A DNA stretch of 62,922 nucleotides, the filler included, from Reticulomyxa filosa (lineage: Eukaryota > Protista > Foraminifera): NCBI GenBank assembly GCA_000512085.1. It is 17 parts of 17 records of this genome, joined end to end, with 100 filler letters (N's around TTAATTAATTAA, not from the genome) between each part and the next. Parts side by side here need not be neighbours in the genome. Positions count along the whole stretch, not along the records: positions 27,873 to 45,030 come from ASPP01005403.1; 16 more parts are not named here. One strand, 5' to 3'. The notes below the pieces were generated by a model. It was given only the letters and a program-made list of their open reading frames with translations, made no database searches and had not been told where the DNA came from. Position numbers and translations under genes: made by a program. This document shows, one piece after another, positions 1 through 62,922 of the stretch (positions are counted from its first letter, which is position 1; each line of letters opens with the position of its first letter).

Positions 1-1230
1 TTTTTTTTAATCAATTAACCGAGATTTTTATCAATTGTTTTACATATAGCTCAAAGTGTCAGAAAAAAGAAAGAATGCTGAAACAACAGACAAAGGAATT
101 GAAAATCGACATTCAAAAATTTTGTGGAACAATCAAGAAAAAAACAATATCGAAATTAAAAAGTAAAGTAAATTGTGAATGATCTACTCGTTCAAATGAT
201 ATTGTGTTCTTTTTATATCTGTCGCTGTCTTTGGCTTTGCCATAGGGAATACTACACTTCTACTTACTACCGCTCACAACGTCTTCTTGTACTTTGCACA
301 TGTTGTGATATCAAAGGAAGTTTATCGGCAACTTGTCGTCGCCCGACAGCCTTTTTATTTGTCTTGATATCTGATCCATCCAACGTGCTTATTGAAGTGT
401 CGCTGCTGTGTTGTTTAGAAGGGGAGGCGAAGGCGCATCGCTGCCTTGAAGCCATCCGCTTTTCTGCAATAACTGGATCACGTCCCCGAGGTTACTTTGC
501 TCGTTGGCCTCGTAGTCGTCCGGAAGAGATGGCAGGCTTTCGATAAACGACAGCAGACGTGAAGATGTCTCTTGTACAACGTAAGGTGTCGCTTAAACTC
601 TTCTATCGATCATCACAATCATCATCATGATCATAAAAATATATACCCCTTTTTTTTTAGTTGTTTTTTTTGTACACTTTCTTTGACTAAGCTTTAACTT
701 CAACTTCTAAGTCATAAAAATATTTTTAAAATTCATAAAAAATAAATCATGCAAATAACGACCACTATTATATCATATGAAAATTTTGTTCCTACTGTAA
801 TATAGAACAATACCAAAATAGTTAGTATCTGCCACAAACAACTAACCATTCAACAAATGTTTTATTGTATAAACCAGTGTCTTCTTAACTTTGTTTATTT
901 TAAAGCAAAAAGAATAATTTTTTTTGTTTTGTTTTTCCATTATTTACCAGTCTTAACACAGATAAAATAAAAAAACAAAATCAAAACTTATTTAAATAAT
1001 GATTATTTAGATATTTTAATTTTGCTTTTTAATGGAAAATTAGTCTATATATGTCAAAATTTATTTCTTTCTACTATATTTCATAATAATTTTATCAAAA
1101 TCATCAATCCATCCTAACTTTATATTTAAAGTTCGAATCCAATATTCAATAATACATTTTATTTCATTTTTCGACTGTTCATTATTTATTATTTGTTATT
1201 TTTCATACTATACAATTTATTTGCGTGTTG

Positions 1231-2104
1231 TCAAAATAAATAAATAATTACCAACTGTGAAATGTCCCATACACGCACTTTTGTCTTTATGTGAGTTGAT
1301 ACTTTTGCATGTTTATCATCTTTTCCTCCAATGATGTATATACAATTGTCTTCTTCACTCAATATTGCAACACAATAACGTAATGGGCTGAGTAAAGTGT
1401 CTTGAAATGTCATCCATTTGTTTTCTTCAATTGAATATTTGTGCACTGATTTTGAAGAATTAGAATAGCTCCATCCACCAAAGAATAAGATGATATCATT
1501 GATACACGCATACGCATATCCATTGAATGGTGCAATATCATCACAAACAGGTAATTGATGAAATTTAAAAGTGTTATTATCTTCATCATATTTAATTGAT
1601 AATCCTGTCTTTCTACAAAACAACAGCATTTGATAATGTTGTTTATTCTTTTCTTCGTTTATTTTCATCATTTCTTGTCCTTGTCCATTTTCAAATTTTG
1701 ATACAAAGCAATGATACCATATCCAATCATGAGTTGGTAAAATATTATGCTTAATAAATTGAAATGTACTTAAATCAAACACGCTAATATTATTATCTCT
1801 ATAAGTGATAAATAACAAATTATTGTTTCTTCCACCAATCACTGCACGTGCTCCTATATAACTATATTGATCCCTTCCAATTATAATTGGATGATTGTGA
1901 TTATCTGTAAAAGGAACCCATTGATTGTAATTGTTGAATTCATTTGATTTGTCTGATATATTACTCCAGACACTTACATATTTCATCACCAATGTATGTT
2001 GTGTAAATTTATTCCATCCACCAAAAGATAACAAAGTGATTTCATTGCTGTGTTTATTGTTATCTACCAGTTTCACTACACAGTGTCCATTTAATTCAAC
2101 ATCA
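1231..2104 (-). CDS. Kelch-repeat beta-propeller protein, 5'-truncated by the contig end
   Basis: GG-containing kelch motifs (ITLLSFGG, ARAVIGG, ILFFGGW...VHKYSIEENKW, IYIIGG). The frame is open back to the contig edge. The last codons (VIIYLF) probably run into an intron. Confidence 0.85.
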
Positions 2105-2203
2105 NNNNNNNNNNNNNNNNNNNNNNNNNNNNNNNNNNNNNNNNNNNNTTAATTAATTAANNNNNNNNNNNNNNNNNNNNNNNNNNNNNNNNNNNNNNNN
2201 NNN
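2105..2203. other. Artificial contig-joining spacer (N-run + TTAATTAATTAA + N-run). It recurs at 4690-4789, 7252-7351, 9793-9892, 14025-14124, 23261-23360, 26476-26575, 27773-27872, 45031-45130, 46515-46614, 48247-48346, 50725-50824, 53075-53174, 55408-55507, 58786-58885 and 61363-61462
   Basis: The same palindromic 12-mer, giving stops in all six frames and embedded in Ns, occurs 16 times. Composition and gene content change abruptly across it. Confidence 0.98.
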
Positions 2204-2374
2204 NGTTTGCAATATATTGGTCTATCATCCCAAATTGGTTTGGACATTATATATTTTTTTACACATTTTAATTTTGTTATCAATACTTAGATTCTTTTAT
2301 GACCCTTCATTGTTTGTTCATCTACCATTACATTACTCCAAGGCTAAACATCACACAATCCAACCAAGTGGCGT

Positions 2375-2505
2375 TTTAAAAAAAAAAAGGAAATGAAGAC
2401 AAAATCAAAAAAAGGAAAGAATTGGGCGGTGCCACAATGTTCCTGGGGCGCCGCCTTATTCTTTACTTTCTTTTTTGATTTTCCCTTCATTTGCTTTTTT
2501 TAAAA
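2375..2505. repeat. Imperfect ~130-bp palindrome (MITE-like hairpin)
   Basis: TTTAAAAAAAAAAAGGAAATGAAGACAAAATCAAAAAAAGGAAAGAATTGGGCGGTGCC pairs with GGCGCCGCCTTATTCTTTACTTTCTTTTTTGATTTTCCCTTCATTTGCTTTTTTTAAAA around a short loop. Confidence 0.75.
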
Positions 2506-2959
2506 TTTTTGTAATATTTAGAATTTTTAACTGCTGTTTTTATTTTTTTAGCCGATTTACTATTTTAGCACAATAATGGTATTTTGCTTTTTTCGATTTT
2601 AACATAAGATAATGAAATTTTATTTTATTATCATAAATTGTATTGTATTTAAATAAAACCCATTAGTTTTATTTTTGAATATGTGATAGGTATATGAATC
2701 ATAAAATAAAATTAACAGACCATAATTTTATATGCAAACCATTTCTGCTATTTCGAAACATCAAAAAAATAATATATTCCTTATTACCTAAAAAAATGTT
2801 TTTTAAATTAAAGAAAAATGCAATTATTGCTTAAAGAATTAATTTTATTGACTTTTTTTCTTTTTGAAATCACATAAAATTTTAATTCAGACTCGTTAAG
2901 TACAAAAAAACATTTAAAAGATGTTAGAATAAATATTTATTATAAGTATTTCAAACTAT

Positions 2960-3290
2960 TTTGCCATAATTTCTGTATGGCTTGTGGCATTATCTTGCTG
3001 AAACATTTAATTTTCATTATCTTCTAGCCTCAATCAATACTTTTAAACATTTCATCAACTAAAATTTCTTTGTAAACATATGCACTGACAAATCAATTAA
3101 TGTTACATGGATAAACAGGTCTTAACACTCCAAAGCAAGACCACACGATTATGCTTCCACTACCAATTTGATATTTCTATGTGAAAAACGTAATTTGATT
3201 GACAAGAATTGTAGGATATTTTTCAATCTTATATTAAATAATGTTCGATTCATAATCCTTTTTCATTAGTAGAATAAACTAAAGATATAA
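2960..3290 (-). mobile_element. Decayed Tc1/mariner (DDE) transposase fragment
   Basis: Manual minus-strand translation gives GSGSIIVWSCFG...VSAYVYKEILVDEM and, after a frameshift, FQQDNATSHT. This matches the Tc1 GGGSVMVWGCF...Y..IL...FQQDNAP.H blocks. It has internal stops and is not in the ORF track. Confidence 0.75.
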
Positions 3291-3774
3291 TTAGACTGTC
3301 TTTTTTGTTACTTCAACAAAAGAAAAAAAGTTCACTACAAAAGAGAATTGAGTAAGAAAGAAACAGGATCATTGGATTCTCTTACAATTACATTAAGATC
3401 TGGAGAACTTGTTGAGATCAAAGACTTGTTCTTTTTATTATTGTGAAAAAAGGAATGGAAAAAGACTGAAGTCATCATTCAAAATTTTATATTATTCTTT
3501 GTGAATGTGATGTGTAAAATTTGGCAATAATGTGTAATATTACCAACAAATATATGTAATTGTTTTGATATATCAACAATTTATTTATATTTCGAATAGT
3601 ATAGAATTGATCTCAAACATATTCTTTGAATACGTAGGCAAGTTGAAATTGTTCTTCAACCAAAAATTGCTTCTCCTGTCGAACATATATTATACAATCA
3701 TTACATATTAAAGCACTTTTTATGGACATGCTTCTTCAATCCCACTGAAAGCATTGATATTAGAAAAACTCTTT

Positions 3775-3885
3775 TACTGAATAAAAAAAATTTTTTTATT
3801 TACATAACAAAACTGGTTCATTTTTAAAAAATAGGTCCAAAAAAATTAAAAAATGACCCACAATCTTAATTATTCGTGAATATTC
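3775..3885 (+). repeat. Dispersed repeat copy shared with the foldback arms (10085-10200 and its inverse 13805-13920)
   Basis: AACTGGTTCATTTTTAAAAAATAGGTCCAAAAAAATTAAAAAATGACCCACAA vs AACTGGGTCATTTTTAGAAACAGGTTCAAAAAAAATAAAAAATGACCCACAA. It contains an internal GGGTCATTTTT/AAAAATGACCC hairpin. Confidence 0.8.
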
Positions 3886-4798
3886 CTTTGTCACTTTTCT
3901 ATACGAAATAGTTGCTGTAAAAGACTTATTATTGTTATTTTCTTATCATTTCTTTTCTTTGTTTTTATAAGTCATCAAATGAAAAAAGGGAAAAGAGTTC
4001 CTTTTTGAAAACTATCACCAATTTTTTGAAATAAATTGTGAATTTTATGTATTAATTGTTTGTGCAAATCTCAAACGCAAAAACATGATTCCTATTGAAA
4101 TATTAATATTGACCATATAAAATGCAAACATTTGCACAATTGATATTTTTCACTTCATCCAACTGAGGAACAGTCTTCTTTGGTTTAATAAAAGATTAAA
4201 AACAGCAATCACTATATGAGATGACAAAAAAAAATTGGAACATTTGAGCTCAAAAGTGACCTAATAAAATTAATTTTTTGATCCCCTTTTCCATCAAAAG
4301 TGAGAAAAGAAAATCAAGATTGTTACATCCCATTGAAAATGTTTAAAACAATAAAAATGTTTTCATCAAAGATATAAAAAAACCTTGAAAAAAATATTAC
4401 AATTATTGTAAATGTCATAAAATGATTTCCTTTGTCATCGTTTGTGGTCTTTAAACAAATTTATCAAACTCATTACCAAAATTGTGTTTTGTAAATTTTA
4501 TAAGAGGCATTTTATTATTGTAAAAACACATATGACAGAACTTCAATTCACAAATCTCTGTGTCGTTTTTTTGTTGTAAAGTATCAAACAAAAAGAGTTT
4601 TTTTGTCGTGAAGAATATGATTGCGAAAATATTTTTCTTTTCCAAAAAAAAAAATCCTCGGAAACGTTTTTTGTGCAAAAAAAAAAAAANNNNNNNNNNN
4701 NNNNNNNNNNNNNNNNNNNNNNNNNNNNNNNNNTTAATTAATTAANNNNNNNNNNNNNNNNNNNNNNNNNNNNNNNNNNNNNNNNNNNNAAAAAAAAA

Positions 4799-4830
<32 letters not shown>

Positions 4831-4849
4831 GTGATGAAATTTGTATTTT

Positions 4850-5438
4850 AGGTACATGTATTCGTGAAATTCTAGAGAAATGGGGAAATGTGATGGTAGC
4901 CAAAATGGCAATTAACGTATTTCTACCGTGGATTCGTTTAGCCAATATTCGTGCATTTTTATTTCAATGTGAATCATTGAAATTCTTGGCTGGATCAAAT
5001 GAATTGAACTTTGAAACTGTGGGATCGTTTGTAAATGTAGAGTTGGTGATTTTGTTGGGTTTATTTTGTCCGTTGATTGTACCGTTGTTTTGTATGACAA
5101 CTATATCCAATATCTTGAATTTCCAGTACTTGTTACACAAAAAAAACAAACGCGCGACATTATGGGAAGAAAATCTCATTGAAAAAGGTAATATTTACAA
5201 ACTATCTGACGAAATTCCTGCATTTCCAACATCGGTGTTGATTGTGCCATTTTTATTGCAACAATTCATTTGGATATTTTCTGGCGCATTAAATAATGGT
5301 CATTCCAATTTGATAAAGAACGTGTTTGGTTATGCATTTTGCATTATCGATATTAGTTTCATAGTGGCTGTTATTGTTGCTCGACGTTTTCATGGAATTC
5401 AAATACTGCAACGACAGTTAATCTTGTCATTGACATAA
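4850..5438 (+). CDS. 3' exon of a multi-pass membrane protein, function unknown
   Basis: Long ORF with several hydrophobic segments (LVILLGLFCPLIVPLF, VLIVPFLLQQFIWIF, YAFCIIDISFIVAVIV). It follows a poly-T intron ending in TTTAG. Confidence 0.5.
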
Positions 5439-6379
5439 GTAACAAATTTTTTCTATGTTTTCAAAACAAATATTCAACAAAAAGAAATTTGAAAATGAAT
5501 ATGTGATAGGTATCAAAGAAGAAAATTCAAAATTGCACGATGAATCAGAACAATATTGAATATAGTCAGTGAAAGCGCAAAAATTTGAGATGTGTTAATA
5601 TTTTTGTTTAACGTTGCAAGTTGTATTTTACATAAGTAGCTTTTTTTTTGGATGTAATTAGTCTGTTAAATTTGACGATATTCCTAAAAGGATTATTCAT
5701 ATGGCAGTGTAATTCTGTAATAATAAATATCTATTCAATGTTAAATCCATTTGCAATGAGAACAATAGAATAATCAATCCTTTTCTAGGTTTTACGTATT
5801 ACAATCAAGAAATCGGGATGCTATTCTAAGCGGATAATTAACATTTGTAAGCTTCATTTTTACTTTAGGGTATGTATGCTGCTGTAATTCAATCGCAGAC
5901 AAAAACAAATTTTGGAAAAATGACAATGTCGTAGTTTAAACAAATGATCTTGAAAATAACAAAATTATGCAATACTTTTACTTTTGCGTAATAGCTATAA
6001 ATCATCATTCCATTTGTTGGAATTTTTTTGGAAGAGTGGCGATTGTCAACTCGTTAAATTGTACTGCTTTTGTGTCGTTATAGAATTCAATTAAAACGCT
6101 TAACTTTTGTGTTTATATATTTTACGTACATTTATATTTTTTTGCAATTTTGATGCTTTTTTCGCTTTTTATGAAAATAAGATTTTTTGTTTTATTGAAA
6201 AAATGAGAAATAATTCCAAATTGGTCATTGTTTTTACATATTATTGAGTAGATCAATGTATTTGACAAATTGTTGCGAATGCTTATTATTTACATCAATC
6301 ACCAGATAACATATCTTATTCAATTTTAAAGATTTCAATTTTTAATTTTGTTAACTTCTTTAAATAGTGCTTTTTGCTT

Positions 6380-7190
6380 TCATTGATCATTGAATATTGG
6401 TAAATAACTATTGACAATACCAGCGACATCTTTTCCAAAAAGGTCAATCAGCAATTGTTCTCGAATGGGTAAAGTTTTTATCGAATCGTATCGTCTTTTA
6501 ACTTCTGGTAATAAGTTTGATTGAAGAGTAATATCTCTAGAATTAGGTTTAATATGCCTAGTCAAAACAGAATAAAAAAAAAATTAAAATTTCTTTCTCT
6601 GAATTAAAAGAAAATTAACCATAGAAGATAGTTGACTCGGATGACTGGAATTAGGGATAAACAACAGCAAAATAATAAGCTAAAGTAAATACAAATGGCA
6701 ATAATGTGTAATCTTTGAATGTGCGACCACAAATCAAACCAAGAGATATAAGCAATAAAAATAATCGGAAAAAAGAAGTTCAATAAACGAGATAACAAAT
6801 AAAGAGGACCAAATATAAATGTTATTGCAAACACACCAACAACGATAATTGGTTCATATAGATACATCTGAGAAAACGGCATTGAGAGTATTTCGTCTTT
6901 CACATCGCCCCATAACCGTAAATAAATTTCCAAAACGTCTATCCATTTTCATATCCACTTCCGAATAAAAACTACAAGACAATTTTCATAAATAAATAAA
7001 TAAAATTAAACTCTGAATGAGAGAAGACCAGCAAGCTTTTCTCAAGTTCTTCAAAGTGACGTGATTATACAAAGTCTTTGATTCTTCATCCAAGTAGGCA
7101 GTGGCAAATCCAAACACATGATTTGCACATGCCACACGTAAATTTACATCAGGTCCCTCTTGCAAAAATGAGATCAATTGTTTTAATATC
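6380..7190 (-). CDS. Multi-exon membrane protein (3' part), function unknown
   Basis: Three consecutive minus-strand ORFs (6986-7177, 6604-6933, 6380-6565) separated by short AT-rich gaps. The middle one has TM helices and the last ends LFGKDVAGIVNSYLP. Confidence 0.5.
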
Positions 7191-7211
7191 TCGCTTTCTT
7201 TTTTGTCATCT

Positions 7212-7251
<40 letters not shown>

Positions 7252-8034
7252 NNNNNNNNNNNNNNNNNNNNNNNNNNNNNNNNNNNNNNNNNNNNTTAAT
7301 TAATTAANNNNNNNNNNNNNNNNNNNNNNNNNNNNNNNNNNNNNNNNNNNNAAATATATTCGCTGCCACAAATTTTATTTGTTTTCCTGTCTTAAAGTGG
7401 CTTTGTTACCGATTTGGTGTCCTTTAGTTTCAATGTGCCCGACAAGAGAGGGGTAAACGGATGAGAAAAGACGAGTGGAAAACTCTTTGACTTCAGCAGC
7501 AACATGAACTCATCGCTGGTATTGCATGTATTAAATGCGGTCGTGGTGTCAAACATGAATACAAGCAGTTCAAACGGAAACGTAACAAACGAACAAATAT
7601 ATTTGAAAAATTACGATATGATCACATTGATGACATCATGGGACATGTTGAGCAATCAATATTTCAACAACGCGTGGAAACTGAAAGTGGAAATTTGTGC
7701 AATGTGCAAATGTCTACAACAGCTATATCAGTGGTGCAAATTTCAAATAAGGAGTCGATGCACTCAGAAAACGACGTATACGTCTTCTCCTAAGCACTTC
7801 TATGATCAACACAATGCGGCCCAAGAAGAATTCATATTCCAAAACGCCAATCACAAATGTGTACATCTTATGAACCGGCGCATTGACTTACAGGTATATA
7901 CTAGTGATATAAAGATTTAATGGAAAAAAAAAATGTTCATGAAAAAAAAAAGGGAGGTTTACGTATATCAAGAGATAGTAAGGGGTAAGTGAGGAGTGAT
8001 TGTATATAGATTGATTTTATTAAAAATAGATTTT

Positions 8035-8317
8035 TCTTAAAAAAAAACAAAAACAGTAACAGATTGTCTAATGATGCCTTCGATTCTATGCCCGACCCTG
8101 ACCTTTTGCGCAATTTGTATTCTTCATTCGATTGTGGCTTGCTTGCCATTATTTTTACTTCACCACTTGCAATCTTAAAAAAAACAAAAACAAAAACAGT
8201 AACAGATTGTCAAGTGGTGAAGTAGAAATAATGGCAAGCAAGCCACAACCGAATGAAGAGTACAAATTGCGCAAAAGGTCAGGATTTGGCATAGAACTGA
8301 AGACATTATTAGCAATC
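8035..8317. repeat. Duplicated unit with an inverted 113-bp core (arms 8062-8174 and 8205-8317)
   Basis: The arms are near-identical reverse complements. Both are preceded by the direct repeat TCTTAAAAAAAA(A)CAAAAACAGTAACA and bounded by GATTGTC...GCAATC. Confidence 0.9.
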
Positions 8318-9977
8318 AAATACTGAATGTACCACGTTGGCGCGAACGTAGAAATCGGCCACAAATACTACAAATCGTTGCAACAAGTGTGCCGTTCAGA
8401 GGTCTCAATGCAAAATCGAAGTGATATCCAATTGCACATCCACGCAAAGTCCAATATCAAGCGTAAACGCATAATGCCGACACCATCTTACAAATGTTGC
8501 CCAAGACTGCAATGTTAAGTTCTTTTTTACTTCTTTTTTTTATAAAAAAAAACAGACAAGCAAAAAAAAAAAAATGTGGATAGATCTTATGATAATGCAA
8601 ATTCCAAGAGCGTGTGATGGAAACGTACACATTGTCAGACATCTTTTATGCAAAGAGCAATACTTTCTCCTGGCGTACTACCAATGCACAAACACAACTA
8701 TCGCACACATGGACACAAACTGGCTCGCATTCAAAACAATATCAAATCTACAAAATTACTCCAAACGATATCCAAAATTTATGTTACGTCGTGCAAATCA
8801 TTATATGACAATATCAATGCTGCGAATGATCCACTACAAATGTACAAATAACTCAAAGTAGATATCCAAATGCAAATATCGGTTATCTCTTGTGATGAAG
8901 CCAAGTTATTTTTATTTTATTTTTTTATTGTCGTTGCAATGATAGACATTATTTTTTTTGGTTGTTGATTGTGTATAGTAAATGTTTATGAATATCAGCG
9001 ATGAATGTGTCACGAATGATTGGAGTAGAGGAACCGCAACAAATGAATAAATCCTTGTGGTTGTGATACGCAATGCGGGCAGTCATTCCAATTGCAAATG
9101 AGAAGGTAAAATCTTTAGTCTTTTGTTTTGTTTAATTTATAATTATGAATTGCGTGTTGTTTACAACATAGTTCCCCAATGTTATGAAAAGAAAAGAAGC
9201 ATACGGAGTAGAAACCACTCCGTCTCCGAAAGGAGAAACAAAGGTTTGTTTTATTTATTTATTAATTAACATGTCTAAGTGTTTTGTGCTGCGCGCTGTG
9301 TAATATAGGTTCCTCCGTCCGTCAATGTCATGGTATCTTTATGCCCACATGCCCTCCACACAAAAAAAAAAAGGAAAATCGGGGTTGAAATCTACCCCAT
9401 GTCAAAGAGGAAGAAGAACAGTTTGTGATATTTGTATTTATTTTTATATACATATATATTCTTTTGTTATATAATGTTGTTGTGTTTGTGAAACAATAGG
9501 ATTCCCCCACCAAAGAAAAGAATATATATTTCTATTTATTTGTTACCTTATCCCCCAAAAAAACAATTTTGAAGTGCTTTCCACAGGGAAATGAAAATTG
9601 GAGATTGTGTCCGATAATCCAGGTATAGTTCTATTTTTTGCTTTAAAAAATTATAAATATACATTTTTTGTTTGTATGTATAGATATCAAGTCGTCAAGA
9701 AAAATGGAGTATTGTGTTTATCTTTTTTAAAGGGGGGGGGGATAAAAAAATGGGAACATTATTAAGGAGGATAAAAAAAAAAAAAGGAATAANNNNNNNN
9801 NNNNNNNNNNNNNNNNNNNNNNNNNNNNNNNNNNNNTTAATTAATTAANNNNNNNNNNNNNNNNNNNNNNNNNNNNNNNNNNNNNNNNNNNNTTCAGATA
9901 TGTGAACAATCATATAACAAAGAGTTGCTGTTTGTTGGTAAAAAAACAGACATTACAAAAACGAAAATAAAAAAAAC

Positions 9978-12900
9978 GGAACTAACTACCCCCTTGTAAC
10001 ATGTCATCTTGGTTGATTATTTGATAAAATTTATGATTGATAAAACAGAAAAATATGACAATAAATGATTTAATTGTGCACAACTGAATGAAAAAAAAAC
10101 ATTTTTTATTTGATTAAATGAAAACTGGGTCATTTTTAGAAACAGGTTCAAAAAAAATAAAAAATGACCCACAACTTTTAGTTATTATTGAATATAAAGT
10201 ATTCTTCGTTTTTTGCTACGTTTTTACAAAAGAAAGTTGATTTGCGACTGACTGATATGTATGATTGCTTATCTTAAAAAGATTTATTTTCAAAAAAGGT
10301 AACGACTGTCCGGTGTATGTCTTTTTCTGCAAATTCTCTTGTTATTGAATGTTGATACTACATTCGTAATTAGTGTTACAAATGATATCGATCTAAATAT
10401 TGGAACAAGTTTATGTACAAAAAAGTAATGTTCATCATCTCAAAAAAAAAAAATGTACATTCAGTGATTATAAATCACAAAGTACTTTTATGAATAAATG
10501 TGTTATTTTCATTTATACAGAATATGTGGGATTTATTTTGAATATGAAATTAGGCAAACAAAGATAGTAAATATTATTGAGTGCTTTGAGAAAATATATT
10601 AAAATAATTTTTGTGTATGATACAAGCCATTCAAAATAAAAAAGAAACATATTCATTTTATGCAATGTCGAACACTTTTTGTCCAGGTGGATCATTTAGT
10701 CTTTTTTTTGAAGAAACAGCGAGGGCAAAAGAGCTAAGAGACTGACATGCACTAACTCGTCTGTTGGATGAAATAGACCACATTTCAAAGATCATTCATA
10801 ATAATTTGCCATTCGGTTGTTAAAAGCTTTTGAGGTAGATTTGTCACAGTTAGATTTCTATGCTACCAGTTCACTACTTCGACGACTTCTGTCATTTTTA
10901 TTTTTTGTGACTATGTAGATACGTTGCGACGTGCTCTTCAAATGTTGGACCCCTCCCCAAAAAAAGGAATATTTTTTAAGAATAACCTTGAATTGCAATC
11001 ATAAATGCCAAAATTAAAATATGAGCAAAAATCTGAAGATAAAACCAGACAACCAAAAGGGTAGTCAAAAAGGGGTAGTTCCATTTTTTTTATTTTGTTG
11101 TTTGTCATGTGCTTTCTGTTGAACTTAATTTAACAGTTTGAGCAAGAACGTCTTTTGTTAATTGAATGTAGCAAGGACATTATGTATCCTACTACTTGAA
11201 AGAGCTTGATTTGTTGAAATAATATATTTGAATAAATTGACTTAGGAACTTAAAGCAACAATCATTGTTACTATCTTTTTTTCAATTGTCTTGCAAATTT
11301 GTGATCACTCAGATGAAGACAAAAATGTATCATATGTGGTTTATGTAATAATTTTTAGAATGTTTGTTTATATCTTTTTGTCATTGCAAAAGTCTAATTA
11401 CGATAAATCGAAACATAGTTTATTTATACTTCTAAACCAAGGGTGCTGATAAAACAGCGTCGATTTTGAAAAAGATAAATAATATGCAAGAACTCATAAT
11501 TTTTTTGAAAAAAGATTATGTTAATTATATTTATGTAATTGAAACAACTCACATTCTCGAAATTAGAATGTTTTGTCCAAATGTCCAAAAAAAATCCTTT
11601 ATTTATTGTACAATAAATACTTGTGTAACAACAAACATATGGTACATTACAATAGTAATAGAAATATCAAATAAATAAAAAAAATGTAATGTGTCTTTCG
11701 TGAAAGAAGAGGATATTGTTCTTTTTTTTTTTTCATTCTCTTACCAAATCTGTTACAGACACGCTTTCTTTTGTTATTCTGAGTTTTTTCGAAAAGAAGG
11801 TAAAACGATTCTTGCACTCTTTATCAATTTAGTTTATTTGTCACTGAATTTTATGTATTTATTATTCACATAAAGCAAACTTTTTAAATATTACAAATAT
11901 TTCTGAGTAACATTCAATTTATGGGCAAAAGAATTTTTTTATTCATGAATAATGTTTCTTAACCTGTGCAAGAAAAAAGACCGTGTATCAACGTCGATTT
12001 GTTATTCGGGATAATACAAAATATCTTTTTCATTTTTAAATAATTGAAAATTTAAAAAAAGAATCAATTTGTAGTGGGACCGAAAGGAGAAAAACAAGAA
12101 AAGAAGAGAAAGCTTTTTTTTTGTACTTGAAGGTGTATATGAAGTAGAGTTATTTTGTTTTTTTATGGAAAGAAAAAATTTCGATTTTTTAAATTCTTTC
12201 TCTATTGATAAAATTGGTCAGTAACAACCACCTCAATCAACAAAATTACTTGGACTTACAAATTAGTCAATTTCAGCAGAAAAAAAAAATGAGGCATTAC
12301 TTTACTGCCTTAAGAAAAAATCCGCGTTCATGAAATGAATTATAGTCACGTTTCCTCATCAATTGACACTATTAGTCTTTTTTTACATTAAAGTTCAAAG
12401 CGAACAACAGTGGCGTCGCTCAAATCTTTACTCGAAAGTGTGGTTGAAAATAGAATATATTCGAAATGCCTTGGTGCCAACAAAGGAAAATCATTATAAA
12501 ACAATACAGTTTACAGCATTTCATCAAATTCCAAAGACGACAACATCTTGTCGTTTACATTTATAACGACTTTCATTAAATAGTATTGTAAAATTCGTGA
12601 TTGCATGTTCAAGCGGAATATACACATATCAATAATAAGTCTGTCATCAAATCTTCATAATACAAAAATTACATCATGAAAAAACTTGATTAAATTGATT
12701 ATTGTTCTGTCCAAAAAAAAAAGAAAGCATTAAACGAATCAAGTTCTTTCAAGTGGTAGGATGCATAATGTCCTTGCGACATTCAACTAACAAAAGAAGT
12801 TCTTACTTGAACTGTTAAACTAGGTTCAACAGAAAGCACATGACAAAGAAAAAAAGAAAAAAAATGGAATCACCCCCTTTTTGAGTACCCTTTCGGTTGT

Positions 12901-14024
12901 CTGATTGTGCATTCAGATTTTTACATGATTTTAATTTTGTCATTTATGACAGCTATTCAATGTTACTCTTTAAAAATATTACTTTTTTTGGGAAGAGTGT
13001 TCGACGGGGTCCAACAATTTCTTAATTCACACGGCCTTACAAAGCTTTGAAGAACACACTTCAACGTGTCTACGTAGCCAGACAAAAAATAAAAAAGATA
13101 GAAGAGGTGTTGAGGCAGCAAAACTAGTAGTGTAGGAATCTAACTGAAACAAATCTGCTTCAAAACCTTTTGAACAACAGGATGACAAATTATTAAATGA
13201 TCTTTGGAGTGTGATTTATTCTTGTGATCTATTTCATTCAACAGACCAGTTAGTGCATGTTAATCTTTCAACTCTTTTTTTTAAACTATTTTCTCAAAGC
13301 ACTCAACAATATTTACTATCTTTGTATTCAAAATAAATTACATAATGCTGCATAATAACAATGACACATTTATTCATAAAAGTACTTTGTGATTGTGATT
13401 GAAATTAATAGTCACTAACTGTACATTTTTTTGAGAGAGTGAGGAAAAGATGAAATATTATTAGTTTTTGTACATAAACTTGTTTCAATTTTTAAGCCGA
13501 TATTATTTGTTACACTGATCACGAGTGCAATAGCAAGACAACAACAAGAGAATTTGCAGAAAAAGACATAGTTGCTTTCTTTAGAAACAGTTATTTTTGA
13601 AAAAGACGTGTCTTAAGTACTAAATTACATTTCAAGTTGTGAGTGGAAGTCGAAAAATCATGGAGTGCTTTTTGAGTTCTACGAAAGCAGCAAAGTTATC
13701 ACCTTTTTTTGAAAATAAATCTTTTTAAGATAAGCAATCATACATATCAGTCAGTCGCAAATCAACTTTCTTTTGTAAAAACGTAGCAAAAAACGAAGAA
13801 TACTTTATATTCAATAATAACTAAAAGTTGTGGGTCATTTTTTATTTTTTTTGAACCTGTTTCTAAAAATGACCCAGTTTTCATTTAATCAAATAAAAAA
13901 TGTTTTTTTTTCATTCAGTTGTGCACAATTAAATCATTTATTGTCATATTTTTCTGTTTTATCAATCATAAATTTTATCAAATAATCAACCAAGATGACA
14001 TGTTACAAGGGGGTAGTTAGTTCC
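9978..14024. repeat. Large inverted repeat (foldback): arms ~9978-11217 and ~12733-14024 with a ~1.5 kb spacer
   Basis: 9978-10300 is essentially the exact reverse complement of 13700-14024. Diverged matching blocks continue inward, e.g. 10315-10505 vs 13360-13570, 10740-10870 vs 13120-13262, and 11105-11217 vs 12733-12847. Confidence 0.9.
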
Positions 14025-14800
14025 NNNNNNNNNNNNNNNNNNNNNNNNNNNNNNNNNNNNNNNNNNNNTTAATTAATTAANNNNNNNNNNNNNNNNNNNN
14101 NNNNNNNNNNNNNNNNNNNNNNNNTCTTCTTCTTCTTCTTCTTCTTCTTCTTCCCCTTCTTCTTCCTCTTTTTTTTCTTCAAGTAGTGGTGAAAATACTC
14201 TACGCGCTTTGACTCTTCTCGTCTCCAACACCTTCCCACACTGCACCCACGGCGATACATACTACTTTCAGCTTTCCATTGCCCTGCTTCGCAATACCGG
14301 CAATGAATACTTAAGACATGTCTGGTGGCAACACATTCAAAAAGCCATTCCGAACAACGTCACTAACATTCAATGTTTTAAAGTGTAAACCTCCCTTTTT
14401 TCTTTCTTTCTTTTTTTTTAACCAGTTGCTTGATAAATATTGCCTATTTTTTTTCTTCTCATATTCCCCCCCCCCCTCTCCTCTCCTTCATTGCAAATAG
14501 AACATATTCAAGTTTTTTTAACGGGTCACACTGCTTATAGCTGAGGTGAACCCTCTTTCCATTACAAATACCAAACAAAAACAGCCATCCATTTCTCTCT
14601 TTTTTCTTATCTCGCTCATAACTTTGCATCTTTCGATATTCGTGCTAGCTTTCATTCTTCTAAAAATAGTAATTGAACTTTGGGAAAAGATTTCAACTGG
14701 ATTAGGCACAAATCCAAGTATTAAATACAAATAGTTTTTTTTCATTCTCACAAAAAAAAAAAATATCTTGGACAACTCAGAAAAATAGGGAAAAAAGGCA

Positions 14801-16556
14801 ATGGACATGAAGCGAACAGAAGACATTAATAAAACAATCAATCGTAAAATAAAAAATCTAGAGTGAAATACGTTTCTTTTTTTTTAGAAAACAAGAAGAA
14901 CGTGTGTTACTCAAATAAACAAAAAAAAAAGTATTGGACTGGAAAGTGCCGGAAAAAGATGAAGAATTGGTCGGAGAGTTGGATGGCCACTTGGGTAAAT
15001 AACCATACAAACAAAGCAAAAATGAAAAAGAGGAAAACATGTAAATGTGTGTTTTTTTTTTGAGAAAAAAAGTATACGGAAATTCGATGAATGTAACAAT
15101 GAAAAGAAGAGAATTTGAGAAGCATGGAATGCTATTTGAGAATGTGGATATTCCTGAAGTAGAAGATACGGAAGGAGAAGAAGAAATAGAACACGAAGAA
15201 AAAGAAGATAATTGGTTAATAAAAACAATAAAAGAAAATTGGTGGGAATATTCAAATGAAATAAAGATAATAAAAAAGAAAAAAAGCAAAACAATAGGAA
15301 TAAATATGAAAAAAAAGAATGAAGAAAAGATAATAGATTTTATAGGACATCCATTAAAAAATGAATGGACAGTAGCAACTACAAATAAAATATTACGTTA
15401 TGATATGGATGAAAAAGAATGGAAAAGAGAAAATATATTATTATGTGATTTACAAAAAAATATTACAAATATTCAATATTCCCATACTGGAAATATTTTA
15501 GCAGTTGCATGTAATTATTCATCTAGTGGTATTTTACTTTGGCATCTTATTGCAACTAATATTAATTCTGATTTTGATGATGGAATTATTCATTGTGCAA
15601 GTGCAGTTCATGCTACTGTTATTCCATTTGTTTCTAAATATACAAAAATGAAATTTAGTCCATGTGATCAATTTTTATGTGTATGGTTAAGTAGTATATA
15701 TATATAATATATATAATATATGTTATATATATTTTTTGTTTATTTGTTTTATAGGAGTATTGGAAATTCTCGTGTTAAAATATTTAATGTATGGAATGGT
15801 AATTGCTTATATTCACAATGGCTTCGTGAACCTATATTTGAAGTAGATTGGTGTATTGGTAATAAAAATGATGAAATAAATATATTATCATTACATACCA
15901 GTTCATTACAATTAACATCTTTATGTTCTCATAAAATTATTCAATATCCATTATCATCTTCTAAATTAACAGCAATGGCATGTCAAAATACAAAACAACA
16001 ATATTTACCAAGTCGTTTTACTCCTCCACCTAATTTAGTTAGTAATCGTACAAATTCATCTTCTATGGATCCTCCTGATATTTTAGTTATTGAATCCTAT
16101 CGTGATTTACTTTTTTATTCTGCAAAACATAAACATTATGATAAACCTTGGTCTCATTTAGCTGATTTAGCTTTTTCTCAAACTGATTTTATTTCTAATT
16201 CCACTATCGAATATACTGTTCGACAATTAATATGGAGTGATTGTACTCGTCGAATTGCTGTTACATTTAATAAACGAGAAACTTTTCATAATCAATCCAA
16301 TAATTTTATTCAATCTCTTGGTGAATTCATTCTTCTCTTATCTTTCGATTCTAAACTTGGTATCTATCCTTTAGGCTTTCTTCGCTCTCCTTTTGGTGCT
16401 CTTCCTTCTCGTCTTATTTTCAAACGTTATTATGATTCCGGATCCGTCTCACCGAGTCCCTCTGAACGCGCTTTGCTCTTAATTGTCCTCTGGGATAATG
16501 CCTCCATCTCTCTTCATCACTTGTGTGCTCGCTCTTCTCCTCTTCCTTCTTTTTGA
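14801..16556 (+). CDS. AAAS: Aladin (AAAS)-like WD40 nucleoporin, multi-exon; start uncertain (core 15073-16556, intron ~15691-15754)
   Basis: HPLKNEWTVA...LQKNITNIQYSHTGNILAVAC...ILLWH resembles Aladin WHPH...FAVA...LQRNVASLAWKP...VLAVACQSCILIW. LIWSDCTRRIAVTF and YPLGFLRSPFGALP...ALLLIVLWDNASI resemble the Aladin C-terminal blades. Confidence 0.7.
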
Positions 16557-16955
16557 ATCTCACCTTTTTTTTATTATTTTTAAACTATCCTATTTACTAC
16601 AAAAATCTCTATTTTTTTTTAAAAAATAGTAATGCAGTTTTTTGCAATTTATATTAAGATTTGCATAAACATTGTCCTGTAGAAATAATTTTGATTTCAA
16701 AGAAACAAAATGCTTTTATGTTAAGAATAAGAGTGGAAAAAATAAAAACGTAAAAAATAAAAAAGGGAAAAAAGTCCTTTTTTTTTCCTTGTAACGTTAC
16801 AACTTGCAATATATATGAGAAGGGTACACCCAGAATTAATAAGCCGACAAAATTTTAGAGTATGTACACTTTTTATTAAAAGGACTGCCTGTTAAAGACA
16901 TCGACAGAAAAAAAAGCACTTGACCAAATAAAATTGTGTTTTCGTTACAAAAAAA

Positions 16956-18308
16956 TTAATCATCAATAACCCAATTGCGAACTATATAATCTTGCCGCTC
17001 CAATCTGGTGATGCAGTTGGTTTCACAACATCGGCGGCACAGGCAACAAAGTTTTTCATATACCCATTTAAAATGTTGAAACGACAAAGTTAAACACAGG
17101 ACATTAGTGACGGCATCAAGGGCAAGCGTCCCTGGAGCATGATCAACGAAAAGAGCTGAAATGACCAAATTTGTCCAAGTTGATCCGACAGACACCTGCA
17201 CGTAGATTATTTTCCGCAATCAATTAGCGCAATGAGAAATTGATAAAGAAAACGGGAGCGTCATGTACATATATAACATAATATACACATATATACACAA
17301 ATATATGCATATATGTGTATAGTGCGTACAAACATATGAACACATATACCCTAACATATAATACACGTATCAAGAAGTGATTTCCTACAAAACTCCAGTC
17401 AGAATGGTTAATCTGGCGATCACAACAAAAAAACAGTGTAGTTTTCCTCTTTCGGAATATATCTTGGCGACATGTCCGGAGAAATTGTTGAAGAGTCAGT
17501 TCGATTTATGGCTACGCTTTTTTCGGTATGGTCTTGTGTCATCCTATGTCTACTGTCAGAAGTGATTGTTTGGAGCTTGAGAGACGAAGGTGGCTTTTGC
17601 ACTCCAGCGGTTTGGCTCATGTATTTATTTATCTATTGTTTTATTTATTTCATTTTTTTTTTTTGTTTTTGTTGTACATTTTTTTTTTTTTTCAAAACAA
17701 AACAAAAAAAAAACGGAACATTCCTGATATAATCGATATGAAAAAAGCGTAGATAAAGAAATATCCAAAAGGACAGAAAAGGAAAGCATCGGTGCGGAGC
17801 ATAAGACGATCAGCTGATTATCGCAGTTGGAGCTAACGACAATTCCCATGTATATAGACCATAGTAGCAGCGTCAATCCATAAATACCAATGAACATACC
17901 GAAAGCAAATTTTCTGGACATTTCAAGTGATGTCCGATAAAATGTAATATATAAACGTAAAATCAAATATGAATAGAGACATGCGCGCGCATTAAATTTA
18001 AAGAAACTTCCTATTTGCCGATACAAACACTGCGGTTCGAATCCTAGCAATCGTCCCACACCATAATTCACACATTGGATTACGATAAATATATAGCTTA
18101 GAACTACATCTGCCACATATAACGCATACGACCATCTGATGGGCCCATGCAATTCAACTTGCTCTGGCATTTTACTGCCGCAACGCAAAAACTTGTGGAA
18201 TATCATTTGATAGATAATTGTCAATACCATTGCTGTTACCACCATAAATGATATACTTGTTGCGAACAAATTAAACCATAAGTGGCCAGTCCATATCGCT
18301 GAAAACAT
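16956..18308 (-). CDS. Seven-TM (GPCR-like) membrane protein, about 3 exons
   Basis: Exon 1 (17717-18308) has five TM helices, exon 2 a Ser/Thr-rich loop leading to TM6, and exon 3 (16956-17219) the last helix plus a Cys-rich tail (CCLCRRCC). Introns are poly-A/T and (TA)n. Exon 2 appears to have small frame errors. Confidence 0.6.
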
Positions 18309-21300
18309 CTTCTTCCCAGATTTGCCGCCAAATTATTTCTTTTTCCCCCATTAGTTCCCCGTTTTCCTGGTCGGTTCACCTCGACAACACTTGCGAAATT
18401 TGACAAGAAACTTCACATAAATACGTTGCATCCCTTTCATTTTTGATGATTGTATCTTCTGTGATGTAATCACTGGCTCCAATTGCTTTATGAAAAGCAA
18501 GTTATTTATTTGCATTTTTGTCGTGTATTTCAACTTTTTAATGAGTATTCACTTTTTTAGCGTATGAAGTACAGTTTTCGATGCAATTGCTACTTTCTTG
18601 GGTTTAGTTTTCAAAGATTTTTTTTTTTCTTTCTTCTCTGACTGCACAAACACCAAAAGATGTTGTCCAAGTCAACATACACATTTGGATTGCAAGTGGC
18701 CAGAATAAAGAGCCTTGGAGGTCGTCGACCAACTTTACAAACAACATTTTCAAACAGCTTGTGCGCAGCAAAACAAAATCAATCTTCAAATGCATATCAT
18801 TTCCAATCGCGTAGAAAAAGACCCAGCAAAGTGACATAAAGCATTGCAAAGCTAGTCGAGCCAGTACAAATAAAGGCCAATAAACAATTCGAGCAGCAAG
18901 AAACACAATAAAATAGCCTCGCGAATGGAAGATTAGTCATTTGAAAATTTTTTAAATAAAATCTTTGATACGTGTGATTTATCTAATTGTCTACATGTTG
19001 TACTCATTGCGTTGGAGTTATTATCACAACTTAATATAAGTTAATATTTAATACATTATTTTTTAAAATGTTCTAAAACATATTGATGAATATATATTAC
19101 ATATTTGTATATGTATTGATGTAAATAATTTTGTAATGTATATTTTGTAAATCCAAAATAAAAATGAGTAAATTTGAATGAACAAGTCCACATATATACA
19201 GTTGCTGCAGATTTGAATGATTTTGAAGTCCTTTGTGGTGGTTCAAAACTAGTACAAAAGAACACGAGTAAACCCGAATACTTATGAGACAAAGATAGCA
19301 AATTCTATATGCTCAAAACGGTAATATTCATTTTTCATTGAGTCATTATATACTAATTTCAGTTCGTTTTTGTTTTTATGTTTATATTAGATTATGTAAT
19401 AATGTATTTAGTAACAATAAAGAAAATAAACAAATGAAAAAGGTGAAACAAAACGACAAATTGCCAGATTGAAGTGATTAACATTGCATTTCAATTATCA
19501 AGTACAAATTCACAATAAATGAAGCAAATGTGAATGAGATTACTAATAAACATTGTCAGATACTACACTGACGCTGACTAATTGCTGGAGAACGTCAGGT
19601 GTATAAATAAATAGTTTATGCAAGATCAAATCTGAATTGTAGAATCACTAATTTTGATTTGGCAAACTACAACATCGTTTCAAGCATTTCGGAGAAACTA
19701 AGCTATTGTCAACATGCAATCATAATTTCATTTGTAAATGATTTGATGAAACAAAGAGTTTTGTCATTTTGTATAACATATATACATTTATATAAATATA
19801 TAATTATGTGTATTGTTGTAGATTGTTTGAAGAAGCTAACTGATGGAGAAAGACATTGCAACAACATGTCATTCTGAAGTGTACTACTGATTGTATCTAT
19901 CATAAAAAGGTAGTATCAGTACAAAAAAGCACTTATCGATGTCCAAGTTGTTCATATCAATACTAATGTCACCATGTCGATTGTGGCAGTCTGTTCATGA
20001 CTAAAGTATGTGATAAGTTACCATTTCAGTTCATTATGTGCAGTAAAACTTTTCAGTTCATATCGTGTTGCAAGCAAATTACATTTATTCTTTGTACAGA
20101 GTCTGCCGCAAAATTAGTCATCTAAGTAATATGTTAAAAATAGTTTCTTTTTTAAAAATACATATGTGATATATATTATTTAAAAAATAGATCATCATTG
20201 CAGTCTGCAACGGTACGACGACTGTGACTACGTCAATGGAATATAATGTGCAGAATTATTTGGCAAAAGCAATTACCACTAATTGCATTATCATTTCTAA
20301 CCCTAAATATAAGATAAAGATCTTTTTTGAATTATTTTGATTTTTTTTCTATATTTTCATTAAATACAATTCTATGTATGTTTTCTTTCAAACAAATATC
20401 CACAATGATAAAAAAAGAAAAAGAAGAACATAGTTGTAGAATTATACAGTGTCTCCGAAAGTAGAAAAAGTGTTTGTTTTATTTATTTGTTTATTTTTTG
20501 AATATATTAATATATTGTGTGTTTGATAACATAGTATTCATCGTTCAGAAAATATTTGTTAACTGTATATTTTTTCACCATTCAGCAAACACAAAATTAT
20601 CTCAAAATCAAATAACGATAGTTGTTTATATATATATTTTTGTTTTTGAAAAATAGCATTTTTGAAAAAAGTATTATATAATAAATTGGGGTAATAGTGA
20701 AAATAAGATTGGTGGAAAAAAGATTGATAAAAAAAATAAATAAAAAAAGACAATCTAATAAAAATTTTTTTATATTTCGATATTACTCCAAATAATTGTT
20801 GCTAAAAGGTATCGAACATCAATATAAATATAATATTCAATCATCTGATATTTTTACATAATTAATTTTGGGAATGAAAGTTGTGTTTCATTACACTAAA
20901 TTGTTGCTCGAATTCCGTTTACATTTGCAACATCCATATGCACATCATACGGATTTATTAATTCAGTTTCCCAAAATACTTTTAGTATGTTTATTATAAT
21001 TATTGATTTCTTTAAATCAAGTATCGAATTGTCAGAATATGTAGAAGATCAACTGACAATTACACATTTATCCTTTTTCAATGTCAATCACAAATAATTT
21101 CTCGGTCCAAATATTTGTTGGAAGAAAGTAATTGAACTGCGTTAAATTATGCTTGTCTATTTAACGCAAATTAACAAGTATAAAAATTATAAATTCATTT
21201 TTTCTTTTTCTGTCTTTTTTTTCAATACTTTTTTCTTTTTTTTTTGTTTTTTTCTTCAATAATTATAATCAATATTTTTTCTAATTTTTTTTCTCTTTTT

Positions 21301-22101
21301 CCACTTTTCTTTACAATCTCCTTTCTACATTCCTTTTTTAAAAGTAATAACTTTGTATTTTTTTCGTGTTTGGACAACTATTTACACAAACAAAATTATT
21401 TTTTATATTTTCAAAGAAAACTGAAAAAAATATATACATGTCATTGTGTAGTTCAATATCCAATTTAAACTTTTTTTCCTGGAACAAACAATCCTTTTTT
21501 TTATTTGTTTATAAAAAAATAATAATTTTTTTCTTTGGGTGTGAATTCCTATTTATCAGTAATACAAAATCACATTATTTAACAATATAACATAACAAAC
21601 AATTAATTATTTTTTCGTATACGGTGATGCGTTCGACTACGATTATCTTTTTTTTTTGTGTGCTGGTGGTAACGTTGTTTCGTGACAGATAAATTATATA
21701 AACAAGACATACAACATGTAAATATATTTTTAAAAAAGATAAACAAAATATTTTTACTCCTTTCGATATTGTAGTGGCTTCTACTCCGTATTTTGCTAGA
21801 GTTGTTGTCTGTAAAATTTTTTTCAATAACATACACAACGTACACAATGTTACAGTGATAAATTTTTTTGTGAATGTATTCTATTCATTACAAAATTATA
21901 AGCAGCTATCAAAAATTTAATTTTTTGGACATGTATAACTTTAAGCCAATAAAAATTGATATGAAACAATTCATTTAGTTTATCTGAAATTATAAAAATA
22001 GTCGAGTTTGCAAGTGGATGGAATGATTGTCAACCGTACGTCGAAAAAAGGCTCCGAGTGTTTAACAATAATTATTTTTTAAAAAAACATTACTTAAAAA
22101 A

Positions 22102-23209
22102 ATGGCTCAAGCGAAAGGAAATGATATAGGTTTGTACGGATTAGCAGTGATGGGCCAGAATTTGGCCTTGAACATTGCGGACAAAGGATTCAGTATTTCG
22201 GTGAGCAACCGTTCCCCCGAGAAAGTCGACACGACCTTAGAACGAGCAAAAAAAGAGAAAGTGAAAGGCAAAATAGAGGGATACAAAGACGTGAAAGAAT
22301 TTGTGGGATCTATCCGAAAGCCGAGAGCCATAATTATATTAGTTTCAGCTGGTAAACCAGTTGAAGATGTGATTGACTTGTTATTGGAAGTATTGGAACC
22401 TGGTAAAAAAAAAAACTCCCTTGTTTCCAAAAAAAAAAAAAAAAAAAGAAAATTCTGGTGCAAAAAAAATTTTTTTTTAACTAACAAAAAAAAAAAAAAA
22501 GGGGACATGATCGTGGATGGCGGTAATGAGTGGTATGAGAACACAGAACGTCGAGCAGAAAAGGTAACAGCGAAAAAGCTGTTGTATATGGGTATGGGAG
22601 TAAGTGGTGGGGAAGAAGGGGCGCGCCATGGACCGTCATTGATGCCTGGCGGACCAATCGAAGGATACAAACGTATCGAGGACATTTTGGTGAAAATCGC
22701 CGCAAAGTCGAATGACGGGACGGTGTGCGTAACGCACATTGGACCTGGTGGAGCAGGCAACTATGTGAAGATGGTTCACAATGGCATTGAATACGGAGAC
22801 ATGCAACTGATCGCAGAAGCGTATGATCTGTTGAAAAATGCGGGGGATTGAACAATGCCGAGTTGGCCGATGTGTTTGCTTCGTGGAACAAAGGCGAATT
22901 GGAATCGTTTTTGATTGAAATTACCAGCGTCATATTCCGCAAAAAGGATGACCGCGGCAAAGACAAGGACGCCGATCTGGTCGACAAAGTCTTGGACAAA
23001 ACTGGACAAAAGGGAACCGGAAAATGGACTGTCCGAGAGGCTGCCGAACAAAGCATTGCTGCTTCCACCATGAGCGCCGCTTTGGACGTTCGCAATCTGA
23101 GCGCGCTCTACGAAGAACGACAAGTCGCTGCACGTATCTTTGAACCATCCAAACCTGAACACGTCAAAAATGTCAAACAGTTCGTTGACGATGTTCGATC
23201 TGCTGTTAC
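22102..23209 (+). CDS. gnd: 6-phosphogluconate dehydrogenase (decarboxylating), 3'-truncated; intron 22403-22501; apparent 1-nt deletion at the G-run ~22842-22846
   Basis: Motifs IGLYGLAVMGQNLALN, DGGNEW, GMGVSGGEEGARHGPSLMPGG, VKMVHNGIEYGDMQLIAEAY and GQKGTGKWT. Confidence 0.97.
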
Positions 23210-23432
23210 GTACCCCATTGCTAATGGCTCATTTTTTTTTTTTTTTTTGTTTGTTCCGTTNNNNNNNNNNNNNNNNNNNNNNNNNNNNNNNNNNNNNNNN
23301 NNNNTTAATTAATTAANNNNNNNNNNNNNNNNNNNNNNNNNNNNNNNNNNNNNNNNNNNNTTTTTTTTTTTTAAATAAACTTTTTTTTTTTTTGAAATTC
23401 GGATACTCATGCAATCGATGTAAAAATTGAAC

Positions 23433-23925
23433 CTGCACTTAAAACAACAATCGGTTTCATTGTGGGATCACTTTTTGTAATTGACACTGCCTCTTGTGTG
23501 TTTTTTTTTGATTGCTTTGAATTCTTTTTATGCTGTAATATCCCTGATTCAATCAAGTCTTTTATATTTTTCAAAGGCTCGACCTTCCCTGACGACTGCG
23601 TTGGGTAGGCCTTCAGCTTGTTTTCTTTTCGCCCATTAACATATTGAATCGCTGGCTTCCTTCCTTTCAACACGCTTTTTATTGTCGATTCGTCTACTGC
23701 CAAATTTAATATGTCTGCCTTTTCTTCAAAGGTCTTGTCCAACACTTTCTCCAAATCTGTAGACTTGTCATCTAACCAGAAAAAATTGTCTAGAACCGAA
23801 TCTCCCATTAATACTAACAATGGATATTTCTTTGCATTGGTCTCGGGTTTGCTTACAGCCTTTGTTTCTTTTTTTTCGTCAGTTTCTTCCGAATTATTTG
23901 TTTGGATTGTGTCTATTTTGCTCAT
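23433..23925 (-). CDS. SGNH/GDSL-type hydrolase, first exon (3'-truncated)
   Basis: Block I LVLMGDSVLDN, block II NLAVDESTI, and the start of block III VVLSAG, followed by a GT donor at 23432. Confidence 0.65.
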
Positions 23926-24139
23926 TATTAAAAATGATCTGAACGTTTAAGATTCTTTTAATTCCAGTATGTCCATAAACCTTTTCGTAATCTTGTTGTT
24001 ACGTTTGAGATAATTGGTTTAGACTAATCATTTGAAATAAATTCAATAGATTACTTTTACATCAAGTAATTTTGAGGCCGTTCAATTTTTTAATTTTAGA
24101 TTCAAAAAAGAAATTATTTATAGTAACACTTTTAAAAGA

Positions 24140-24818
24140 TTAAAAGTCCTGGCTAGTTGTATAGGGTGCAGAAAATGTCAAAGCAGAAAAATCTTTTAGA
24201 AAGTCCCATTGATGAAATTTTCCTGAGTGAGACACATATCCATCACTCTTTTCAGTTGAATTTTGTTTGAAGGGGCTTCGTGTGGTTTGCTGCGACAAGT
24301 GGTTTTTGTCAAGTTTTATCATAAATGGAAAATCTACCATGTAATTTCCCCACAACTTTTTTTTCTTTTGTTTGACATATTGTTTCCTATCTCCGCTATT
24401 TACTTCTTGTTCCACAAAGTTCAACTTTTGAAGAGGAATTTCCCCGTTTGAATTTTTTTCATTATCACATTGGATATTTGTGTGTTCAACTACTATTTGT
24501 TAAAAATGATGCAAAATATGTTAATTTGAAGTAAACGAATTCAACGCAAAAGAAACTTTTTTTTGATCGTGACTGATTAAATAACAATACTTCAGCAGGA
24601 GTTAAAGTTTTTAGTCTTTGTCGTTGTCTTTTTCTTGTAATTTTTTGTTTTTTTTGTGGTGGCATCAATACATCACAGTCATTTTGTACTTTACTTATTT
24701 TTGAAAATGCGCGCTTTGCAGCTTTTTGAGAAATATGAATAATTGCGCTATCTTTATTTGAAACGATTCCCTCGTTGCTGTCTGTTGATTCTTCATTGAT
24801 AAAACCGCTGTAATTCAA
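24140..24818 (-). CDS. Hypothetical basic/charged protein, probably 2 exons
   Basis: Two protein-like ORFs (24486-24818 and 24140-24424) with an NLS-like PPQKKQKITRKRQR. No recognisable family. Confidence 0.3.
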
Positions 24819-26575
24819 TAATTGACAATTAGTTGAAATTTTTTTTGGGTTTTAAGTTTAAGAATTTTTTTTCTTAAACACTTATGCTCTGGTTTAGGAC
24901 CTGGGCAAAGGTGTATAGTGTTGATTTGCATTTTATTTTCAAATTTTACCAAAACTTATATTTTATTTCCCCTTTTAATTAATTTCAACTTTTGTTTCTA
25001 ATTGAAAGACTAACCGTTGAGTATCTGTTCTTTATTATGAGCTCTTTGGAAGTATAGGATCACAGTAGAATGCAAAGAACCTCAAATGTCTTTGAAAATA
25101 TGTGCGTTTTTTCATGAAAATGAACATTTAACCGAAATTTTGTAAAAATTTATCTACAAAACATAGTTTTCAAATATAATTTATTCATATCTTAAAGGAA
25201 AATAATGCATCATATTTGCACTTGATTTTTTCACATTTATCATTAAAGAAATACAGCAATTTATTTTAATTTAATCTTACTCCAGTTTTTACATAGCTGA
25301 ACAAAATTAAGAATTTATAAGATATAAGTCGCATCAAAAAAGGAACAAAAACGAAATCTTTGTGATTTAACAAGTTAAAATGAAAGCAAGTGTTTCATTT
25401 TTTGCCTGAAATGTAAAAATGGAGCAAATGACGCAAACACCAGTGTCAAAAAGAACACAAAATACAAAGAAACAACCTTAAGCAACTTAAAAATTTACTC
25501 ACTTTTTCAAAATCATAAATCGCATTTACAAAAGATGTGGATGAACAAGTTTAGATTTTTGGTCCAAAGATACATACAGTTCATTGTTGCAGTGAACTAG
25601 ACTGCTTCATGTATTCTTAATAGTAATTCAGAGTCAGACTATTTAATAACTAAAATCAAATTTAAAATGGAGTACATAAAAATGTAAGAAATCGCAAAAA
25701 CTGTTTTAATTGAGTAAATAACTTAATTATTTAGAACTTTGAAACACTGTCCTTGATATTTTTATAAAAGATAGAGGGAAAATAATAAGATGTACTTTAA
25801 GAAGGGGGGGTTGTATACTAAGCATCGACAAGATCTATTTCAATATACCAAACATGTGAAGTGATTGCCAATACATTTGTAAAAAAAAATTTATAAAATA
25901 AATATTTTTTCAAACACGATTTTCTTTGCAAGAGCCTTTTTGTCACAGCAAGCAAACAAATTAGTCAAGGTATTTGAGTGATAATAATAAAAAAATACAA
26001 GTGATGTTTGGAGCAACGATGAAGCACTATACTACCCTTTAGAATGCATCAAAGTGAATGCTTTTATGGGACAGAGAAACATGGAACCATTTGTTTAATG
26101 TTGTCCATATATTTGCTACGTAAATAGTAATGGACATAGTATATATTTTTTTTCTCGAATCGATTATATTTACTATCAAAAGATTGATCAAACATTATTT
26201 TTTTGAAAATGATTCAAACTCTTGTGGATTACCCTAATCTTCAAATTCTATATGAATACCTTCTTTCCAAGTATCCAATGGCAGAATACTGATGATTGAG
26301 TGTTCAAGAAGAAAAAGACAATTAAGACTTGAGTTGTTTGTTTTTTTTTCAGTAACGCTTCTTTTGCTCATAATATAGCAAAGATTAATTGTCTGCATAA
26401 GTCAGACCAACGCTTAATTCTTTTACCAGAAAATGAAAATAATTTGTGAAGTTGGAAAGTAAGTTAATGAACAAANNNNNNNNNNNNNNNNNNNNNNNNN
26501 NNNNNNNNNNNNNNNNNNNTTAATTAATTAANNNNNNNNNNNNNNNNNNNNNNNNNNNNNNNNNNNNNNNNNNNN

Positions 26576-27518
26576 GAACCGGGCGCGGCCTTGGCGGCCA
26601 CCTGGAGAGCGATGGCAAAGGTCGAGCCACCGGAGATGCCGGTGAAGATGCCTTCCTTCTGCGCCAGCGCCTTGGCGCATTTGATACCCTCGGCCCCGGC
26701 AATCGGCAGCAGCTCGTCGTAGTACTTCCTGTCGATCGACTCCTGCAGCACGAGCGGGATGAAGTCCGGCGTCCAGCCCTGGATCGGATGCGGTTCGAAC
26801 GCGGGATGGCTGACCGCGGGTGAGCCGTCCGCCGTCCGCTCCTGCGCCTTGCCGCTGCCGACGAGCTGGGCGTTGGCCGGTTCGGTCAGGATGATCTTCG
26901 TCTCCGGCCGCTCCTTGCGCAGCACCCGCGCCACACCGGTCACGGTGCCGCCGGTCCCGTAGCCGCTCACGAAATAGTCGAGCCGGCTGCCCTTGAAGTC
27001 GGCCAGGATCTCGCGCGCCGTCGTCGTCTCGTGGATCTCGGCATTGGCGTCGGTTCGAACTGGTGGGCCAGGAACCAGCCGTTGGCCTTCGCGAGTTCGA
27101 CCGCCTTCTGGTACATGCCGAAGCCCTTCTGCGCGCGGGGCGTGAGGACGACCTTGGCGCCCAGCATGCGCATCAGCTTGCGCCGCTCGATCGAGAAGCT
27201 GTCGGCCATGGTGACCACCAGCGGATAGCCCTTCTGGGCGCAGACCATGGCCAGGCCGATACCGGTATTGCCGCTGGTCGCCTCGACCACGGTCTGTCCG
27301 GGCTTGAGCGTGCCGTTGCGCTCCGCCGCCTCGATGATGTTGACGGCCAGGCGGTCCTTGACGGAGCCGCCAGGATTGAAGGCCTCGGCCTTGACGTAGA
27401 TCGTGACGCCCTTCGGCGCGAGCGCGTTTATGCGGATGCAAGGCGTATCGCCGATCGTGTCGAGCACGTTGTCGAAAAGCCGGCCGCGTCCCGCGGTGGT
27501 CCGGATGCTGGCGACCAT
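26576..27518 (-). CDS. cysK: Bacterial cysteine synthase A (O-acetylserine sulfhydrylase), 3'-truncated, with an apparent 1-nt deletion at ~27055
   Basis: PLP-lysine motif KAEAFNPGGSVKDR, EATSGNTGIGLA, GYGTGGT, PHPIQG and EGIFTGISGG. AGGGAGA RBS at 27524-27530 precedes the ATG. The contig is GC-rich with no introns (proteobacterial-type). Confidence 0.93.
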
Positions 27519-28353
27519 GTTCGTCTCCCTGTGCGTGGAGGTGAATTCTACGCCGGTTACGCAGGGCCGCGAAACGCTTGATACGCAATCCGTATCGACC
27601 TCGCCTCTTGATGCATCCCTCGATAGGTTAATCTGGCAGACGCGGCGACGTGCCGCGTGGAGTCTGGACATGAGCACCGCAGCCGAACGACCGGACATCG
27701 ATCCGCAATTCAACCGCATGATCTCGGACGCACCCGGCGAAACGCTCGGCCGGTTCACCGCGCCGCGACGGTNNNNNNNNNNNNNNNNNNNNNNNNNNNN
27801 NNNNNNNNNNNNNNNNTTAATTAATTAANNNNNNNNNNNNNNNNNNNNNNNNNNNNNNNNNNNNNNNNNNNNACACTTGCAGCTACAAATCCTTGATCCA
27901 TTCTTTTGAACAAAGTTATTGTCAATCTCACTTTCACACAAAAATAAAAAACTACCTAAAATGTGATCAAACAAAAAGTGAAATTGGAGTTTTCTCAGAT
28001 GTGATATAATTACTTTTTTTTTTTGTAAATGTGGAATTAGTTTGCAAAGTTTAATACTGAAATACAATTGACAGCTAGTTGATGAAAGAAAAAGCACTCC
28101 ATAATTTTTTTTAGAGTGAATAATTAGATCTCCTAAGAAAAAAAACATCAATGGGTTAGTACAATGTTTCAAAACGAAGAATTAAGTAAGGATGAAATCA
28201 AGCTGTTATATTGATTGAAAGATGGAAAAAAGATGAGGTTTATTTCAAACACACATGGCAACATTCAACAAAATTCTCTGGTTCGTTGCAAAGTGCTTTG
28301 CAATTTTATTTGAATATACGTGGACAACTTCCAAAATTGGTAGTGCCTAAAAA

Positions 28354-31300
28354 TTATTGTTGCACGACCAATGGACGTTCTTTGATAGGAGGATTGTCTT
28401 CCAAATGTAATTGGAAGTCAATCCTGCAACGAAGCGTCCTATTGGAATCGCTATCCAAAACAGGAATGCCAAGTAGATTGAGTTGTGCTTCTTTGTGACC
28501 CTTTAATTTTTGGCCAAAGTCGTCCCATTTGAATCCGAATACTGTCTGTGGCTCAGTGCCTTCTTCCGTTTTTAACTTTACCACCATGTGTATATATCCA
28601 TACACTGGGCGTTTATCACTTCCAAAGCATTTCATTGTCAGTTTATTTTTACTTGTCCGAAAGCGAGAAAACAACTCACGATACTCAATATATAAATAAG
28701 CGAACACACACAAACACAAATATAAATATGACATATGTATATTCTGTGTTAATGTTTCTCTCTCTCGGAGTTGTGTACTTTTGATGAGCAATCAAATCTA
28801 AATTGAAAAAAAAAGATGTATACACAACTGTATCGACGTCATTTGTTTCTTCGGCAGCCTGTTGATCAAATGAGCGACTGCGAAATCTTCGAGTTCGTGG
28901 TTTGATAATCTCTCCACGCGTGGTCGACAATGGAGTGTCATTTGTCGGTGTGAGTCCATCGTCGGATTGGTGGTTGAGAAGACGATGTTCGTCGTTGTGT
29001 TCTGTTGTGTCTTCTAAAGGGGATTTCTCCTCGAGGATTTCGAGATTGGCATTACCGGCAAAGATTTGGTTGGTGTCTTTTTTTTTAATTTCCTGTTTCG
29101 ACAGTAACGAATTACTGCCAACACTGCTCGCATCGGCACTTTTGGCCGCAGTGATTGTGACAGGAAGATCAAGTCCCAGAGGAGCCTTTGGCGCTCTTGC
29201 AGCAGGCGGACGAGGCTTTTTATTGTTTGAAAGCGAAGCAGGCGAGTTGTCTTCAACAACGTCGTCTGTCGGAATACTGCTGTTATTGTTGCCATTATTA
29301 CTATTACTATCATTGTTGTTATCATTATTATTATTATTATTATTGTTATTGTTATTGTTATTGTTATTATTGCTATTATTATGGTTGTTGCTATTATTGA
29401 TATTACTGTTGTTAAGATCAATCTGCAATGGAGGTCTATTTGAAGAGCTGACGTTACTGAGTGCAAAAAAAGGCCTTGCTTTTTTTGGATGCAATGCTTT
29501 TTTTTTTCTTTCTCTGACTTGTGGTGATGGCAATAAATCATCGACATTTGCAGTAGCAGCTGGATGTATAATACTTTCACTCTTGGTGGACAGGCCTTGT
29601 GCACTGTCACTGTCTTCTCGATTGAGTTTCGTACGTGCCATCTCGTGTGCATGCGCACGATCATTGTGAACGTCCTCATGTGCCAAGCTAGAGCCTTCTG
29701 CTTTCGTGTGTTTCTTATCTATTGTACTGATCATATCCACCTGCATGGACATGTGCCGATGACTCGTGGTGTCGTCGACTGATGGCTTGGCACTGTGTTT
29801 GGTGCCGTCCATTTCATTATTGCTTACGTGTTGTGAGGGTCTGTCACCAAAGACGACCATCCGTGGCAACATACTGGTGGAAGCCCATTGCATTTCCACT
29901 GCCAACTTTGGCTCTGCTTTCTCATGTGGAGTCGACCACATCAACATTGGATCCTATTTTGTTCGTTCATTCACTTACTATGTTTTTTTTTTTTGGAGTG
30001 AAGTTTTTTTTAAAAAAGTATACGTACCTGTGGGTTAGAAGTGAGTGTGCCTGGAATTCTTTTTTGTAAACGAGAATGGGGTTTGTGTTTTCGTTTGTCC
30101 AAAGCATTTGCACTATGATAAAGCTTGGTCTTTCTCAGTTTGTGAGAAATGGAGCCAATTGCAATCTTTTTGCCGATGCTGTGATACATGGCCACGCGTT
30201 GTTTGGACAATGACTCAATCGTGGTGATGGTGCGATGGTATTGCTCCAAATCCTGCCGTGTGATCATCGTAGGAATGGCTTTTTGCTCGTCGAGCTCATA
30301 CGGAGCGGGAAACTGACACCACGCTTTTAACGGTTGAACGCGGCGATTGCCTCGGATTATCGTTATGTTGTGAATCATTATTACATATCGTTTCGGCCGT
30401 CCGCTTTTATATTTTAAAAAACATGATACATATACATATATGTATATGTACATATATATAAGCAAATGTATATGTTGAGAAGTCCTCTCAAAGCTTTGTA
30501 ATGATTCAAAACGTTTCATCAAATTCAGAAGGCGGTCGATGGGCCAAGATCGGACATTGCAATGTAAACCCACAATACACTGCAGAGTGATCAGACCCTT
30601 TTAAGTGATGGGGAATACACCCATAATTGTGAGTTTTCTTGTACACCCGCGATTGTGTGTTCAATATGCCGATATCATTTTCAGGTAACAGTTGACCTTG
30701 TGTTGTTGGCAATGAATGATACTTTCAATCCACATCCGCATACGCATATATATATATACATATATACATATACATATACATATATATTTTATATAGCATA
30801 TGGTACAATGTCCATTGTGTTGTATACGTTGCGTGTTACATATATGTTTATATATATTTATATATGTTTATATATGTTCATGTGCACAGTGTAAAATACC
30901 AAAATGCGATCAGTAAAAGATGGAAGTCTATCTTGTATTGCTCCACCTTTGTAGAATGGCACTTTGAATTTGGTTTGATAGACACTGTGTAGTCTTTGTC
31001 TGCGATCTTTTTGGGCTTGGCTAGATTGCAAGTCTTTGTTGCTGGCAATGGCCAAAGGGTCGTCATCGAAATCGTAATGGCGGTCAGGCTTCTTTTTATA
31101 CGTCGGATAAAAATCCAATCTCGGAATTGGCTCTCGAAACGGTGAAAAGGCCTGCCCCTTTTCCATTTCTTCTTTCAGCGAATCTTTTTTCCAAATTTTT
31201 TCCAATTGTCCCGTGGACATATACTCTACTGCCTTTTTTTTTTTAAGTTTTCGTCACCAAAGGTTGAAAATAGAGGGAGGGGAAAAATCAAATATATACA

Positions 31301-31645
31301 TATATATAATATATGTTATGAAATGGCAGAAGAAGACCATATAAAATAGTGGTTCCCCTCCCTCCTCTGCATTTTTTAAATTCTGATTTTTTTTTTTTTT
31401 AAAAAAAGCGAAACTTGTTCGCCGGTGATATCTTCCAAACGGTAGTTCAAATCGCCGAACCACACAACGTGGTGGAATTGCTCCAACAAATGAAATGCGG
31501 GCAAACCTAACTTGGAACCAGATCTTTCGACTATGGTTTTGTAATACTCTCTTTTTTGCTATGAGACAACAGGGTATGGTGTATGTTTTGTGATTTGTGA
31601 TTTGTGACAATTGAAAGAAGGAACACGACTACTATTAATTAATAG

Positions 31646-31678
<33 letters not shown>

Positions 31679-32321
31679 TTGTAATAATAATAATAATAAT
31701 GAATAAATAAAACAGTTATCTTACTGGCGCAGCGTTGCACGACATGTGAGCAGAAATGAAACAGATGGAAACTCCATAAATTTTTAAAACGATGCCTGCA
31801 GCTCCTTTGGAACCTTCCATCATTCCTGCGGAGACTGCTCCTGCTCGTTTCAATTGGATCACATTTTTTTTATCCTTTTTGAAGTACACTCCGATTCCTG
31901 TATATTTCGAACTGATAAACGATCCGTCGCCTCTGCCCTCCACACGATCTTCTTTCAATGAGATGCGAAAGCGCTTCACTTTCTTCGGCTTAAAGTACTC
32001 CGTTAACAAGTCAAAGTATCCATCGTCCACGCCTTCTTGGACTCCAAATACATAGACCTGTTCTCACATCCAATCTCAGCGCACTTTCTTCTTACAAGTG
32101 GACACAACAAAAAACAATCATAAACATTCACGCAAACGTAAGTGCTTTACGTCATAATTTGCTGGTACAATATTCATTAATTCGTTCATTTTACTTGTAT
32201 CTACACGTTTTGTCCCATCTTCTGAGGTTATTGTTGGGAAATGTGATTTTGCTCCCATATTCCAAGTACATACCCATATTTTGGTTATTGCTTCGCATTT
32301 TTGTTCTTCTATTTCACTCAT
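28354..32321 (-). CDS. Inositol polyphosphate 5-phosphatase (IPPc domain) with a long low-complexity C-terminal region, multi-exon
   Basis: Motifs in order across exons: KIWVCTWNMG, VFGVQEG, GSKGAAGI...ICFISAH, QFHHVVWFGDLNYR (31440-31480), DSLKEEM...FYPTYKK, PSFTDRIL and SDHSAVYCGF. GT-AG joins checked by hand keep frame (EQ|AVEYM; DET|GRPKRY). Confidence 0.9.
29283..29412 (-). repeat. (AAT/AAC)n trinucleotide tract encoding poly-Asn in the 5-phosphatase
   Basis: NNSNINNSNNHNNSNNNNNNN... in ORF 28685-29947. Confidence 0.9.
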
Positions 32322-35300
32322 TTGAGACTTCGATGCAATTATGCTGAAAAAATTGGAACGTACAAAGGTTCCCCTGGAAACGGGTTTAACAAATTGTAAT
32401 ACGAAAGAGTTGTTCGTTGAGAAACTCCAACAAAAAGACAATAATAAGAAAAGTTAGTCCGAAAAATTAATTGTCTACTCACAATACAAAATTAACAACT
32501 AATGTTATTAAAATTATTTTTTTAAACGCAAAAATAAAAAAAATAATGCAAACTTTATTTTTAGGCTTAACTTAAAAAAAAAACTACCAAATGTAACCTT
32601 AATAGTTTGATCAAAAAAAACAAAACTTTCTTTTTTCCTTGTTATTAGCGTTCCGTCTTCGTCAACCTTGTCATCTCAACAATTTCAAGTTAGTCATTAG
32701 TTCAATTTATTCTGTTATTTCTGTTGATTACTGACTAATTTTCGACAACATATGCTCAAGAAAGTGTAACGAAGATAATGTTAATGATGGAAACTCCATT
32801 CATATATTTCATAGCTCTATTCAACTATCAAACTTTATAATTATATGAACGAATAGTATAAACATAAAATACAATATAATGACTTATATTTATTTTATAT
32901 TTGTATTTAATAATTTTTGGAATTATCAATTTTGGGATTTTGCTACATAATGTTATTATTTGTATTTGTTATTTGTTGAAAAATATATAAAAAATATATA
33001 ACACATTTAACATAATAAAAAGACATTAATAGTTATCCGTAAGTTATATACAATTAGCTTGAGTTAGTATGAATATGTGGTCTAAATGTAATACGAAAGC
33101 TGTTACTAAATAATATTCATTAAAAAAACCAAAAGAATTGAAATAATAAAGAAATAACAAACACTGATAATGCTAAGAAAACAGAAATGTTGTTTATTGT
33201 ATATAAAGAGTTCAAGCATAATGTACCACGAATTTGCATTAACTAGCTTTGTTACATTTGATCTAACTCAAATGATAATACTAAATATATAATTTGAAAT
33301 TACTTTATGATTTTATTTGTTTTCATATTATATTTGTTTTACATTATTCATACTTGCCACTATTCACAATATTTGCGATGTTAGATTAGCAATTCTATTG
33401 TGAATTTAGTGCTATTGTATGCTATAATTGTTTTATGAATTACATGCAGGCATACATTAGTGTCCAAAAGATATTCACTTTGTTTTGCTTATCTTGAGAT
33501 TTAATAGCTACATAACGAGTAAATCGAGCAACTTTTATTAGACTGTATTAATAATTACAATCAGTTTCGGACATTAACAGACCAGATCCAAGTCTATCAT
33601 TTGGAATGGTACTGTAGCCGGAAAATCTTGCAATTCTCAAACATGCTTTCATAAAAATGATTTTGCAATTTGACATGTAAATAATGTTTTGTAAAAATTT
33701 TTGATAGTCAAACATTCATGATAAATATAACATTTATTGAATAATCGATATTACTCGTTGTGTACTTTGATGTCGAAAGAACTAATTTTTTTACATTGCC
33801 AATAATAAGTTTATTTGTAAATATTTTTCAGCTGTCTGTTGCAACTAAGATATATACAATATATACATCTACACATTATATCACTAAAAATAGATTTCAT
33901 TTATGTTGGAATATGAAGTTGCGCTTGTGAATCCAAATCACATTATATTCCAACTAGTATAATATTTGGTGTTATAAATACTGTTTTGTGACTGTATTTT
34001 TTCAGATTTGTACATATAACTAAAATTATAGCAAATCTAATTTTGAAAATATACGTTTGCTTGACAATTTCTTTGGTATATCATTTGCATTTGACATTGT
34101 CAATTCGTAACTTGTTTTATCTTGATTTAATTCAAATAATTGCTAAAATGCATAATTTACATACTTTCTTTTTTTAATTATTATCATATGCTTTCCAGTA
34201 ATTTGATTTGTATTTCTACTATTCTTAATACACAATATTGAATGAGCTTTTAGATAATAATATCTGATTATTATGTATGATTAATTAAATCGACTTTTTT
34301 ATTTGTAGCTAGATATCACTTAAAATTTTCGCATTTAATTCAATATTTGTACTTTTAATAATTGTCACTATGTCGTCATTATAGAACTATAAAGTTGATA
34401 TTGTATAGTTTAAGTTCGATTTTTCTTTATTCATATTAGTTTTTTTATCAATATAATATATTTCATAATTACATGATATATAATCCAAATACGCAAATAC
34501 ATTTCGTTCGATTGTATGTGCTCAAATTTTCATTATATAACTTCAATTCATAACAAATCAGATTTAATGCAATTCTATATAAAATAAAGTTATTGTAATA
34601 ATAAAAGCTTTCTTTAAACATATTATGTATTTATCTTTAGTATCTTTAAATTTAGATATTTTTTCTTGTGATGTAGTATATTTTACTGTATGTTCACAAT
34701 GAAAACATTTTCAACTTTATCAAGATTTTGCCGTTCGGATGCGACGTTGTTACTATTCTCATTTTATTGTATTATTTCTTTGTAACTAAATTTTTCATTA
34801 ATTTGAATTATGTTTTTATTGTTAATTGTATTTTTTACATTTGATAAGTTTGTTCAAATTTTTGTTTAAATAAATAGTATTTTTACTTAACATAATATTC
34901 AAATCAGTTTTATATTTTATACTGTATTTTTTATCGATTAATGTTGTATTTTATTGTGTAATTTTTTCTTGATTTGCTTCAACTAACAAATAACATTTTT
35001 CTCAATATATGATTATAATTATACTACTATTTGTATAAGATAAAAGTTCAATGTTGCATTTCAGTTGTTGAAATTTTTTATTTTTAAGACTTTTTGTCTT
35101 GATTTCTATTTTCTTCCAATCAAAGATAAATTTACAAATAACTTAATATCTTTAGATAAAGATCATTTGGTGCTCTTGCAATTGGAAATTGCTATATTTG
35201 TAAAACATTAACTAAAATTTCACAGTCAATATAATACAAAATTTTTCGTATTTATACATACATAGCAATGCAATGAAGCAGATCATGACGTCAATGAAAT

Positions 35301-35501
35301 AGAAATAAATGCAATAATAACACCACACAACATCAACAGTGTATTGTCTGTATGTACGCATTCAAAACGAACGTCTTTTTCTGGTGCAGTTGCAATTATG
35401 GCACTGACAAGTCCTCATTGTATGTCTGATGTTGCTGGATATTTTTCACTAACAACTAAGTATGCTCATGATCATTGTTTAACAAGTGCGTTTTTTTTTT
35501 T

Positions 35502-35575
35502 AGTACTGTGTTCCTTTGGGACGAGGTACTCTTTTAACTAGTATAAGATCTATAAATCCAGCTAAAAAAAAATTG
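35502..35575. repeat. ~75-bp conserved element, copy 1 (copy 2 at 42463-42540)
   Basis: TAGTACTGTGTTCCTTTGGGACGAGGTACTCTTTTAACTAGTATAAGATCT vs TAGTACTGTGTTCCTTTTGGGACGAAGTGCTAATTTTAACTTGAATAAGATCT. Confidence 0.85.
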
Positions 35576-35839
35576 ATAGCAGATATCCTGATGAGAACGT
35601 CTAAAGAGTTAATAAAATTTTGAAAGATACAAGTATTTTTATTTGTAACAAGTTAGACTAAAAATTTATGACAACGCTAGACATCAATAGTGTTTTGGTG
35701 TGTAGTATGTTTTGTCCAAACAAACGTCTGAGTAAAAATTGACAGAGAAAGCTATTTGTAAGACAAGCAGTAGTACATCAATAGATGTCGCAACGAACTG
35801 TTGCTTCGAAGAAAAACGGGTTAGTTTGTTAATTTTACA

Positions 35840-37569
35840 ATGTCACGTGAATTGAAGTACTACACCTTGGAAGAAGTATCCCGGCATAATAAGGCCACAG
35901 ATTGTTGGCTGATACTTTACGATAAGGTGTATGACGTGACCTCTTTTGTGAATGATCATCCAGGGGGGGTGAACCTAATAGTAGACAATAGTGGCAAGGA
36001 TGCGACGGAAGTATTTGAGTCGGTGGGCCACACCAAAGCGCTACTGACGACAATCTTAGCCGCAGACGCTTGCATCGGCCACCTCCACCCAGACGACCGA
36101 AGGAAGCCATCCACCCCGCAGTCAGCAGCAAAAAGCGCAGCCTCCGTCCGCACTGCAGAGGAAGACAAGTCACCGGCGAAAGTATTGGAAGTCGGGACGA
36201 CGGAAGAGACAGTGCCAGAGTTGGACAAATTCATTAACGTGTACGACTTTGAAAAGTACGCACCGTTGAAGATGACGAAGCAAGGCCTGGCCTATTACAG
36301 CAGTGGAAGTGATGACGAGATAACGTTGCGAGAGAACCAGCAAATCTTCGGAAGGATATGGTTGAGGCCCCGTGTTCTAGGTGAGCATTAAGGAGGAGAT
36401 AAGGGGGAGAGGGGGGGAGGGAAAGGAGATAGAGGGAGTAATTTTTTTTAAAATTGTGAATCAAAATATAAAAATAAAAGTGGACGTAACCACGGTGGAT
36501 ATGCGAACAAAGATCCTGGGCTTTGAATCGTCGTGTCCAATATATCTGTCGGCGACGGCGTTGGGCAAGTTGGCACACGACGACGGCGAGTTGGCCATTG
36601 CGCGCGCGGCGTACAATAGCGGCGTGATTCAGATGATTCCGACGCTGGGCAGCTACTCGTTGGAAGAAATCTGCAATGCGCGCGTCGACAAAACCAGCCA
36701 AGTGCAATTCTTTCAGCTGTACGTCAATGCCAATCGCGAACTGACTCGCAAGTTGGTCAAAACGGCCGAGGCGCATGGGTGCAAGGCGCTCTTCATCACC
36801 GTCGACGCCCCGCAATTGGCACGTCGCGAAAGAGACATGCGCTTCAAGGTCAACACCAATCCTGCCAACGTGCAATCGAATCAATCATCGTCGAATGGAT
36901 CCACACAACAGGGCTTTTCCAAAGCACTCAGTTCTTTCATTGATCCCTCGTTGCAATGGAAAGACATTGCATGGTTTCAGTCCATCACAAACATGAAGAT
37001 CGTGTTAAAGGGTATGTTCTTCGATATATACATATATGTATATACATATATATATACATATATATATACTTGTGTATATGCTAGGCATTCAATGCGCAGA
37101 GGACGCTCTGCTGGCTGTCAAGCATGGCGTTGATGGGATCGTGCTGTCCAATCACGGCGGGAGACAACTGGACACTTCGCGGTCCAGCATCGAGGTGCTG
37201 GTCGAGGTCATGGACGCTCTGAAACGCGCACGTGTAGACGACCGCATTGAGGTGTATGTGGATGGGGGCATTCGACGGGGCACCGATATCTTCAAGGCAC
37301 TGGCCTTGGGCGCCAAGGCCGTCGGCATTGGCAGACCCATGCTATGGGGATTGGCTTGCCACGGACAGCCAGGGGTTCAAAAGGTCATCGATCTACTCAA
37401 GGCCGAACTCGAGTCCACCATGAGGCTCATGGGAACACCCACTCTTGCCGCCATTCGAAAAGATATGCTTGTTGTGGACGACATCTCACATCATGTTACC
37501 TTTGTACCCACGAATGAACTGGCCAGTCAGGTCTATACTCCACTTAAACCACTTACCAGTAAAATGTAA
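35840..37569 (+). CDS. CYB2: Flavocytochrome b2 / L-lactate dehydrogenase (cytochrome): cytochrome b5 domain + FMN alpha-hydroxy acid dehydrogenase; introns 36381-36480 and 37012-37084
   Basis: b5 motifs DCW...KVYDVTSFVNDHPGG and GH. FMN-domain motifs AYYSSGSDDEITLREN, LRPRVL|VDV, FFQLYV, ITVDAP...RRERD, VLK|GIQ, SNHGGRQLD and DGGIRRGTDIFKALALGA. Both introns are GT-AG and preserve frame. Confidence 0.95.
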
Positions 37570-37932
37570 ACTATTTACTTTCATCTCATTTCCCCCCCTA
37601 TCTTCATCAAACATTTCTTCCTATTCTTTTCTTCTCGTTTCATCAATATTCTCTCAACCAGTATTGTTGCTTTTTTTTTTTCCTTTCCAAGAGGCTTATC
37701 TCAATATCCAATCTTTTATGTGCTAAGCACTTTTTTTGATGAATCCGTGTCTCAAGCACGCTCTTTCTTTTTAAAAAAAGCATCAGTGAACAAGTGGTAA
37801 TGCAAAGGAAAGGACCAAAGAAATTATATAATCCATTGTGACTGCAGCATGTGTGGTGTCAAAAGAACAATTTGAAATTGAAACAATAAATTTTTAAAAA
37901 CTACTTAATAAGAAACAAACACTCAAAAGAAT

Positions 37933-39968
37933 TCAATTTGCATTTGCATTATATAAGCTTTGCAATAATCCAACTGCGTTCGGCTTAAATGTTTGAAAAC
38001 ATATTGGACAGACAGCTTTGAGTAAGTGTCCTGAATACTCATTTGCCTTTGAATATTTGCCACACTTTGGACACTGATAGCCCAAAGTCTGCAATCCGGT
38101 TGGCAGATACTTTAAAGCAGCTTTTGCTTGTTCAATGGTATAAGCTTCGTACTCTTTCTTTTCGCATTCTTCAAGGTCATCTAGTGTCCAGAAAACGTCA
38201 AAAAACTTCATTTGTAGCACTTGTCCATCTTTGACACGGAAGAATCCACAGTCAGCCCATGTGTCCCCCCAGGAGTTCATAAAGCGCAAATGTTCGAGCT
38301 CACATGCGATTAAAACCACGGCATGACCACATAGTTTGAATGGGGGAAGGGTCATTTTGATATCATCTGCAGTGAGAATGCCCTTTTTATGCGTTACGAA
38401 AAATTTTTTAAATTTTTCCCATTGCTCGCTGTACAAATGAAATGTAGCAACTACAGGTCTCCTTTGCATGATTGCCTTCCTTGCACCTGCTTCGTCCACC
38501 TCTTGGAACTGAAGACGGTACTTTGGGCAATACGTAGTCAGTACGTCTTTTATAAATGCGCCATTCCATCCATATTCTTTGATTATAGCTTCACGCAACT
38601 CATTAAATTCCGGAACGCCTCCCTTGCGAAACTTGATTCGTGCCATTGCCAAACGAAGAACGGTGGCTACGGCATTGGCATAGCAAGTGCCTCCCTCTTG
38701 GTTTGGGGATTGCTGGGAGGAAATAGCCGCGTTGATATCGGCGTCCAACGAAATCTGTCCAATCATGTCAAACAGAGCGTCGCTATGTTCGGCAATGTGT
38801 CGAACGAGACTGCAAAACTCGTGAATCACGTCCGGATGATTAGTCTGCACGAACAAGCGACTCTGTCCGGATGGAGCCAGTTCCCAGTTCTGCTTCAATA
38901 ACAGGGAAAGAGCGGGGAGGGTGTTAGAAACGGTTGAACTTATGGCAAACATTTGGCGTGTTGCTCATACCATTTTTCATCTTCTTTGTCATACAGTATT
39001 TTTGGTTTTAGAGTCTGCTCTTCCGTCAGCAAACAAGATATTATAGTCACCCCACTGTTACGTATACTTTTTGCCAAAGGAACAGGGTCACCATCCGTTG
39101 CATCCCCATCCGAAATAATCAGCAATACTTTGATTTGTCCTTCTTTTGAATGCACTTCAAACATTTTTTGGGTAAATCTCAACGTCTCACACATTGGAGT
39201 TTGACCGTAAATGTATGGGTTAATATCAGCTAACAATTTTCGCAGCTGCTCAGAAGAGAAAGGCTTTGAAAATGATCCATAGCGAAGGGATAGCTTATCA
39301 ATGACAGCTATAACTTCTTCTCGTGACCTCGCTTTTTTTTTTTGGTCCCACAATAAAGAGTCTTGTGCCATTTTCACAATTTTGCTCGCAATTCTCTTTT
39401 CTTCGCTTTTAGGAACCACCACCTTTGTAGCTACGCTTAATACTCCGTATTTGCAAGCGTACGGCAATTCTTGAATCACCTTTGGCAACGAGTCACTCCG
39501 TTTTGCAAAATTTACAAATAAAAATCCTGCGTCTTCTTCTGATAGGTGCTCTTGAATGTACTGACGGCAATAGGGAGCACCGCCCTCAATTACCATTTGT
39601 ATTAGTGGCTCATGTCCAACAATGCGATGCATTTGAGAGTTATCGCATCTTTTAATGTATGAACTCACATTTTTGATGTTGTACTTGGCCAATAAGGAAC
39701 GACACGTATTTATATCACATACTGGCTCCAAACAATCAAGCAAAGTAATTAAATCGCAAAATCGAACTTCTTCATTCACTAATCCAAAAGCCAATGCAAA
39801 CATCTTCTCGTCTGCGCGACGAAAGCTATTGTCTTCTTTAATCAAGTCGAAGATTGTATTAAATACTGTCTGTGCACGAGTTACCTCTTCTTTGTCAAAC
39901 TTTACTGCGTCCAGATTCAATTTGCTTTTCATTGAACCGGACACATCCATCAACACACCTGTTATCAT
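37933..39968 (-). CDS. vWA domain + papain-like (C1) cysteine protease + C-terminal Zn ribbon; intronless, split by a 1-nt frameshift at ~38965
   Basis: MIDAS elements DVSGS, YGQTPM and IISDGDATD. Protease elements NQEGGTCYANA (oxyanion Q, catalytic C), GHAVVL (H) and MNSWGDTWADCGFF (N). C-terminal CPKC...CPIC. Adding one base at TATGA^GCA joins the ORFs as WYEATRQMF. Confidence 0.85.
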
Positions 39969-42462
39969 TTTTAACTTCTTTACAACAGAACAAAAAGCTA
40001 AAAAATTTCACTTTGTTTAAACGAAGAAACAACAGTCTCAAACTCACGCCCCGTACTTTTCAATTAAACAAGTTTGGAGTTCTGTTATCGTTTGAAAATT
40101 TAATAGGTAATGATTGCAAAATTTGCAAAAATGATGTGAAAAATACAATATGTTAAACTTTTGATCTGCATATTTACAGCAATCCTATGTTTTAACTAAG
40201 CGGAAATAGTACAAAGCTCACTTGTTTATCTCAAGTACAAATTTTAATAAAATTTTTATTCAAAAGTTTCTATACTTGCAAGTTTAACAAATTCATTATC
40301 TAGAAATGACAGAAACAGTACAAAACTTCAGAAGGATTCGTTCACTGTCCTGACTGTTCAGTTTTTTATGACAAATCAAGACATATAATCCCTTCATTGC
40401 AAGGTGTTCCAACTTGGTTATTGAACTAAAAATACAAGTTTTAAAACTCTTTTGCTATTGATTTTTTTAAAGAGAAATTCCAACAGTGGAAAGACGTCCA
40501 AAACAAACTAGTACAGCACAAACAAATTTGAGCTGTCTAAACTTTTGTTTTCAAACTACTAGCAAAAGATATAATATATTCATATCAATTAGTAAGTGCT
40601 TTTCGTTTTCATTTATCGGATTTAAAAAAGAATTTTGATAATGATGGCAAATACTCGTTTTAGATACATTTTTCGAATGAAAATGCAGTAAGGTTGTTTG
40701 GAAACAGTATAACCATTTACAAAATTATAGAGACAAATTATGACCATATCGAAAAAGAGAAAGATATAAAAGACTTGCCCTTGTGATGGTCCAAAAAACT
40801 AAAAGATATTTTCCTTAAGTTCGTATCTTGGCAAAGTTTTTACATCATGTTTTAAAAAATGGTAAAAAAACGTTTCTAGGAAAACAGTTGTATCATCGAA
40901 AAGCTTTCTTACTCCAAAAACTTGGGCTGCTTCTTAAACTTTTAATCAAAATTGGAGTTGGACAAAAAGATATATCTTGCATTGTTGATTAATCCATAAA
41001 AACACTGAAACCACATAAACACAATTCATTTTCAAAAAAATATTTGCTGAAAAGGGAAAACATAAATAAAAGATAGTTCGGAGAAAGTATTAAAACTGTC
41101 TTATTTTTAGATTTGTATAATAAGTCCATTCCTGTGTTGTAATTATTGATTCTTTGAAAATAAAAACACAACAAATTAATTGAATTCATTTTTCCTTTAA
41201 ACTAAATCACGACCAAATAATTATTCTATCTTAGGTCATTATAATTGTTTTTGTCAAACCATTTTCCAAAATTGCGTTTAAGTCGACAGGTTTGTCAAAT
41301 TTTGTTTGAAAAATTTGAAATTACAATTTCAAAACTGACAAGTTCTTGTCTGTGTTTCTTCTTGCGACCAACAGCTTGTTTGCTTTTTCGGAAATGAAAT
41401 TTTTTATATCAGTAAGCACCTGTGATAAATTGAGTGGTATGTTCTCGTTTTTTTAGTGATGTCTGCCAAGAGTGCTTTGTACCTTTGTTTATAGTCTTTG
41501 TGTACCTGAAGCAAGTGCCTTTCACTACCGGTTGTTGGCAGCACTTGCGTGGTCAGTGATTGTAATACATTAGCAACACCAATTCCAGGGCCTTATATCT
41601 TTTTCTTATTGTTTGTTTTGCTGCTTTCGTTGCTTATTTAATTTTTTAGTTTTTACTAAAAAAAAAAAAATCATTCATCATCGAGATAAACTTTTGAAAA
41701 AAAAGGTTTATTTTGAAGGAAGGCAAGCACAGAACAACTAGATACTACAACATCTAGCATTATCTGAAAGAATTTTGAAGTTAATCTTCGATTATTAACA
41801 ACGATTTTTGCTTCATCAAGATTGTGGCGAAAACAGAAACAAAGAAAAAGATACAAAGAAAATAATTTTAAACTACTAAAAAAATTTTTTTAACTAGTAA
41901 AATTTTTTTTATCGTGATAAAAAATCTTTTTACTAGTTGAAAATTTCAGATATCTGATTTTGCGATTTTGCGCGATCAGATATATATAAGATGATAACAC
42001 CCAAAAGAACAGTCGATTAATAAGAAAGAATGTCGAACAAAATTGAGACAATTTTCTATTAAATAAGCCTAAATGACAATATAAACATTCACATTCTTTT
42101 CTTTAATAATAAGTGTTTAAATTTTATTTTTTGTTTTAGTTTGCTTTAATTTTGTTAAAAGATTTGAATTGAATCTCAACATTTCACTTAGATTCAACAC
42201 TTCGAAAACAAGGTTAATATGATTCAGTTAGCATTGGCATTGCTCCTGTAATTCACACTGGCCATTCAACAGTGAATAGCCAATTTTGTTTTCACAACTG
42301 TTGACTGATCTCGACGTACATCATTTGATATTTATTTGTTTTTTTTTATATTTTAAAGATTAAATTAAAACTTAAAATTTTTTTTTCACTTGCTGTTGTT
42401 AATTGTATGTGAGTTTTTGATATGTTTTGTTGATCTTTTCCTTTTTTTGTTTGTTTTTATTA

Positions 42463-42540
42463 TAGTACTGTGTTCCTTTTGGGACGAAGTGCTAATTTTA
42501 ACTTGAATAAGATCTCAATCTTGCTAAGAAAAAAAAAATT
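42463..42540. repeat. ~75-bp conserved element, copy 2
   Basis: Aligns with 35502-35575 in the same orientation. Confidence 0.85.
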
Positions 42541-42772
42541 CGTTTTTACTGAAATCGTATACATACACGTTTAAGATATTATAAAATTTATAAGATTCTT
42601 TTTGCCTGTTGCAAATTAACTCTCTTATTAGCTTTTATTCTTGCGTTCAGAGCGCTTGTTCCTAAAATGAAACTCATTTAAAGTGTTAAACTTTTTTTAA
42701 AAACCGTTTTTCACAAAAGGAGTGGGTCTTGGAAGCATTTTTTTTAAAGAAAACAAACTGAATAGCAAAAAA

Positions 42773-44788
42773 ATGCGATCATATAACGTGGTTGGACTAG
42801 TGTCAGCGCTGGAACTAAGCTTGAGTTGGTCACTTGGAGTATTAGCAATGTATTGGATATATCAAGCGCACCAAGTACGTGGTTTGCCAGCTATCGAAAA
42901 ACGGCATTATCTGGCGCAATTTGTGTTAAACATCTGTCTAGCTGGTGTGCTGTTTTTCAGTGTGCCATTCAGTTTAATTGCGTCCGCATTGATATTTGAA
43001 GAGAACAAATTGAGCGATCGCGATATTTCTCAATATCACCCCACCACAAAAGCAGCCATTCTTATATGGGATATTTCCTTTTCAATTTGTTGCTATGGTG
43101 TTTTGACTTTTTTTCCAGTCAGGACATGGTTGTTGTTACGTATAATTCTTTCCAAAAAAAAAAAAAAATTCTCTATAAAATAGTAGTTAAAAACTCCGTT
43201 CTCCCCTTTGGCTATTTTTTTAAAAAAATAATAATGGGACACGACAGATATTACCATTTGAAACAAAGTCAACATTTGTCACACGGCGAATGGGTTGGTT
43301 ACATTAACCAACACCAAGTCGAAGTCTATCGGCTGTCCAACTTCTTTGAAAAATATAAGAAAACGTTTGGCAACGAGAAGTGGCTGGTATCACGAGTGGT
43401 TGCTCCTCAGTTTTTGATTGAATGCATTTGCGAGTTTATGCTGGATTTTGTCATCAAGCCCATTTGGCTACAATACATTTTCAGAACCCTCACGCTTGCT
43501 ATCTCTACAACTATCGTTTCTGTCGTTTGGTTTGTATGTAAACACTTTTTTTTTTTTTTTGCACACGTATACTTGCTTATTTTGAGCGTACGCACATACG
43601 TATACACACACATATATATAAATATATTTATATGTATGTATGTATATAAATGTAAGGTTTAAAATGCCGTCCTATGTAGACACGATATTTTTGAAACGCG
43701 AAATAAAATGGCTACTGTACTTGATATTGATAGTGTTTATTTCATATACAATGTATACCATATGTGTGATAATGGATCCGCAGTTCCGACGTCTGCCACG
43801 GTTTGGATATTTGGCAATATTCGATCCGATATTTAGTGTGTTGGGTTTTGTTGCGATAATGGTAAGCACATACGGAGTGCTGAGATGGACCCACTTACTG
43901 GAGTTCATCAAGCAGTACCGCAGTTCGATTGGACGCAGCAACAGGTCCTTGCTCACAGCCAGGTACGACACGTTGAGGAAGCGAGAGATACGGCAAAGTG
44001 AGTGCAGAGATAGGAGTCAGGGACATACTATCGACCAGTACAAGCTATTGACCCTCCGAGAAATTTTGAGTGCAAAGAATGGCTTGGAGTTGTTTATGAA
44101 TTTTTTGTTCCAGGAATTTTCTTATGAAAACTTACTTGGTTAAAAATTAATTTTTTTTTTTTTTTTTTTTTTTAAACTTTGTCTTTTTTTTCTTTTTGTT
44201 AAAAAAAAAGGTCTTATCGAATTCGCTCAGTTTCGCAATTTCCTATTGTCCGTACAAATGAAAGAGTTACAAGCCATAGGGGCGATGGCAACATTAGAAA
44301 ATGTTCCAAAAAGTGGTACTCTTGGCGCCGGCTTGGAAGAAAAGAACGAAGATAAAGCCGACCTTAAACAATTGACTATGATCGTCTCAGTCGACATGCC
44401 CATGACCGTCCACTCGGATGACAAAATCATATCGTCTCGTATTTCTCTCGACAGCTCAGTATTTCATATCGACTTGCCGCTTGACATAGTGCAGTCCGAA
44501 ATCGTGTTCGATAACACGCTCACGCCTAATACCAAGTTCAAGCTGCTTGTGGAAAAGTACATTCTCAACAACGGCAGGTTCACGTTAAACGTGTCTGATC
44601 AAAACAGACTCCATCTCATTCGACTTTACACGCAAGTGATACGTCCATGTCACACGCACGTACAAGTCGATGTCGATCACTGCGTCTTTGATGCATGTTC
44701 CTTGGAGCTTTACGCGTTAATGCATGATAACTTTTCTCGCTTCAAACAGTCGGATGTCTATATCAAGTATTGCAAAAGTGTTCAATGA
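42773..44788 (+). CDS. 7TM-RGS protein (receptor-like TM domain fused to an RGS domain), 4 exons
   Basis: About seven hydrophobic helices lie in exons 1-3. RGS motifs are LTLREILSAKNGLELFMNFLFQEFSYENLL|GLIEFAQFR and LVEKYILNNGRFTLNVS...VFDACSLELYALMHDNFSRFKQS. Introns ~43135-43247, ~43533-43656 and 44139-44210. Confidence 0.85.
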
Positions 44789-45414
44789 CTCACGCTATGC
44801 AATATTCAAACAACTTACTTTCACAAAATCAATCGGCTTTTTTATTTCTGCCCAATACTGTCATTGAATGTAGGTTGACATATATTTTGTTACTCGTTTA
44901 TGTAGAAATAAAAATTGCAAATATTTTAATTCAATGTACAAGCCTTTGTCGGTTAACAAAGTTGTATTATTCGAAATTGTTTTGCACATTTTGCTGAAAA
45001 GATCGCCAGTCGTTAAGGGAAGTGTTTTTTNNNNNNNNNNNNNNNNNNNNNNNNNNNNNNNNNNNNNNNNNNNNTTAATTAATTAANNNNNNNNNNNNNN
45101 NNNNNNNNNNNNNNNNNNNNNNNNNNNNNNACATTTAATAGTCAATACATGCTATTAATCTTTTGATATTACTCAGGCGTTCTGGAGAAATTAAACTTAA
45201 TTAGCTGTTTATATTATGATGTGCTGATTTTAAAAGTAAGCGCACATCTTTCTTGTTGTTCAATAAATATATTCTTAGGCCCAAAGAAAGTGTTTACGTT
45301 GTTGTGAGAAGCCTTCCTACGCCCCGTTTTTTTCTCTTAACTCTGATAAATTAAGGCATTGAATCAAGCATCTACCCTCACATACTAAACAAAACAAAAA
45401 GATCCTAGAACGAT

Positions 45415-45541
45415 ATGTCTTCCAGTCCAACTTTTCAGTTCAAATTGGTGTTGTTAGGTGACACATCAGTCGGCAAATCAAGTATAGTCATTCGCTTTGT
45501 AAAAGGCCAATTTTCGGAATTTCAGGAGTCGACCATTGGAG
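45415..45541 (+). CDS. RAB5: Rab5-family small GTPase, first exon only
   Basis: [42 protein letters not shown] followed by a GT donor. Too short for the ORF track. Confidence 0.85.
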
Positions 45542-46167
45542 GTTAATGTCCATTGACTCTCTTTTCTTCCTTTTTTTTTCCTGCCTTGTGTCTTAAAATT
45601 CAAACGCAGGCAAAACAAACAAAAAAAGCCAATAATTTTATCAATCATTTTTTTTTTTACAAACCCAACAATCTTGGCCTAAAAAAATTAAAACTAAACC
45701 AAAGTTATTGATTGTTTTTATTTGTCTAATTTGTAATTATTAATAATTTGATATATTTTGAATATGATCTAGATATCATGAATTTGTGTAGAAATCGATA
45801 ACTTTTTTTTTTTTGAATGTGTTGATAAAATCAACTGCATGAATTATTTTTTTTCAGATAAAATAATAAGTAACTTATAAGTAATTCACTATATAGAGTA
45901 GTGAGATTGAGCAAGGAGATATGTGTTTGTCAAAATCACATTGAGAGCGCAGATTAATGTGAAGCAGTTGTAAGAAGTCCTGGTCTAGAACAAGGTACCT
46001 CAGAAATTATTTTTTAAAATAAGCAAAAGACCTTACCAAGTAACCAAAACAAAATTAGCTCATCGATTCAAGCATTGCTCAAATTAAATTTGGATTTCTT
46101 CAAGTAAAGATTGAAGGATTTTGGCTTATCTTTAAATCGACTTTTAAGAACAGATTTTCCCAAAAAA

Positions 46168-46435
46168 ATGTCTAAGGAAGACACCAAAGAGACTGAATTT
46201 GAAAGTTTAAAATCGTTGGATTGCGATAAAGTTATAGAAAAATTGTTGGGTGTGAGGCAAGAGCGACCGGGCACTTTGGTTGAATTGGATGAAAGCGAAA
46301 TTGACACACTGTGTCAGCAATCGAGAGATATATTCATCAAACAACCAGTATTTTTGGAATTGGAGCCTCCAATCAAAATTGTCGGTGATATCCATGGCCA
46401 GTACTATGACCTCCTTCGTTTGTTTGAGTACTCTG
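46168..46435 (+). CDS. PP1: Protein phosphatase 1 (PPP family) catalytic subunit, first exon
   Basis: [13 protein letters not shown]...[41 protein letters not shown], then a GTGAG donor at 46436. Confidence 0.9.
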
Positions 46436-46470
46436 GTGAGTTGTTTATATCTTCATTATCATCACCATTA

Positions 46471-46502
<32 letters not shown>

Positions 46503-46789
46503 AGGGGTTAAAAANNNNNNNNNNNNNNNNNNNNNNNNNNNNNNNNNNNNNNNNNNNNTTAATTAATTAANNNNNNNNNNNNNNNNNNNNNNNNNNNNNN
46601 NNNNNNNNNNNNNNAATTAAAATAATAATAATAACAATAATAGTTTTTGGCAATATCAAAATTTGTAATACATGGTGAGCTTCAAGAACCAGTGTTGCAA
46701 CAAAAAAGCAAAGGTTTGTATAAAATCTTTTTTTTTATTTCAATTCAATTAAATAAATAAATAACAATTAACACATTTACAATAACACA

Positions 46790-47830
46790 ATAGTTGTTTG
46801 CATTTCAACACAATTAAAAATACAACAATAAACACTGGAACACTACATAAAGGATCGCTGTCATTTGCTTATTCATGCGATTTTAATACCAATGGCGTTT
46901 GCAATCGATTGGGCATGAACAAAGGAGCGGATACGTGGCAAAGTCCAGCATTGTGTGGACACATTCTTGTGCTGTATTCGTCTTTTGCCGCAGACAGCAA
47001 GCCTGCTCGTTGTGTTAAAGATCCAAAGGAATTGCCATGGTTTGTCATTTACTTTAAAAATATCAATATTATTCCCGCTAATTACCCATTGAAGTTTTGA
47101 CTACTTTTATTTGTTTTTTTTTGTATGTCGTACAATGAATAATTAATTAAATAATTTTATATATATATAAAAAGATACTTCATTATATTTGATAACGAAT
47201 TCTTGCAAAATTGGAAATTTAAAGCAAGTGATGGTAGCACGGATGATGTGAATGGGCAATATGTGGCTCTTATTACTAACAACAACGACCAGTCGCCGAG
47301 TCGAAAGGGTGCGACGCATACATGGACAATCACATATCACATTGTAATGAATCAAACTTTCAGCAATTTCGATTGTTCAAATTTGGCCCCAATTCGAATT
47401 CACATCACTATTTACAATGTCATGGACTCTGAATTTATAGTTCAATTGTATCTGGAGCCAATACACAGGCGAAGATGATGGTCCCGAAGGCAACAAACGC
47501 ATATTCAAGTATTCGAAATGAATGAACTTTAATGGTTTATTTTACTTTTTTGGCACAAATGGAGGATAGAGACAATGGACCAACCCCCGTCGGTTTGCGA
47601 TTAGTCAATGTGGGCGCATTATCTTTCATGTGCGATTGTGCGCCGTTATCTGCTTTATGTGGGCACTCTTCGGTGAGATGTGTGACCAAGCCTCACCAGA
47701 AGTCATGGATGAGCATTGCGTTTTTGTGTATTGGAAGGAGTGGAGATAGAGTGTCATGGATCCACATGCGACAACATGCAAACAGCAAAGCATTGAGCAA
47801 AGCGGGATGCATACAAATGGCCTGGCAGAA
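46790..47830 (+). pseudogene. Decayed tandem HECTD1/SUN-like discoidin (galactose-binding-like) domains
   Basis: FAYSCDFNTNGV...TWQSPA, PWFVIYFKNINIIPANY, LQNWKFKASDG...NNDQSPSRKGATHTW and FRLFKFGPNSNSHHYL. A second copy begins FNGLFYF...GG*RQWTNP...KSWMSIAF. Multiple frameshifts and stops. Confidence 0.65.
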
Positions 47831-48414
47831 ATATCAACAACAATTGGGTATAACTTATACATGTATAAATAAATATTGTATCTGTACATATACAAATGCA
47901 TATATATATGTATATAGTGTGTAATATTTGTTTATTAAATTGTCTTTTTACACAAATACATAGACCAAAGTATTTGACATGCTCGGGTGCTCCTCCACCA
48001 ATGGTACCGCTAATCATATAGTGCCAAAAATCGCCGAAGAAAAATCATCGGAACAAAGAAAAAATGACGCTATTCCTAGTGGCGATTCATTGACTGACGA
48101 CGGCGCAAGAGCATTGAGAGGAACCAGTCCCCGAAAGGGGTTTAAATGGTTTGTAATTTATTTATTTATTTATTTTTAATATATTAAATTTTGATTTGTT
48201 TTATAATATAGCAACAAGTATCCAAAGAAAAAAAAAATGTTAACCCNNNNNNNNNNNNNNNNNNNNNNNNNNNNNNNNNNNNNNNNNNNNTTAATTAATT
48301 AANNNNNNNNNNNNNNNNNNNNNNNNNNNNNNNNNNNNNNNNNNNNCATACCCTTCTTTCTTACACAAACATATACACACACACACACACACTCTCTTTC
48401 TTTCTCATCCTAAC

Positions 48415-50580
48415 GTAACAGCAAACGTTTTGAATAAGTCTTTGCGGAATAAATGGAATCGCATTTGGTAAGGACATCTTCCAGTTCTTTGTGATTTCCC
48501 TCTTTGGAGAAGAAGTTGATAAGCTCAGTGATCGGTACCACTGCAGCGTAGCGAACATCGGCCATTCTATCATCACACAGCTGAAAGGCTAAAGGCACGA
48601 TATGCTCCACTACTTGAGTCGATTTGTACAGCGGGCAGATTTCATCCAATTGTCTGTTCACAAACAACCACAAAACAACGCAAATAGTGTTGTGTAGCGA
48701 CAATTATGGTTTTCATTGGACTCAACTCTGCCAACAAACATCGGAATCTCCAATTCACATCTGATTCAGATGCAAGTTGCCACAATGTGTTTAAATGCTC
48801 TTCTCGCTTTTGATCACCAAACACGCGCAAGATCTTGGAGAAATTGCTTAAAATACTTCCGCGAATCTGTGATATAGCAAAAGATACAACAGACAGTACA
48901 TATATGTACACAAGCAGAATGCCACCGCTTTAGGCCATTTGTATAGACAAAAAAAAAAAAAAAACACTAACGTCATCCACGTCCTTCAAAAAGAATTCAA
49001 TTGCTGGCATCAAATACTTTTCCGTCAATTCCGTACCCAAAATGGAACATATTTCGTGAACCGAACACGCCAAAGTTTTTCGTGATTTAAACGACTTTCG
49101 CACCAAAGTGTTGTACGTTTCATTCAGCTCTTCCCAGCGCTCTTTGCCCAAGGCCAACGCCACTCCTGGGAAATTGAATGCACAGTGGTTCACGCAGTCG
49201 GCGTCCACTTCTGCGCTCGAGAGGTTGGGGATATTGGTGTAGTATTTCAAAAACTGCGTACTTACTTGATCCGATCGCAAAGTAGAGATAAATGGACCCA
49301 ATTGTTCGTACGCGCCATTTCGTACCCAACGAGAGCTCTTTAACATCCAACAACATCATAACATACACACGTACACAATTTATCCCCTTTGGGTTTAATA
49401 TTGCATATGCTTCAATAAAAGACCCAGAAAACAATCAAGTAAGTTCACATAAAAAAAAAAAGGGAGAGACAAAACGTCGTTTAAAAATTGTTCCATTATT
49501 GAAACAAGTGAGCCCCTCGATTCTTGGTGTATCGAATTAGCAACATTTACAAAGCTTTCAACACATCCTTTTCGTACGCTCCAAATGGTATCTTGGCAAA
49601 GCGTTTTAAAGACAGGAAGCTGTTTGTTAATATTATTTTTTTATAAAAATTGACTAAATAAAATGATTTGTGTGTTTATGTACATTAATATAAAGTTACA
49701 TACATATATGTATATCTATATACATATATATAATATGTTACCTCAATGTATATGAATATATGGCACACAAAAACAATTCAAATGGACCATTTGACCATAA
49801 TATATCAGTCAAAGTACATACCAAGGTTTTTTCAGCATCGTCTGCTCCCAATTGCTCACAAATTGGTCCAAAGTATTGCACAGTGACCTGTTTGTGGAAC
49901 AATATAAATGAAATATAAAAAACTGATTACAAAAAAAAAAAAAAAAAGAACCAAACTTTTCGAACGCGAAAAGAATTATCCTGACTTAAAGCATGTAAAT
50001 CCAAAGACAAATAATTTTTGCAAATGGAATAACCAACAATCGGTGCCAATTCTGCCAATAGCTGTAATGTGCAATATATTGTGTAATATATATGTATGTG
50101 TTTCCTTTCTCAATTGTGGCATACGGAAAACAATAAGGAATTGAGAGTGAAGCAGAGCGAGGAAAAAAAAATTTTTAAAAAAAATACGTAAACGGGAAGA
50201 GCGGTAATTTTTTGATCATCTGTGTCATCATGGGCCATATGCAAGACAATTTTAAGTACATTGTCATACACTTCTTCTTTGGTTAAAAGTTCGGCGATCA
50301 GTATCAAAGACGCTCCAGCGGCTTGTCTGACTTCCATGGCATCACGTAACATTTCTTTGAGCAAAGGCAGGAGATCATTGATAATCAATTCGTGTGCCTC
50401 TTTGCTGTCTTTCGTTGCCTCAATTAAATACTTGCTGTACACGCCAAGCTGTTCGGCACACGTCTGTCGAATCACCATTTCTTTGTCGCTGGCAACATTA
50501 CGAATGTGAGTCAACAACGAAAATGCTGCTTTTGAACCAAACAACGTGCACGCCGACGCCAATCTTTTTACTGCTACCAA
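48415..50580 (-). CDS. PPP4R1: Ser/Thr phosphatase 4 regulatory subunit 1 (HEAT repeats), partial, multi-exon
   Basis: SRWVRNGAYEQLGPFIST, HCAFNFPGVALALGKERW, RKTLACSVHEICSILG...FLKDVDD, NWRFRCLLAE and LCDDRMADVR match PPP4R1-type motifs. Confidence 0.8.
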
Positions 50581-52060
50581 CTTTTTTTTTATCATTGATA
50601 CGCACACATTTATATACATATAAAATATATATATATATATATATTTATTTTTTTATGTATATGTACGTGCATCGACATCATATTTCTTGCTATTTCCCTT
50701 TTTTTTAAAAAAAAAAAAAAAAAANNNNNNNNNNNNNNNNNNNNNNNNNNNNNNNNNNNNNNNNNNNNTTAATTAATTAANNNNNNNNNNNNNNNNNNNN
50801 NNNNNNNNNNNNNNNNNNNNNNNNAAAAAAAATCTCTTTCTCTAATCAAGATCTCATCGATTTAGGAATGGTCTAACATAAATTTGAAATTAAAAGTTAA
50901 AAAAAGTATTGCTGTTCAAAACAAAAAGGAAACTTCTTATGAATGAATTTTTTTTTGTAATCGCAAACTCTCTTAGTTGTTTTCTAATGATTATTTCCTG
51001 TTATTCTCTTTCTCTTTTTCATCAAAGAAAAATAGTATTTGTCGTACTATCAAAAAATTCGTTCAAGGTAAAAAAAGAGAAAGTGTTTGTGTGTTCAAAA
51101 AAGAAAGAATAGTATTGTCATTGCAAAGATCTGAAATAAAATAAATTAACAGTTCTGTCGTTATCAATTTACGAAGTCATGCAATGCCGTTTTTTTTATC
51201 CATGCTCGATCGACGATTTATTATTTGATCAAAAAAAAAAAAAAAAGCGATTGTATTAATTTAAAAAAAAAAAGAATAGAACGAAAAATACATTGAAATA
51301 AATAAATAAATAGATGATTATTTATGCGTTCATTATGGGTCATTTGATTTGCTACACGATGCTATGTTGTGGCTCTTCATGAGGCTCGTTCTGTTGCTCT
51401 TCATGATGTTCGTTCATGCTGCTTGTTCATGGTACTCTTCCATGAGACTATTATCTCCTCGCTGAGTGTTCCTGCTTCGTGTTCATGTGGTTCTTTTTTT
51501 GGAGCTATTTTTTCATAGTTATTTTTTTTTTTCCATATTGATGTTTGATCGTGCAAGTCCAACTTTTTCTTATCAATTGAACTGATACAACACAAAAACA
51601 AATGCTTGATGATTGTGCGTTAAACGTTTTCAAAAATTGCTTGGTGTCCACGTTTGAAAAAGGATCTTGTACATTTTTGTATTTGCAAAAACAATCTTTT
51701 TTGTTTTAATTAATGAAATCGGATACAACAACAATTCCTCTTTCAAATCAAATTAAAAAAAAGTAATGAAATTCTTTTAAAAAGCACTGACAATATTGAC
51801 ATGACCCAGAAGCGCAAATAAGAATCTAAATTCTTGATACCAAGTGATGAAAAAATTTAGCACAAAGTGTTTATTTTTCATGAAAAAACACAGTTTCAAA
51901 GTGTTTTGTGTAGAACTGCGAGTTGTACGGAGGGGAACTCTAATCTTGAGAAAAGTAACATGATCAATTCTGGCCGTGCAATGGCACAGCTAGGTATGCA
52001 TTTATGCTTTGAAAAATTTATTTGCCATCTTTTTTTCCTGCTGATGTAGGATTGTGCTTG

Positions 52061-53060
52061 GAATTGGATGTTGGACAGCATTTTGTTTGCTGCTGTGCCT
52101 TGGACATGGCGCATACAGCGAAACCATAACCCTTACTGACAAGTATTTTTTGATGGTCAACACGGACAACGTTTTCAAAATACATTTGCAAATGTATGTA
52201 ACTGATTCTGGACGGAAAACAGTTGAGTAAGCAAAGCAGAAAAAAAGACACTCAGGAGGAAAAAAAGATTGTATTATAGCCCTCCCTGTTTTTTTTTAGT
52301 TCCTTTCCCTTTCCTCCCATGAAGAAAATGATGTGAATGCTGGAACAGCTACGGAACACAGAAAAGACCTAAACACGACCATTCCAGAAGAGACAACGAG
52401 TCAGATAGTGAATGCAATAAGTTCGGACTCGGGTGAAACAGCAAATGAATTGATATGCGAAGGCCTGCATTTCGCATCGTTGGAAGAGTGTCGAAAAAAT
52501 ATAACACAAACACAAGACTTGTTAGCCGAGTCTTATTATGTAGAAATCATTGCAATGGACAGTCAAATCTACATTACCAACGAGGTGCTCACCGACTGGG
52601 TATGTGACCATGTGTCTCCACATTTGTAAATGGTATCATTAGAGAGGGGGTCCCCAATATTCATATCTTACATAACATATTATAAAATATATATGTATAT
52701 ATAAAGAAAATAAGTGAGAAAGATGCAAAATGCAATAGTGATTGTTGGCCGGTACAATATATGTATATAATTAAGAATGACTCAGCGGAGTTAGACAAGG
52801 GAATGTGCGAATTTTTGAAGGACAAGGATAACCAAAAAGTGTTGCGATCATTGTTTAGTAAAGGATTGATCGTGAAGACATTAGAGGTGTATCACTCGGA
52901 CTGTCCCAACTCACACAATGTCATCGAAAATGTCCCAATCGTTTTTACTTATGTGATATATGCTGCCGTCGGCACTACTCTCCTCTTGGGTTTCGCTGGT
53001 TGCATCCATGTCTACGCCGTCAAAGCGGATAATATTCGAATCGGGGCCGTCTTTTGTTGG
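52061..53060 (+). CDS. Hypothetical membrane protein, partial, multi-exon
   Basis: Protein-like exons (52333-52629, 52786-53060) separated by AT-rich introns. TM segments VFTYVIYAAVGTTLLLGFAG. Confidence 0.4.
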
Positions 53061-53852
53061 GTAATTATTTTTTANNNNNNNNNNNNNNNNNNNNNNNNNN
53101 NNNNNNNNNNNNNNNNNNTTAATTAATTAANNNNNNNNNNNNNNNNNNNNNNNNNNNNNNNNNNNNNNNNNNNNAAAACACCAACAAACCTTGGAATTTG
53201 ACAAGTAATTGCAACTAAAAAAAAAAAGTAAGGTAAATAAAAATCAAAATAGAAAAATATATAAAGAAATTATAACATAATATAAACAAAGAGGATCAAT
53301 GTGTGAAATATATCAGCAAAGCGTCTTTAACATAAATGATGCTAATAAGTTCAATAATCCAAAAAATGGGAGAAAAAAAGCAATTTCAAACCTCCCAATG
53401 AACAAACAAACAGTGTCGTTTCCGTTTCGCCTTGTTGTCTTTTTTTGTTGTATTTTTGTTTGCTTGTTTGTTTTTTGTTTTTTTTTTGGAAATGTGATTG
53501 AATAGATCATACATATTCTCTGAACTTTGTCGAGCTTCTTACCTATATGGATTACCTCTTAAAAAAAAAGAGAACCCCCTTTTTTCTTTTTTGTTGCACG
53601 CGCATTGAACTGTGGTTTTTCTTTTTTTTTCGTTTGAATTGACATCGTGAAATAAATCACAGCTCATTTTTTGTTTTTCTCGCAACAAAGATTATATACA
53701 TTCGCATTGTAAGATATCAATAAAGAAAATGAATTAAAAGGGTGAAACAAAGAAATTTGGAGTTTGTTTGCGGGGTCTTTTACACTCCATATTTCTATTC
53801 TCTAACTGGATTTCTTGTTTTGTTTTCAGTTAAATTTGTAGTTTTCAAGAAC

Positions 53853-55389
53853 ATGTTGATGTCATTGGAAAAAGGCGCTCTGAAAAGCCTGGGTGAGGAC
53901 AAGCAAGAAATAAACAATGGGCCAAGTGTGGCAGAGTTACGACCTTTGGACGATTGGAAGGCCGACTCACAAACCGAAAGTTTGTATTTGCAACTGAACG
54001 ATCAAGCAAGTGATGAGATGAGCAATCGTCAAGTGCCACCAACTATTGCATTGTCTCTGTCCGGCTTGGTATCAGGCGAATCAACAATTTCCGATACAAA
54101 GAAATGTGAGGATTCCGAAGAAAACGGCGATATAGTCAGTCATGCATACAAAGACAAACCGGTATACGACGTAATAGGACCAATTATGGATGGGACCACA
54201 TGTCAATTATTTGCAGTGCAATGTAAAAATGGAAATACTGTTAATGGTGACCGCTACGTGATGAAAGCAATACCAGTTCTTTTTCTGCTCATATTTTTTT
54301 TGTTGGTTTATTTTTTTAAAAAACGTTTTTTTTTGTTTGTTTGACAATATCGGAAAAAAAAAAAATGGTATGATACATATATCAGAAACGCTCAGAGATA
54401 AGCGCAAGGCAGTTCAACACGGAGTGCGCATTATTAAAACTGTGCACTGGTATTGAAGAAATAATTCAGTTTGAAGTGCACACGTTTTTTTTTTTTTTTT
54501 GTTTTACAAAAACAGAAACAAAAAAAATGGACTTTTTTTTTTTTTTTTTGAAAAATTTTGGATGCAAACAAAAACGTTACAGAATAAAAGATTGGTTTGA
54601 AGATGACCATTATCATTACATTGTGACAGAAGCTGGATTATACGATTTGTATTGTTAAGTGTTTTTTTTTAAAAAAAAAAAAAAATTTGTTAATTAATTT
54701 ATATACATATTTTTTTTTTGTCTGTTTGTGTGCTATTATTGCAACTAGCAATAATGGGTAAAAAGTTGCATTTGAAAACGATAAAAAGTGTGATCAGACA
54801 ATTGTTACGAGCGTTGGTAAAACTGCACAAAGTGGGTATTGTTCACCGGGATATGAAGCCGGAAAATGTAGTGGTAATGGGCAACGAAAAGCCAAAGGGT
54901 GCTGGAAAAAAAAGCAAAAGGGACAGAAAAAAAAAAGTGAAAGTGATTGACTTTGGATCAGGTCTTTGTTTGTCGAATGACAAAGCATTAAATGAGTGTG
55001 TCGACAGTCAATGGGTCGGTACTTTGAATTACATGGCTCCAGAAAAGTTTGCTCCCCATCCTTTGTGGCAGATGTTTTCCGCCGACGTGTGGAGTATCGG
55101 TGTGATATGCTATGAGATGTTCTTTCAAATGCGCTTGTTCCCGGTCCGTGCTTCGTCCTGCTTTTTAAAAGGTCGAATCACCACTGGAACGTGGACCTTT
55201 CCATCCGATTGCCGTCATGTCTCATCTGTCGCTAAGCACTTTATCCAGTCCCTGCTAGCTATCAATCCAAATCGGCGTTGTACCGCTTACCATGCCTTGG
55301 CCCACCCTTTCTTAAGTAAGCGTTTTTATAGCACTTGCTTCGAGTGGCAGTCCCAATGCTCTACTTATGCCCCAAACTCTTTGCAGTGA
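53853..55389 (+). CDS. Ser/Thr protein kinase (CAMK-like), multi-exon
   Basis: YVMKAIP, IKDWFEDDHYHYIVTE, HRDMKPEN, DFG, GTLNYMAPE, DVWSIGVI and LLAINPNRRCTAYHALAHPFL. Confidence 0.9.
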
Positions 55390-56929
55390 CCCTTTTTTTT
55401 TTTTTTTNNNNNNNNNNNNNNNNNNNNNNNNNNNNNNNNNNNNNNNNNNNNTTAATTAATTAANNNNNNNNNNNNNNNNNNNNNNNNNNNNNNNNNNNNN
55501 NNNNNNNTCATTGGTGCTGCAGTGAGTTCCCAGCGATATTGGCAATTGTAATAGCAACGGCAGCAGTAGCAATATCGATGCTGCAGTAAATGAAAGTAAA
55601 ACTGCAACTTATGGTCGAATTGTTGCTGAGGAAATCCAATATGTGGTCAATTCATGGAAGCCGCATTACAGCGCACGCATCTATCATTTCTCCAATAAAT
55701 ATATTTGTTCATCATTGAACAAATTTCTATTAATGATGGCGTGTATCAAATATGGGCCATGCTATTATATTTTGAAAAATTATACGTGCAACCTATTTCC
55801 AAGTTATAATGTTTTTTTGTAATGTGATTGAAATGTGTATGACAATGCACACGTATATAACATAGGTCTTCAAAGGATACAATACCTATCTATCAAGAAA
55901 TTGGAAAGTTTCTGTGGTGCCATGCAAGGGTGAAGCGAAGTGCAAACAATGCCAAATTTGTGGCATATTTGATCGCGAGTATTTAACACTTGCCTCAAGT
56001 TTTTTTTATTGGAAAAATTTGTTTTTTATGTGAATTGTTTTTTTTATTTTCTTTTATGATAATTGTAATGTCCCATCTCCAGCTCACCTGACTTCTTTAA
56101 TCAAATTATACTCATCACAAAAAATTTCTGAACTTAATATTTTAATCTAAAAGAAAGCGCGTTGGACTGTGCGAAATAGGAACCGATTCTTGTCACTATT
56201 GGCAAAAAAGACTTCGAGTAGTATCTTCTTGCTGTCATTTATGAGTGGATAACAAGAAGAATACATATAACAGAAAGGATTGTTGCGATAAAAAGATATG
56301 TTGAACAAGATACTAGAATATTGTATTAAGGAAAAAAGAATAAAAGCAGTGATTGTATTAACCTGTTCATGATCGGGTCATATTCAAATGTAGGCATCAA
56401 AACTATATTTCAATTGTAGTAGTTTTCATTAGAAAAAAAATAAAAAGTTATTCTTATTGTGCTATTTTTTCTCCTGCATATTTCATAGATGCTAAAAAAG
56501 ATAATACTGAGAGGAAACAGAGGAAGAGAAACTTTATATTGTTCTGGCGGCAAGCCCGACAGCTGTGTCACTTCATTTTTTTTGTATTGTCTTTACAAAG
56601 GGCGTGTTTTAGTTGCCAACAACTCACTCTTGATTTTCCGTATGGATCATTCATTTTTATACGTTTGTCGGGAGTGTTGCTCTCCGTATTGACTGCTATC
56701 TTTTTTTGGCTTCCCTCCACAGTGGCCATAGACCACGCCAAATGCGGTCAATGACATGGCAGTGTATCACATGGATCGGTATGACTCGATGTGATCTGAC
56801 ACTCTAACTTTGAAATGAGAATCGTAAATACGATGTGTGTTCAAACAGCAATTATACACTTATCCAATTTGACAATGTTTTTCTATTCAACGAACATTTT
56901 TTATCTTGCATTGCACTGGTCTCTTTCAC

Positions 56930-58030
56930 ATTTAGTCATTCCTAGGCAAAACAAAAGATGTAGCCAGTTTCCTCAGTGATTCCAATGAAACGAATGACAC
57001 CATTTTGAAACGTGAAAACCGAATGTCATCTCCGACTTTGAAAAGAATAGAGTCGGCAGGATAATTTCTTGTGTTGACGATTGCAGCGCAAATCCTAAGT
57101 TTTCGACAAGATCGGATAGGCAAGTGATATAATCACGTCCCCACATACAATCAAAAATAGGAACGCCATTGACACTGGACTTTTCAAGAGATGTGCTGAT
57201 TAGGATTGTGCATGGACTGATGACAGTCTTTCCACAATTCTGTCATCTTTGTGCTTTCTAGAATCCACGGTCTTGCTTGGTGACAAAGTACACCTTGTTG
57301 TTCACAGTGCCGTCGTTGGCATTGTAATGCAAATTGTCCAACTGCACTCCAAATCCACTTGCTATCCAAAAAATCTGTTTTGCCATAAAAATACTTTTCT
57401 TCACACACGTTGCTGTTGTGTCCATTTGGATCCCTTTGTGTCTGTCACTTGTGATTACATAATCTTGCTCTTCAAAATACGTGCCCAAATTGGCCACGTC
57501 AAAGTTTTCAAAGGCCATAGATCATTGCTTCAAAATATTGTCCATAAAATGCCAAGCATTTCCCTGTCGTCAAAGCTGACCGACCCCCGCCCCTCCTCAC
57601 ACATACAAATACAACCTTGCCAATATATCGCCCGTGTCGAGAATAACTGCGCAACTTTTTCTAGAAGACGTTTTTGTAGACTTATGATTTGTCCATGTCG
57701 CTGTAGTTCAATTTGTGCTTGCTTTAAGCAGATTGTTATATGCTTAATGATTTTGACAATTTCGGAGAGCTTTGCAAAATACCCACGATCGTCAGCGACG
57801 GTAAAAAGACCATTGAGATTCCATGAGTCCGTTTCGATATCAATTATTTCAAGATTCGTCGCTCACAGAGCCAATATACTTTATCTTGCCGATCCGTCCT
57901 TGCATCAATCTCGTCCGATTTTGCAACTAAAGTACCACTTTCCATTTTTCGATCCATTCGTTGAGTTCCACACCGACAAACTTTTCACTTTTGCCACAGT
58001 ATCTGACAATCTAAAACCCTAAACAGTTTC
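56930..58030 (-). pseudogene. Decayed multi-CAP-Gly domain protein
   Basis: Across shifting frames: IVRYCGK...FVGVELNEW...KNGKWYFSCKIGR, KVKYIGSV...GLFTVADDRGYF, FYGKTDFLDSKWI/GVQLDNLHYNANDGTVNNKVYFVTKQDRGF and SVNGVPIFDC. Many stops and frameshifts. Confidence 0.7.
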
Positions 58031-58885
58031 AATCCAAAAAGTTTTTACAAAATGATGTGTCCCTCCCAAAAAAAAAAACATCTCAACTCCTTCAATCCAC
58101 TCTTCAACACGTAATTCTGCCCACATCACACTTCTGTGCGTGCACATTTTCACTATTGAGTCAACATCATCGCGGTTAACATTCAAAGTATTTTTTTTCA
58201 TTCAGTCATCAAATGAGATTATTTTGTCAATACATCCTACACATTCCACATTAACATTTCTGGATAGTTAATGTATTAAAACATTAGATTTGAAATATTT
58301 TGAAATGAATTTGATCACAATAAAGCAATAAAAATACATAAAAACATGACCATACTAAACAGATTGAATGAAACAACAAAAAAATTGATGTACTCTCTTG
58401 ATTGTGAAGATAGATGTACAACGTCAACCTGCATGTTGTCAATGTCAGTAGAGATCACAATAGGAAAGCTTATTTGTTTGGGCCATGATAATACCACCTT
58501 TTTTTTGAATGGTGTTATTATCTTGGGTGTATTGGGTTTACACTGGTTCTTTTCTTTTTTTTTTGGCAGCTGCTGCACTTTGCAGAGGAATATGTTGGTG
58601 AAGGAACTCTTCATGTTGTATACTTTGGCTTGTTAGGCTGTTTGAAGAGTGCTAACCACATTCGAATGCACAAGAGAACTTTTTCTAAAAAGGGAAACTT
58701 TTCTCTTCAACAGGAAAACCACTACTCAAAAAAAAAGTAACGGTTCATTCCAAAAAAACAATTTTAATTTTCAATTATCTGTAATNNNNNNNNNNNNNNN
58801 NNNNNNNNNNNNNNNNNNNNNNNNNNNNNTTAATTAATTAANNNNNNNNNNNNNNNNNNNNNNNNNNNNNNNNNNNNNNNNNNNN

Positions 58886-61362
58886 CAACAACAACAACAA
58901 CAACAACAACAACAGCAACAACAAGAAAGAGCCAATGCCAAAGTCAAGACATTGATTCACACAAAGTCAAACGCAAAGACAAAGAAATTACAAAGCAACG
59001 AACACACAAAAGCAAATGCAAATGCAAATGCAAATGCAAAAAGGATAAAAGCCAGAGCAAAGGCACAGACAAGAGAGCAGGATAGAGCGAGAGCGAAAGC
59101 CAAGTCAATAGCGAGAGCAAACTCCACTCGAAACACGAAAACGAAAACCAGAACGAAGATGGTGACAGACACAAAGGCAAAGGCGACAGTAAAGCAGTCA
59201 TGCGATCAGCAGGAGAGCAGGAGCAACAGTATGCGACATAAGCTGCAAAAGAACGGCAATCGAGGTCGAAGTCGAAATAAAAGTCGCAGTCGTAGTCGAA
59301 GTCGAAGTCGAAAAAGAAATGGGAGCAGAAGTAAAAGTAGGGGCAAAAGCAAAAGTAAAAGTAAAAGTAAGAGCAAAAGCAAGAGTAAGAGTAAGAGTAA
59401 GAGTAAAAGCAAGAGTAAGAGTAAGAGTAAAAGCAAAAGCAAAAGCAACAATAACAACAGCAGAAGCAGATCAAGAACTCAATACAAACGATGGCAGAAT
59501 CGATCAAATAGCAATCGAGATCACAGACATCATCGGCCAAAGAAACACGGCGAAGGATCAAATTACTTATCTCACAGCTCGAAACTTGCAAAGAATCAAT
59601 CTTTGGCTGGTCGCAATTGGAATTCGAATGAACAATATGATCCCTCAGAACCCTTTGCCAATTTGCATCTTGAACACAGACACACGTCAGATACCATCCG
59701 GTAAATAGTCGTATGTCTATTTCGTCCATTTCTTTTGTTTTTGATTTTCTTGTTCGTCAATGGCAATTCGCGGTCATACGTGTGCACGTGTCGTATGTTT
59801 CACAGAGAAATTGTAATGGAAGACAGTTCGAGAACAAAGGAAAGAAAACTGGTTCAAGTCCAATTGGAAAACAAAAATTCTAGCTCTGTTTTGCATCCTG
59901 ATTTTATTATTTCTCTCGGCGAAGACAATTGCAAAGACCAACATGGATATTCTCGACGTGTTGTGGATCGAATGGACGTGGATCGAGAAAGGAATCAGGG
60001 CGGACCATATTCGGATAAGAGAAGTGTAAATGCCATTGTCATTCCAACCACCCCACCTCCTGGCAAAGAAGAGTCTCCTGCATTGCACGTTCCTGTCATG
60101 GATCCTTCGCACTCACATTATTCTCACAGTCCCAATACTGCTGCTGACTATGATCACAAGGCCAGCCTTTCCGCGCCGTCGTCACCACCACCACCATCAC
60201 CACCATCATTACAACAGCAACAACAACAACAACCTCTTTTGAGAGAGTTGATGGCAAGGAAGTGTGATCAAATGATCATCACTAATCCAAACGAGGTAAA
60301 TTTTTATTCTTTCTTGCATGTTCATTCAATTGCACATTTTCATTATTGTGGACGATCCCTCGTTAAAAAAAAAAAATAAATAAAAAAATAACATTGTACA
60401 TTGAAACAATACAGTCTTTGGTAGGCGAAGACTGGAATATATGTTGGAATTTCTTTTCAATGTACGGCTGTCGACGTGGCATAAATTGCCATTGGAAACA
60501 CACAATGCCAGTGAACCCGACGGTGCAATTCAAAATTCTCCCTCCTGCCAAACAGGACAAAGAGGTATTGAGAGATGTGTATTTACGCAACTGTCCAAAG
60601 ACAGTCAAAACAGCAATTGCGACGACCGCTTTGCTCTCTCAAAATATGAACACAAATCAAAATGTTTCCGCCAATGAAAAAAAACCGGAAGACATATTAG
60701 AACCTGAATTGGTAGAGATGCTACAGAAAATCAAAGCACAAGATGTTACCAATCCATCCGACTTTCAAACCTTTTTCAATAAACAAACTGATCACATTGT
60801 TCAATCCACTTATTATCCGACCAATCCTTATTTTGCGCCGATTAATATGTCCATCATCTTCCAGTTAACTACATATCAAACGTTTTCTCTTTTCTAAAAT
60901 AAATGCCAGAATTGAAATGCGTGTGAGTACACAGTGGAGTCAATCCTTGGAAGTCACCCGCAGCGCGACACATACCCGGAGGCAATATAGAGGGCGTGGC
61001 CAAAGTGTCATTTGACCCTTACCATTCCTCCTCTTCTTATTTTCACAAAGGCAAGTATTTTCGAAAGAAGAAGTGGTCTGGCCACGATCACATGTCGAGC
61101 AAGCACTCACATCACTCCAAGTTCTATGACGCTCAAAGTGACAGCGCTGTCGTAGATGCAGCTGCACAGATGTCCTCCAGTACGGATCACAATCATGGCG
61201 CATGTAATGAATCCAATGATCAAATGCAAACGCAATCCATATCTGATTTCAACTCAAATGTAAATACCAATTCCAATGTCAGTTCAATTTCAATTCCAAT
61301 TCTGATTTCAATTCCAGTTCCAATTCCAACTCGAATTCTAATTTCAACTCCAACTCCAATTT
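58886..61362 (+). CDS. Low-complexity SR/SK-repeat protein with a CCCH zinc finger, partial, multi-exon
   Basis: Exon with (SR)n then (SK)n dipeptides, a Pro/Gln-rich exon, and CWNFFSMYGCRRGINCHWKH (C-x8-C-x5-C-x3-H). It ends in (NS)n-type hexamer repeats. Confidence 0.7.
59262..59450 (+). repeat. Hexanucleotide tandem repeat (AGTCGA, then AGTAAA/AGCAAA/AGTAAG) encoding RS and SK dipeptides
   Basis: Directly visible periodic 6-nt repeat. Confidence 0.9.
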
Positions 61363-61462
61363 NNNNNNNNNNNNNNNNNNNNNNNNNNNNNNNNNNNNNN
61401 NNNNNNTTAATTAATTAANNNNNNNNNNNNNNNNNNNNNNNNNNNNNNNNNNNNNNNNNNNN

Positions 61463-62207
61463 TACCAGTACGGTAATACTGGCCAGCGCGTTGATCTCGG
61501 GGTTCAGCCCAGACGCACTTTGGAGAAGATCACCTGCGGCAGCGTGGTGGACCCCGGGCCGGACAGGAAGGCGGTGGTGACCAGATCATCCAGCGACAGC
61601 GTGACCGACAGCAGGAAACCGGAGGCAATAGCCTGCGACACCAGCGGCAAAGTGATCACGAAGAAGATCTTCAACGGGCGGGCACCCAGGTCCATGGCTG
61701 CGTCTTCCAGGCTCTTGTCGATCTCCAGCAAGCGCGAACGCACCACCACCGCCACGTAGGCCATGCATAGCGTGGTATGGCCCACCCAGATGGTGAAGAA
61801 GCCGCGGTCGGTCGGCACGCCGATCAACTGCTGCAACGAGATGAACAGCAGCAGCATGGACAGGCCGGTAATGACTTCGGGCATCACCATCGGCGCCGTC
61901 ATCATGCCGGCAAACAGCGTACTGCCGGGAAAGCGCTTGAAGCGCGCCAGTACGAAACCGGCGATCGTCCCCAGGATGACGGCGGCCGTGGCGCTGGCCA
62001 GCGCGATCTGGATAGAGAGCTTCACCGCCGACATGATCTGCTCGTTGTTGAACAGCGAGACATACCACTTGGTGGAGAAGCCGCCCCATACCGTCACCAG
62101 CTTGGAGTCGTTGAACGAGTACACGATCAGGCTGACGATGGGGATGTACAGGAACAGGAACCCCACACCAGCACGCCCTTGAGGAATGGCGACAGTTTGT
62201 TATGCAT
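61463..62207 (-). CDS. potI: Bacterial putrescine ABC transporter permease PotI, 3'-truncated; apparent 1-nt deletions at ~62169 and ~61509
   Basis: FLYIPIVSLIVYSFNDSKLVTVWGGFSTKWY, APMVMPEVITGLS, EAA loop LEDAAMDLGARP, and ...RLG(LNPEINALA). GGAGG RBS at 62216-62220 precedes ATG 62207. Confidence 0.9.
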
Positions 62208-62922
62208 TGCCTTTACCTCCAGCTCGCGCGTCTCGTAACGGTGCAGCAGCGCGATCGGCACGATCAGCATCAGTACCATGATGATGGCCACCGCCGACGC
62301 CATCGGCCAGTTGTTGTTATCGAAGAACTCGTTCCACAGCACCTTGCCGATCATCAGCGTATCGGTACCCCCCACCAGTTCCGGAATCACGAACTCGCCT
62401 ACCGCCGGAATGAACACCATCATCGAACCGGCGATGATGCCGTTTTTGGACAGCGGCAAGGTGATGGTAAAGAACGCCTTGATCGGCCCGGCCCCCAGGT
62501 CGGCCGCCGCTTCCAGCAAGCGCATGTCCATCTTCACCAGGTGCGAGAACAGCGGCAGGATCATGAACGGCAAATAGGCGTAGACCATGACCAGGTACAG
62601 CGAGAAATCGTTGTGGAACAAGTGCAGCGGCTCGCTGATCAGCCCGATGGACAACAGGAAGTTATTGATCAGGCCGGTTTCGTTCAGCAAGCCCATCCAG
62701 GCGTAGACACGCAGCAGGAAAGACGTCCAGAACGGCAGCATCACCAGCATCAGCAGCACGTTACGACGCGCCGGGTCGGCACGCGCGATGGCGTAGGCAA
62801 TGGGGTAGCCGATCAGCAGGCACATGACCGTGGTAAAGAACGCCACCTTCAATGAAGACAGGTAAGTGGCGGCGTACAGGCCATCGGTGAAGATGAAATG
62901 GAAGTTGCCAAAGTACAGTGTC
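62200..62922 (-). CDS. potH: Bacterial putrescine ABC transporter permease PotH, 5'-truncated
   Basis: CLLIGYPIAYAI, LPFWTSFLLRVYAW, YLPFMILPL, LLEAAADLGA, FIPAVGEFVIPELVGG and WNEFFDNNNWPMASA. It lies directly upstream of potI in a GC-rich contig. Confidence 0.9.

Follow-up and report, generated by a model that had tools for sequence, protein, structure and literature searches.

In complement factor B and C2, a MIDAS-bearing vWA domain precedes a protease within a single chain, and ligand binding at the MIDAS positions and activates that protease. Dictyostelium VwkA-type alpha-kinases combine a vWA domain with an alpha-kinase. In the MoxR-vWA ternary conflict systems, vWA domains are fused to variable C-terminal effectors (Kaur, Burroughs, Iyer, Aravind, eLife 2020, PMC7159879), and these effectors include domains common to eukaryotic apoptosis systems (PMC7159879). 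Both the vWA domain and the papain-type peptidase are textbook domains; their cytosolic fusion, with conserved MIDAS, catalytic residues and a putative zinc ribbon, is undescribed in the literature searched.

Here, we analyse such a fusion in a window of 62,922 nucleotides of DNA from the foraminiferan Reticulomyxa filosa. We consider it rather probable that the locus is an intronless gene of a conserved family from which one base is missing, and that partner binding at the MIDAS of its product would recruit or activate the protease in immunity or cell-death signalling. Its features are as follows.

37933..39968, minus strand: whole gene, comprising a vWA domain (with insert), a C1-like cysteine peptidase and a putative zinc ribbon; some 681 codons spread over two frames
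38940-39968, minus strand: ORF A, 342 aa, the N-terminal five-sixths of the vWA domain
39933..39947, minus strand: MIDAS DxSxS, here DVSGS, aa 8-12; D, S and S nearly invariant across 55 sequences
39219..39779, minus strand: mostly helical insert of about 170-185 aa, roughly ORF A aa 64-250, after beta2
39195..39218, minus strand: PYIYGQTP with the predicted MIDAS Thr257, a column nearly invariant in the family
39090..39119, minus strand: IISDGDATDG, beta4 strand with the predicted MIDAS Asp287, a column nearly invariant in the family
38953-38969, minus strand: frameshift interval, 17 nt against 6 residues in intact homologues; context GCCAAATGTTTGCC
37933-38952, minus strand: ORF B, 339 aa, vWA end, peptidase and putative zinc ribbon
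38782..38952, minus strand: last vWA strands and helices, the first 57 aa of ORF B
38173..38745, minus strand: papain-fold (C1A-like) peptidase core, ORF B aa 70-260; Foldseek E 8e-7, Z 16.6
38671..38703, minus strand: NQEGGTCYANA, with the predicted oxyanion-hole Gln85 and catalytic Cys90
38311..38331, minus strand: CGHAVVL, with the predicted catalytic His210
38266..38280, minus strand: MNSWG, with the predicted catalytic-site Asn226
37999..38073, minus strand: putative zinc ribbon, CPKC (aa 294-297), 17 residues, CPIC (aa 315-318)
37939..37977, minus strand: conserved C-terminal helix LLQSLY
37933-37935, minus strand: TGA stop

The two ORFs were searched as separate sequences, and ORF A by itself matches Pfam PF00092 (VWA) at 28.1 bits, above the cut-off of 23.8. 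The MIDAS motif DxSxS...T...D is complete and marks a predicted metal site. For P0096, the nearest relative, the intact vWA domain is modelled with a pLDDT of 89.8 and a pTM of 0.88, and many vWA structures match this model with Z-scores of 17.6-15. These matches span residues 1..421, which takes in the part of the fold that ORF B encodes at our locus, with just ~180 of the 421 residues aligned to canonical vWA domains. The insert carries the conserved motifs CDL, GAP and LP..C, and its helices are predicted with high confidence in the model of P0096. A large insert had been proposed from the first reading of the DNA and is indeed present, although it follows the beta1-alpha1-beta2 unit and not, as had been thought, the first strand alone.

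The vWA domain is joined to the peptidase by a short linker, with a linker helix at ORF B aa 67-79. ORF B matches Pfam PF00112 (Peptidase_C1) at 22.6 bits (cut-off 20.7, E 1.3e-4). The AlphaFold model of the peptidase has a pLDDT of 79 overall and of 88-98 over ORF B aa 80-270; Foldseek matches it to papain and ervatamin with E-values of 8e-7 to about 1e-6, and VIA structure comparison to Der f 1 (Z 16.6) and cathepsin B (Z 16.0). Using phmmer with papain and DPP1, residues Cys90, His210 and Asn226 align on Cys25, His159 and Asn175 of papain, and among 60 family members the Gln, Cys, His and Asn positions are nearly invariant. Fold, catalytic residues and Pfam score all fit family C1 (clan CA), to which the predicted peptidase belongs. 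With the MEROPS C1A peptidases (papain, cathepsins B/L/K, Der p 1, xylellain) it shares the fold (Z up to 16.6), a Gln/Cys/His/Asn set in register with papain and an NSWG motif after the His box. It differs from them in being flanked by a vWA domain and a putative zinc ribbon, in an identity of only 13-21%, in a Gln-to-Cys spacing of 5 residues where papain has 6, and in the predicted cytosolic location of a protein that has neither a signal peptide nor an I29 propeptide. Pfam gives no I29 match, a hydrophobic N-terminus is absent, and the predicted protein begins directly with the beta1 strand of the vWA domain. Since signal peptide and propeptide are both lacking, the peptidase, as predicted from its sequence, is not a lysosomal or secreted cathepsin.

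Downstream of the peptidase, the four cysteines of CPKC and CPIC vary little or not at all in the family. Three short strands are predicted for this putative zinc-ribbon region, with a pLDDT of 57-81, and Pfam Zn_ribbon_8 matches it at E 0.38. The first-pass annotation had listed a vWA MIDAS (DVSGS...T...SDG), a C1 core with a full Q/C/H/N set, a CxxC...CxxC tail and a protease other than a lysosomal cathepsin. All four stand: the VWA score exceeds its cut-off with DVSGS, Thr257 and Asp287 in place; Gln85, Cys90, His210 and Asn226 are intact; CPKC and CPIC are present and conserved; and the vWA beta1 strand occupies the non-hydrophobic N-terminus, where I29 is unmatched.

What interrupts the reading frame? 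ORF A and ORF B overlap by 13 nt in different frames that lie one base apart, and the single uninterrupted frame that is the rule among family members is absent from 37933..39968 as assembled. The homologues P0096 and P0075 nevertheless run colinearly in tblastn over the full interval, first in frame -2 and next in frame -1, and with P0096, P0075, P0062 and P0103 as queries tblastn spans the full length of both ORFs in the same domain order. Because intact homologues are colinear through the junction, with 6 residues where the locus has 17 nt, the break at 38953-38969 is, on the sequence alignment, a one-base frameshift within the vWA fold and not an intron. A base is missing between 38969 and 38953, and two overlapping ORFs are therefore seen in place of one; the final three residues of ORF A and its TAA stop are an out-of-family read-out of the shifted frame. 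The break suspected near 38965 is present in the assembly, but it lies inside the vWA fold and not, as first supposed, at a domain boundary.

Two candidate introns at the break were tried and rejected. The first, of 78 nt (38970-38893), is a well-formed GT...AG interval that contains a pyrimidine tract and a branch-like CTAAC; being divisible by three in length, it leaves the frame unrepaired, and splicing would lead to an early stop. The second GT...AG candidate, of 32 nt (38970-38939), repairs the frame but loses conserved residues, and it is far below the intron sizes in a neighbouring gene (about 73 and 100 nt). For programmed frameshifting, neither an X XXY YYZ slippery site nor an AAA-TAA type site is properly placed at the break. 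As written, the window copy cannot make the full protein, and the locus is best annotated as one gene with a frameshift. We infer that the frameshift reflects either an error in the sequence or assembly or a mutation that inactivated the gene very recently.

The second of these origins would make the locus a very young pseudogene with a genuine frameshift, in an organism that uses other paralogues or has lost the function, and we regard this as a serious though lesser possibility. The break is present in the assembly as given, no slippery site or intron is able to restore the frame, and the family shows paralogue turnover and includes copies without the catalytic Cys. Weighing against it, the 2 kb hold this one lesion and no further stops, and the AAA/TTT context at the break makes a base-calling error plausible. 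The nearest relatives are only 35-50% identical, and constraint was for this reason assessed by conserved positions and branch length in place of dN/dS. Of the conserved positions, the window copy keeps 66 of 67 and 25 of 26 (91/93 together), and its terminal branch measures 0.45 against a family median of 0.44, both of which also speak against decay. In the family tree it sits inside, beside a Bolivina sequence (SH-aLRT 88). Apart from the frameshift, the copy looks constrained at the sequence level.

Our preferred reading, a conserved gene with one base missing, places the locus in a family that is large, eukaryotic and uncharacterised, with no experimentally studied member in the literature searched. 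The hits number 2166 in all, and the fusion of vWA domain, C1 peptidase and putative zinc ribbon has 412 representatives at E<=1e-30, dominated by fused single-chain proteins with a typical length of 660-750 aa. They occur in a sponge, a nemertean, a bivalve, a flatworm, bdelloid rotifers, a foraminiferan and a ciliate, possibly also, as a cluster, in Ascomycota. With sponges and ciliates among its hosts, the family counts its diverged members in the hundreds. Database entries such as XP_074658688 (Tubulanus polymorphus), XP_052788317 (Mya arenaria), KAL4511792 (Tetrahymena utriculariae) and the "VWFA domain-containing protein" entries of Adineta and Rotaria resemble the window gene in three-part architecture and length, at 35-50% identity; unlike it, every one is an intact single ORF. 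Further members derive from the transcriptomes of Oscarella pearsei and Bolivina argentea. Family entries are annotated solely as uncharacterised, hypothetical or VWFA domain-containing, and a full-text literature search found no description of the vWA-papain-zinc-ribbon architecture; an apparent match in a paper on knotted proteins turned out to have no bearing on it. Tetrahymena, rotifers and bivalves offer tractable hosts in which the family can be studied.

Several members carry additional or exchanged domains. P0085 has Death domains (2e-18), P0158 has WD40 repeats, and in P0037 an alpha-kinase replaces the vWA domain (6e-43). A UBA-like tail is seen in one member only, P0096, with E-values of 4e-4 and 8e-4 that fall under the Pfam curated cut-off. 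The extra N-terminal regions of P0053 and P0064 gave no sequence match in the PDB and a weak SEFIR hint (E 0.046). Paralogues also occur in tandem, some copies lack the catalytic Cys, and the family is expanded in paralogues and patchily distributed. Together, the Death, WD40, UBA-like and alpha-kinase fusions, the expansion and the patchy spread follow the pattern of immune and cell-death gene families, and as context, with the fusions being hints from a few members, they fit a putative role of this family in immunity or cell death.

How might such a protein work? The MIDAS site of the vWA domain would bind an acidic residue of a partner protein, and this binding would recruit the partner to the cysteine protease tethered alongside or turn that protease on. 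In animals, some paralogues may be wired to death-fold signalling through N-terminal Death domains, and on that ground the family would most likely act in signalling inside the cell, in immunity or cell death. Control of the protease by the vWA domain is something that we infer by analogy; complex prediction between the vWA domain of P0096 and its peptidase plus zinc ribbon scored 0.00, which makes no call either way. Should such control by the vWA domain hold, it would amount to a new principle of intracellular protease activation. A stronger version, which we put forward only tentatively and think rather unlikely, is that the family forms an unrecognised class of cytosolic proteases in which ligand capture by the MIDAS, possibly together with the insert, activates a papain-type protease in innate immunity or regulated cell death. 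Were this true, the family would mirror, inside the cell, the C3-convertase principle of complement, with a link to death-fold signalling in animals through the Death-domain paralogues.

The known systems support these comparisons to different degrees. The structural matches to the vWA model of P0096 include C2a and Bb (Z 13.7-15.2); complement factor B and C2 differ, however, in having a secreted trypsin-like serine protease, CCP modules and a vWA domain that lacks the helical insert, and the parallel, drawn by analogy, is one of shared logic and not of whole-protein homology. Bacterial vWA proteins that are structurally like the window vWA domain are found in the ESM Atlas, one of them fused to DarT. 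In contrast to the MoxR-vWA systems, the 17-kb piece that holds the window gene has no MoxR AAA+ or VMAP partner, the gene sits in a eukaryotic genome without operons, and matches in PADLOC and NCBIfam are at most weak and generic. P0037, by linking an alpha-kinase to the window-type peptidase module, recalls the VwkA-type proteins and shows that vWA, alpha-kinase and window-type peptidase are shuffled as modules in protists; the window gene itself has no kinase domain.

A different activity appears improbable to us: the enzyme would be a deubiquitinase or would act on ubiquitin-like modifiers, and ubiquitin chains would be bound by its vWA domain, its zinc ribbon and, in certain members, a UBA. 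A papain fold in a predicted cytosolic protein would suit this reading, as would the UBA-like C-terminus of P0096 and the Rpn10 vWA domains among the structural matches (Z 14.5-15.2). Yet the UBA match is below its cut-off and confined to that member, Rpn10 matches no better than dozens of other vWA domains, and the peptidase model scores Z 16-16.6 with C1A peptidases, far above the Z 7.4-9.4 obtained with UfSP, ZUFSP and ATG4.

The structure of the gene bears on its origin. No introns are present over its 2 kb, as homologues are colinear along the whole length, whereas the neighbouring flavocytochrome b2 gene holds two in 1.7 kb; the other neighbours are an inositol-phosphatase-like gene and ORFs without matches. 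The first-pass annotation was therefore right about an intronless stretch of about 2 kb with an intron-bearing neighbour, but horizontal acquisition or retroposition, which it suggested from the lack of introns, is not supported, and we judge a recent event of either kind very improbable. Besides the intron contrast, one may cite the phage C1 peptidases that are the nearest ESM Atlas clusters to the peptidase in a comparison of language-model features, at 0.86-0.87, a value under the reliable level. Against this, the whole architecture is old and widespread among eukaryotes, and in some relatives a conserved site holds an intron. The GC content of the gene is like that of other coding DNA on the contig, and no poly(A) remnant lies downstream of the stop. 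Prokaryotic proteins of this architecture were not encountered; the sole PADLOC return was TerY (E 0.003), which is a generic vWA match and not a defence-system one, and NCBIfam likewise gave no defence-system match for the gene.

That the ORFs encode two separate products, a vWA protein and a protease each standing alone, is scarcely credible even though ORF B opens with an ATG, because this Met is the family Met/Leu of the ..AKxMFxxSS.. motif and not a new start, and because ORF A, broken inside the vWA fold, would miss its last strands and helices. The initial proposal that both ORFs form one protein is upheld by the colinear matches across the two frames and by the intact homologues, which are single chains, fusion being the norm in the family.

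We show that a vWA domain, a C1 peptidase and a zinc ribbon form an undescribed yet widespread architecture assembled from known modules, and that the window copy of it is frameshifted. The window gene lies in two reading frames, which overlap by 13 nt and were given to all tools as separate pieces:

38940-39968, minus strand, ORF A, 342 aa, the 5′ half with the vWA domain
37933-38952, minus strand, ORF B, 339 aa, the 3′ half with the vWA end, peptidase and zinc ribbon

Pfam matches vWA on ORF A (28.1 bits against a cut-off of 23.8) and Peptidase_C1 on ORF B (22.6 bits against 20.7). The motifs described in the first-pass annotation can all be located: the MIDAS set is complete in ORF A (DVSGS at aa 8-12, Thr257 in PYIYGQTP and Asp287 in IISDGDATDG), Cys90, His210 and Asn226 of ORF B correspond to papain Cys25, His159 and Asn175 (phmmer against PDB sequences, with papain and dipeptidyl peptidase 1 matched), and the CxxC...CxxC tail consists of the zinc knuckles CPKC and CPIC. 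The proposed lack of a signal peptide and a propeptide also holds, as the N-terminus has no hydrophobic stretch and Pfam gives no I29 propeptide match in the window gene.

Searching 1.84 billion representative proteins with a profile built on the ORF B region yielded 2166 matches at E<=1e-3, 412 of them at E<=1e-30. Most top matches are 660-750 aa long with the profile aligned to their C-terminal half, and their sequences carry the vWA domain with insert, the peptidase and the zinc ribbon in that order. The annotations of named members are generic only: 'uncharacterized protein' in Tubulanus polymorphus, 'VWFA domain-containing protein' in Mya arenaria, Adineta and Rotaria, and 'hypothetical protein' in Tetrahymena utriculariae. 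Further members are a fused gene model of Macrostomum lignano and transcriptome entries of the sponge Oscarella pearsei and the foraminiferan Bolivina argentea. When searched by shape, the ESM Atlas adds a 322-member eukaryotic cluster, mostly Ascomycota, with VWA and Peptidase_C1, as a lead from shape and not from sequence. The Gln, Cys, His and Asn, like the four zinc cysteines, show little or no variation among 60 diverse members; by motif counts TCYA[NH]A, GHAVVL and [ML]NSWG prevail, and the Cys is lost in a few paralogues. A full-text literature search found no description of the architecture.

That the two ORFs encode one fused protein, as first proposed, is borne out by relatives that align over both frames. 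In tblastn, residues 8-359 of P0096, the nearest full-length relative, match 39959-38970 in one frame and residues 366-703 match 38952-37957 in the other, leaving 17 nt where P0096 has 6 residues; the relatives P0075, P0062 and P0103 give the same pattern. Frame 1 stops at a TAA (38942-38940), frame 2 is open from 38964, and intact relatives are continuous over the junction (...W-x-x-x-A-K-x-M-F-x-x-S-S...). Because these alignments set 6 residues against 17 nt, one base is absent from the window gene at the junction (context GCCAAATGTTTGCC). The opening ATG of ORF B is the family-conserved Met and not a new start.

The junction is not an intron. A candidate of 78 nt (GT...AG, 38970-38893, minus strand) keeps the wrong frame, being divisible by three, and its removal leads to loss of conserved residues and an early stop. 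This decoy reads GTATGAG...CTAAC...pyrimidine tract...AG and is sized like the real introns of the contig, so gene predictors may be misled. No slippery site for frameshifting is present at the junction. The other GT...AG candidate, of 32 nt (38970-38939, minus strand), is far below the intron sizes of this genome and would also cost conserved residues.

What caused the missing base? In leave-one-out comparison with the family consensus, the window copy keeps 66 of 67 strongly conserved columns in the ORF B region and 25 of 26 in the ORF A region, both above the family median, and no decay other than the missing base was seen in the gene. In a 100-sequence tree the copy has a terminal branch of 0.45 (median 0.44) and groups with the Bolivina sequence, at moderate support only (SH-aLRT 88). 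We lean slightly towards an assembly error; a very recent pseudogene is plausible but less probable, and little is left for other explanations.

The contig holds further features:

28685-29947, minus strand, poly-Asn ORF of 420 aa, a long low-complexity tract with >30 consecutive N/S/D residues
30861-32441, minus strand, several ORF pieces with matches to Exo_endo_phos2 (inositol polyphosphate phosphatase-like)
35840-37569, plus strand, flavocytochrome-b2-type gene of three exons (Cyt-b5, 4e-22, and FMN_dh)
~36380-36479 and ~37012-37084, plus strand, its two GT-AG introns, about 100 and 73 nt

The flavocytochrome gene lies downstream of the window gene and is convergent with it; its second intron is largely TA/TATACA microsatellite. 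The contrast drawn earlier between an intronless gene and an intron-bearing neighbour stands: relatives align colinearly along the window gene, and the flavocytochrome gene has these two short introns. The suggested horizontal transfer or retroposition left no sign that we could find: the GC content of the gene (38-46%) is similar to that of other coding stretches on the contig, and no poly(A) remnant was seen 3′ of the stop codon. By tblastn, the 17-kb piece contains no second family member. The phosphatase-like pieces are probably a single multi-exon gene. Between them and the flavocytochrome gene, 3 kb (32400-35400) at 20-28% GC contain no ORF that reaches 90 aa. The Asn-rich ORF has no Pfam match, and its opposite strand translates as poly-Leu.

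At the N-terminus stands a genuine vWA domain. Residues 2-422 of P0096, its intact vWA region, were modelled from a 55-sequence alignment with a mean pLDDT of 89.8 and a pTM of 0.88, and an exhaustive structural search matched the model at Z 17.6-15 to many vWA structures, among them those of Mfa5, TFIIH p44, Ku, integrin I domains, C2a and Rpn10. These alignments cover model residues 1 to 421, including the counterpart of residues 1-57 of ORF B. According to the model, the junction break is within the vWA fold, so that ORF A by itself would give a vWA domain cut short. The canonical fold is aligned over only ~180 of the 421 residues, the remainder being a mostly helical insert (counterpart ~aa 64-250 of ORF A). 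The insert noted in the first-pass annotation is thus present, but not directly after the first strand, as beta1-alpha1-beta2 precede it in the P0096 model. An ESM Atlas fold search aligned 225-250 residues of the modelled domain with bacterial stand-alone vWA proteins of ~250-285 aa, which may share part of the insert, since the alignment exceeds the canonical core; one of them carries a fused DarT ADP-ribosyltransferase domain.

The ORF B model (mean pLDDT 78.9, core 88-98) best matches C1A peptidases, with ervatamin and papain at E 8e-7 in Foldseek and, by VIA, Der f 1 at Z 16.6 and cathepsin B at Z 16.0; in the same model the zinc ribbon takes the form of three short strands, at moderate confidence. 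A role in cleaving ubiquitin-like modifiers is less likely, as UfSP, ZUFSP and ATG4 fall, with bleomycin hydrolase, at Z 7.4-9.7 only. Membership tests place the window peptidase in family C1 and, as it lacks an I29 match and a hydrophobic N-terminus, outside the lysosomal cathepsins, in agreement with the earlier reading.

MIDAS capture of a partner's acidic residue is known from integrin I domains and complement factor B/C2, which by analogy provide a model for the window vWA domain. The MIDAS site, catalytic centre and zinc ribbon are strictly conserved and the protein has no secretion signal, which argues for joint action of all three in the cytosol. As the simplest model we infer a docking-plus-cleavage enzyme: the MIDAS site would capture an acidic residue of a partner, and this would either bring the partner to the attached cysteine protease or activate that protease.

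Relatives also carry other domains. P0085 (single ORF, 2.9-kb Logan contig) has two N-terminal Death domains (E 2e-18), P0158 (single ORF, 3.4-kb contig) has WD40 repeats C-terminal to the zinc ribbon, and P0096 has a UBA-like tail (E 4e-4, under the Pfam cut-off). The peptidase module occurs without the vWA domain in P0037, where an alpha-kinase (E 6e-43; 102-kb ENA contig) replaces it before the peptidase, and in P0167, P0174 (L004:6001-7755) and P0194, where active and degenerate peptidase copies stand in tandem, the later ones having lost the catalytic Cys and His; we read the stretch separating them as PDZ-like. Together with the paralogue expansions and a scattered distribution among taxa, the variants with Death domains, WD40 repeats or a UBA-like tail suggest that the family takes part in immune or cell-death signalling. 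The window protein belongs to none of the prokaryotic defence families tested; bacterial vWA-effector fusions offer a conceptual parallel.

Some relatives stop at one shared point just upstream of the His box, and in the L001 locus the frame picks up 237 nt downstream, which indicates that this clade has an intron at a conserved position. On an animal-like contig of 1.98 Mb (L002:5568-7701 and L002:8049-8570), a family gene is split over two overlapping frames near its N-terminus, through either an intron or another frameshift; it adjoins an ORF that is, from its motifs, a candidate non-LTR reverse transcriptase. The N-terminus of P0053 is extended by 300 aa, with only a weak SEFIR match (E 0.046), and some of the near-identical paralogues P0006-P0012 have a substituted catalytic Cys.
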